This document shows, piece by piece, positions 1 through 64,000 of a stretch of 64,000 nucleotides of DNA. Position numbers and translations under genes: made by a program. The notes below the pieces were generated by a model. That model made no database searches and was not told the origin of the DNA. It saw nothing but the letters and a program-made list of their open reading frames with translations. Every line of letters starts with the position of its first letter. Positions within the stretch are counted from its first letter, which is position 1. The stretch comes from Cyanobacteria bacterium P01_A01_bin.123 (lineage in GTDB: Bacteria > Cyanobacteriota > Cyanobacteriia > Phormidesmidales > Phormidesmidaceae), in assembly GCA_039815185.1 (NCBI GenBank), contig JBCBZT010000032.1, forward strand, positions 1 through 64,000, in the 5' to 3' direction.

Positions 1-32
1 ACCTGTGGATGAAAGCCCAGGGCTATAGTTGA
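1..32 (+). CDS. C-terminus of intron-encoded reverse transcriptase/maturase (partial)
   Basis: Frame from nt 3 reads LWMKAQGYS* (stop 30-32), directly upstream of domain V. Confidence 0.7.
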   Translation, partial: LWMKAQGYS

Positions 33-136
33 CAACTCAGGTTAGAGTTTGCTCCGTGATGCTGAACCGCCCTGTGCGGACCCGCTTGCAGGGTGGTGTG
101 GGAGGGGGGATTCGTGAGGATTCTCCCTATCCCGAT
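1..136 (+). mobile_element. 3' end of a group II intron, class IIC-attC (end of RT/maturase ORF, domain V, domain VI)
   Basis: Domain V-like stem GAACCGCCCTGTGCGGACCCGCTTGCAGGGTGGTGT from 64; domain VI GGGAG...CTCCCTATCCCGAT ends at 136; the flanking exon TATGCC is the remainder of a GTTRRRY attC core. Confidence 0.88.
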
Positions 137-777
137 TATGCCGCTTCTCCTCAACGAGGCTGCGAAGTCATTGTTCGCTGTCAACCTGATAGATCATGAT
201 CAGATTGCCGCATGTGTCATCAAATACCGCCATGATTTCGCTGCCACATCGTTCAGGTTCCGAACGAAATGAAACCCCCAACCCTTTCAGTCGAGCACAT
301 TCGGACTCAATATCATCAACTAGGAATGCCGTTAAGGGAATCCCCTCGTCGTAGAGCGCCTTCTTATACGCCTTCGTCGGCGGATGCTCGCCATTCGGTT
401 CCAGAAGCAACTCAGTTCCGTTCGGCTCGTCGGGCGACACCACAGTCACGTAACGCGTGTCGCCCATCGGGATGTCCTTCCTTTTGACGAAACCAAGTAC
501 GTCGGTATAGAACGACAGAGCTTTATCCAAATCGGATATGAATACGCTTTCAAGTTTGATCTTCATTGCAAGACATCCTCTTCATCACATTGTTATTCCA
601 GCTTTGGGCCATGTTGTTCGGCCCTAATTCTTCTTTCTCTTCGCGGTGGATGCGACCTATTACTTGCCGTCGGTGAAGAATTCCCTGTCCGGGCCATCGA
701 GCGGATGATCGGCGGATTGTCTCACAAGTCGCTCACACCGGATTTGCAGGCACTCATCAACGGCATTAGCGGCATAA
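137..777 (-). mobile_element. Integron gene cassette carrying the VOC gene; its attC is interrupted by the intron
   Basis: On the minus strand it starts G|TTATGCCGCT (778-768) and ends AGCGGCATA| (145-137), the complementary R'/R'' boxes. Confidence 0.8.
168..566 (-). CDS. VOC/glyoxalase/bleomycin-resistance family protein
   Basis: [15 protein letters not shown] ... AFLVDDI ... [11 protein letters not shown] motifs. Confidence 0.92.
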
Positions 778-841
778 CTATATATTCAGCGTCAGATCTG
801 GTTGATAAGATCTGCACTTCCGGATCTTATACGTCACTTTT
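778..841 (-). other. Integron attI recombination site
   Basis: ...GCTGAATATATA-GTTATGC core (GTTRRRY) lies upstream of and divergent from intI; near-identical copy at 28732-28793. Confidence 0.75.
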
Positions 842-967
842 GGGTGATAACACCCTTATATACAGAACTTATATGCAATTTTTGACGTATAACTCCGGGA
901 AATCGGGGTGTTATATGTCACTTTTGATAGTTAAGTATGGTGAGTGGGGTTTTTATACGTCACTTCT
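827..967 (+). repeat. Repeated TTATAYGTCACTTYT motifs in the attI/intI promoter region
   Basis: Direct copies at 827-841, 911-925 and 953-967; inverted partial copy TGACGTATAA at 883-892. Confidence 0.8.
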
Positions 968-1008
968 GACAGATAAGCACCCATCTAGGGGAGTTATATG
1001 CGTTTACC

Positions 1009-1608
1009 ATGGCACCACCCAAACCACCTCGCCTGCTCGATCAAGTGTTCAGCGTAATGTGGCCGCATCGACTCAAACGGTAGCCCTGAGTGCCCTACTG
1101 TTTCTGTTCAGTTTGCTCTACGGGATGGGGATGCGCTTGACGGAAGGGTTGCGCTTACGCGTGAAGGATTTAGATTTTGAGTATCATCAAATTACCGTGC
1201 GCGATGGTAAAGGCCAAAAAGATCGTCTTACGATGCTGCCCAGTTCACTGATCGAGCTTATTACAGCAGCAATTGAAAAAAGCGAAACGGCTACATGACC
1301 AAGACTTATCAATGGGGTACGGCACAGTGGAAATGCCCTATGCTCTAGCTCGTAAATATCCCAATGCCCATAGCGAATGGAAATGGCAATTTGTGTTTCC
1401 CTCCTAGAAGCGTTCTGTGGATCCTCGTAGCGAGGTCGTCAGAAGACATCACATTTATTAGCGCTCCATACAAAGAGCTGTAAAGCAGGTTATGCAGCGG
1501 GTTGGCATCACTAAACATGGTGGCTGTCACACTTTTCGCCATAGCTTTGCCACCCACCTTTTGGAAGATGGTTATGATATTCGAACCGTACAAGAGCTGC
1601 TCGGCCAT
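1009..1608 (+). pseudogene. intI: Integron integrase pseudogene (internal deletions, frameshifts, stops, truncated C-terminus)
   Basis: [50 protein letters not shown]; IntI-specific [46 protein letters not shown]; the catalytic Tyr segment is absent. Confidence 0.93.
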
Positions 1609-1762
1609 CATTTTGAAACTGATATGAATCTTGACCTTAGATTACCAGTATGGCGCTTAGTAGATAGCATTGAGCTCCTACAACCGGGTTGGCCGGATTA
1701 AAACCTTGCCTTAAAAGCGGTGCGTTACTGAAAGTCGAAAGGCAAAAAATTAATATACGCAT

Positions 1763-2116
1763 ATGAATCTCAAGCAAGATATACAACTAACCGCTCTAAA
1801 ATCTGAATTACTTACAAATATGCACGAGTACATGCTTGAAGTATCAGCTCAATACAAGAGTGCAGATATTGAACACTGTAAACAGATACTAGATGAACAT
1901 CTCCGTATAATTTCTGTGGCGAACAATGAAGCTCAGGCACTTAACTGTGTTCGAAGTACCGTTATGCAGTTGAACACACTGAATAAAAAATGTGGTGGTG
2001 AGTTAATTGAAACCGGAGAAAGAGAGCTGATTTGTGAGTTCATCATCAGAGCTAGTGTACTCTGTGGCTTTAATGATAAAGGCGCAGATATTACTGAAGT
2101 TTGGCGAGAATGGTGA
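1763..2116 (+). CDS. Hypothetical protein (AT-rich; ends DITEVWREW)
   Basis: 117-aa ORF with ATG start, low GC and no HIP1. Confidence 0.7.
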   Translation: MNLKQDIQLTALKSELLTNMHEYMLEVSAQYKSADIEHCKQILDEHLRIISVANNEAQALNCVRSTVMQLNTLNKKCGGELIETGERELICEFIIRASVLCGFNDKGADITEVWREW

Positions 2117-2199
2117 ACGTAAGCCTTAAAATTGGCATACCACTGATCAGGATGTGAAATAAGATATTTTAATTGATAAAATTTCAGTTTTTTGGGTAG

Positions 2200-2628
2200 A
2201 TGACTGACACATATATTTCACTTCAACGGTTTCCCTATGATGACTCAGCTTGGCATGTTGAGTTAAAGGCCAGTAATGGTTTATTCTCTGGAACTCAAGA
2301 CTTCTATACCTATCCCAAAGAGCTAAATGCTTTTGGGGTTAATTTATGTAGGTTCCCTAAAAATATTCAAGATGAAGCAAGGTTTGAGGTAGGTGATCGA
2401 GCTGGTAATTGGGCTTACTTCATCCTCATTCGAGTTTTCTTATTTGATGCTGTGGGGCATGCTGCAATTGAATTTGCCGTTGATAATCATCAAACATCTC
2501 CTAATCGTGCTCAAACAAGTTTCTTTATTAAAACTGAGGTTGCTGCCATCAACAATTTTGGTCAGCAGCTCCAATCGTGGGTTATCTCACATGATGTGCC
2601 ACTAACTTGGTTCCCTTACACCCTTTAA
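2200..2628 (+). CDS. Hypothetical protein (AT-rich)
   Basis: 142-aa ORF with plausible globular composition. Confidence 0.7.
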   Translation: MTDTYISLQRFPYDDSAWHVELKASNGLFSGTQDFYTYPKELNAFGVNLCRFPKNIQDEARFEVGDRAGNWAYFILIRVFLFDAVGHAAIEFAVDNHQTSPNRAQTSFFIKTEVAAINNFGQQLQSWVISHDVPLTWFPYTL

Positions 2629-2663
2629 TCTGCTACAGACATTTGAAAATTTTTCGTTGGCGC

Positions 2664-3356
2664 TTAAATTTCAAAGTTAAATCCTTGCTGTTTTAGCGCT
2701 TGATATTTGGCTTCATCAAACTGATATAGCCTTGCCGCTCGGTGTGCAACCCCCGTTTCTTTTTCATCGAGTTCGATCAGCAAATCCATTTTTAGAATCT
2801 TTTTCCGAAAATTTCGTTTATCCAAAGATTTACCCAAAATCACTTCGTACAATCGCTGAATTTGGGTGAGGCTAAATTTTGGGGGTAAGAGTTCAAACCC
2901 GATGGGTTCGTAGCGGATTTTGCCTCGAAGTCGGGTTAGGGCTGTTTCTAAAATATGGCTATGGTCAAAGGCAAGGACGGGTAGATCGGTGATGGCAAAC
3001 CACTGGGCATCGGTAGCGTCGGTGGCGGCTTGTACTGTGTGATCCCGCAGGTTCACCAGGGCGTAGTAAGCAACCGTCACAATCCGATCGCGCGGATCGC
3101 GATCTACCCTACCAAAGGTATAAAGCTGCTCTAAAAAGACATGACACACGCCCGTTTCTTCCTTCAGTTCTCGCAAAGCTGCTGATTCTAAGGCCTCTTC
3201 GGGTCTGACAAAGCCGCCTGGAAGTGCCCATTGCCCCTCAAAGGGGGCTAGATTGCGCTGAACGAGTAACGCTTTGAGCTGATCGGCTTCGTCGAGACCA
3301 AACACGACACAGTCAACGGTGAGCCCAGGGCGGGGATATTTGTAGGTATGGGGCAT
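2664..3356 (-). CDS. nrtR: NrtR-family Nudix-wHTH transcriptional regulator
   Basis: Nudix box WALPGGFV...[19 protein letters not shown]-terminal w[14 protein letters not shown]...AHRAARLY; start taken at MPHTYKYP. Confidence 0.9.
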
Positions 3357-3386
3357 TGGCAGTGTGTCAGCATAGAGGGCATTGAC

Positions 3387-3448
3387 ACTGTGTAAAATTA
3401 ACACTAAGCTTGGTTCAATGCTTTAGTGTGTATCTTACACTAAAGCAT
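3387..3448. promoter_or_regulatory. Two NrtR operator palindromes (GT-N7-AC core)
   Basis: ACTGT-GT-AAAATTA-AC-ACTAA (3387-3407) and inverted repeat with perfect 12-bp arms ATGCTTTAGT-GT-GTATCTT-AC-ACTAAAGCAT (3418-3448), between nrtR and a divergent ORF. Confidence 0.82.
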
Positions 3449-3477
3449 CGCCAGGTATTTTTGACGTGGAGTTCCCT

Positions 3478-3720
3478 ATGGCTAAATCCAACCCATCTAA
3501 ACCCATGATGATCGTCCCTTATTTCGTCATGGTTGACCCAGAAAACCCGAATCAAGGCGTCAATTTGGCCGAACTAACTGCCCCAAAACAGCGGCATCAA
3601 GTGAATCCGGTGTTGTTGCTAATGGGGTTGGCGATCGCCGCTGCGATCGCGCTGCCCGCTTTCGAGGCACACCAAAGCCAGCGAGTTCCGTCCAATCCTG
3701 TGGTCATTCAACAAGATTGA
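3478..3720 (+). CDS. Small single-TM protein divergent from nrtR
   Basis: 80 aa; hydrophobic segment VLLLMGLAIAAAIALPAF; GGAG RBS upstream. Confidence 0.65.
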   Translation: MAKSNPSKPMMIVPYFVMVDPENPNQGVNLAELTAPKQRHQVNPVLLLMGLAIAAAIALPAFEAHQSQRVPSNPVVIQQD

Positions 3721-3771
3721 TAAGGATTGCTGGCGTGGCAAGCAGATCAGAACCATATCAAATTGGCTGTC

Positions 3772-6537
3772 TTAATCAAATTGAGGGGGCAATTCGCTGG
3801 GGGAAAGTTGTTCGGGTTGAGATGGGGACGGGGTATTTAAGTCACCGCCGCCGTTGCCATCGGCCCCAGCTCCGCCGTCAGCACCAGCCCCATCGGCTTG
3901 GTCACCGCCAACCACAATGGTGTCCGGTCCTTGGGGAGTCGGGTCGTAAGTTTGAATGGTGACTGCCCGGGTGATTTGATCGCCTGCGCTGTTCGTAACC
4001 TGCAGCATTAAGGCTGTTTCCCCTGGTTCTGGACTGAGGGGAATCACCACTTCTCCCTGGGGGGGAATCGTACCAGGGGTGGGGGTGAGGGCGACTTGGG
4101 TACCCGGGGTAGCTTCAACCTCCCAGGCAATGTTGACTTGCAGGGGCAGCTGCCCCTGATCGACAGGGAGTAAATATTTGGGTTGCGCTTCGGTGCCGTT
4201 GATCAAAAAGCTGATAATGCGCGGTGGCCTGGGGACAATTTTGACGACTTCTGTGGTTTGGCGAATGGGGGTTTCTGTGGGGCCAGATTTTGCCAGAACG
4301 GTGATTTCAAAGGTGTAATCTCCAGCCTGGTTGACCCCAGTGGGGATGTTTTGGCAAATTAAAACCTGCTGTACCTGGCAAAAAGGGGCCAGCCCTTCCG
4401 GGATGCCGTTGCGCCAGTCAAATTGCAGGAGGGGCATCACGATCACACCCTCAGCATTACGCCCCACCAGTTCTACAACATTGATATTGTTAGGATTCGC
4501 GATCGCCCAATTCAGCCGCACCATGCCATCGTTTTCGTCATCAGAGTTGCCAGACTGACTAGTTTCAGGCGTTTGATCTTCCCCCTGGGCCACAGCAGGT
4601 TGGGGTTCAGCTTCTAGGTAATTGGGTTGGGTAGGCGCAAAGCCCACGATTTCAGGGAGGGGGGCTGGCAGAATACTCACCAGGGGGGTCGTCATTTGCG
4701 AGGGGGCTTGACCGCGCCCTGGTTTAGGCACCACTGTTAGGGTAAAGGTGTAGTCTCCGGCTCTGAGGGCATCGGTACGCAGGTTAGTGCAGGTCATTTG
4801 CCGTCGCTGTACGGCACAGTTGGCGCGCAGGTCTGGTGGAATGCCGTTGCTCAGGTCGTAGGTGATGGGGCCACTGGTGACCTCCCCTTCTGGGGACTGG
4901 CCGATGATTTCCAGGACTTCGATCTGATAGGGATAACTCACCTGCAAATTGAGCCGCACGGCGTCTTCGTCGGTGGCCGCATATTGGTTGTCGTTAGCGG
5001 CAAAGCGCAACACCTGGGGCGTCGCAGGGGGCCGCAGCAGGAACCACCAAGCCAACAAAATCAGCCCCACTAAACCGCCAATGGCCAGCAAAATTAACGG
5101 TAAGATCTGCCACCAGGGACGAGATTCCCAGAGTACATAGCCCTGCATGGGTACTTCGGGCAGGGGCAGTGCTTCTTCGTCGCTGACGGTCACGCCAAAG
5201 TTCAGCAATCGCCCACCGCCCCACAACGGTCGTCGCAGGGGGCGTTTCGGGCGGACGGTGATTTTACTGGTGAGGGTTTGTTTGGGGTTGAGTTGGAGCT
5301 GCTCGGGAATCAGGGTGTAAGTACATTGGTCGCCCCCGTCGAGTTCGAGAATGGTCAACAGCAGCGATCGCGACGTATTGCCCTGGTTATTAGCTTGCAC
5401 TTGAAACAATCCAGGTTGTCGTCGCACCCGACTGGACAACGTAATAAACTGCATATCGACCTGATAGACGGGCTGCACCTCCAGGTAGAGCAGATCCATC
5501 AGTGACAGGTTGGGGCGGTTTTCAGACCGCAGTCGCAGCGTGGGAATGTAGCTGCCTGCCAAGGCGTCAACCGGGGGGGTAATTTGCACGTCAATCACGC
5601 CCTGTTCCCCAGGATTTAAGTCGAGATAGGTTTCGATTATCCCTAACCCAGGAGTCTGTACCCCTTGGGGATAGTTGATTTTCAACCAGCTTGTGGGTAA
5701 GTCAGAACACAGCAACCGAAAGCGATCCACCCGCTCTGCTCGGTTGTACACAATCACCTGGAGAGACAGGGTACTGCCCGGCAGTAATGAGGCAGGATTA
5801 GCAGCACTGGTTGCAGGTTGTAGGGCAAATGTTGGGTCACTAACCTGTACGGTACTCTGCACCGGCGGCAGCACTTGCAGGGTCTGGGCGTAGCGCAGGG
5901 GGGGGTGATTGGGGTAGTGCAAGGGGGCATCGACTACCAGCCAATAGCGGTGAATCCCCGGTAGGGCATTGACCGGGACATTAAATTTGAAAACGACCTC
6001 GCCGCTTTGGTCAGTATCTAAAGCCAACCTTTCTTGAATCTGTGGACACCAGGTCGAGAGCGTTGGGGGTAAATCGTCGAGAAAAATGTCGATGATGGCG
6101 CTTTGGGCACCCCGATGTCGAATAATGGCGCTGAGCTGAAACTCGATGCCGGGGGTAACCAGGTCTTCTCCGGTGGAATTGAGAATGACCGAAATCGGTT
6201 GGCCAATCAGCTTGGGGCTAGCCGTTTCATTCAGAGCCCGGCTCCCCTGCTGGAGCGTGTCAGGGGCTTGATAATAAAGACTGCCGTCATTTTGGGGCAC
6301 GGCTTCAAGATAGCCTTGAGCCAATAACTCGTTCAGCAGGGGTGACAGATCTGCTTCTGAAAAACTGAACTGTTCAGCGATCGCGCTCAAACTGACGATA
6401 CCCTGGCGCATCAGCCAAATGACAAGCTGGCGTTGGGGTTCGGGTAGCCCCATGACATCGGCAACGGTGGGGCCATCGAGTTGAGCATCATCCAGGTTAG
6501 ACTGAGCCGAACCTGGACTAGAGGGAGTCCCCGTCAT
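3772..6537 (-). CDS. CIS-associated membrane protein: N-terminal wHTH-like segment, Ig-like beta-sandwich repeats, one TM, acidic Gly/Pro tail
   Basis: 921 aa; last gene of the baseplate operon; TM PWWQILPLILLAIGGLVGLILLAWWFLL; repeated C..N..T...AGDYTF.IT motifs. Confidence 0.75.
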   Translation of the reverse strand: MTGTPSSPGSAQSNLDDAQLDGPTVADVMGLPEPQRQLVIWLMRQGIVSLSAIAEQFSFSEADLSPLLNELLAQGYLEAVPQNDGSLYYQAPDTLQQGSRALNETASPKLIGQPISVILNSTGEDLVTPGIEFQLSAIIRHRGAQSAIIDIFLDDLPPTLSTWCPQIQERLALDTDQSGEVVFKFNVPVNALPGIHRYWLVVDAPLHYPNHPPLRYAQTLQVLPPVQSTVQVSDPTFALQPATSAANPASLLPGSTLSLQVIVYNRAERVDRFRLLCSDLPTSWLKINYPQGVQTPGLGIIETYLDLNPGEQGVIDVQITPPVDALAGSYIPTLRLRSENRPNLSLMDLLYLEVQPVYQVDMQFITLSSRVRRQPGLFQVQANNQGNTSRSLLLTILELDGGDQCTYTLIPEQLQLNPKQTLTSKITVRPKRPLRRPLWGGGRLLNFGVTVSDEEALPLPEVPMQGYVLWESRPWWQILPLILLAIGGLVGLILLAWWFLLRPPATPQVLRFAANDNQYAATDEDAVRLNLQVSYPYQIEVLEIIGQSPEGEVTSGPITYDLSNGIPPDLRANCAVQRRQMTCTNLRTDALRAGDYTFTLTVVPKPGRGQAPSQMTTPLVSILPAPLPEIVGFAPTQPNYLEAEPQPAVAQGEDQTPETSQSGNSDDENDGMVRLNWAIANPNNINVVELVGRNAEGVIVMPLLQFDWRNGIPEGLAPFCQVQQVLICQNIPTGVNQAGDYTFEITVLAKSGPTETPIRQTTEVVKIVPRPPRIISFLINGTEAQPKYLLPVDQGQLPLQVNIAWEVEATPGTQVALTPTPGTIPPQGEVVIPLSPEPGETALMLQVTNSAGDQITRAVTIQTYDPTPQGPDTIVVGGDQADGAGADGGAGADGNGGGDLNTPSPSQPEQLSPSELPPQFD

Positions 6538-6561
6538 AGGCGAAAGCAGCGTCTTCGAGGC

Positions 6562-8745
6562 TTATCGACATAGGTCGTTACTGTCTGTGACATCATACAG
6601 CTTGACGCGATGGTCTTGGCCACCCGTGACCACCAACACTCGCTGTTTTATCCGGACGACATCAATCGCTTTAACGGGCTGATTGAATTGAGCCAACTGC
6701 TGCGGCTCATTCAATTGCCCACTGGGGTCTAAGGGCCACAGCTTAACCGAGCCGTCATCACCACCCGTGGCCAGGTAGCAACTATCATCACTCAAGGCGA
6801 TCGCTTGGATAGCTGCCCCGCCGTGGGCATCGCCCCGTTCGTCGAGCAGTGCACAGGCGGCATCGGTGGTTAAACATCGCCCTAGATCCCAAAGGGTAAT
6901 GCGGCCCTGATTGTCGGCAGTGGCCAGCCGATTGGGACGTTGGAGGGCCGTCGCCAACTGCAAAATATAGTCGGTTTGGCCCCCGTCAGGGTACGCCAAC
7001 GATTGCGTTGTGTTGGTTCCCAATTGCCACAGCAGCAAGCGATTGTATCGACCGCCAATCGCCAGAGCTTGTTGATCATCTCCGACCAAAGCCAGACCCT
7101 GAACTGCAAAGCCCACCTGCAGGGTGCGTTCGGGGCTAAGGGTGGAAGGGGCAAAGGTATCTTCGGCCTGCGTCAGATCCCACTGGAGTACGGTGCCGCT
7201 GCCGTGGCCGCTGTAGAGTCGGCGAGCATCAGGGCTAAATTGCAGGTCAAACACCCGATCATCAGGGGCATGGGAGAGGAATTGCTGCACATTCCCCGAG
7301 AGCAAATTCCACAGGCGAATTTCCCCGTTTTCAAACCCCACGGCTAGGGCATTGTTATTGAGAGGACGGTAGCGCAACACGCGAATGGCTTTGTCAAATC
7401 GAGGCAAACGATTGATCGGGCGGAGTCGCCGTCCGGCCACCCGCCAGCGGCGAATGGATTGGTCGACAGAGCCGCTGACAACTTCATTAGCTTGGCCGTC
7501 AAATTGCACTGTGTTGACTGCGCCCCGGTGAGCGCCCCGCAGGCGAAAGGGCAAGATTAGCAGGAGTAATGCCGCGATCAACAGCACTAGCCCCTGCAAC
7601 CATGAGGGAATATGCGGTGGCAGCTTGAGGGTCAGCGGCACGGTTTGAGGGCGCACCTCGATATCAGGGTGAATGTCCGTCGGCTTCAGTTTGAGGTGAC
7701 GGTGGCGGGCTAGACCGACCCAAGGGCGCTGGCCGGTGAAATAAAGCTGCAGGGTGGCGATCGCGCCTGGTTTGAGTTCCACGACTTCTGGAGAGATTGC
7801 CATAGCAATGGGATCTTTAGGCACCTGGGGCTGCGATCGCCACCAGCTCCCAATGGCTTCGGGTTCTAACATGAACCCCATTGAGTGGTGCACATTGCTT
7901 TGATTGTTCAGGGTCAGGGTGTACGGGATGCCCTCAGGGGGTAAGGGGGCAAGATTGTCAGCTTCATCTGTGGTGGCCATCTCAATGTCGGGGGCGCCAG
8001 GGATGGCATCTGCGGCAAGGTCAATCTCGCCAGACTTGAGCTCAAGGTCGACATACCCTGCTGGCACCACCGTAACCGACCCATGCACCTGCACTGGCGC
8101 AGCTGCCGCCTGCACCGCTTCAATCTGGAATGGATAGGTTTGGCTGAGGCTATCGACAGTTTTGGGCAAGCGTCCTAAAAAGGTGGCATGGGCTTCCCCC
8201 TGGGCGGCAATACTCACCGACCGCATTTGACCGTCGACCAGCCAGGTTTGGGGTAGCCCTTCGAGCCCCAGCCGAGTCGTGGCTGCCGTGCGATTGGGGT
8301 TATGTAGGGTGAGGGGAATTTCAAAACTGTTTCCGGGGGCAATGTGCAGGGTTGATCGAGTCAGAGCCACTTCCAAGGGAGCAGACCCTTTACCTTCCAC
8401 AATGAGCTTCACCACCTGGCGATCCTCGATCCGCAGTTCAGGTGAAAACACGCGTACCGTCAGGGTCATGGTACCCACAAAGCCACCTGGCACCGGGGGC
8501 ACTGCCAAAATTTGAACCGAAAAGTGGGTGCGATCGCCCGTCGGGATCATCGCCGACAGGTCTGGGGCCAGACTGTACCAAGCTTCAGTCGTCGTTGGGT
8601 TGACCCCAGACGCCAGCAGTTCGAGTTGCAGGGTGGCAAAATTAGGGCTGTGGTTTTGCACCGCCACATCAAACTGTTGGGGTGGCCCCCCGGGCTTAAA
8701 TCGGACGATTTGGGTTGATAGCGCCGTCGTCAGCAGTTTAGCCAT
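6562..8745 (-). CDS. CIS-associated membrane protein with Ig-like N-terminus, TM and C-terminal WD40 propeller
   Basis: WD repeats (VSGSVDQSIRRW, LATGGDDGSVKLW); TM WLQGLVLLIAALLLLILP; MAKLL start overlaps the upstream stop. Confidence 0.8.
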   Translation of the reverse strand: MAKLLTTALSTQIVRFKPGGPPQQFDVAVQNHSPNFATLQLELLASGVNPTTTEAWYSLAPDLSAMIPTGDRTHFSVQILAVPPVPGGFVGTMTLTVRVFSPELRIEDRQVVKLIVEGKGSAPLEVALTRSTLHIAPGNSFEIPLTLHNPNRTAATTRLGLEGLPQTWLVDGQMRSVSIAAQGEAHATFLGRLPKTVDSLSQTYPFQIEAVQAAAAPVQVHGSVTVVPAGYVDLELKSGEIDLAADAIPGAPDIEMATTDEADNLAPLPPEGIPYTLTLNNQSNVHHSMGFMLEPEAIGSWWRSQPQVPKDPIAMAISPEVVELKPGAIATLQLYFTGQRPWVGLARHRHLKLKPTDIHPDIEVRPQTVPLTLKLPPHIPSWLQGLVLLIAALLLLILPFRLRGAHRGAVNTVQFDGQANEVVSGSVDQSIRRWRVAGRRLRPINRLPRFDKAIRVLRYRPLNNNALAVGFENGEIRLWNLLSGNVQQFLSHAPDDRVFDLQFSPDARRLYSGHGSGTVLQWDLTQAEDTFAPSTLSPERTLQVGFAVQGLALVGDDQQALAIGGRYNRLLLWQLGTNTTQSLAYPDGGQTDYILQLATALQRPNRLATADNQGRITLWDLGRCLTTDAACALLDERGDAHGGAAIQAIALSDDSCYLATGGDDGSVKLWPLDPSGQLNEPQQLAQFNQPVKAIDVVRIKQRVLVVTGGQDHRVKLYDVTDSNDLCR

Positions 8746-10072
8746 GGGGGGTTGTCGCTCCCGCAGTGTCCGCCAACCATTGGCCCAGCAGTCGTCGCTG
8801 CCAGGCATAGTGCAACAGGTTAATGCCCAGTTCTTGCAGATTGCGAATCTGCTCGCGAGGCAAATCGTCAGTCATCTCATCGCCCCAAGTGGCTGAGAGA
8901 TCACCAATGACCAGCACAATACCGTCCCAGGCCAAGATTTCCAGGGGGGTGTCGTTGAGTTTAGGGAATTGACCAAATCTAAAGGGCTTTCGTCGTAGGG
9001 GATGGCGGGTATCCAGATGGCCATCCCCTGAAATTGGAGTTTGGGTCCGTTCTGCGATCGCGATGATAGCCGCCAGCATTTCTGCGATCGATTCATCCAT
9101 GCTGTTTTCCAGCTCTGCCAACTCGGTCATCAGCTCGGCCTGCAAATCTGCCATTTGGGGATTGTCTGCCATGGCTGCGATCGCGGTTTGGATTTCCCGT
9201 TTCACTTTAGTCAAATCACTCAAATTCGTCTCCTGAGGCGGCGTTTCCACCCAAAGTACGCCGCCATTCTTCAGGTGTTGGCTCAACCTGGGCAGGGCTA
9301 GCTCAGAGAGTGACAGCAGTTGGTGATAGGTCATATGCAGCAGATCGAAAGATGCAGACGTTTCCAGCGGCATCTGTGTCAAATCCACCTGCTCCACCCC
9401 CGCTGTTTGCAGCTTGGGATATAGGCCGTCTAGGGCATCCATTAGCCCAGTTAAATTCGCCACAGTTTTTTCCGCATTGGCCCCGTCATGGCTGACCCCG
9501 ACTCGCAAACTCCCCTGAGATCGAGCCTGAGCTAAGCAGCGATAGCGCAAATCAATTTCCCCCGCTTTGGGGGCTAACCAGTGAGTGGGTACCTGCAATG
9601 ACACCTGCCCCACAGGCAGCAACAGTCGACACAGTTCAATATCGAGCGGCCCTGGTGGGGTTGTTTGTTCGGTGACCCGAAAGGTTTCATGCACCACCGC
9701 CTGGGAGGCGGGTAACTGCAGCCGATCCGGATCCACATAGCTCAGCACTAAGTAAACCAACCGAGGCGTCTCCAAAGCTTCGGCTGTGATTCGATAGTCC
9801 ACCGCCTGGGGCACCACAATCGGATTGCCCACTTGGTCAATGGCCAATCCCGGTTGAATCCGCAGCCAGCGGTGATCTCGGTATTTCGGCACTACCGTCG
9901 TTGATGCCTGCACCGGACACACGCCCAATCCAGAGACAATCCCGGGCTGGCTGAGCGCCTGGTAGTAGAGATTTTGCCGCTGACGATGGTAGCTGTGGGC
10001 CAGCTGCCAATATTCTGCGTTGAGCAGGAGGCCGTCGGTGACTTGGAGACGTTGGAGGGGGGTGATGTGCAT
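8738..10072 (-). CDS. CIS baseplate-associated/tail-fibre-like protein with DUF4159-like C-terminus
   Basis: N-terminal DGLLLNAEYW..AHSYHRQRQ...PGIVSGLGV...IQPGLAIDQVGNPIVV, typical of eCIS Afp13-like heads; in the baseplate operon. Confidence 0.75.
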   Translation of the reverse strand: MHITPLQRLQVTDGLLLNAEYWQLAHSYHRQRQNLYYQALSQPGIVSGLGVCPVQASTTVVPKYRDHRWLRIQPGLAIDQVGNPIVVPQAVDYRITAEALETPRLVYLVLSYVDPDRLQLPASQAVVHETFRVTEQTTPPGPLDIELCRLLLPVGQVSLQVPTHWLAPKAGEIDLRYRCLAQARSQGSLRVGVSHDGANAEKTVANLTGLMDALDGLYPKLQTAGVEQVDLTQMPLETSASFDLLHMTYHQLLSLSELALPRLSQHLKNGGVLWVETPPQETNLSDLTKVKREIQTAIAAMADNPQMADLQAELMTELAELENSMDESIAEMLAAIIAIAERTQTPISGDGHLDTRHPLRRKPFRFGQFPKLNDTPLEILAWDGIVLVIGDLSATWGDEMTDDLPREQIRNLQELGINLLHYAWQRRLLGQWLADTAGATTPHG

Positions 10073-10075
10073 GGG

Positions 10076-10124
10076 GTGAAGGGAGCGGGGGTGGGGGGAG
10101 CAGGGGGAGTGGGGGAGTCTGGGG
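10076..10124 (+). repeat. G-rich low-complexity intergenic tract
   Basis: Multiple G4-G6 runs between two operon genes. Confidence 0.6.
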
Positions 10125-10152
10125 ATGCAAAATCATGACGATTCCCTTGCCA

Positions 10153-11256
10153 TCAGCGACTCACCCCAACGCTTGGCCCTGGTGGCGATCGCTCAATGTG
10201 CAAATCATAGGCGCAAAACGCGGGCTTCTCCTGGCGCAGGAGGGTGTGGATGAGGGTCTCGTCGATCCTGTGGTGGGGTTCGGGGCGGAGGGTGACGGTG
10301 AAGTGGAAGGGGCGGCTACCGCCGAGGTGGGTGTCTTGGCCCAAGTGGGCGCGGCCCACGACGAAGCCTTGGCTGTGGCTGTCGATGATACTGATGTGTT
10401 TGTCGGTTTCGCGGTCGAGGTGTTCGTCTAGGGGGAGGCCGGTGGCCAGGTGGAGATAAAAGCGTAAGCCACGTCGGGTGCCGCGCCAGCGGTAGATTTG
10501 TAGGGCGTGGCGGATGAGAAAGCGCTGGCGATGTTCGTCGATCGGGGTTTGGAATGACCAGCCGACCCAGTGGGCTAAAAAGGGCAGCAGGTCTGCCGGA
10601 GCGGTCAGGGGGTCGAGATAGGCCCAGAGATTTTCTAAGGTGTTAACGCTGGGTTCAAAGGCCTGCTCGAAAATGTTGAGCAACCGCCCGATGAAGTCTA
10701 CGTCGCGGTAGATGTCGGGCAAAAAGTTGAGGTAGAGGCTGTCGGGGCGAATCCACAGGCTGAAGGGGCGCTGTTCGTTGATTTGCTCTCCGGTGGCAGG
10801 TAGGGTGGCGGTGACGGTGAGTTGCCCAGTGTAGTTGAGTCTGAGGGGCAGATCGACGGTGTGCTGTTCAAAAAAATCTGAATCGATCGCGAAGTAGAGC
10901 ACCCCATCCATTTGGTGCTGGGGTAACAAGTCGAGTCCTTCGGTGCCAATTCGACACCACTGCAGCGGAAAATCCCCGTCCACCTGAAACTGCAAACTCA
11001 TCAGGTAGGGGCTGAGGTTTTGCACCTGCATCACCAATTCACTGGGTTCTCCTGGATGCAGCAGCACGCCAGTCTGGGGCTGGCTAGATACCGCTTGGCC
11101 CACTGAGCGTTGAGTGTCCCCAAAAAGGCTTGTGCTAATCGCGGTGCCCAACCCTTGATCGAGGGCGCTACTGGGAACTGCCGCTGGCACCTGCATTGGC
11201 GTCAGTTGCAGTCGTAATCGCGCCCTAAATCGTTCTTGGGTCAAGCCTTGGGTCAT
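10153..11256 (-). CDS. Phage tail protein I-like (P2 gpI) baseplate wedge protein of the CIS
   Basis: YLNFLPDIYR...YLDPLTAPADLLPFLAHWVGW...IYRWRGTRRGL...EKPAF. Confidence 0.88.
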   Translation of the reverse strand: MTQGLTQERFRARLRLQLTPMQVPAAVPSSALDQGLGTAISTSLFGDTQRSVGQAVSSQPQTGVLLHPGEPSELVMQVQNLSPYLMSLQFQVDGDFPLQWCRIGTEGLDLLPQHQMDGVLYFAIDSDFFEQHTVDLPLRLNYTGQLTVTATLPATGEQINEQRPFSLWIRPDSLYLNFLPDIYRDVDFIGRLLNIFEQAFEPSVNTLENLWAYLDPLTAPADLLPFLAHWVGWSFQTPIDEHRQRFLIRHALQIYRWRGTRRGLRFYLHLATGLPLDEHLDRETDKHISIIDSHSQGFVVGRAHLGQDTHLGGSRPFHFTVTLRPEPHHRIDETLIHTLLRQEKPAFCAYDLHIERSPPGPSVGVSR

Positions 11257-11264
11257 CGCGTTTC

Positions 11265-13451
11265 CTAGGTCACCAGGCTAATAGTATGGGCTGAACGCAA
11301 CTGACGATCTTGCCAAGAGCAAATCAGCCCCTGCGGCCCTGGCACGACTTGATTTTCAGGGGCGGGGAAGCGCACCCACTCACTCTCTTTTAGGCGTAGC
11401 TCAAACAGCAGCACTGTGCCCAGGTAGCGTACCCCCGGCATGCCTTGAATCAGGGAAATAATGTCAGAGGGATAGACTGGGGTGCCAAAGGGCCAGCCCA
11501 TGCCATCCCGGCCCCCAGTCAGGGGGTTGAGGAAACGATAAAGCGCCACGTCAAGCTGTTGCAGAATGGCTTGTTGGGCTTGGGGGGTGTTGTACTGTGG
11601 TTCAATCCCGACTTCGGTTTGCACCGAGACGCCCACGTAAGTGGGGGTTTTGATATTGACCTGCACCCCCAGCAACCGGCGTTCGTTGAGATAATCGATC
11701 ACCTGCTGCCGCAGTTGGGGACTGAGTTCAAACTGCGTGGGATGAATACCCAACCCCCGCTCGATGCTGTCGGTGTTGGTTTGGGGCACGACGATCACGC
11801 TGACCTGGCCGGGTTCATCCCCTGCGGTGGGGCAAAGACTACGTGCGATCGCCCCCCGCCCCGCCTGACGAGCCAACACTTCAAAGTCTTCAGGGGTAAC
11901 GGCGCGATCGCGGGTGCGCAGCAATTTCGGCACCCGTAGTACAGCATCGTCTAGGGATTCTGCATCGGCACCGTTGCGGGCGGGCGTGTGGTTAGTGACT
12001 GCGGCCACATAGGGGACTGCCGATTTGACGATGCGTAGGGTATGGGGTTGTACGTTGCCTTTGCGTCCGCCCCCAGTGCGATAGGCCACCATCTGTAGGG
12101 TTGACCCTTTGGGGGGAACTGCACCATACTGTCTTTCCATCAAACTCGTGATGGTTTCAGCTTGGCCTTGTAGGAGGGACTGACCCTGGGTTTGCAAGCG
12201 CGATCGCAGCATTGTCACCTCCCGTGCCTGTCCCGGTTCTCGCACCAGGGGGCCAAACTGAATCGTGCCGCTGAGGGAATCCAACACATAATGACGAGAC
12301 TCAGCCGTGGAGTCGGCAAAATCTTCCACCTCTTGCCATCGCTGGGGCACCCCGTCTGGCGGAATTACCCGCAAATATTCTTCGTCGTGGCATGGCAATA
12401 TCGGCGCACTCTGAAACTGAAACCGCTGCCCTGGTAGGCCATCGCTTTCGCCTAAGGTTTCGTTCTCAATTCGGGCACACTGGCTGGCATAGATGGTGCC
12501 ACCAATCGATCGCACGTCGGCACTAATCAACAATGGAGAACTGCTATAGCCTGACTGAACCCCCACGGGTTCAGTGCAAACACAGCGAATCCAGTAACCT
12601 TGGTAAGTTGCAAAGTGAGTGACGGGGAAGTTTTGGGGCAAATGCATCACCACATCTGCCGCCTGGACTTCTGCCGTGCCGTCACCAATTTCGTGGAAGC
12701 TAAAGCCTCGGGTTTGGTCATCTCCCTCTTGCAACAATACAGGTACCCAGTCTTGACCGTTCCAAGCTTCCCAACGGCGCGGGGGGTAGTTGGGATTGAT
12801 GCCTGTGGCAGTCGCGGTCTCTCCAGCCAATGTGAGCGCAATCACGTTGCCCGCAATTGGCTGATCAGGATCGAAGACGACATAAAAGCAGTTGCCGGGG
12901 CGGGGGCGATCGCTAAAAATGATTTCCTCTCGCCCTTCCCAACGTCCGCTAGATTGCCGAGTCCAGCGGTTGGCAAAGCGATCGCGCAGCACCGTAGGGA
13001 TGCTTTCTGCAACTTCGGCGGTGAGCAAGTGGCGAATTTCCGGCAGGCCGATGGTCAGGGTGCGATCGGTGCTGAAGATAATTGCCTCCTCAGTCTCAGT
13101 TCGTTCTGTCGCCACCTCTACCCCAGCTTGAATTTGGTACACGGCGGGCAAGCTCGCTGACAGATAAAAAGTCACCGCTGTCCGCGCTGGGGCCGGGGGC
13201 TGGAGCCGAATCCCCAGCACTTCCAAAAAAGCCACGTAGTTGCGCCGGGGCACTTGGTTAAACCGCAGCAGCATCTGATCGGTCAACCAAGAAAACAGCT
13301 CGATCAGCGTCACCCCTGGATCGCTGGGATTATAGTTTGTCCATTCTGGGCAATAGCGGGGAATGCGCAGCAAGCATTCATCCACCAGCTCTTGGAAGGT
13401 GCGATCGTCGAGATCAGACTTAGGCAGTTTGGGCAAAAAGTCAAAGTCCAC
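11265..13451 (-). CDS. Baseplate J/gp6-like assembly protein of the CIS
   Basis: LDDRTFQELVDE...PEWTNYNPSDPGVTLIELF; YRTGGGRKGNV; GADAES...RAVTPEDFEVLA. Confidence 0.93.
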   Translation of the reverse strand: MDFDFLPKLPKSDLDDRTFQELVDECLLRIPRYCPEWTNYNPSDPGVTLIELFSWLTDQMLLRFNQVPRRNYVAFLEVLGIRLQPPAPARTAVTFYLSASLPAVYQIQAGVEVATERTETEEAIIFSTDRTLTIGLPEIRHLLTAEVAESIPTVLRDRFANRWTRQSSGRWEGREEIIFSDRPRPGNCFYVVFDPDQPIAGNVIALTLAGETATATGINPNYPPRRWEAWNGQDWVPVLLQEGDDQTRGFSFHEIGDGTAEVQAADVVMHLPQNFPVTHFATYQGYWIRCVCTEPVGVQSGYSSSPLLISADVRSIGGTIYASQCARIENETLGESDGLPGQRFQFQSAPILPCHDEEYLRVIPPDGVPQRWQEVEDFADSTAESRHYVLDSLSGTIQFGPLVREPGQAREVTMLRSRLQTQGQSLLQGQAETITSLMERQYGAVPPKGSTLQMVAYRTGGGRKGNVQPHTLRIVKSAVPYVAAVTNHTPARNGADAESLDDAVLRVPKLLRTRDRAVTPEDFEVLARQAGRGAIARSLCPTAGDEPGQVSVIVVPQTNTDSIERGLGIHPTQFELSPQLRQQVIDYLNERRLLGVQVNIKTPTYVGVSVQTEVGIEPQYNTPQAQQAILQQLDVALYRFLNPLTGGRDGMGWPFGTPVYPSDIISLIQGMPGVRYLGTVLLFELRLKESEWVRFPAPENQVVPGPQGLICSWQDRQLRSAHTISLVT

Positions 13452-13454
13452 GAT

Positions 13455-13880
13455 CTACTCCTCTGTCGGCAACAAATAGAAGGGATAGACCAGGCTACGG
13501 CGATCATGGGTGTCTTTGGGATGATAGTGGATAGTGATATCCACCCGACCCCGTTCTGGTTCGGGCTGGGTCACCACCTGATCGACCACAATGCGCGGTT
13601 CCCATTGGGCGAGGGCAGATTCTACATAGAGCCGGATCATTAACAGCGTATTAGGATTCATCGGGGCAAAGGTCAACTCCGACAACCGACAGCCAAAATT
13701 GGGGCGATAGACCCGTTCTCCCGGTTTGGTGCTAAGGATGATGCGAATCGATTCGGCCAAGTTTTGACGGGCACTGCTGAGTTGCACCCCCCCTTGCACA
13801 CTCATCCGCATTGGAAAGGCCACCCCGGTTCCCAATTGAGCATTTAGGTGGGCATTGGCCTGGGTCGGTTGTTCCAGCAT
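13455..13880 (-). CDS. GPW/gp25 family baseplate protein
   Basis: SIRIILSTKPGERVYRPNFGCRL...WEPRI...LVYPFYL. Confidence 0.95.
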   Translation of the reverse strand: MLEQPTQANAHLNAQLGTGVAFPMRMSVQGGVQLSSARQNLAESIRIILSTKPGERVYRPNFGCRLSELTFAPMNPNTLLMIRLYVESALAQWEPRIVVDQVVTQPEPERGRVDITIHYHPKDTHDRRSLVYPFYLLPTEE

Positions 13881-14040
13881 AACGCCCTCATGGTCGTGAT
13901 GCCGTCACCATAGCCAGCTCTTGGGGGTTGAACTATTCGACAAAGGTCGAATCTATGGCTAATCCCATTCAGGTTAGGATCTGTAGCATTTTTCTCTTGA
14001 TGATTTAAGTACATCCTTGAAGTGGCCAACACCAAAGACA

Positions 14041-14814
14041 ATGCCTCCCCAGCCAATCACTTTTTCCATTGAATACCTTGACACCCTCAGGGCATTGCCA
14101 GAGATTCAAACTTACAAACAAGTGTCTTACGAGCAACTGGCAATTAAACGAGGACACAAAATTTTAGAAGTGGGGTGTGCAACCGGAGAAGACGTCAGAA
14201 CTTTAGCTGCTAAGGTGGGCGCAAAAGGCCGAGTTGTCGGGGTTGACATCAGTGAAGCAATGCTTGAAGAAGCCCAAAATCGCACTCAAGAAGCTTCATT
14301 ACCGATCGAGTTTCATCAAGGGAGCGCTGAAGTTTTAACGTTTGATGACTGTAGCTTTCATGGTTGTCGAGCTGAGCGATTACTGCACCTACTAAACGAT
14401 CCGTTGCAAGCACTTAAAGAAATGGCCCGTGTGGTTCGTCCAGGGGGACGTGTTGTGGTGGGTGAACCAGACTGGGCAACTTTAGTGCTTTACCCCGCTG
14501 GCCCTTCTACCGATATATCAATCTTTGAATTTGATGATAGTGCAACGATGGGCCGCCGACTGACCAGTCTTTTTCAACAAGCAGGTTTACAAATTCTCAA
14601 AATTGTTCCGGTGACTTGTGTGATCACCGATTTTGTTTTAGCCAATCAAGCGTTTCACCTCAAATCTCAGATTCTGATGGCAGTGGAGCGGGAAAAGATT
14701 TCCAATTCTTTGGCGTTGGAGTGGTTGATTGAGCTTGCGGAAAGTACCCAGAAAGGAGAGTTTTTCTCAGCGCTAACTGGCTTTATTGTCTGTGGGCAAA
14801 AACCTTCAGAATAA
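14041..14814 (+). CDS. Class I SAM-dependent methyltransferase (UbiE-like)
   Basis: ILEVGCATG; VVGVDISEAML; EMARVVRPGG. Confidence 0.9.
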   Translation: MPPQPITFSIEYLDTLRALPEIQTYKQVSYEQLAIKRGHKILEVGCATGEDVRTLAAKVGAKGRVVGVDISEAMLEEAQNRTQEASLPIEFHQGSAEVLTFDDCSFHGCRAERLLHLLNDPLQALKEMARVVRPGGRVVVGEPDWATLVLYPAGPSTDISIFEFDDSATMGRRLTSLFQQAGLQILKIVPVTCVITDFVLANQAFHLKSQILMAVEREKISNSLALEWLIELAESTQKGEFFSALTGFIVCGQKPSE

Positions 14815-14835
14815 ATTGAGTAATATTACTAGATT

Positions 14836-16644
14836 CTAGAGATATCGGTTCTTGAGGTCACGAACAATGGAGATATAATTCTGCATGGCCGCTTCATTTT
14901 TGCCTGCCTTGACGAGATTAACAGACTTAACAACTTGGTCATAAAGTTCAACAAAAATTCGCTTGCCATCGGGTAGCTTACTAATACGATCGACAATCTC
15001 TGGTGCAATCTTGTAATACTCAGAAATCATGTCTGAGCCATGACTAACCGAGTACATATAGTTGTCTCGGAATTGCCGCAGAATAGTCAGCTCTTCGCAG
15101 TCATCTGCTAGTCCCTTAGCTTTGACACAAGCGGTTGTAATGAAGCAACCTCCCTTCTTCTTCTTCTTCGCATTAGGGTCATACAGTTTTAACATTTCCT
15201 GTTTGTCTTCCTCGGCTGCCCCTTTTGCTGTGTCTAAATCCAATGTGTACCTATTACCAAGTTTTGAGGTCACATTCCTGTAAGTGTAGACTCGCCCACC
15301 GCCAAGCCCAGCATACTCCTTATAATCGATACCGTCTTCTTTCCCTTCGTTGCCTGTCGCATCAAGCCAACCACTCTGATCAACAGTTGCCCCTTTGAAC
15401 AACATGTCCCGATCGCGATCTGGACCAACAACCCAAGTATGAGAAGTAAACGCCCAGTGTGCCCCATCTACACCGTTATCATTGACATTACCTGTAGCAC
15501 CTCCCTTATCTAGAACTGCACCGCCACCTGCGATACCAAAATTACCCTTGGTTTCGGTACTAATTCCACTAACGCCGAAGTAGCCCTTGGCAATCATTTC
15601 AAAACTTTTAGAGAGGGTACTGCAATCACCACTGAGCATGCTGCCCTTAAGGAAGTCCTGTGGTGTTGTAGGTGTCATGTCATAAGTAAATTTACTTTTA
15701 CTAAGATCCTTATAATTATTAACCAAGTCATCTAAGACTTGAGTTTCGTTAGTGCTAGTTACATCTATGCCTTGAACTAGATCTCCAGCGTGAGGGTATG
15801 TTTCTAGAAATGTATCTCTAGCTGTTTGTGACAAGGGGTTAATTGCCCGTTGAATAACTCCTTGCGTAGATTTTTCTCCAACACTAGCTAATTGATTTTC
15901 TTGATTTTGTAAAGCATCTGATCTTTGTATAGCAGATCCATTCTGCTGCACTACATGCGTTAATTCATGGGCAATTAATTCCTGTCCGCTTTGACTGCCA
16001 GGGTTGTATTCCCCTTTTCTAAAGAAAACATCTTCTCCAGTTGTAAACGCTTTTGCCTGAATCGATCGGTTCAATTCATCTGCTTGAGCATCTGTATGCA
16101 CCTTCACGCCACTAAAATCTGCTCCCATCGACTGCCCCATCGACTGTTGCAGATTTGGATCTAAAGCTTGCCCACTTCCCTTAGCGCGATTAATAGATGA
16201 TTCCAACTCTGAGGATGCATCACCCCCACCCAGCACAGCTTGTCGTCGCAGCATAGGTTTCATCTGCAACTCATCTTCGTCAGTGTGTCGCTGCACAGTT
16301 TCATCTTGCGGTGCAGGTTCAGACTGGGGAGAATTAATACGTTGTACGACGTTTTGAGCCACGCGATCGGCTTCTTGTTCGTATTTGTCGTCGGGTTTGC
16401 CAATGGTCAGCTTGGCCTGTAACGGTTGTCCCAATGCTGGAACCGACGAGTCACCCCCGGTCAAGGACTTAGCAGTCGTCAGATCAAACCCCTTAGATGT
16501 AGATTCAGACTCGGCTTGAGATTGAGGCGTCTGCTGCTCTGATGCTTGACTCTCAGCTTGTAAAGGGCGGGTCTGCAAAAGCTTTGAAGCTGAAACAGTA
16601 GAAGCATTTTGGGTAAATTTACTGGCTTGCTGCTGCTTTCCCAT
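14836..16644 (-). CDS. DUF4157 (eCIS core) protein with transglutaminase-like domain and C-terminal CFI-box-CTERM; putative CIS effector
   Basis: LQAKLTIG..DDKYEQEAD; ADFSGVKVHTD...AKAFTTG...ELIAHELTHVVQQ; GDCSTL...SHTWV...D; KKKKKGGCFITTAC...LRQFRD...YYKIAP. Confidence 0.88.
   Translation of the reverse strand: MGKQQQASKFTQNASTVSASKLLQTRPLQAESQASEQQTPQSQAESESTSKGFDLTTAKSLTGGDSSVPALGQPLQAKLTIGKPDDKYEQEADRVAQNVVQRINSPQSEPAPQDETVQRHTDEDELQMKPMLRRQAVLGGGDASSELESSINRAKGSGQALDPNLQQSMGQSMGADFSGVKVHTDAQADELNRSIQAKAFTTGEDVFFRKGEYNPGSQSGQELIAHELTHVVQQNGSAIQRSDALQNQENQLASVGEKSTQGVIQRAINPLSQTARDTFLETYPHAGDLVQGIDVTSTNETQVLDDLVNNYKDLSKSKFTYDMTPTTPQDFLKGSMLSGDCSTLSKSFEMIAKGYFGVSGISTETKGNFGIAGGGAVLDKGGATGNVNDNGVDGAHWAFTSHTWVVGPDRDRDMLFKGATVDQSGWLDATGNEGKEDGIDYKEYAGLGGGRVYTYRNVTSKLGNRYTLDLDTAKGAAEEDKQEMLKLYDPNAKKKKKGGCFITTACVKAKGLADDCEELTILRQFRDNYMYSVSHGSDMISEYYKIAPEIVDRISKLPDGKRIFVELYDQVVKSVNLVKAGKNEAAMQNYISIVRDLKNRYL
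15944..16644 (-). repeat. Copy 1 of ~700-bp duplicated leader+DUF4157 module
   Basis: Colinear and highly similar to 20498-21198 (offset 4554). Confidence 0.92.
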
Positions 16645-16794
16645 GGCTTGGCCTATAGAATTTAGGTCAGATAGAGTGTTATGCCATGGTACGTCGCAGC
16701 AAAGAAGCTGTCTATTAGAGCTTTGTCTAATAGCGTGCTCTTGCTAATCTGACATGTCCTTAGACAATAGGAACAAGCTTACTGATGTATGTCA

Positions 16795-19700
16795 CTATCC
16801 CTTCAACTGCCAGAATTTTTTATCTAAGTGTTCTGCCGTTAGCTTTGTCAACACCTCCCAGATAGTGACATAGTGCATTCCCATGACTTCAAACCCACCC
16901 GTCATAATGCTTGTACTTTTAGCCCCTTGCGCCAGGGTAAAGTCAGGTGCATTGAGATTCGTATCTTCTAAAAGTTTTGCAAAGGCAGAGTATTTCTCCT
17001 CCTGTGCCCCAAAACCTGTGCCAGCCCCCGTCAAGTGATCTGTTGGGGTATTGGGTGGCAGGAGTCCATCGCTGATCATCTTTTTAACCATATCCGTCGA
17101 TGCAACCGGGTTGTATTCATCAACCAAACCCATCATGTGGCCAATTTCATGGGCTGCAGAAATCCGGCTCCAGTTTTCATCATATTTTTTCATCGTTGCT
17201 GGGTCGTTGGGATTGGTTAATTCAACCCCGTTAACTGTTTTATCTGTCGCTCCTTTTTTGAAGCTGTAGCCATCGCCAACATCTTTTAATTTGTTACTTA
17301 GATAATGAATTATGTGAGACGCTCGACCGTCACCCAAATTTCCAGTTTCATCAGGGGCAGTACCCCCTTCTGCTGTAAGTTTGTGAAGGCTGCTGAAGGA
17401 ACTAAATTTGGTCTGCCGCTCTAGTTCTTCTGCTAAGTTTGATAACTGCTTCGGGGTTTTAGGTTTAGAGCTGCTGTCTTTTTCAAACTCAATATTTCCT
17501 GTGTCTTCTAGTACTTTTTCAATTCTGGTACGATCTAGCTTGTAGCTTTTATCCACATTCTGTTTTTTCTCAGCAGCGTGGAGCCATGTGTGAATTGTGG
17601 GATCACTAATTTTATCAAGCACATCCCACTGCTGAATGTTAGCTTTGTAGTTATTGGTATCAACAAAGCTGCGCTCCTGGCCTCTACCTGACTGAAGCTT
17701 GTCTGTGCCCCTTTGGTCAACCAGCGTTGCTTTGTTAGCCTGCACGAGGAAATGTTCTTGGCCGGGTACAACTTCTACTATTTCCAGATTTGTTTTCACG
17801 GTAGGAACCTCATCCCACCCGGGCCTGATACAGTTGATATCAAACTTTTGACTCCAAATCGTTTCGCCAACTGTCTTCAGCTTTTTGACCCAGTCTTTCT
17901 TAGTCTGTGTTTCCCAGGTGGTTTTATCCCATTCCCCTGTCGCGTTAACAGATTTTTGTAAAGAGGCAGTATACTCCTTAAAGTCGAATGCTAGCTTCAG
18001 TATGATTTTTAATGCACCCGTTTTAGGATCATATTCTGCATCAAAGCGCCCTATTTTAGTCGAAGGCTCATGATTTGAAACCTTGAATAAACCATGGTTC
18101 AAAAAGTCTGTTTGGGCTTGCTTATTCCCTTCGCTATTGGGATTAGGGACAGCCTTATTAATTTCATCTGTTTTTAACTGAGTTAGAACAGCTTGCAGTT
18201 TCTTCTCACCAAAAACGGCTCGATAGGCTGGTTTAATCAGATACTCTACATCACCATAGTCGTCAAAAAGCTTTTGCAGAACTCCTTTAGCGTCACCGTC
18301 TTTGTTCAAGGTTTTAAGCAGGGCATCATAAACCACCTGTCCAAATTTCTTAGGGGTATGAATAATATTGTAGTTTTCTTCGATTTCTGCGCCCTTACCT
18401 TGATGGGTTTTGATGAGATTGAGTAGGGCAGTAGCATGGGCAACATCATCACTCACGTCTAAGCTAGCAACAGCAGCTCCCAGTCCCGTCTGCTTACGCC
18501 AGGCTAATTCAACTGCTGTTAACTCAGGTTCACCAAACTTCTCTTTGTAAGCTGCATTGAGGCACCACCTCCTTAACTGTTTGTTGTCTGGCAAACCATC
18601 ACGAATTTGCTTGTAGACCTTTGCTTGTTTACCTTTTGACTCAAATACTTCCTTGAGATAATCTTTCAAATGATTATGAAACTGTTTGCCCGTCCGTAGG
18701 TCATATTCGCTTCGAGTACGTTTCAACTGGCCATGATTATCGCGCACGTATTCATATAGCGCTTTTTTCGATTTGAATGCTTCTACCATTTCATCAGGTA
18801 GGGCTGTGGCTTGGGGAACGATGCCTTCAAGCGGGATTTGAGCAAAAGAGCGGACATTAAATGTCGTACCGCCCTTTGAAACCAATGGCGTTGTGACATT
18901 GTTGGTGTAGTACATTTCCTTGAGCTTGCCACCGTTGACAATTGCGACTAAAAGCCCGCCACCTACACGATATTCATAGTATTTCCATCCGGATTGAGGG
19001 TAGGGCAACAAATACCAACCCGCAATCTCATAATTTTTCATATCTTTGGGATTTCCCCGGCTTAAGTCTTTGTAAGCCAGTTCAGAGCCCCCTGCTTTTT
19101 CTTGAATAAAGTCTTTTTCTATGAAGTTAAATTCCTTTGCTTCATTGTTATTGATTTTGGTGATGAATGCTGGAATGGCATCCCTTGCGCCACTCGGGAC
19201 ATCTGTCTTGAAACTTTCCCCATCTATCCCATGTTCGCCAATCCGCTCATCTTCATCGTCCATAGCGGTCCAGCTTTGATTGACTGCGGAGGTATAGGAA
19301 CCAATTTTATTACCCTTGGAATCGGTGTAGGTTCGGACTGCTGCTTTTGCTGTGCCTTCTAGTTCTACAAGTTGACGTGCAAATATCTCATGTTTTGTGC
19401 CGTAGGCATCTTTGAAGACAATTCGGAATTTGAGAGACCGTTTGGCATAGCGATTTGCTTCGCCCCAGACCGCAGGACAGTCATAAATGCCTAGCGTCTT
19501 TTTCCCATTTAAGGTGCCTCCTTTGGCAGCATCAACCCCTTTTGTCCAAGTCATTTCAATGGGTGCTGAAGTTTTATCAAAGGTTGACGCTTTGGGTTGC
19601 ATAGCGTAAACATCATTCCACTGTTTATGCCGTTTACCTTCTCCAGATAACTTTTTCCCTGCGACTTGAGAGCCATTGGTTTCTTTGAAGTCATAGGGCA

Positions 19701-28836: not shown

Positions 28837-29532
28837 TCAACCTTTCAGGTTGAGTTGGTTTGCGGTGTCTCTTGTTTGAGCCACGAAAGCATCGAGAAGA
28901 GGTTTGCCAAACTGTATCAGTGAATCCACGATTTCCTTACCTGCTGTTTCTGGCGTACCTGCATTGAAGGGTGGGTCAGGCGTATATTCCATCATCAATT
29001 GCGTTATCTTCGCTACCTCTTCACCACAAAGCAAGCCCAACAGCGTTAATCCAAAATCGATCCCTGAAGTGACACCAGCCCCCGTAACGCGATCGCGGTC
29101 AATCACAACCCGCTGAGGCAAAACTTCAACTCCCAGCATTGCCAGTTGATCTCGAAACGCCCAGTGGCAGGTGGCTTTGTAGCCTTGTAATAAACTTGCT
29201 GCCGCCAAAATTATCGAACCTGTGCATACACTCGTCACGTATTGAGCGGATTTTGACTGCTGTTGTAGAAAGTCTAAAATTTCAGGGTCTTTCATGACTT
29301 CAATCTGTCCCATCCCTCCACCTGGAACACAAATCACATCCAGAGGTGGGCAATTCGCCAGGGTTACAGTTGGAGAAAAGATGAGGCCCTCGTTGCTGGT
29401 GATGGGGGTCAGAGTTTTCCAGATCAAATGCACTTGTGTATTGGTTGGAAAAGCGAGAACTTGATACGCTCCCATCACATCAAGCTGAACGACATCAGGA
29501 TAAACGAGAAATCCAATTTGTAATTGAGACAT
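28837..29532 (-). CDS. DJ-1/PfpI family protein (InhA/isonitrile hydratase-like)
   Basis: DVICVPGG; TSVCTGS; ATCHW; GAGVTSGIDFGL; EYTPDPPFNAG. Confidence 0.92.
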   Translation of the reverse strand: MSQLQIGFLVYPDVVQLDVMGAYQVLAFPTNTQVHLIWKTLTPITSNEGLIFSPTVTLANCPPLDVICVPGGGMGQIEVMKDPEILDFLQQQSKSAQYVTSVCTGSIILAAASLLQGYKATCHWAFRDQLAMLGVEVLPQRVVIDRDRVTGAGVTSGIDFGLTLLGLLCGEEVAKITQLMMEYTPDPPFNAGTPETAGKEIVDSLIQFGKPLLDAFVAQTRDTANQLNLKG

Positions 29533-29625
29533 TATCCTCTGTATGTTTGAAACGTCTGGTTGTGGAACGATTGTAGGGAAAGCCAGTCAACGCCGATAGT
29601 CCTCAAGTGGGTACACTTCTAGCCT

Positions 29626-30339
29626 ATGCCTCGCTCTCTTTACCCGTTTTTCCAAGCGATCGCCACTGCACCAACTGAGCAAGCACTGCGGTTCAGGGTG
29701 ATGGATAGTGTCAGCGAGTATTTCGGGGTACAGCGCTGGGGAATTTATCTTCTAGATGCAGATAACGGCTTAGCCAGCATTGACACAAGAGGGGTGTCAG
29801 ATACGTTTGTTGAACAGTATCAAAAGTTTGGTAAATCTGTTGATCCAGTCTTGAAGTATGTTTTGGAATACCACACTCCGGCTCATGAAGAATTGGTTTT
29901 GCCTAAAGGAACCTGGAAACAGAGTGAGTTGTATAAACGATGTTGTTCTACCTATGATCATGAGCATATTATGACGGGGCCACTGGTTGGGCGCGGTCAG
30001 TTAGTTGGCACAATCAACTTTGCTCGTATTGGTCATGTCCCTGCATTTAATCAGTTTGATCTTTCTAGTTTAGGAGCAGTTTGTACCCACTTCTCTGCAC
30101 GTCTTGCTGAACTGCGCAAACCTCCCTTGATGCCTAACCCAATTAGGAATCGTCTTACACCAAGGGAAATTCAGATTGCTAATCTTGTTGCAAAAGGGCT
30201 AACCAATGCAGAAATTGGTGCGGAGTTGTGGATTACTCAGAATTCTGTCAAACAAGCCCTAAAGCGCATGTTTCGGAAATTAGGAGTTGCTGCCCGGACG
30301 GAGATGGTAGCAAAATTGAAAGATATACTTTCAACATGA
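29626..30339 (+). CDS. LuxR-family regulator with N-terminal GAF-like sensor
   Basis: C-terminal LTPREIQIANLVAKGLTNAEIGAELWIT; divergent from the DJ-1 gene. Confidence 0.9.
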   Translation: MPRSLYPFFQAIATAPTEQALRFRVMDSVSEYFGVQRWGIYLLDADNGLASIDTRGVSDTFVEQYQKFGKSVDPVLKYVLEYHTPAHEELVLPKGTWKQSELYKRCCSTYDHEHIMTGPLVGRGQLVGTINFARIGHVPAFNQFDLSSLGAVCTHFSARLAELRKPPLMPNPIRNRLTPREIQIANLVAKGLTNAEIGAELWITQNSVKQALKRMFRKLGVAARTEMVAKLKDILST

Positions 30340-30361
30340 ATGAAGTTAGTGAAGCAGAGCA

Positions 30362-30425
30362 AGATAACAAGTCGATGAAGCGGACGGATGAGGGATCTTG
30401 GCGTAGTTGCGGAGATGATCTATCC
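30362..30425 (+). other. Left arm of a truncated attC-like site
   Basis: AGATAACAAGTCGATGAAGCGGACGG.. just after the LuxR stop resembles the R''/L'' arm of attC sites; no matching right arm is visible. Confidence 0.55.
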
Positions 30426-30588
30426 ATTACGGATGCTCATATGACGGAAACCCACTCGTCGGGGATGAAAAGACATTTCCTGAAGACTATACATAAGGCT
30501 AAAGTGGCGTGGCGACTGATCGGGCCGAGCGGTAGGGGATATGCGATGATCGACCATGTGGAACAACAGGTTTCCAATCGGTTCCGTC

Positions 30589-31257
30589 ATGTCGACTGAC
30601 CGGACGGCGCTCTTCAAGTTTGGCGGCGGAGCATTCGTCATCAGCGGTGTGCTCTTCTTCACCGGATATGGCCTGGATCTCATGGCGGGGCCACCGCCGC
30701 CCACTGGTGTGGAGATCCTCGACTGGGTCGAGGCAAACAAACTTGTGCTCTCGCTTGTTAGCGAAGTCTTGTTCTTTGCGACCACGTTACTAGTTCCTGC
30801 GCTGATCGCCCTCTACCTGTGCCTCGCGAAGGAATCGCAGATCCTCGCCGCGACGGGTTGCTGGATCCTCGCCATCATTGTCCCCGTTCTCAGCGTCCTC
30901 ACCATCGTTCAAGGACGGTTGGTCTATCCCGTCTACGGCCTCTACATCCGTGACCCCGCAGTTGCCGAGTTCGTCGTCGCGCTCTTCTACGGTGGCCTGC
31001 ACGTGGTCGGTCTCTTGATGGCGGTCGCCACTTTCGTACTGAGCTTGGCCATGAGGCGCGGAGCGTTTGGCGCACGCGTCGCCGTGCTCGGCTTTGCCAC
31101 CGCTGTGGGAGACGTGGTTTGGTCGTATCCGTATTTGATTAGCCCGGTGGTCCAATTCGGGTGTCAGCTCCTGTTAGCGGCCTGGTTAGCCGCTGTTGGC
31201 TGGAAGCTCTTTAGGATTCACAGGCAGAACGGCGAACAGCATGAGACCCACGATTAG
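30589..31257 (+). CDS. Multi-TM membrane protein (DUF4386-like), GC-rich and HIP1-free
   Basis: About six hydrophobic helices; GC visibly higher than neighbours. Confidence 0.75.
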   Translation: MSTDRTALFKFGGGAFVISGVLFFTGYGLDLMAGPPPPTGVEILDWVEANKLVLSLVSEVLFFATTLLVPALIALYLCLAKESQILAATGCWILAIIVPVLSVLTIVQGRLVYPVYGLYIRDPAVAEFVVALFYGGLHVVGLLMAVATFVLSLAMRRGAFGARVAVLGFATAVGDVVWSYPYLISPVVQFGCQLLLAAWLAAVGWKLFRIHRQNGEQHETHD

Positions 31258-31500
31258 CTAACTATCACAAGGCATAACCGGATTCTTCTGTTCCCGATAG
31301 TCCCGCAACTCAGCCACCAAACCATTCGCAGCCTCATCCCCCGTCGCAAGCAATCCCAGCGCCTCTAAAATCGTCTCCATCTCCTCTTCAGATAGATAGC
31401 TGGCACACCCACTACTTAACGGAACTGGCAAATCCAACTCGTGAGTTTGAGCCATTTGAATCAAGCGATCGGTCGTTTCCAACGGAATCACAGTAACCAT
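31258..31500 (-). CDS. Small acidic hypothetical protein downstream of the cellulose synthase gene
   Basis: 80 aa from ATG at 31500 with GGAG RBS. Confidence 0.6.
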   Translation of the reverse strand: MVTVIPLETTDRLIQMAQTHELDLPVPLSSGCASYLSEEEMETILEALGLLATGDEAANGLVAELRDYREQKNPVMPCDS

Positions 31501-31570
31501 AGAAATCTCCTTGGCCCCAATTTTGAATTTCAGATTGCTTACACCGATTAGATCTGGCTTAGCCAACGGC

Positions 31571-33817
31571 CTAGCCCCGGCTCACGATCACAGGCTTTGG
31601 CTCCACCCGCCGCTCTACCAAAAAGCGGGGTCTAAACACCGATTTGAGAATCAACCACAGTGACTGCACTTCATTGGGCGAACATCGGCTTTGCCATTGC
31701 CCCGGACGGCAAAATAGCAACTCTACCAACCGCCTTTGCTGCGGCAACGTCAATGATGAAAACTCGATAGTTAGCGTCGGCAGTCCGTCTTGAGTGCGGG
31801 TTTGCACTACCCGTCCGGGTAGCGTAACCTGCTCATCCACCAACTCCACCTCAATCGCTTGAGCATCAACAGTTTCTGGCAGGAAGTCACTCGCCTTCGT
31901 CAACGCTATCTCTACGCCCACCTCTGAAATCATGGTTGTGGTGCCCCAAAACGCCGCCCCGTCTCTATCGGGGGACGTGAGCTTCAGCTTGGCAATCCGT
32001 TTTACGTTAAACCACTCATAAGGGCTAGGTCGGGGCGCATCTAGCAAAATCAGTAGCGCTAGCCCCAGCATCAGTAGGTTGTAAGTGCTCCAAATCCAGC
32101 CAATGCCAAGCCCGCGCAGGTGATCAACCGGATTTGCCATCGTTACCAGGCATTGCCCCAAATTGATCCATAAGCTCAGCGCCGTCAGCCCAAACACAAT
32201 CACTAAAGGCCAAGCTAAAGACCAATTGAAATGGTAGCGATCGCTCGCCGTCCCTTTTGGCGTCACCTTAAAGCCCTTGCTAAACGGTCGCACCATTACC
32301 TGAAAAACCGTCAACGCCAGGGGAAATGCCAGCACTAGCGAATAAACATCAGAGAGTAGGGCAGAGCGCGATCGATAGTTCAGCCATGAAAACACGCTGA
32401 GCTGTACCAGATAAAAGGGCACAAAGAAGTACACCAATTCTGATTCTGTTGCCCGCAGGGGAATGATGCCGAGAAACGCATAGGCCAACGGCATTAGCAG
32501 AAAGCCGACCCGGGCAATACTGCTAAACCAGTGAATTAACCCTTCAAAGTACGCCAATCGCTGAATCGGATTGAGACCGCGAATCGTGATCGGGTTGGAT
32601 TTAATGAAAAAGGCTTGTAGGGTGCCTTGCTCCCAGCGAATCCGCTGTAAAGCATGGGATGCAATGTTTTCTGCGGCCAGTCCAGCGCTCAATTTCTCAT
32701 TCAGATAGACCAATCGATTCCCCTTAGCCGCCAACTGAATGCCGGTAAAGAAGTCTTCACTGACCGCTTCAGTCACAAAGCCGCCGACTTCTTCCAAGGC
32801 AGTGCGCCGCAGGACGAAGGATGTGCCTGCACAAACAACCGCCCCAGCGCCATCTCTGACGCGCTGAATCTGTCGATAAAAGACCTCTTCTTCAGGGGTC
32901 AGCACGTCTTCTAAGCCCAGATTGCGGGCGATGGGGTCGGGGTTGTAAAAGCTCTGGGGGGTTTGCACTAGGGCCACTTTGGGGTCCTGAAAAAAGCCAA
33001 TCGTGCGGGTGAGAAAATTCTTGGTCGGTACGAAGTCAGCATCGAATAGAACCAGCAATTCGCCGTGGGTTTGGGGAATCGCATGGTTGAGGTTTCCTGC
33101 TTTGGCATGGCGGTTGTCGGGGCGGGTGAGGTATTCACAACCCAGTTCTTCTGCTAAGGCTTTGATGGCTGGACGGCGAGTATCATCTAGCAAATAAACG
33201 GTTTTGGGTTCGTACTCCATTGCCTGACAGCCAATCACCGTACGCCGCAGGATGAATTCTGGCTCATCGTAGGTGGGAATCAACACATCAACCGTAGGCC
33301 GATAGGCGCCACTACTAACGGTTTGCGCCAGTTGGTCGGCGGCTTTGCGGCGATCGCGAACGCGCAGCAATAAAAATAGCTGGACAATCCCGCTAAACAG
33401 AATCAGCAATTCCAGGGAAAACAAGCCCAAACTAAAAATGCCATCCAAAGGGGTGCTGAGATTTAAGGTTGATGTGGTTCGCCAAACCAGATATCGAACG
33501 GTGAGAACTCCCAGAATGCCGACGACGATTGTGCGGGACCAGGTTTGAGGGGTGGGAGAGATCCGCATGATCACCCATACCAACACCATCAGCGAAGCGG
33601 CCCAAGCAAGAAAGTAGTGCCCGACCATCATCGGGGTCATGGCCCAACCGGGGGGATGCTGCTGCAGATAATCCAGTTGATCAAAAATAGTCGTAATCAG
33701 ACCGTTGCCGGTAAACCAGGCGATCGCGATTAAAGCTGCGATCGCTAACGTGCCAATCATCAATACCGTTGCCAGTTGGGGTCGAAACAGTCCCCGTTTG
33801 AGTTGCGCAGAAGTCAT
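31571..33817 (-). CDS. bcsA: Cellulose synthase catalytic subunit-like GT2 with C-terminal PilZ-like region
   Basis: VDVLIPTYDE; YLLDD; HAKAGNLN; FDADF; QTPQSFY; SED; QRIRW. Confidence 0.88.
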   Translation of the reverse strand: MTSAQLKRGLFRPQLATVLMIGTLAIAALIAIAWFTGNGLITTIFDQLDYLQQHPPGWAMTPMMVGHYFLAWAASLMVLVWVIMRISPTPQTWSRTIVVGILGVLTVRYLVWRTTSTLNLSTPLDGIFSLGLFSLELLILFSGIVQLFLLLRVRDRRKAADQLAQTVSSGAYRPTVDVLIPTYDEPEFILRRTVIGCQAMEYEPKTVYLLDDTRRPAIKALAEELGCEYLTRPDNRHAKAGNLNHAIPQTHGELLVLFDADFVPTKNFLTRTIGFFQDPKVALVQTPQSFYNPDPIARNLGLEDVLTPEEEVFYRQIQRVRDGAGAVVCAGTSFVLRRTALEEVGGFVTEAVSEDFFTGIQLAAKGNRLVYLNEKLSAGLAAENIASHALQRIRWEQGTLQAFFIKSNPITIRGLNPIQRLAYFEGLIHWFSSIARVGFLLMPLAYAFLGIIPLRATESELVYFFVPFYLVQLSVFSWLNYRSRSALLSDVYSLVLAFPLALTVFQVMVRPFSKGFKVTPKGTASDRYHFNWSLAWPLVIVFGLTALSLWINLGQCLVTMANPVDHLRGLGIGWIWSTYNLLMLGLALLILLDAPRPSPYEWFNVKRIAKLKLTSPDRDGAAFWGTTTMISEVGVEIALTKASDFLPETVDAQAIEVELVDEQVTLPGRVVQTRTQDGLPTLTIEFSSLTLPQQRRLVELLFCRPGQWQSRCSPNEVQSLWLILKSVFRPRFLVERRVEPKPVIVSRG

Positions 33818-34292
33818 AGGCGGAGATGGGGTTTACGACAGTTCGAAGATCAGCCCCAGGTAGGTGCTGGCTCTAGTTTACTTTCGCAGTACTCTTTAAA
33901 TTCTGCTTGAGATATTTCTGATAACTGACTGAGAAATATCCTCCAGGCCATAGAAGCCAGCAATGGGTGTGGGTATTTTGTGCAGAGCCGATTCCATCCT
34001 CTTAGGAAAGGATGAAAATTGGCTGAGAAAGACATGAGAGGCGGGCTTATGGGATGGACTGTATTAGAAAAGCGCGCTGTCACCTATTGTCTGAATTTGC
34101 GGCTAACGGCGGCAGTCAACTTCAAATTGGCGCATAGTAGGGATTGAGATCTGTCTCTGCGATTTAATAGCAGTCGTTAGTTCTATTTAAGACATGACTG
34201 CGAACCAGATTGCTTGTGGACTCAGCATCCCAGCGATACTCGGTGCATTAAGCAAGCTGGCCAGCGTTATATTCCTATTTCAATTAGACTTG

Positions 34293-34631
34293 ATGGCTAA
34301 ATCAATTTCCGTGACATCAGTGCCCGTTGAAGATGGGTTCCATGCCCTAGCCGATCCGCTGCGGGTGCAAGTGATTGAACTCCTGCGGGACCATGAACTG
34401 TGTGTTTGTGATCTCTGCGATCGCCTTGATGTCCGCCAATCCAAGCTTTCATTCCACCTGAAAACCCTAAAAGCTGCCGACTTAATTCGCGGACGGCAGC
34501 AGGGGCGATGGATTTACTACAGCTTAAATTTGCCGCAGTTTGCGGTGCTAGAGCAGTATTTATCAGAGTTCCGCCGATTGAGCCCCATGCTGCCTGCCCG
34601 AATTTGCCCTGAGGATGAACCTTCTGAATAA
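34293..34631 (+). CDS. arsR: ArsR/SmtB family repressor
   Basis: FHALADPLR; ELCVCDL; QSKLSFHLK; RQQGRWIYYSL. Confidence 0.92.
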   Translation: MAKSISVTSVPVEDGFHALADPLRVQVIELLRDHELCVCDLCDRLDVRQSKLSFHLKTLKAADLIRGRQQGRWIYYSLNLPQFAVLEQYLSEFRRLSPMLPARICPEDEPSE

Positions 34632-34657
34632 GAGTTGTGTTCCATAAAACCGCACAA

Positions 34658-34673
34658 ATCAACTTTTTTTGAT
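34658..34673 (+). promoter_or_regulatory. ArsR operator ATCAA-N6-TTGAT
   Basis: ATCAACTTTTTTTGAT upstream of gap-arsJ, matching the cyanobacterial ArsR site consensus. Confidence 0.8.
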
Positions 34674-34713
34674 TTAATGATTGTCATAGGTACCTATACC
34701 CATCGGGCTGACT

Positions 34714-35736
34714 ATGACAGAAATTGGGACAAAAGTTGCAATCAATGGCTTTGGCAGAATTGGCCGGTTAGTCTTGCGAGCCGCTTGGCACTGGCCAGAA
34801 TTAGACTTCGTCCACATCAACGAAATTAAAGGCGGTACCGCTGCAGCAGCGCACCTGCTCAAGTTTGACTCTGTCCACGGTCGCTGGGCACCTGAAGTCG
34901 AAGCGGCAGGGAGCGATCGCGTGCTGATTGACGGTTCACCCCTTGGCTTTAGCGAGTACGCCACGCCTGGGGATGTGCCCTGGGATGACCTGGGTGTGGA
35001 TCTCGTGCTGGAATGTTCCGGCAAGTTTCGGACGCCAGAATTGCTGGATCCCTACTTCAAGCGGGGGGTACAAAAGGTGATTGTGGCGGCACCCGTTAAA
35101 CAAGGTGCTCTGAATATTGTCTATGGCATTAACGATCATCTCTACAATCCAGCTGAACACCGCCTGTTAACTGCAGCCTCCTGCACTACTAACTGTCTAG
35201 CCCCGGTGGTCAAGGTCATCCACGAAGGGCTGGGGATTAAGCATGGGGTGATCACCACCATTCATGACAACACCAACACCCAAACCATCGTCGATGCGCC
35301 CCATAAAGATTTGCGGCGGGCACGGGCGACCAGCTTGTCTCTCATTCCTACGACGACGGGGTCGGCGACAGCCATTGGTCTGATTTATCCCGAACTCAAT
35401 GGCAAGCTCAACGGTCTGGCCGTGCGGGTGCCGTTGTTGAATGCATCGTTGACGGATTGCGTGTTTGAAGTTGAGCGTTCAACGACGGTTGAAGAAGTCA
35501 ATCAACTGCTGAAGACAGCGGCTGACGAGGAGTTAAACGGCATTCTGGGTTACGAAGAACGTCCCTTGGTTTCTATTGACTACAAGGATGATCCGCGTTC
35601 ATCCATTATCGACGCCCTGTCCACGATGGTGGTTGACGGCACCCAGGTGAAGGTTTTGGCCTGGTATGACAACGAATGGGGCTATGCCAATCGGATGGCA
35701 GAACTGGCTAAGAAAGTTGCGATTTCACTGGCGTAA
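34714..35736 (+). CDS. gap: ArsJ-associated glyceraldehyde-3-phosphate dehydrogenase
   Basis: [28 protein letters not shown]; adjacent to arsJ. Confidence 0.95.
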
Positions 35737-35753
35737 TTCAATCAGGAAAAACA

Positions 35754-37007
35754 ATGACCTCTTCTACCACCTTTGATCAAGCTGGGGTTCGCAACTATGC
35801 CCTGGTTACTGCTGCCTACTGGGGATTTACTGTCACTGATGGTGCCCTGCGAATGTTGGTGCTGCTCTATTTCCATACCTTGGGCTATACGCCGTTGGAA
35901 GTGGCGATGCTGTTTTTGTTCTACGAAATCTTTGGCATTGTCACGAACCTCTTGGGCGGTTGGATTGGAGCCCGCTTTGGGGTAAAGCTAACGCTTTATG
36001 GCGGTATTGCCCTGCAAATCGGGGCGTTGTTAATGATGACGCCGGTCAATGAAACCTGGGCGATCGCGATTGCAGTCCCCTATGTGATGCTGGCCCAGGC
36101 GATTTCAGGGATTGCCAAAGACCTAACCAAGATGAGTTCTAAAAGCGCCATTCGATTGGTGATTCCCCAAGAGGCGCAGTCATCACTTTTCAAGTGGGTG
36201 GCGATTCTCACGGGGTCCAAAAATGCCCTCAAAGGGGTGGGCTTTTTCCTCGGCAGTTTGCTGTTAGCGGTGTTTGGTTATGTCAATGCCTTGTTAATTA
36301 TGGCTGCTGCATTATTCCTCATCCTGCTTTCAAGTCCTTTATTGCCATCAGGCATGGGCAAACTCAAGGCTAAGGTGAAATTTCGCCAGATCTTTTCTAA
36401 GAGTCAGGCGATCAACATTTTGTCGGCAGCGCGCTTCTTCCTGTTCGGGGCACGGGATGTGTGGTTTGTGGTCGGGTTACCCGTGTTTCTCTACGGCGGT
36501 TTGAACTGGTCGTTTGAACAGGTGGGTGGATTTCTGGCGATTTGGGTGATTGGCTACGGTATTGTTCAGTCCATGGCCCCAACCTTACTGAGACGATTTG
36601 GTTCAGGGCGACCCCCCCAGGCTGGCACCATTCGGTTTTGGACCGGGGTGTTGACGGCGATTCCAGTCGCGATCGCGATCGCGCTCCAAGCTCAATTCCC
36701 CCCCGGACAAACCATTGTGGTGGGTCTGATGATTTTTGGCGTTGTCTTTGCCTTCAATTCAGCCGTGCATTCTTACCTGGTCTTGGCCTACACCGAAGAC
36801 GATCAGGTCTCATTAAATGTCGGCTTCTACTACATGGCTAATTCAGGAGGGAGGTTAGCCGGAACAGTATTGTCGGGGTTAATTTTCCAGCTTTTTGGAT
36901 TGGTGGGATGTTTGTGGACGTCAGCGGTGTTTGTGCTGTTAGCCGCGTTGGTGACCTTAAAGTTGCCCAATCCCCGACTGCCTAGGGCTGAAGTAGGGGG
37001 TGTTTAA
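35754..37007 (+). CDS. arsJ: Organoarsenical efflux MFS transporter ArsJ
   Basis: YWGFTVTDGALRMLVLLYFH; SGIAKDLTKMSSKSAI; LTGSKNALKG; NVGFYYMAN. Confidence 0.93.
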   Translation: MTSSTTFDQAGVRNYALVTAAYWGFTVTDGALRMLVLLYFHTLGYTPLEVAMLFLFYEIFGIVTNLLGGWIGARFGVKLTLYGGIALQIGALLMMTPVNETWAIAIAVPYVMLAQAISGIAKDLTKMSSKSAIRLVIPQEAQSSLFKWVAILTGSKNALKGVGFFLGSLLLAVFGYVNALLIMAAALFLILLSSPLLPSGMGKLKAKVKFRQIFSKSQAINILSAARFFLFGARDVWFVVGLPVFLYGGLNWSFEQVGGFLAIWVIGYGIVQSMAPTLLRRFGSGRPPQAGTIRFWTGVLTAIPVAIAIALQAQFPPGQTIVVGLMIFGVVFAFNSAVHSYLVLAYTEDDQVSLNVGFYYMANSGGRLAGTVLSGLIFQLFGLVGCLWTSAVFVLLAALVTLKLPNPRLPRAEVGGV

Positions 37008-37087
37008 CCAGAGGACCGCGATCGCCTGTTCGTAGACTGTCGAGGTGCTTAGCACCAGAACATCATCTTCACCGCCAAGCCCCCACG

Positions 37088-37105
37088 TTAGAATGGTTGC
37101 TCAAC
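37088..37105 (-). promoter_or_regulatory. Putative TetR operator, copy 1
   Basis: Reverse complement GTTGAGCAACCATTCTAA resembles copies 2-4. Confidence 0.55.
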
Positions 37106-37143
37106 TAGACATTTTTTGGGCATCTTTGGGGCATTTTTGGGCT

Positions 37144-37761
37144 ATGGCGAACCTCAAGCGAACCCGTGAGGACATTTTAGAAGCCGTTATTGATACCGTC
37201 CATCGCCAAGGCTTGACGGCAACCAAGTTGAGTGAACTTTTTCATCTGAGTGGCGCCTCTGCCGGTAGCTTCTATAACTACTTTGACTCTAAACAAGAAC
37301 TCGGCCATGCCCTAATCGACTGGGAGTGGAAACTGCTACAACAGCAAGTTCTAGAACCGTCTGCGGAATTGTCTTCGACCCCCATCGCGCAAATCTTCTG
37401 GATCTTGGATGCCTTAGAAGCAAAACAACGCCGTGATCCCTTTTGTGGCGGTTGTTTGCTCGGTAATTTGGTGGTTGACCTGGTGGAGCAGGACGCCACC
37501 TTTCGTGATCATCTGATGAGAATCTTTAATCGTTGGGAAGGCGCGATCGCCCAAATTCTACGCCAGGGTAAATCCGAGCTATGCCCTGGAGCCGATCCCG
37601 ACATCCTGGCTGAACAAATTATGACGGTCGTCGAGGGAGCCATGCTGATGGGTAAACTGCACCGCGACTCAAACCGCCTCAAGCGCAATTTCGACATCGC
37701 CCGGCAACTCGTCAAACAAGCCCTGAAATCACCCCTAATCCCCCCGTCCCCTGGCATTTAG
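37144..37761 (+). CDS. TetR/AcrR family regulator (LmrA/NemR-like)
   Basis: N-terminal HTH GSFYNYFDSKQELG; GGCLLGNL motif. Confidence 0.92.
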   Translation: MANLKRTREDILEAVIDTVHRQGLTATKLSELFHLSGASAGSFYNYFDSKQELGHALIDWEWKLLQQQVLEPSAELSSTPIAQIFWILDALEAKQRRDPFCGGCLLGNLVVDLVEQDATFRDHLMRIFNRWEGAIAQILRQGKSELCPGADPDILAEQIMTVVEGAMLMGKLHRDSNRLKRNFDIARQLVKQALKSPLIPPSPGI

Positions 37762-37841
37762 AGTAAGCATTCTAATAAAAGTCATGAAACCTAGATTTCC
37801 CAAAGGGGAATCTCCTGATTAAGATAGAGTGAGTATTCTAA
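37758..37841 (+). promoter_or_regulatory. Putative TetR operators, copies 2 and 3
   Basis: TTAGAGTAAGCATTCTAA (37758-37775) and ATAGAGTGAGTATTCTAA (37824-37841). Confidence 0.65.
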
Positions 37842-37855
37842 TCAAGGGGATTGTG

Positions 37856-38401
37856 ATGTCTGACGCTACAACAGCCACCGCTCAAGTTAATGTGCCTTTA
37901 ACCCCCATTCCCGCAGAGCAGCTTAAGGAATTGGGCGAGAACAATCGGGCCAATCAAGCAGACAAGACGCTGCGCGTTAAAACGGTGTGCGATCGCAAGT
38001 TCCGCAGCCTCAACTACGCCCGTGATCTTGATCCCTTCGTGATTGACGAGCCCCCGGTTTTACTGGGCGACAACACCGCACCCAACCCGTCTGAAATTGT
38101 CCTAGGGGCGTTTGGCTCTTGCCTGGTCGTGGGCATTCAGGCAAATGCTGCGGCTCGAGGCATTGCCTTGACTAAGCTAGAAATTGCCCTAGAAGGGGAC
38201 ATCAATATTACCAGCACCTGGGGTACGGGCGAGTTGGCTAAACCGCAAATTGGCTTTACCGATGTGCGGGTCAAAGTTGAGATTGAAGGGGATGCGCCCC
38301 AGGATGTCCTAGAAGAAATGGTGGCCCATGCCAACGAGTGGTCCCCTGTGTCGGCAACCCTACAAAACCCAATGCCTGTCTCCGTTGAGATGGTCAAGTG
38401 A
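37856..38401 (+). CDS. OsmC/Ohr-fold protein
   Basis: IDEPPVLLGDNTAPNPSEIVLGAFGSCL; WSPVSATL. Confidence 0.88.
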   Translation: MSDATTATAQVNVPLTPIPAEQLKELGENNRANQADKTLRVKTVCDRKFRSLNYARDLDPFVIDEPPVLLGDNTAPNPSEIVLGAFGSCLVVGIQANAAARGIALTKLEIALEGDINITSTWGTGELAKPQIGFTDVRVKVEIEGDAPQDVLEEMVAHANEWSPVSATLQNPMPVSVEMVK

Positions 38402-38634
38402 GCCGGTGAGGTAGGGATTTTAACAAACGTGAAGTTGAACGACCGTTAAAGTACCAAGAGAGGAAACTTCGTTATCCCGATTCCCTCTCCTGCCCGATTC
38501 CCCCTCCTGTTAAAGGCTTTCCGTCAAATCCAGACCCTTTGTTTTTTGTGGACACGCTCAGGACTCATCCTGGGTTGAGTGGTCATAGACATGTCCATCG
38601 CAACCGTTTAATTCTTCTAATCCTATTTTGAGTG

Positions 38635-39789
38635 ATGCAGACTTTATCAAAAACCATTGCAGCCCCAACCCAGACAGCATCGACCGCTAATCGGGCAACT
38701 GCGGCCCTCGCGATCGCAGCCATTCGTGGCGTCGCCCAGGAAAAGCTGGCCCCTAAAGTGCAAGATATCGATCTAAAGGGAGAATACCCTGCTGACATCA
38801 TGCATGCCTTGGGTGACGTTTGTGCCTTTGCCCACGCGGTTTCTCCTGATTATGCGGGGACAGGGTTGGGTTTAAAGTCTGCCCTGCAAAGTATTGAGGA
38901 AATTTCAAAGGTTTGCATGTCCACCGGGTTTATTGCCTGGTGTCAAATTGCCTGCACTTGGTATTTGCAAAATACTGAGAATCAAGCCTTGCGAGAATCA
39001 CTATTGCCCGCGATCGCGACGGGGCGTCAACTGGCGGGGACAGGGTTGTCCAACCCGATGAAACACTTTGCCGACATTGAAAAAATTGCCCTCACCGCAG
39101 AACGGGTTGAGGGGGGCTATCGGGTGAATGGACTGTTGCCCTGGGTGTCTAATTTGGGGCCGGGTCATGCCTTTGGCATTGCCGCCAAGCAAGCGGATAG
39201 CGACGGTTATTTGATGGCGTTAGTTTCCGATGATTTACCGGGGATGACGTTGCGTTGCAACGCCCACTTTATTGCCCTAGAAGGGACTGGCACCTATAGT
39301 TGCGTTTTCCGAGATGTGTTTGTGCCTGATCAGATGGTGCTAGCTGCACCCTGTGATACCTATGTTGACGCCATTCGACCGGGGTTTATTCTGACCCAGG
39401 TGGGCATGGGGTTAGGGCTTACGGCTAGCTGTATTGAGCTGATGACTCGGTCGAACAAACGACTGGGCCATGTGAATCAGTTTTTGGAGGATCAAGCCGG
39501 CGACATTCAGGCTGATTTAGACATGGCCCGCGATCGCGCTTACGCCTTAGCCGATCAGCTTGATCAACGCCAGGAACCTGTTGATCGCCAACTGATGCGC
39601 GACGTCGTTCAGTCCCGCATTACCGCAGCTGAGCTTTCCCTCAGATCTTCACAGGCTGCCATGCTCCACGCCGGGGCAAGGGCTTACGTCCACGGCAGCG
39701 CCCCAGAACGCAAACTGCGAGAAGCCTATTTTGTGGCCATTGTCACCCCTGCACTGAAGCATCTCAAAAAGATGCTAGCGGCGATGTAA
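38635..39789 (+). CDS. Acyl-CoA dehydrogenase-family flavoprotein
   Basis: GTGLSNPMK; NGLLPWVSNLG; AAMLHAGARAY; RKLREAYFVAIVTPA. Confidence 0.9.
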   Translation: MQTLSKTIAAPTQTASTANRATAALAIAAIRGVAQEKLAPKVQDIDLKGEYPADIMHALGDVCAFAHAVSPDYAGTGLGLKSALQSIEEISKVCMSTGFIAWCQIACTWYLQNTENQALRESLLPAIATGRQLAGTGLSNPMKHFADIEKIALTAERVEGGYRVNGLLPWVSNLGPGHAFGIAAKQADSDGYLMALVSDDLPGMTLRCNAHFIALEGTGTYSCVFRDVFVPDQMVLAAPCDTYVDAIRPGFILTQVGMGLGLTASCIELMTRSNKRLGHVNQFLEDQAGDIQADLDMARDRAYALADQLDQRQEPVDRQLMRDVVQSRITAAELSLRSSQAAMLHAGARAYVHGSAPERKLREAYFVAIVTPALKHLKKMLAAM

Positions 39790-39821
39790 CGCTCAGCAGT
39801 ATCTGGAATCACAAAATTCTT

Positions 39822-39839
39822 TTAGAAGAACCGTTCTAA
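39822..39839 (+). promoter_or_regulatory. Putative TetR operator, copy 4
   Basis: Palindrome TTAGAA-GAACCG-TTCTAA upstream of the binding-protein gene. Confidence 0.65.
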
Positions 39840-39961
39840 TAGGCAAAGTTGAGCTAACTTATGATTTTTGATTAACAAGTAGATTGGCATTGGTCAAAAA
39901 CGGCGTAGACTCAGCGATGTCACAATGCAGTCACAGTCAGCTTAGAAGGCGATAGAGACCT

Positions 39962-41587
39962 ATGGTTTTGGTTTCAGGGCAAAATCCAAATCGGCAATGG
40001 CGCAATCTCTCCTGTCAGCAGGGTGAGCTGGATAGTTTATCCCTACGATGTTCGATTTGCGGTAATTTTCACCCCACCCAAGATCACTGGCAGTTTATGG
40101 CTGAAATGCCTCAAAAACCAGCCGATTTGATCGATGATTTGGTTAAAATGCGGTTCTATCAGCCCCAGGCCCTTGATGTGGCATCGGCTATCAGTCAAGC
40201 TGAGTTGCGGACAGCCTTATTTGTCAAGATGGCCTCCCAAGGCAACCCTAAGCGCGAGCGCCTGGTTCAGGAATTGATCCGACTGGCCGGGGGCCTAGAT
40301 GAAGCCTTTGCTGCCGCATTTGGTCCCCAAGCTGGACGCTTCTTTACCGATGCCCAACGGGTGGGTGAGTTTACCCGACGCAAGTTTTTGCAAAACGTGG
40401 CTATTGGTGCGGCATTGGTGTCGTTGGCGAACTGCGCCCAGCGGCCTGCGTCCGAAGAACCCGCTGCAGAGACTCCACCCCCAGAAACGCCCCTAGCAGA
40501 TCTAGAGAAAACTGACCTCAAGATCGCCTTTTTACCTATCACCTGCGCCACGCCGATCATCATGTCCGATCCGTTGGGCTTCTATGACAAGCATGGATTG
40601 AATGTGACGTTAATGAAGTATGCCAGTTGGTCGGTGGTGCGGGACGCCGCGATCGCTGGCGAACTTGATGCCTATCACATGCTGGCCCCCATGCCGATTG
40701 CCATGTCCTTGGGGTTGGGGTCGTCACCATTTCCGGTCAAGCTGGCCAGCATTGAAAACAACAATGGTCAGGGCATTGCCGTGGCCAAAAAGCACTTGGG
40801 CAACGTGAATGGCCCAGCGGACTTCAAGGGCTTTACGATTGGCATTCCCTACGATTATTCCAACCACAACCTACTGTTGCGCTACTACCTCGCTTCTGGC
40901 GGTCTTGACCCCGACAATGACGTCAAGCTATTGATTTTGCCGCCCCCCGATGCGATCGCCAAGATGTCTACCGGGCAAATCGACGCCTTTATTCTGCCGG
41001 ACAACTTTACCCAGCGTGTGGTTCACGACGATATTGGGTTTATCCATCTCCTCACGAAGGATCTGTGGGCGGGTCATCCCTGCTGTGCCTTTGTGGCGGG
41101 CCAGCCCTGGATTGACGAAAATCCCAACACCTTCCGGGCCTTAAACAAAGCCATTATTGATGGGGCCACCTACGCTAACGATCCTGCCAATCGGAAAGAA
41201 ATCGCCGCTGCGATCGCGCCCCGTGAGTACCTCAACCAACCCGTTGAAGTCCTCGAAGCCGTCATGACCGGAAACTTCGAAGATGGCCAGGGCAATTCCT
41301 TTGAAATTCCCGATCGGATTTACTTCGATCCTTACCCTTGGAAGAGTTTTGCCAGCTGGATTTCGACCCAACTGGTGCGCTGGGACTACATGCCCACCGA
41401 TAAGGCCAACTACGATGACATTGGCAATCAAATCTTCCTGACCGACTTGGCCCGCGAATTGGCTGAAGAATTGGGGGCAGATGCGCCTGACGATCTATCT
41501 CGCGTCGAAGAACTCCAGTTCGGCAGTTTTGACCCCGACAGTCCCGATGACTACCTGAAGGAGCAAATCGATCAATTTGGCGTCTAG
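39962..41587 (+). CDS. CmpA/NrtA-family ABC substrate-binding lipoprotein with long N-terminal extension
   Basis: EKTDLKIAFLPITCATPII; ELDAYHMLAPMP; GHPCC; internal TRRKFL...LANC Tat lipobox. Confidence 0.9.
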   Translation: MVLVSGQNPNRQWRNLSCQQGELDSLSLRCSICGNFHPTQDHWQFMAEMPQKPADLIDDLVKMRFYQPQALDVASAISQAELRTALFVKMASQGNPKRERLVQELIRLAGGLDEAFAAAFGPQAGRFFTDAQRVGEFTRRKFLQNVAIGAALVSLANCAQRPASEEPAAETPPPETPLADLEKTDLKIAFLPITCATPIIMSDPLGFYDKHGLNVTLMKYASWSVVRDAAIAGELDAYHMLAPMPIAMSLGLGSSPFPVKLASIENNNGQGIAVAKKHLGNVNGPADFKGFTIGIPYDYSNHNLLLRYYLASGGLDPDNDVKLLILPPPDAIAKMSTGQIDAFILPDNFTQRVVHDDIGFIHLLTKDLWAGHPCCAFVAGQPWIDENPNTFRALNKAIIDGATYANDPANRKEIAAAIAPREYLNQPVEVLEAVMTGNFEDGQGNSFEIPDRIYFDPYPWKSFASWISTQLVRWDYMPTDKANYDDIGNQIFLTDLARELAEELGADAPDDLSRVEELQFGSFDPDSPDDYLKEQIDQFGV

Positions 41588-41704
41588 CGTGTGGCTTGAG
41601 ACAACGGCGATCGCAGCTTGCAGCAGCTCCTACTTTTGAGATCAGGCCTGCCGGGTATACAATCAAAAAAATCTGTCACCAGTGCCCTCTATCCATGAGA
41701 GACC

Positions 41705-44700
41705 ATGAAGATTCTCCATGGCACCTGGATCCCCCAAGCCACTGAAGCCTTTATTCAAACGGGTGCATTTTACCTCTGGGTTGAAACTGAGACGAAAAGC
41801 CGTCGTCGTCGTGCTGACCTCTACCATCCCTGCCACTTGTTTGAGCCGGATTTGGTTGCTGTGCTCACTAACGAGTTAGGCATCAAACCACCGGGTTACC
41901 GAAAACTAGAAGATTCCGTCACCCCGCGTCATTTTCTATTGCCGACGGTGGATGATGCCCCCTTACCGTCTCTAGAGCTCTCACGTTATCTAGAAACTGA
42001 GCCGCCTGAAACCTTTACTTGGCAGTTTTGGCAGGTTGACTGCTACGCCATGCTTGATCACGCTAGCGTCATCAGTGTGCTCAATGATTTGCACTTTTTG
42101 ACCCTCTATAACTTAGCCGAGGTTCAATTAGGGGCCGATCTCCTGTTTTGGTATCACTACACCCAGGCATTTAAACAGGTGATCTTACGAGATCAGTACA
42201 TTCCCGCGCTGAAGTATCGGCGCTTGAGTCTAGAAGCGCCTGCTTCAAAACGCAAAACAACGCGATCCAAAACGACATCTAAAAAAACGGCATCCAACAA
42301 GAAACAAGCGGCAACCCAAACCCAAGCCCAAACTCTGGCCCAAACTTTGGGGGGTGATTTTGAAGTTTATTCTGGGTGGGATCTGGTGGGCGATCGCTAC
42401 GAGGCCGACCTCAAAACCTACGTGGACTATATGCCCCACCTCTGTGTCGCGGGGTTTGAAGCACCACCAGATGCCCACGCATTCTACGATCGCGAAACTC
42501 TCCTACGCCATTTTTCAGAATGCTGGGTTACGGATCTCGTCAGGGAGACATCTCTACCCCAAGCCTATCTCAAGAAAATTGAGGACTCCCTGATTCAAGA
42601 TTGTCTGAATCAGGAACTGAAGCGTGCTTGGCAGGGAACTGCAGCGGTGCTAGAAAAGTATCAGCAGTGGCAGGGGTGGCGCGATCGCATCAGTCGCTCC
42701 GAAACTGCCGCGCCGTTTCACATTGGCTTCAAGCTAGAGGAACCGGCTAAACCCGAAGATTCCTGGCAGATCCAGTTTCAGGTCGCACCCAAACACGACC
42801 CATCGCTAAGAATTGCGCTATTGGATTTTTGGCGGCTGCGAGGTAAGGAAAAACAGGAACTGCGAAAACAGTTTGGCGATGACTTCGAGCAGCATCTGCT
42901 GATGAATCTGGGCTATGCCGCCCGCATTTATCCTAAGTTGTGGCAGGGACTAGAAACCGATGAACCCGTCGGCATCTTTGTGGATTTAGACACCGCCTTT
43001 ACCTTCCTCAAAGAATCGGCCTGGGTGCTGGAAGATGCGGGCTACAAAGTCATCATTCCGGCCTGGTGGACCCCTAAAGGGCGACAAAGAGCCAAGGTTC
43101 GGCTTAAAGCCAAAGGCAAATCCCTTGGCGGCAATGACAAATCCAAAAGCTACTTCTCCCTGGAAACCTTGGTGGAGTACAAGTACGACCTCTCCATTGG
43201 CGATCAGCCCGTTAGCGAACAAGAGTGGCGACAGTTGGTTCAGGCGAAATCACCCCTGGTGAAGTTTCGCGGCCAGTGGATGGAGCTAGACCAGGAGAAA
43301 ATGCAGCAAATGCTGGACTTCTGGAAGCAACAGCAGGCTGACAATCCCGAAATGAGTCTGCTCGATTTCATGCGGCTGACCGCTGGCGAAGAGGATGCGC
43401 TAGAGGTGGACTTCGATCGGGGCGAAACCCTGGCCACGATGATGACCCAGCTCAACGACAAAAACTGCCTAGAACTCACCCCCGACCCCGACCAGCTCCA
43501 GGGCAACCTGCGAGACTATCAGAAACGGGGACTGTCGTGGCTGCATTATTTAGAAAATTTAGGCCTCAACGGTTGCTTAGCCGACGACATGGGGCTGGGG
43601 AAAACGGTTCAGGTGATTGCCCGCCTGGTGCAAGAGCGAGAGATGGCTACGGCAGCGGGCATCAAGCAGGTTCCTCCAACGCTCCTGATTGCCCCCACTT
43701 CTGTGGTGGGCAATTGGTACCACGAACTGAAAAAGTTCGCGCCCCATTTGAGCGCAGCGGTGCATCATGGGGGCGATCGCCTCAAAGACACCAAAGCCTT
43801 CAAAGCCCTCTGCCGCCAGCATGACGTGCTGATCACTTCATTTACTCTGGCCCGTAAAGATGCCAAATTGCTGGCAGACATCACCTGGCACCGCATTGTG
43901 CTAGACGAAGCTCAGAACATTAAAAACCCCAAAACCGCCCAGACCAAAGCCATTCTCAAGCTGAACGCCAACCATCGACTGGCCCTCACCGGCACCCCCG
44001 TCGAAAATCGCCTGCTTGACCTGTGGTCTATCTTCAACTTTCTGAATCCGGGTTACTTGGGCACCCAGGCCCAGTTCCGCAAGCAGTTCGAGATGCCGAT
44101 CCAAAAAAACAGCAATCCGACTCGCTCCACGACCTTGAAGAAACTCGTAGAACCGTTCATCCTGCGGCGGGTTAAAACCGACAAATCGATCATCAAAGAC
44201 CTGCCTGATAAGGTCGAGCAAAAACTGTTTTGCAACCTGACTAAAGAACAAGCCTCTCTCTATGAAGCGGTACTCAAAGATGTCACCGAACAGCTAGAGC
44301 AAGCCGAAGGCATTCAACGCAAGGGATTGATTTTGGCGACGCTAACCAAGCTGAAGCAGATCTGCAATCACCCGCGTCAGTTTCTACAAGACGATAGCGA
44401 ATTCACCGCCGAACGTTCCCACAAACTCAGCCGTTTGTTAGAGATGTTGGATGAAGTCATTCAAGCAGGCGAAAGCGCTCTGGTGTTCAGCCAGTTTCGG
44501 GAAATTGGCGATGCCTTGGAATCTCACCTGCGCCACACCTGCCACTACAACACCCACTACATCCACGGCGGCACCAACCGCAAAAAGCGCGAGCAGATGA
44601 TCGCCGAATTCCAAGATCCAGAGACAGACCCCACTATCTTCGTGCTATCGCTCAAAGCAGCAGGGGTCGGTATTACCCTCACCAAAGCCAACCATGTCTT

Positions 44701-44959
44701 CCACTTCGATCGCTGGTGGAACCCCGCTGTAGAAGATCAAGCCACCGATCGCGCCTTTCGCATCGGCCAACAGAAAAACGTCTTTGTCCACAAGTTCGTC
44801 GCCATGGGGACGCTGGAAGAGCGGATTGATCAAATGATTGAAGATAAGAAAAAGCTAGCTGGGGCAATTGTCGGCTCCGATGAATCCTGGCTGACAGAAC
44901 TGGATAACGACGCCTTTAAGCAATTGATTGCACTCAACAAAAGCGCCATTTTGGAGTAG
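41705..44959 (+). CDS. SNF2-family helicase/ATPase
   Basis: LADDMGLGKT; LDEAQNIKN; LTGTPVENRL; FDRWWNPAVEDQATDRAFRIGQ. Confidence 0.96.
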   Translation: MKILHGTWIPQATEAFIQTGAFYLWVETETKSRRRRADLYHPCHLFEPDLVAVLTNELGIKPPGYRKLEDSVTPRHFLLPTVDDAPLPSLELSRYLETEPPETFTWQFWQVDCYAMLDHASVISVLNDLHFLTLYNLAEVQLGADLLFWYHYTQAFKQVILRDQYIPALKYRRLSLEAPASKRKTTRSKTTSKKTASNKKQAATQTQAQTLAQTLGGDFEVYSGWDLVGDRYEADLKTYVDYMPHLCVAGFEAPPDAHAFYDRETLLRHFSECWVTDLVRETSLPQAYLKKIEDSLIQDCLNQELKRAWQGTAAVLEKYQQWQGWRDRISRSETAAPFHIGFKLEEPAKPEDSWQIQFQVAPKHDPSLRIALLDFWRLRGKEKQELRKQFGDDFEQHLLMNLGYAARIYPKLWQGLETDEPVGIFVDLDTAFTFLKESAWVLEDAGYKVIIPAWWTPKGRQRAKVRLKAKGKSLGGNDKSKSYFSLETLVEYKYDLSIGDQPVSEQEWRQLVQAKSPLVKFRGQWMELDQEKMQQMLDFWKQQQADNPEMSLLDFMRLTAGEEDALEVDFDRGETLATMMTQLNDKNCLELTPDPDQLQGNLRDYQKRGLSWLHYLENLGLNGCLADDMGLGKTVQVIARLVQEREMATAAGIKQVPPTLLIAPTSVVGNWYHELKKFAPHLSAAVHHGGDRLKDTKAFKALCRQHDVLITSFTLARKDAKLLADITWHRIVLDEAQNIKNPKTAQTKAILKLNANHRLALTGTPVENRLLDLWSIFNFLNPGYLGTQAQFRKQFEMPIQKNSNPTRSTTLKKLVEPFILRRVKTDKSIIKDLPDKVEQKLFCNLTKEQASLYEAVLKDVTEQLEQAEGIQRKGLILATLTKLKQICNHPRQFLQDDSEFTAERSHKLSRLLEMLDEVIQAGESALVFSQFREIGDALESHLRHTCHYNTHYIHGGTNRKKREQMIAEFQDPETDPTIFVLSLKAAGVGITLTKANHVFHFDRWWNPAVEDQATDRAFRIGQQKNVFVHKFVAMGTLEERIDQMIEDKKKLAGAIVGSDESWLTELDNDAFKQLIALNKSAILE

Positions 44960-44963
44960 TTCT

Positions 44964-45803
44964 ATGGCTCAGCAATTTAGCCGCACCTGGTGGGGACAAA
45001 AATTTATCGAAGCCATCGAACGGCTAACCGATTCAGGTCGTTTAAGTCGGGGCAGAACGTATGCTCGTGGTAACAAAGTCAAACACTTTGACATTGACGG
45101 TAGCCTGGTCATTGCCCAAGTGAGGGGCTCAGTTAATCCCTACTTTGGGGTGTACACAGAACCCTTGTACAACACCTCGATTGATTTTGAGCCAATTAGT
45201 AAGGCGAAGTGGGCAGCCGCGATCGCGCTGATGGCCTCTAAAGCGGGCTTAATTTCTCGACTGCTGCTCAACGAAATTCCTGACAACATCGAAGACAGTT
45301 TCAAAACCTTGGGTTTGCATCTGCTACCAAATAGCAGGGAAGATTTTCACACCCGATGTTCTTGCCCAGACTACAGCAATCCTTGCAAACACATCGCTGG
45401 CGTATACTACCTAATCGCTGCTGAACTCGATCGCGATCCGTTTTTACTGTTTGAACTGCGGGGGCTCTCTCGGGAAGCCCTCAAGGCAGAATTAGAAAAG
45501 AGCCCTCTAGGTCAAGCCCTGTCAGCAGAACTCTCAGCCCAAAAACAACCCCCTATCCCTGTAGAGCGCTACTACACTCAGCCCCAAACCCAGCCAGTTT
45601 CCGAACTCAGCCTCAAGGATTTTTGGCAGGGCGAAAAGCGCTTACCCCAAACCATCGAAGTTGCTGCGCCGTCTGTAGTCCCAGCCATTCTGGTTAAAAA
45701 ACAAGGCGACTTCCCGGCATTTTGGCACCGCGATAACTCATTTGTTGAAGCCATGGAACAGCTATACGAATATGTCAAACTCAAGAATAAAAATAAGCTA
45801 TAA
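44964..45803 (+). CDS. SWIM zinc-finger protein (partner of SNF2)
   Basis: RLSRGRTYAR; CSCPD...PCKH; DPFLLFELRG. Confidence 0.93.
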   Translation: MAQQFSRTWWGQKFIEAIERLTDSGRLSRGRTYARGNKVKHFDIDGSLVIAQVRGSVNPYFGVYTEPLYNTSIDFEPISKAKWAAAIALMASKAGLISRLLLNEIPDNIEDSFKTLGLHLLPNSREDFHTRCSCPDYSNPCKHIAGVYYLIAAELDRDPFLLFELRGLSREALKAELEKSPLGQALSAELSAQKQPPIPVERYYTQPQTQPVSELSLKDFWQGEKRLPQTIEVAAPSVVPAILVKKQGDFPAFWHRDNSFVEAMEQLYEYVKLKNKNKL

Positions 45804-45824
45804 CCCTTAGCCCCACGTCCCTAC

Positions 45825-46577
45825 TCAAGTCTCTGGATTGGATGGGTTGGGTTTATGCGCGATAAAGGCGGCATGGGCCTTTGGCAGTTCATAGTCACCA
45901 TAGCTACGCATAACTTGAACTTGGAACCCCACCTGCCGCAGATCCTCTGCGATATCTTGTGCCGCGTATAGCTGCAAGTGGTGTACTTCATCAGTCCGCC
46001 GATAGTGCGCTCCAACTTGACGGAAGGTGATGATTTGACGCACTAGGGTTGACTGCTCGGGATCTTCTAACTTCTCAACCAATATGATCCAACCTTGTCC
46101 CTCAGTAAAGTGCCGAATCGGCTCGCCTCCCGGAACTTGACCGGGCTCTGCCAAATCAAAAATGAGCATACCGCCTGGTAATAAGGCAGCGTAAACTCGC
46201 TCAAACAGTTGAGCCAGGGTTTCAAGATTGCTATCAGGATCAAATTGATAGTTAAAACACTCCCCCACTGAAATCACGGCATTGCAGGGTGGGATATTAG
46301 TCTTGAACAGCGATTCAACTCGAAACTCAGCATTCGGCACTCTGGTTCGAGCAATGGCAATCAGCGGCTCAGATATATCGACGCCAAGCACTTGATACCC
46401 TGCATTCGTCAACGCCAATGCAGATAACCCGTTACCGCAGCCTAAATCCACGACTAGACCTGACCGGATATTATTTTGAGCCAGAACATTCTGTATGCCA
46501 GGAGCAGATTTGAGTGCATAATCGCTGAACCCAACATCATGAATATAGGCTAGGTCTTCCTTGTATCCTGCTTCCAT
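45825..46577 (-). CDS. Class I SAM-dependent methyltransferase
   Basis: VVDLGCGNG; LGVDISE; ALLPGGMLIFD. Confidence 0.9.
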   Translation of the reverse strand: MEAGYKEDLAYIHDVGFSDYALKSAPGIQNVLAQNNIRSGLVVDLGCGNGLSALALTNAGYQVLGVDISEPLIAIARTRVPNAEFRVESLFKTNIPPCNAVISVGECFNYQFDPDSNLETLAQLFERVYAALLPGGMLIFDLAEPGQVPGGEPIRHFTEGQGWIILVEKLEDPEQSTLVRQIITFRQVGAHYRRTDEVHHLQLYAAQDIAEDLRQVGFQVQVMRSYGDYELPKAHAAFIAHKPNPSNPET

Positions 46578-46756
46578 GGTTTTGCCTGCGTCATGGGTCA
46601 CCTCGCCTAACCATCGACGGCATATTGCAGTGTCCGGTAGACTGCTTACTTGAGCTGCCTTACCTAAGATTCGGTTGAATTTAATTGATTTTAGCAGGCG
46701 GCATTGCTGAACGAATGGCTATGGGTACTCTGGGAAAGAAGCGCTGAGGATCGCCT

Positions 46757-47575
46757 GTGGAGTGGTTGGTTCCAGCTGCGTTGGTGTTTCTACTGGGTTC
46801 CGCCATCGGCAGCTTTTTAAATGTGGTAATTTACCGAATTCCGGCGGGGCTTTCACTGCTGCATCCGCCGTCCCGTTGTCCCCATTGCTTGAAACGGCTC
46901 AAAGCCTATGACAACGTGCCTGTATTTGGCTGGTTGTGGTTGCGGGGTCGCTGCCGCTTTTGCCGTCAACCCATTGCCCTGCGCTATCCCCTCGTGGAGT
47001 TTGTGACGGGATTGTTATTTTTGGGCGTTTATTTTCAGTTTGGGGTTTCACTTTACACCCTGGGCTATTGGGCGCTGCTGAGCTGGCTGCTGTCTCTAGC
47101 GCTGATTGATGTCGATACCTTTACCTTGCCCAACGCCCTAACCCAATCGGGACTGATCTTGGGGTTGGGATTTCAGTGTGCCTTGGCGATGGCTGATGCC
47201 ACAGTGTCAACGGCTTGGGTGAATGGCCTCATGAGTGGAGTGGTGGGGGCCGTGTTGGGGCTTTGGATTTTTGATGGTGTGGGTGCCTTGGGTTCACTCA
47301 TGCTGGGCCAGACGGCCATGGGGGGGGGTGATGGCAAGTTAGCGGCGATGCTAGGGGCCTGGTTGGGATGGCAAGGGATGCTAGTCACCGGATTTTTGGC
47401 CTGTACGCTGGGTGCATTTGTGGGCGGCGGCGCGATCGCGTTAGGATTCCTCGGTCGTCGTCAACCCATGCCCTTTGGCCCATTTTTAGCCCTCGCAGGT
47501 GGATTGACGCTATTTTGGGGCGATCGCTTGGTAAATGCATACTTATCTGTGTTTTTTCCTTTGGGGGGTTGGTAG
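46757..47575 (+). CDS. pilD: Type IV prepilin peptidase
   Basis: GSFLNVVIYR; CPHC..CRFC; IDVD; MGGGDGKL; PFGPFL. Confidence 0.95.
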   Translation: MEWLVPAALVFLLGSAIGSFLNVVIYRIPAGLSLLHPPSRCPHCLKRLKAYDNVPVFGWLWLRGRCRFCRQPIALRYPLVEFVTGLLFLGVYFQFGVSLYTLGYWALLSWLLSLALIDVDTFTLPNALTQSGLILGLGFQCALAMADATVSTAWVNGLMSGVVGAVLGLWIFDGVGALGSLMLGQTAMGGGDGKLAAMLGAWLGWQGMLVTGFLACTLGAFVGGGAIALGFLGRRQPMPFGPFLALAGGLTLFWGDRLVNAYLSVFFPLGGW

Positions 47576-47687
47576 ACAGGGCCAACCTGATCCAGATCCC
47601 CAGTTCTTTTGAGCCCAAAACTCAAGATTTCAAATCGGATGGGGTTTAAAAATGGCACAATAGGGGTTTGCTGTCCGTTTAAAGCCC

Positions 47688-49046
47688 ATGCCCCAATCCC
47701 CTCGCCGATACCACATCACCACCTTCGGCTGCCAAATGAACAAAGCCGACTCCGAGCGTATGGCAGGTGTTTTGGACACCATGGGGATGGAAGCAGTAGA
47801 CGACCCCTATGATGCGGATGTCGTGCTCTACAACACCTGTACTATCCGCGACAACGCAGAGCGAAAGGTGTACTCCTACCTCGGGCGACAGGCTAAACGC
47901 AAGCATGAGAAGCCAGATTTGACCCTTGTGGTCGCAGGGTGCGTGGCCCAACAAGAAGGGGAAGCCTTGCTCAGACGGGTGCCTGAACTAGATTTAGTCA
48001 TGGGGCCACAGCATGCTAATCGCCTAGAAGATTTATTGACCCAGGTGTTCGACGGCAATCAGGTGGTGGCCACCGAGCCCGTTCACATCATGGAAGACAT
48101 TACCAAGCCGCGACGGGATAGCGCGGTCACCGCTTGGGTCAACGTAATTTATGGCTGCAACGAACGCTGCACCTACTGCGTCGTGCCCAATGTGCGGGGG
48201 GTTGAACAGTCTCGCACCCCTGAAGCGATTCGTGCCGAAATGGAGGCACTGGGGCAGCAAGGCTACACAGAAGTGACCCTCCTGGGGCAAAACATAGATG
48301 CCTACGGCCGCGATTTGGCAGGCAGCACCCCAGAAGGTCGTCACCGCCATACCTTGACCGATTTGCTTTATTTTGTTCACGATGTCCCGGGCATTGAGCG
48401 CATCCGCTTTGCCACCAGCCATCCCCGCTATTTCACAGAACGGTTAATTCTGGCCTGCGCCGAATTGCCCAAGCTTTGCGAACACTTTCACATTCCCTTC
48501 CAGTCGGGTGACAATGACCTGCTCAAAGCGATGGGGCGAGGCTATACCCATGAAAAATATCGCCGCATTATCCACACCATTCGCAAGTACATGCCCGATG
48601 CTGCGATCAGTGCTGACGCCATTGTGGGTTTTCCGGGGGAGACCGAAGCCCAGTTTCAAAATACGCTGACACTGGTTGAAGACATTGGTTTTGATCTGCT
48701 GAATACGGCCGCCTATTCTCCCCGACCCGGCACTCCGGCCGCCCTTTGGGACAATCAGCTAGACGAGGAAACTAAAAGCGATCGCTTACAGCGCCTCAAC
48801 CATCTCGTCGGCCTCGTGGCCGCTCAACGCTCCCAGCGCTATGCTGGCCGAACAGAAAAGGTACTCGTAGAAGATCAAAATCCCAAGTATCCCCACCAAG
48901 TAATGGGACGGACAGACGGCAATCGCCTCACTTTCTTTGAAGGAGACATTGCAACCCTCAGAGGCAAAATTGTGCCCGTCAAAATCACCGAAGTCCGCGC
49001 TTTTAGCCTAACGGGAGAATTACTCTCTGCGGTTGCAACCGCCTAG
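47688..49046 (+). CDS. miaB: tRNA (i6A37) methylthiotransferase
   Basis: [31 protein letters not shown]-terminal TRAM domain. Confidence 0.96.
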
Positions 49047-49423
49047 GCTTTTCGTGAGGCATAGGGGATTAGACAATATCAGGATGACTCAGGAAAGATA
49101 GAATTCTGAACCATTCGGCTGCTTTGATGTAGAGAATGGTTGGGTGATTGATTTTTATGGATGCGGGCCTCAATACCCTGTCTAGCAAAGCCAACCAGCG
49201 CATAATAGCGCCATCTCATGGTTCGTCCTAATTGTAATTTTGAGGTCGCAGGCAAGGGTTGCAAGTCGTACTCATAACGAGTATGATTTAGAGGTGATGA
49301 TTCAGGATTGCAATTGCGCTATGCTGCAAACTTGAACCGCTAAATCGCCCATGACCAATTACACCCGTTGGGGGTACGACAGTTCGGCTCCCATGTGTTT
49401 ATAGCCTTTCAGGAGGAAAAATT

Positions 49424-49942
49424 ATGGTCGCTGCTCCATCTCGTGCTACCGAAGCCGCTAAGAAATTCTATCCGACGCGCATTGATTTACCCGTAGAAGC
49501 GCGATCGCAGATTATTGAGCTTCTCAACCAAAGCTTAGCTGCCACCCTCGATCTCAAAACCCAAACCAAGCAAGCCCACTGGAACGTCAAAGGCATGGAC
49601 TTTTTCCAGCTCCATGAACTGTTTGACGAGATGGCTGGTGAGCTTGAGGAGTATGTAGATATGGTGGCTGAGCGAGTTACCGCCTTGGGAGGTACGGCAG
49701 TGGGAACGGCTCGGGTCGTCGCCGACAATTCCATTTTGCCGGAGTATCCCTTTGAAGCCGTCACCGGGGCTGAGCATGTCACTGCCCTGGCCGAACGGTT
49801 TGCCACCTACGCCAAGCATGTGCGTGAAGCGATTGACAAAACTGATGGGCTTGGCGATGCCGACACCGCCGATCTTTACACAGAAGTCTCTCGCACGGTT
49901 GACAAGCGTTTGTGGTTCCTAGAGGCTCATTTGGTTGGGTAG
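49424..49942 (+). CDS. dps: DNA starvation/stationary-phase protection protein
   Basis: KQAHWNVKG..F..LHELFD; DMVAERV; DKRLWFLEAH. Confidence 0.95.
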   Translation: MVAAPSRATEAAKKFYPTRIDLPVEARSQIIELLNQSLAATLDLKTQTKQAHWNVKGMDFFQLHELFDEMAGELEEYVDMVAERVTALGGTAVGTARVVADNSILPEYPFEAVTGAEHVTALAERFATYAKHVREAIDKTDGLGDADTADLYTEVSRTVDKRLWFLEAHLVG

Positions 49943-49988
49943 ACGCCGATCGATCCATCGCTTAAGCATCCGGAATGTGAAATCGTAG

Positions 49989-50022
49989 AATGTGGAGATG
50001 TGATGTGTCGCACCTCCACATT
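49989..50022 (+). terminator. Hairpin downstream of dps
   Basis: AATGTGGAG...CTCCACATT inverted repeat. Confidence 0.5.
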
Positions 50023-50109
50023 TCGCGTTCTTTGGAAGCGTGCTGATAGAATCCTAGCAATGGCCCTCCGGGGGCCATCTTTGACCACTGCACACTTTAC
50101 CCGCTGCCC

Positions 50110-50637
50110 ATGTCGTCTGTAAATCTCCCAGATTGGCCAGACTGGATTGCTGTTGATTGTCAGTACAGTGCTTTGACGCTAAAACTCCCTAAGGGTTGGC
50201 AGCGAGACGGGACGCGATCGCAGGCAAATGGCAGTACAGACATTTTTTTTGGCCCGACGGCCCAGCTGGCCGACAACGCCTCGGGATCTGCTTCAGAACC
50301 GCAGTTATTGGTGAAAACTATTCCCACCCCTGAGGGCGTGACAAATTTCCAGACGATCGCGGTAGCCTTAAAACAGCAACAGCTGGAGGCAGGTGGTGGC
50401 GAAGCCGTTCAGTCGTTAGCAGAAGAAACCATCACCATTGATAACCACCCAGCTAGACTCGATGTTTTTACCTATCAAGATGCCGCTTTGCAAACGACCG
50501 TGATGCAATGCCAAGCCTGTATTCAGCAGGCTGAGTCGGTGTGTGTTTTGATGGGCATGGCTCGGGGGCCTGAGCAGATGGACTATTTACAGTTGTTCCA
50601 GCATGCAGTGGCGGCGGTTCAAGTCAAAGATGATTGA
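50110..50637 (+). CDS. Hypothetical protein, possibly PsbP/Mog1/DcrB-like fold
   Basis: LKLPKGW N-terminal motif and EETITIDNHPA...F..AVAAV pattern. Confidence 0.6.
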   Translation: MSSVNLPDWPDWIAVDCQYSALTLKLPKGWQRDGTRSQANGSTDIFFGPTAQLADNASGSASEPQLLVKTIPTPEGVTNFQTIAVALKQQQLEAGGGEAVQSLAEETITIDNHPARLDVFTYQDAALQTTVMQCQACIQQAESVCVLMGMARGPEQMDYLQLFQHAVAAVQVKDD

Positions 50638-50897
50638 ACGGAGAGGGGGCACGATACGCCTACTCTGAATAGCCACAATTTCCGCAAAAGCGCCACCCAC
50701 ACTGTATCTACTTGGTGATCTCGGCTTTTCTATGGGTTAACTAGCTGTATGTAGCCCTATGCAATTTAGAAAATGCATGGTTAAAAAAGCCCAATCCCCA
50801 TTGGGTAGCCAATGTCCACCCAAGACAATGCCCTAATTTGTAGACATTCACGCTGTATCCGCAGTTCTCCCTTGTCTCTACTCCTCCCCATCTCCCT

Positions 50898-53552
50898 ATG
50901 TCTGCTTTGCGTTTCTTTCCCATTGCCAGCGTTTTTCTCCCCGCAGTGCTGAGTCTACCTCCAGCCCTGGCCCAAGCTTGCCCCCATGCGATTATCCGGA
51001 TTGAATCCAGCCAAAGCGTTGATCAAGGGGCAATTTGCGACGCAGCCCAGCCTTGGGCTGCTGAGGGGTATGACGTGTTTGTCTTTTTAACAGATGTCCA
51101 ACCCGCTAGCGAAGACGCTTGGTATAGCCTGTTAGATGGTGTTGAGGCTGAAGCTGGGCTGCGCGATTTGACCGAGGAGGATGGATTTAACACCAATGCG
51201 ATCGCCTTGGAAGCCACAACTGCCCCGGTACCCTTTGGGGTGTCATTGACCTATGGGGAAGACTTTTACGGCACCCCTTTAGACACGAATGATCAGGTTT
51301 TGAACGAGGTTCGCAACGCCCTTGAAGCTCAGCTAGAGCAAAACAATCCAACCCAGGCATTTGTAGAGGGTCTCAATTTGGCGCAGCAGGCGACCTTTGC
51401 TGGAACTGCCCCTAATGCTGCACCGACCCCTTTGCTTGAGCCAACTCTTGCGCCAGACGTAATTGCTGATGATCAGGGGAGTAATGGCTGGCGATCGCTG
51501 GTGGGTGGCGGCCTGATTTTGGGCGGTGGGACCGCTGGAGCGCTGAGCTATCGACGTAAGCGTCTGCGCAAAAAACTGGCGGATCTCCAGGGTAAAGCGG
51601 CAAACCTGATGATGATTTGCGAAGATCATCTCGCCGGGAATCAAACCGAGTTGATGATTCCTTACCAGCGGTTTGTCACCGTGGGTGGCGAGGTTTACCC
51701 AGATATGACTCGGCAGGTCAAAGCTTGGTTGCAAACCTGTCGCCAAGCTTTAGATGAAACCTTTGCCCTACATCAGCAGCTTAATGACGATGACAGTCTA
51801 TCCCTGACGAAGCAACTGGAAGCCTGGGAAGGGTTGTATATGATATTAGTGGGGAGCCGCGATCGCATTTTGAATCAAAGCGAAGCGCAACTGCAAAACC
51901 TGCTCAATCCAACGCTGACGGTCGCAGAGACTCAACTTGCCAGCCCTGGTCTGAGTCAAAAACTGACCCAGGTTCAGCAAAAGCTACAAGGTACGCCGAT
52001 TAAAGCCACCTTTACCCTGACCAAACCCAGCGATCAGGATTTAGAAGGCATTCTTGGCTACCTGGAACAGATCGAACAGCTGATTAACCGTCTGCGCAAA
52101 GCCCCCGAGCAGGCTGAAGAAAAACTGGCGCAGCTCAATCAGCAAAGACAGCAAATTGTGGCGACCCTCCCGGCCAGTTTGAACTTGTCTACGACCCAAG
52201 TGCTAGACAGCGCCGATCAACAGTTGGTCGAAGCCAAAACTGCCGCTGAAGCAGAGCGATATCTCGACACCCTGGCAATTGGCACACAGCTGACGGCGTC
52301 TTTCAAAACGCTAAGCCGATTGGCCCCTGTGTTTGACACTCACGACCAACAGCAAGCGCAAATTCAGGCTTGGGTGGCCCTGGGTTATCGTCCCCCGCAA
52401 CTCCCCCTGACCCAAAGGGTAGTGAATAAAACCCTAGAATCCCTTAAGGAGCGGCTGACCACCGGGAACTATGATGCCGCGGAGAAGACACTGAATCAAT
52501 TTGAAACCGACAGTGAAAATGCTTTCCAAACGGCTCAGCAGTGGCAGCAGCAGCACCAAGACAACATTGCTCGCCTAGGGGAGCTGCAATCCAGTTACGA
52601 CGATTCAGTCAGCTACCTGAATCAAACAGTTGCCCCAGCTTGGCAGACGCTACAAACCTACCCCGAAGGCAACTGGCAGGATATTGTCACCGCCATGCCC
52701 CAAGCCACTGAGTTGCTCAACACCGTAGCCCGTCAAGATTTACCCCAACTGGCTGAATTCAACAGTCTGGAGCATCAAGACTTTACTGCCTTTAAGCGTG
52801 AAACCGAAGCCACTGGACAACGGTTACACCAAATTCAGCAGCACTTCACCACGGTGACCAATCGCCTGCGGGCGATTCAAACGGCAGAGCAAAGACTGTC
52901 TCACGATTTTGTAGATACTACAGTCGCGATCGCCCATGTAGAAAATGCCTGCACTAAAAAGCTTTTGGGGCTGATTGCGGTTAGTAAACCCGATGGCCGT
53001 CTCGAAGTCGCTCAACAACAACTAGCTCAGGCTCAAACCTACCTCGGTCAGCGAGAAATCTGGGCGGCTCTCGAGACCCAAGATGAAGCCCGGCGATTGC
53101 TGCTGGTGGTTTATGGCGACGAACTCAATGCCCGTGGCGTGCAAGTTGCCAGCCTAGTCAATCAGCATAAGGCTAGGGGGGCAGGCCGCGCTAGTTTGAA
53201 TCAAGCCATCAACCAAATCAAAAGCGAAGCCGAAATTCGCAGCACCAGCCGACAAGCGTTGTGGCAGATGTACCACAACGCCAGCCAAGCTGAACAACTC
53301 TTAGCTGAGGCCAAACGCGCTGCCAACCAAGCCATCCGTCGATATAACTCGTCGTCGTCGCACTCAAGCTATAGTTACCGCAGCAGCAACACAGGATTCA
53401 GTCGCTCCACGAGTAGCAGGACGCGCTCGTCGAGTTCGTCGAGCTTTCGCTCATCAAGTTCTCGCTCGTCATCCCGGCGCTCGTCATCGAGTTCTCGCTC
53501 GTCATCCCGGCGCTCGTCATCCAGTTCCCGTGGGTCATCCCGCCGCCGATAA
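50898..53552 (+). CDS. Membrane protein: signal peptide, TPM-like extracellular domain, TM, long coiled-coil, Ser/Arg-rich tail
   Basis: 884 aa; TM near aa 200 followed by RRKRLRKK; Q/L/E-rich heptads; SSSRSSSRR repeats. Confidence 0.75.
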   Translation: MSALRFFPIASVFLPAVLSLPPALAQACPHAIIRIESSQSVDQGAICDAAQPWAAEGYDVFVFLTDVQPASEDAWYSLLDGVEAEAGLRDLTEEDGFNTNAIALEATTAPVPFGVSLTYGEDFYGTPLDTNDQVLNEVRNALEAQLEQNNPTQAFVEGLNLAQQATFAGTAPNAAPTPLLEPTLAPDVIADDQGSNGWRSLVGGGLILGGGTAGALSYRRKRLRKKLADLQGKAANLMMICEDHLAGNQTELMIPYQRFVTVGGEVYPDMTRQVKAWLQTCRQALDETFALHQQLNDDDSLSLTKQLEAWEGLYMILVGSRDRILNQSEAQLQNLLNPTLTVAETQLASPGLSQKLTQVQQKLQGTPIKATFTLTKPSDQDLEGILGYLEQIEQLINRLRKAPEQAEEKLAQLNQQRQQIVATLPASLNLSTTQVLDSADQQLVEAKTAAEAERYLDTLAIGTQLTASFKTLSRLAPVFDTHDQQQAQIQAWVALGYRPPQLPLTQRVVNKTLESLKERLTTGNYDAAEKTLNQFETDSENAFQTAQQWQQQHQDNIARLGELQSSYDDSVSYLNQTVAPAWQTLQTYPEGNWQDIVTAMPQATELLNTVARQDLPQLAEFNSLEHQDFTAFKRETEATGQRLHQIQQHFTTVTNRLRAIQTAEQRLSHDFVDTTVAIAHVENACTKKLLGLIAVSKPDGRLEVAQQQLAQAQTYLGQREIWAALETQDEARRLLLVVYGDELNARGVQVASLVNQHKARGAGRASLNQAINQIKSEAEIRSTSRQALWQMYHNASQAEQLLAEAKRAANQAIRRYNSSSSHSSYSYRSSNTGFSRSTSSRTRSSSSSSFRSSSSRSSSRRSSSSSRSSSRRSSSSSRGSSRRR

Positions 53553-53636
53553 GATTGCAACCGGGTCAGAGGGTTTCCCATTGGGTTCAATAAGATGAGA
53601 GAATATTAAACTAATGTTTACGTAACTTTACTTCCT

Positions 53637-53969
53637 ATGGCTGAAATTCAATTTATTCAGGGCGTTGCGGAAGAAACTGTCCCTGACATCCGGCTTACCC
53701 GTGCCCGCGACGGCAGCGACGGCACAGCCACCTTCTACTTTGAAAATCCTAAAGCCTTAGAAGGCAATGATGGCGAAATTACCGGTTTGTACTTGGTAGA
53801 TGAAGAAGGACGACTGACCAGTCGCAAGGTCAACGCCAAGTTTATTAACGGTGAACCAGCTGGCCTGGAAGCTGTTTATTTAATGAAAAGTGTGGAAGAG
53901 TGGGATCGGTTTATGCGCTTTATGGAACGATATGCCGAGAAAAACGATCTTGGCTTTTCTAAGAGTTAG
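53637..53969 (+). CDS. psb28: Photosystem II assembly protein Psb28
   Basis: [10 protein letters not shown]...[27 protein letters not shown]. Confidence 0.96.
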
Positions 53970-54038
53970 GTTTTACATGGCTTCTTCTTGTGAATGCCTC
54001 AATGTCTTAGGTCTGTATACTAAACCTCGTTCACATCG

Positions 54039-54077
54039 AAAACCATGGGTTTTCCTAAAGCTAAAACCCATGGTTTT
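54039..54077. repeat. Intergenic inverted repeat
   Basis: AAAACCATGGGTTTT-N9-AAAACCCATGGTTTT. Confidence 0.6.
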
Positions 54078-54590
54078 AAGCTGCATGTGGTTTATTCGTC
54101 ACGGTGAACCGACAGCGGATCGCTGAACCCGATCCTGTCAATAACGGCGAACCCTTGCTGGATAAACGCCGAAGCATTTCCTTTAAGCCATCATCGTTGC
54201 AATCAAAACCAATAAAAAAGAGGTACTTTGCAGCACCTCTAATGCACAGACCCAATTCCAAGTTCTAGATTCTTAACCCAATGGTCTATTGACCATCGAC
54301 TGAGGCAAGCTGATTGGACTTACTTAAAGCCAACAGCCGCTTGCCACACAAAGGCTAAAAGCAGGAAGAATAAGGGAATCAGAGGTAGAACATCGACCAA
54401 TGGGTCGAACAACGAATAAGCCTCAGGCAACTTTGCTAGTAGCATGGCTGCTTCCATGGAAAACTCCGTCTCTCAAACACAATTTTAAGAATTGCCAAAT
54501 ATCGTAACATGTTCTGCGGATCATCCCGTGACAGAATTTGCAGTACTTTGGGAATATAAGACATGAGCAGTGTGTCCAATGGGGCGGCAA

Positions 54591-56339
54591 ATGAAACCGA
54601 TCAATAACCATGGACACAGCAGAGATTTGAGGCGATCGCTGGGGCAAGTTCTAACTGTGGCCGGACTTGGTTTTACAGGGAGCATGCTAACTCTCATGCC
54701 TGCGATGGCCAACTCTCCGCAAATCGCCCAGGCAACCTTTGAAACACTGGAAGATTTTGGCTATTGGGCCAATCTTTGCCGTCTTTCCGTCAGCGCAGCC
54801 GACTACGAAAATGCCTTAATGGCTTGTGAACAAGCGATCGCCTTGCGGCCCAATGATTCTGGGATGTGGGCTGAGCGCAGTGGCATTTTGTTACAGACTG
54901 AGGCTTATCCCGACGCGATCGCCTCTGCCAATAAAGCCCTCGAACTCGATGACGCTAACTCCCTCGCCCTGACCTACCGCTGCATGGCTTTCTCTGCCCT
55001 GGGTCAAAATGAACAGGCGCTTGATGCCTGTAATCAGGCGCTCCGGGTTGATGGTAACTGGGGTAGCCAATCGCCAGCACTGGCCTGGTTGCAGCGGGGC
55101 GTCATTCTTTTGGCCGATGTAGAGTATGAGCAAGCGATTGTGGCCTTCGATCGGACCCTGCTATTAGAGCCAGAAGACTCCCGTACCCTGGTGTATCGTT
55201 GCCAAACCCTGCTAGCGGTGGGGGATTACCCAGGGGCTGTCAACAGTTGCCAAAATGCCCTTGATGGTAATGGCAACTGGGGTATAGAGGGCCCTGCGAT
55301 CGCCCTGGCAACCCAAGGCCAAGCGTTGGTAGAACTGAGGGATTACACTGCTGCCAGTGCAGCCTTTGACGAATCCCTGCGGCTCGACCCCAGCCAAGCC
55401 GATACCTGGATTGCCCAGGGCAACCTGCTGGCCCAATTAGGCCAAGGCGAGCGATCGAGCCAACAAGAACGCTCCCGCGAGGCCTTGATTGCCTATACCC
55501 GTGCCGTAGAACTGCGCCCTACCGATGCCCAAGCACTGCTGGGGCAATGCACCATGTTCAATCGTGTCGGTGAGTATGACATGGCAGCAGCGGCTTGTTT
55601 AGCTGCCATTCAAGGGGATGGCAACTGGGGACGCGATCGCGAATTTGTTGATGCCCTCAACCAGCAAAGTATCGCTCTCACAGGACAGGGCAGCTACGAA
55701 GAAGCCTTGGCTGCGATTAACCGCGTCGTCGGCTTGCGTCCCGAAGATGCCCAAAGCTGGAACCACCAAGGCGTGATTCTGTGGTATTTGATGCGCTACG
55801 AGGCGGCGTTAAACGCCAATCAAAGGGCCCTCGATCTCAATCCAAATCTCGCCCTAGCCTGGTTCAATCGCGGCATTATCTTCCGCACGTTGCAACAACA
55901 CGAGCAAGCACTTGCGATGTACGACCAGGCGATTGACCTCGATCCGTTTTCGGCACCCGTGTGGGCCAATCGCAGCGTGGCCCTCTGGCATTTACAGCGC
56001 TATCAAGCGGCGTTAGAGTCGGCTGATCGGGCCATAACCATTGATCCAATGTCAGTGCAAGCCTTGTACAACAAAGGCGCGGCGCTGTCTTCCCTCGAAC
56101 GCCATGCAGAAGCTCTGGCTGCCTTTGAACAAGCCCTGCGGGTTGATCCCCGCAATGCCGACGCACTTACGGGACGGGGTATTGCCCTGGTTCGGTTGGG
56201 GCGTTTAGAAGAAGGGGGCGCAACTTTACAAGCAGCGTTGAGCATCGATCCAGCGCAACCCCTGGCCCAAGCCGCGCTGGTGTCCTTGCAACAGCTCATT
56301 CAAGAACAACAGCAGCAGCAGCAAATGATGATGCCTTGA
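54591..56339 (+). CDS. Exported tetratricopeptide-repeat protein
   Basis: Signal-like N-terminus; many TPRs; recurring DGNWG inserts; poly-Q tail. Confidence 0.9.
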   Translation: MKPINNHGHSRDLRRSLGQVLTVAGLGFTGSMLTLMPAMANSPQIAQATFETLEDFGYWANLCRLSVSAADYENALMACEQAIALRPNDSGMWAERSGILLQTEAYPDAIASANKALELDDANSLALTYRCMAFSALGQNEQALDACNQALRVDGNWGSQSPALAWLQRGVILLADVEYEQAIVAFDRTLLLEPEDSRTLVYRCQTLLAVGDYPGAVNSCQNALDGNGNWGIEGPAIALATQGQALVELRDYTAASAAFDESLRLDPSQADTWIAQGNLLAQLGQGERSSQQERSREALIAYTRAVELRPTDAQALLGQCTMFNRVGEYDMAAAACLAAIQGDGNWGRDREFVDALNQQSIALTGQGSYEEALAAINRVVGLRPEDAQSWNHQGVILWYLMRYEAALNANQRALDLNPNLALAWFNRGIIFRTLQQHEQALAMYDQAIDLDPFSAPVWANRSVALWHLQRYQAALESADRAITIDPMSVQALYNKGAALSSLERHAEALAAFEQALRVDPRNADALTGRGIALVRLGRLEEGGATLQAALSIDPAQPLAQAALVSLQQLIQEQQQQQQMMMP

Positions 56340-56512
56340 AAGATTCGACCTATGGCTAGGTGCTATCGACACCTGGGTTCAGGACAATAAGCCTGCAGTG
56401 AGCAAGCCAACTCCTGTTTTTCTAAGTTTTTCTAAAAAGATGGCGCGATCGCGCCTTTATGTCTGGAAATAAGCGCGATCGCGTAAGATTGGATCTACTC
56501 AATTTTATCGTC

Positions 56513-56722
56513 TTAAATACCTGGGATTTCAGATAGTTCACACTTTAGCTCTTCAACTGAGAAACGCATTGTTTCTTGCCATTCTTCGATAGTAAAATCA
56601 TAACCGTACTGCTGAGCCAGCAATACGAAATCATTAGGATTCGGCATTGCATTGAGCGCTTCTTTCAGGGAGGGATTGGCCTGAGCTTCCCGGTATAGGC
56701 GAACAATCTGTTCCTTAGCCAT
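56513..56722 (-). CDS. Nif11-like leader peptide family protein
   Basis: EAQANPSLKEAL...FVLLAQQYGYDFTIEE; GGAG RBS. Confidence 0.82.
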   Translation of the reverse strand: MAKEQIVRLYREAQANPSLKEALNAMPNPNDFVLLAQQYGYDFTIEEWQETMRFSVEELKCELSEIPGI

Positions 56723-57033
56723 TGCTACGATTCTCCGATAAGATTCACTATAAGCCTACTGGCTGAACTCAAAGATGTGCTAAATGTTAAACATTTTATA
56801 AGCGCTTGTCACGTTGTTTAATGTATTTGCTGAAAATGGGCTTGAGAAAATATAAACTGGCTGCTGCTTGAGTCATTCAAGGCTTTTAAGGGAGCGTCTT
56901 CCCAACCCAGATTGAATGACGATAATCATCGGTAAAACATTATTTAAACTGAGCAAATGCCGACAAAAAGCAGCGATAATTTTTCTATCAACCAGGGGCG
57001 TCCTGGGTGACTTGACTCAATTGGGGTAAATCG

Positions 57034-59469
57034 GTGGTTTTCCAACAGATTTCTCAAGCCATACTCAGACGTTATCTTTTGCGTTACCCAGAGCCAGTCC
57101 GGGTGGTGCGCTATAACGACTTGACCCAACAAGCCTGGTTGTTACCGTCGCTGAAGGCGATCGCGCCTGAAGTTTTACCGAATTCAACTGACGCTGAGAT
57201 TTCAAAGGCAGGGGATGCAAGTCGCTTGGTTGCAGATGCTGGGCTACAACCATCCAGACGGTACTACCACCAATACGCCTGTGAGATTGCGGATCCGCTC
57301 AACTGTGGCTTGGTCTTTGCTGCAGGACAGCAGAATCCGCAATGTACAGCCTGTAGCATCTGTGGATTCCCAGCCTTTTTGCCTGAGGGGAAGACAATCA
57401 TAGGGCGCTTGGGCACGTATCGGATTCAAAGCAGTTTAGGACGACGGGGACTAGGAAGACTTTACACTGCACGACAAAGCAAGTCAGAGCAGCAGGTGAC
57501 CATCAAGCAATATCTGTTGCCGGGTCAGTACTTTAGCGCCGAAGAACAACGCGAGCGGCAGGCGGCCTTTGTCAGTTTGGCAGGATTGAATCTAGCTGAT
57601 GGTCGGCAGCAAGCACTACGGGTGATTCGCCCCATCGAAGCGATCGCAGATCAAAAGACTGGCCAATGTTATTTGGTCACACCGATTGAAGATGCCCAAC
57701 CCACGCTGAATCAACAGTTAAAGCAGGGGCCGTGGACAGCGATTGAAGTGCGTCAATTTCTAGATCAAACCCTGCAGACCCTAGTAGGGCTGCATGAACA
57801 ACGATTTTCCTTACCTTTGGGACAGCTGCAAGCGGGCATTACCCACGGCAACGTGCAGCTTGAAAGCTGTTTGATGGTGGTTAAGGGAGCCCATCGATTC
57901 ATCTACTTAACAGATGTCACGCTGTGGGAACAGTTGTTTGACCCGACGCGTACCGATCCACCGCCCCCACAACCCCAAGCTGATTTGGAAGCGTTGGGCT
58001 ATACGGCGTTTTATCTGTTGCAGGGGGCCGTAGTGGATGGGGACGGCAATGTGCTCTCCCCCAACCTGGATTTACATTGGTTGCCGGTACATCCGCCGCT
58101 GAAGCAATTTATTTTGCAACTGGTTAACAGCGATCGCGACTTACCCAGCGCGACAGCAGCCCGCAATGCCCTCTTGAAAATTCCCCCAGAACCCACGCGC
58201 AGCCAGTATGCGGCGGCAGCAGAGATAGAACCCCAAAAGTCTCGGCGGTGGCTGGGATGGGTAGGGGTTTTGGTGGCAGCGTTGTTGCTGGCGACTGTCG
58301 GGACATTAATCTGGCTACTGGTGCGATCGCGGTTGGCAACCGTTGCCGCTGAAACCCCACCAGTGTGCTGCTTAGATGCAGTTGGAGCGGCCCCAGAAGG
58401 GACATTTTTGTACACCAGTGTAGTGGGAGATGGCTGGGCCAGATTTTGGATCGCTAATCGCCCCGTTCAAGCTATGGCGTCAGCCAATCAGTCTGAGAAC
58501 AGTGGGCCTGAGCTTGAGGACCCCGCCAGTACACCAACGGACTCTACCCAAGCAGAGCGGGTTCAGGCATCGACTGGGCAACTCCCGACTTTGGTTACCC
58601 AATTACGGCAGGGGCAACCCACCTTTCAGTTGGTCTATCAACCCAGCCAATCTTTTGAAATGGCGATCGCAGCAGTGCAGCAAGGCCAAGCCGCTTTTGC
58701 CGTACTGCCCCTGACCGAATCCATCCCGGAAGACCTACAGGCAGATGTGGTGGCCTACGATGGCCTGGTAGCGTTTGTGGCGTTTAATGCCCCCACGCGA
58801 TCGCGCGGCTTACCCAATGCCCTTAGGGGGCAAATCACCCAAGATCAGCTGGTGCAACTCTACACCGGAGAACTCACCGATTGGCAAAAAACGGCCCAGG
58901 TTACTTTGCCCCTGCAACTGTATTTACCAGAGGATCCCAGCGCTATTACCTTATTTGGCCAGCGGATCTTGCAAACCCCGGCTCAAATTGCAGCCTATGA
59001 AGCTTACATTCCCCAAACAGCAGGCGTTTTACCGCCCCTAGACATGCTGCGGACAATTATCAAAGACTTTGAAGTACGCACCGTCGGCAGTATCGGCTTT
59101 GCTCCCCTCAGCACGATTGCCAGCCAATGCTCGATTTATCCCCTGGCCATTCAAATCGATCGGGAGACGTCTATCCAACCGATGCGCCTCCGGACTGGAG
59201 AACCGATCAGCCCAGACACTAACCTCTGTGCTCGCAAAGGCAGCTACGGGCCTGATAGCGAAGCCTTCCGGCAGGAGATCTACCCCTTGGCCTACCCCAT
59301 TGCCGTGGTGTACGCCCGTGATAATCGCCGTCCCAAGGTGGGGGCTAAATTCACGGAGTTACTGCGAACGGTGGAAGGGCAGGAATTTTTACAACAAGCG
59401 GGCTTTGTCCCTTGGAAAGCAATACCTGAGCTACCTGCCGATGCCGATGCTCAGAACGAGAGCCGTTGA
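57034..59469 (+). CDS. Cys-rich + kinase-like + TM + PstS/PBP2-like substrate-binding fusion protein
   Basis: SLGRRGLGRLY; VTIKQY; THGNVQLES; TM; VAYDGLVAFVAF; YPLAYPIAVVY...EGQEFL..AGFVP. Confidence 0.82.
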   Translation: MVFQQISQAILRRYLLRYPEPVRVVRYNDLTQQAWLLPSLKAIAPEVLPNSTDAEISKAGDASRLVADAGLQPSRRYYHQYACEIADPLNCGLVFAAGQQNPQCTACSICGFPAFLPEGKTIIGRLGTYRIQSSLGRRGLGRLYTARQSKSEQQVTIKQYLLPGQYFSAEEQRERQAAFVSLAGLNLADGRQQALRVIRPIEAIADQKTGQCYLVTPIEDAQPTLNQQLKQGPWTAIEVRQFLDQTLQTLVGLHEQRFSLPLGQLQAGITHGNVQLESCLMVVKGAHRFIYLTDVTLWEQLFDPTRTDPPPPQPQADLEALGYTAFYLLQGAVVDGDGNVLSPNLDLHWLPVHPPLKQFILQLVNSDRDLPSATAARNALLKIPPEPTRSQYAAAAEIEPQKSRRWLGWVGVLVAALLLATVGTLIWLLVRSRLATVAAETPPVCCLDAVGAAPEGTFLYTSVVGDGWARFWIANRPVQAMASANQSENSGPELEDPASTPTDSTQAERVQASTGQLPTLVTQLRQGQPTFQLVYQPSQSFEMAIAAVQQGQAAFAVLPLTESIPEDLQADVVAYDGLVAFVAFNAPTRSRGLPNALRGQITQDQLVQLYTGELTDWQKTAQVTLPLQLYLPEDPSAITLFGQRILQTPAQIAAYEAYIPQTAGVLPPLDMLRTIIKDFEVRTVGSIGFAPLSTIASQCSIYPLAIQIDRETSIQPMRLRTGEPISPDTNLCARKGSYGPDSEAFRQEIYPLAYPIAVVYARDNRRPKVGAKFTELLRTVEGQEFLQQAGFVPWKAIPELPADADAQNESR

Positions 59470-59678
59470 ATCAGATCTATCAGGCTGATCTATTACGCCG
59501 CAGAGACACCATGCAAAGTATCCAAGGGGTGATCTGTATCAGCCCTATTGACCACTCCCATCACACCTCAACACCAAAATTGTCACTGCCCAGCAGATAC
59601 CTCAATCACCCACCGAATCGGGTATTCACGAGATTATTGATCTTGTCAGCACAAACACCCCATCCAGGAGCCCCCACC

Positions 59679-59855
59679 ATGAACTTTATTTATCGCGGCG
59701 TTGCTTTTAACGCGGGCGTTACCGGAACCCCCGCCCAGGAAACCGAACAAACCGGAACTTTCCTAGGGAAGCGCTACCAAATGAAACAAGCTCAAGTTGC
59801 TCACCGCCGGTCTGCGACTGAACTGAAGTATCGCGGCGTTAGCTACACCCGTTAG
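59679..59855 (+). CDS. DUF4278 small protein
   Basis: MNFIYRGVAF...GTFLGKRY...LKYRGVSYTR; AGGAG RBS. Confidence 0.85.
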   Translation: MNFIYRGVAFNAGVTGTPAQETEQTGTFLGKRYQMKQAQVAHRRSATELKYRGVSYTR

Positions 59856-59908
59856 GCCTCAGACATCAAAAGCTTCAAGCATTTCTCTCTCTAGTTTCCC
59901 AGTGAATC

Positions 59909-59936
59909 CCCCCACCTTTCCGGTGGGGGCTTTTTT
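59909..59936 (+). terminator. Rho-independent terminator
   Basis: CCCCCACC-tttcc-GGTGGGGG followed by a T6 tract. Confidence 0.85.
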
Positions 59937-60122
59937 CATGGATACCTTGTTGAGACTTGTTTTGAGGTTTGTTTATTAGTATCGACAATTTCACAGATAC
60001 TTCACAATCAATCTTGATTTCAGTTCGTTTGTAAAGGCATATCTAGTATTAGCAATCACCCCTATCAGGGAATCACTTTTCAATGTATAAATGGTCTTGA
60101 TCCCCTTCGTTTGAGGTAATCC

Positions 60123-60206
60123 ATGTTTTTTGCATTTTCACTTGGAGCCATCGTTGGGTGCATTCTCCTAGGAAGTTTGCTTCGTATCGCTACTACGTGG
60201 CATTAG
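60123..60206 (+). CDS. 27-aa hydrophobic microprotein
   Basis: MFFAFSLGAIVGCILLGSLLRIATTWH*, with GAGG RBS. Confidence 0.5.
   Translation: MFFAFSLGAIVGCILLGSLLRIATTWH

Positions 60207-64000: not shown

Follow-up and report, generated by a model that had tools for sequence, protein, structure and literature searches.

The window, i.e., the whole stretch of 64,000 nucleotides of cyanobacterial DNA analyzed here, corresponds to C14:1-64000. Its start is base 1 of contig C14, with nothing assembled upstream. It opens with the 3' end of a group II intron, followed by the remainder of an attC site, a gene cassette, an attI-like region, and the remnant of an integrase gene (Table 1).

Table 1. Features at the start of the window.
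Feature	Position	Strand	Evidence
3' end of multicopy group IIC-attC intron	1..136	+	RF00029, fold, 100% identity to L072:826-961
Last codons of intron RT/maturase (LWMKAQGYS) and stop	3..32	+	direct sequence
Domain V: CGC triad 68-70 (class C type), GACC loop, 2-nt bulge UU 86-87	66..97	+	
Domain VI: unpaired branch A129, intron end T136	100..133	+	Rfam match, fold
3' exon: IBS3 T137 and rest of attC R'' box, bottom strand (TATGCCGCT)	137..145	+	
Cassette gene, glyoxalase/VOC-family protein, 132 aa	168..566	-	PF00903, E 1.5e-20
Cassette start GTTATGCCGCT	768..778	-	sequence match, start of homology to relatives' attI block
attI-like region, five imperfect direct repeats spaced 42 bp (780-976)	778..1008	.	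repeats, conservation in genome and family
intI pseudogene	1009..1608	+	comparison with intact C36 IntI

Intron end, cassette, and attI region

The intron terminus CTCCCTATCCCGAT is read at position 136 and is followed by TATGCCGCT at 137-145. Rfam family RF00029 matches the plus strand at 65-136 with 41.2 bits (gathering score 40), being the sole Rfam match anywhere in the window, and the fold of positions 1-140 has a z score of -2.84, with 0 of 200 shuffles as good. The group II features of the 3' end are all present: domains V and VI, the catalytic triad, the bulged A129, and the AT end. Triad and bulge positions within domain V were assigned to the sequence according to the anatomy of IIC introns. 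The initial annotation had let domains V and VI end in CCCGAT at 136, which is confirmed by the sequence, RF00029, and the fold. A CGC triad in domain V is given as a criterion of group IIC in PMC7923331, and positions 68-70 conform to it. The domain V bulge is UU in the lineage of the window intron (18 loci, many from one genome), compared with AU in most of the IIC-attC clade (41 loci). The stop codon in the window directly follows the maturase tail, a C terminus common to the RTs of the related loci L037, L039, and L072.

The intron lies on the plus strand and is antisense to the VOC cassette gene on the minus strand, as had been claimed initially. Its 3' flank had also been said to mirror the cassette start. 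Indeed, GTTATGCCGCT occurs only once in the window, on the minus strand at 768-778 (chance mean 0.04), and TTATGCCGCT occurs twice, at 136-145 (+) and 768-777 (-), with a chance mean of 0.11 and 1 of 100 shuffles reaching two. The R'' remainder is located 31 nt past the VOC stop codon; it is mirrored over 11 bp by the core of the cassette itself, at the attI junction. The 768-778 copy marks the point where homology to relatives' attI block sets in, and the attI crossover would lie between G778 and T777. A search of 172 family genomes for an intron-free version of the VOC cassette gave one weak 67% gene match and otherwise matches to the attI part, and a search of plasmids gave three weak VOC gene matches on three proteobacterial plasmids; neither yielded the attC of this cassette.

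The attI-like region was identified by position and conservation and not by function; a query containing it finds matches in 83 of the 172 family genomes, nearly all within the attI part. The attI block recurs at C14:28.7k, at three places on C113, at C120:12.5k, and at the C126 end/C8 start; these platforms keep only intI stubs. A group II intron unrelated to that of the window occupies C8:57-2260 (L001), together with the C126 end. It contains internal stops, retains an HNH-like remnant at its C terminus, is probably of class CL, and lies within an attI repeat block just upstream of an intI stub.

In the window, the intI remnant starts with a short N-terminal stub; then, spread over two frames and interrupted by stops, comes the counterpart of residues 133-295 of the intact C36 IntI, and the final 26 residues are missing. 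Of a complete integron, the locus shows the attI followed by attC-bounded cassettes and lacks the intact adjacent intI, which is disrupted by deletion, frameshift, and stops. C36 carries the only IntI of the genome above the TIGR02249 cut-off (L178, C36:697-1659); by eye, the region upstream of its gene is not of the 42-bp repeat type. The intI remnant of the window is followed by ORFs without a Pfam match at 1763-2628 and 2664-3404, and then by an NrtR-type Nudix regulator.

Copies of the intron and their target sites

The same intron 3' end, 100% identical, is found at eight contig ends—over 136 nt at C14, C5, C130, C127, C121, and C106, over 116 nt at C111, and over 95 nt at C113—and in all eight it is directly followed by T. 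Seven other contig ends carry the intron 5' end, all reading TTGT/GTACGCCC, with the start GTACG being of the GURYG type. Compared with the eight 3' ends, one 5' end is hence absent from the assembly. The multicopy nature of the intron explains why the window starts where a contig does. Since the genome is listed at 5.99% contamination, some copies could derive from a second strain. Five of the seven 5' flanks are attC halves, of which those on C131, C133, C123, and C47 are recognized by the attC profile and that on C21 is an attC split by an IS. The initial annotation had expected an intron 5' end preceded by an attC-like exon upstream of the window; indirectly, this is borne out by TTGT/GTACG at 7/7 ends and by the attC halves. 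Besides the genic 3' flanks on C127, C106, and C121, the other five start with TA, like R'' boxes. About eight copies are thus counted, five in attC sites and three in ordinary genes, and the identical ends at eight sites suggest recent mobility.

Two of the occupied attC sites show further peculiarities. At C113:269.1-270.1k (L004), a second platform carries the intron in its first cassette, which encodes a methyltransferase; on the MAG contig L072, this intron end likewise precedes a nearly identical methyltransferase cassette. On C21, the intron-bearing attC has its spacer interrupted by an IS5-type element (L011:335-1260), which is accompanied by a TAA duplication.

Among 56 pairings of flanks, C131 and C14 exhibit the longest inverted repeat, with 10 bp. 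C131 continues as a cassette array with at least two further cassettes, and an empty sibling of its attC at C120:11876-11949 shows the intact junction. The 10-bp mirror on C131 belongs to the next cassette's own core, so that the repeat may partly be shared cassette-pool sequence; the IS-split attC of C21 likewise has a GCATAAC box. We infer that C131 is the 5' partner of C14, which no assembled contig joins to it. The cassette order would then likely be intI remnant, attI, VOC cassette interrupted by the intron, membrane-protein cassette, and DUF952 cassette.

The genic copies differ in orientation. In C103/C127 (L013/L014), the intron lies sense to an open TPR-CHAT (protease) frame, which exact splicing would leave open. 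In C11/C106 (L012/L016), it lies antisense in a flavin amine oxidase gene, a pairing that rests on the family match, C11 being in-frame open with C121 as well. At C121 (L015), a hypothetical ORF is interrupted by an antisense copy, for which no partner is evident. The antisense copies probably disable the amine oxidase gene and the hypothetical ORF. Both non-attC 5' flanks are hence claimed by open-frame partners of the same family (C103/C127 and C11/C106).

These assignments bear on the possibility that the 5' flank of the window copy is not attC, the intron having landed, like the genic copies, at an R''-like TTGT/T, or the attC having been lost. Such a history is very improbable. Three of eight copies are genic and one 5' end is absent from the assembly, which would permit it, whereas the 11-bp mirror of the cassette core and its place behind the VOC gene speak for an attC, the orphan 3' end is more likely that of the genic C121, and the remaining free 5' flanks are all attC halves. 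The R'' remainder and the mirrored core identify the target in the window as the bottom strand of an attC, whose other half would be the one on C131.

In the model described in PMC7923331, PMC3001079, and PMC4424553, En-minus IIC-attC introns enter the folded bottom strand of attC at TTGT/T. The same IBS1/IBS3 arrangement is seen here, with TTGT ending 7/7 5' exons and T starting 8/8 3' exons. EBS1 reads ACAA at approximately nt 214-217 in the C21 and C123 copies. Across the 49 of 83 distinct boundaries in which EBS1 is readable, Watson-Crick pairs between EBS1 and IBS1 number 48, 48, 41, and 34 at positions -1 to -4, counts reached by at most 3 of 2000 shuffles in a control that ignores kinship; the pair at position -4 is mismatched in 15/49. 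Covarying sets of exon end and EBS1 include GGGT-ACCC, TGGT-ACCA, ATGT-ACAT, and GTGT-ACAC, plus one-base shifts. In copies with an EBS1 starting CAC (L037:2430-2436, L154), the insertion point is shifted upstream by one base relative to the usual one. GTGTA was considered as the intron start and rejected: with GTACG, all exons end in TTGT as in class 1 integrons, and EBS1 covaries.

The genome contains 18,863 TTGTT sites compared with 39 attC-like profile matches at E <= 0.5 (shuffled control: 2 at E ~3.5). With five of eight copies and the ORF-less sister described below in attC, targeting is strongly biased to attC, the majority of attC sites in the genome still being empty. The attC HMM missed the split site of C21 and was trained partly on occupied sites, for which its matches are circular. 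Where the 5' flank of a genic site is known, in two cases, the upstream fold is not unusual in comparison with random TTGTT sites, 16% and 64% of which fold as well; the C47 attC half folds no better than random either (44%). Taken alone, neither the fold of the 5' 285 nt (z -0.50) nor that of the C131 half-attC (z -1.44) is significant. Inspection by eye of ~22 copies in relatives placed one of them outside attC, namely L036, which lies in a palindromic repeat. For this class, targets other than attC were reportedly mentioned by Quiroga & Centron in 2009. Terminators are already mentioned as such targets in PMC7923331.

Intron body, RT, and relatives

The RT of the window copy is not assembled. 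An RT query gave no match in the own genome assembly, where searches by motif and by the GIIM family retrieved only the unrelated, stop-containing C8 intron. Judged by the 1940-nt relative L037, ~1.8 kb of intron would be missing upstream of the window. An exact 29-nt search of genome contigs returned one record, L072. Its sequence equals window 1-136 throughout, and an open YMDD RT half stands directly upstream of this stretch. All 24 majority letters checked in run X1 equal L072. Over the RT region of the L037 intron, no depth bin is devoid of X1 contigs, which form overlapping pieces with a depth of ~310-430; this depth is not a copy number and, as X1 may be the source sample, the run is not independent. 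Among the X1 pieces listed, none spans the whole intron, and among the X1 joints listed, none connects the 5' region directly with the RT tail.

Short forms also exist. At C129:7810-8501 (minus strand, L002/L017), a complete ORF-less IIC-attC intron of 691 nt resides in another attC; it is 96% identical to the multicopy intron at the 5' end and 81.6% over 49 nt at the 3' end. Its EBS1 is ACAC, compared with a TTGT exon end, and its domains V/VI are unlike those of the multicopy form. Presumably, this sister borrows the RT of the multicopy intron; PMC4424553 describes bacterial introns lacking an ORF as rare and as relying, in most cases, on a related IEP. Four relatives contain short forms of 709-785 nt, including L040, a 785-nt, internally deleted intron with a 93% identical 3' end. 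In L038 and L041, relative copies bear transposase-like ORFs inside the intron.

The window copy, in the same attC site, could accordingly be an internally deleted or ORF-less passenger that kept the RT tail. Short forms are common in the lineage and L040 retains the same RT tail, but the sole assembled short form of the genome, on C129, differs from the window copy at the 3' end, coverage of the RT region by X1 is steady, with no skip among the joints listed, and L072, identical over 136 nt, has its RT directly upstream. A truncated copy is thus improbable, and the preferred reading is a full-length one of ~1.9 kb that would encode its own RT.

A proxy RT (P0001) contains RVT_1 and GIIM only and no En domain, as in class C RT/maturases. 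The initial annotation had pointed to RT phylogeny as a check, and by proxy the L072 RT falls inside the IIC-attC clade: in a careful tree of 42 of 110 rows, a 100/100 clade (28/42 rows) unites L072 and its cyanobacterial kin with RTs of class 1 integrons, Shewanella, and Vibrio plasmids. The tree uses proxy RTs in place of the window's own; its references were recognized through integron context or attC-type boundaries, and the named S.ma.I2, G.s.I1, and N.e.I1 are not on it. The quick tree of 110 rows also nests L072 and its cyanobacterial kin with these RTs; it leaves out 12 loci with <300 aligned residues and represents each locus by its best HSP only. Outside the cyanobacterial kin, the closest neighbors come from metagenomes, together with one RT from Methylocalor (67%). 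The attC clade excludes other IIC RTs, among them the cyanobacterial L068, L071, and L174. An AU test rejects a grouping of the L072 lineage with other cyanobacterial IIC RTs (p 0.0013), with which an acquisition from outside the phylum would fit.

A non-attC class C or a IIB intron that arrived in an attC by chance is exceedingly improbable. IIB introns are known in cassette arrays (PMC7923331), and the GsI-IIC RT scores 448.6 bits (phmmer) or ~453 bits (tblastn; the two programs differ) against the proxy, near the scores of class 1 integron RTs. The CGC triad, the antisense orientation, the TTGT/GTACG boundary, the 100/100 clade, and the AU test speak against it, the tree and the AU test largely refuting it. 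Terminator-targeting GsI-IIC (PDB 6AR1) and PDB 7UIM, presumably the E.r IIC intron, resemble the window lineage in their En-less class C RT, CGC triad, and short EBS1; the PDB sequences are not on the tree.

Compared with known IIC-attC introns of class 1 and chromosomal integrons (S.ma.I2, E.c.I7, Kl.pn.I1, Sh.ba.I2, and G.s.I1; PMC3001079, PMC7923331), the window intron shares the bottom-strand TTGT/T in R'' and the antisense orientation, and S.ma.I2, E.c.I7, and Kl.pn.I1 are likewise inserted in a first cassette (PMC3001079). The class 1 integron introns L084-L087 have the same GTACG...CCCGAT boundaries as the multicopy intron. The RTs of class 1 integron IIC-attC introns belong to the same clade as the proxy and are equally En-minus and of class C; they are only ~51% identical to it, and the proxy carries YMDD. 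In contrast to published IIC-attC introns, that of the window has a cyanobacterial host, ~8 copies, three of which are genic, and a dead neighboring integrase.

Full-length relatives are L037 (1940 nt) in Halomicronema hongdechloris C2206 and L039 (2010 nt) in Leptolyngbya sp. PCC 7375, both hosts belonging to the family of the window genome. Both introns encode 445-aa YMDD RTs, reside in attC sites, and are 94% and 91% identical to window 1-136, respectively. L037 combines EBS1 CACA with exon end GGTG (the one-base shift) and L039 ACAC with GTGT, compared with ACAA/TTGT in the window lineage. The intron lineage is present in 17 of 60 relatives and the 3' end in 19 of 60, some of these being other IIC introns. 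Across the phylum, any strong IIC RT is found in 8 of 300 genomes and only one exceeds 70% identity, in counts that collapsed copies escape. The initial annotation had called a cyanobacterial case notable. In its favor, no cyanobacterial IIC-attC intron was found in the literature searched, which does not establish absence from print; on the other side, the lineage is common among the relatives. The hosts in Table 3 of PMC3001079 are proteobacteria, Methylomirabilis, and marine metagenomes, with no cyanobacterium in that table; cyanobacterial integrons as such are already known (PMC4889954). The insertion itself is textbook, and the intron is of a known kind.

Insertion into the integron and its probable consequences

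Very probably, the window starts inside a full-length, RT-encoding, En-less IIC-attC intron that retrohomed into the first-cassette attC of a decayed chromosomal integron. The initial annotation had proposed a group IIC-attC intron in the R'' box of this attC, and the boundaries, the flanks, and the clade of the proxy RT support it. As is known for the family, the intron RNA and its RT/maturase would reverse-splice into the single-stranded, hairpin-folded attC bottom strand. Herein, EBS1 ACAA would pair with IBS1 TTGT and EBS3, which was not located, with the next T, whereupon the RT would make the cDNA. The insertion would part R'' from the remaining attC by ~1.9 kb, and the same intron appears to have expanded recently to ~8 copies with identical ends.

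Owing to its antisense orientation, the intron would not be spliceable from the cassette mRNA. With an attC that, once split, would no longer fold for IntI, and with an intron that would be unspliceable, the VOC cassette is probably locked, and probably so despite the intact IntI on C36. The IIC-attC intron S.ma.I2 blocks read-through from Pc and supplies Pout (PMC3001079). In the multicopy intron, no P1out-like -10 box was found at the usual place, and a sigma-70 consensus had no match in its 5' 281 nt or in the first ~560 nt of a relative, although cyanobacterial promoters may differ; a promoter scan of window 1-1100 gave one site with 1.2 expected. Two published IIC-attC members are also without a predicted Pout, a promoter that is common but not universal in the group. 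As no Pout consensus was found, the downstream cassettes may be silenced.

It is conceivable, albeit rather doubtful, that the lineage is presently in an active burst with a relaxed need for the attC hairpin, three of eight copies lying in coding genes. The sense copy in the TPR-CHAT gene, which would have to splice, could be a transcribed donor for the antisense attC insertions and for the ORF-less sister. If so, one genome would combine donor, satellite, and cognate as well as non-cognate targets. According to a hypothesis described in PMC7923331, introns help to build new cassettes via recombination of an attC copy with a gene-adjacent copy; identical attC and genic copies would then be the pair needed by this model.

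Draft assemblies hide such introns, as illustrated by ~8 copies here without an assembled RT. The finding extends IIC-attC introns to filamentous cyanobacteria. With attC, genic, and ORF-less copies side by side, the genome offers a natural test set that bears on the cassette-building hypothesis.
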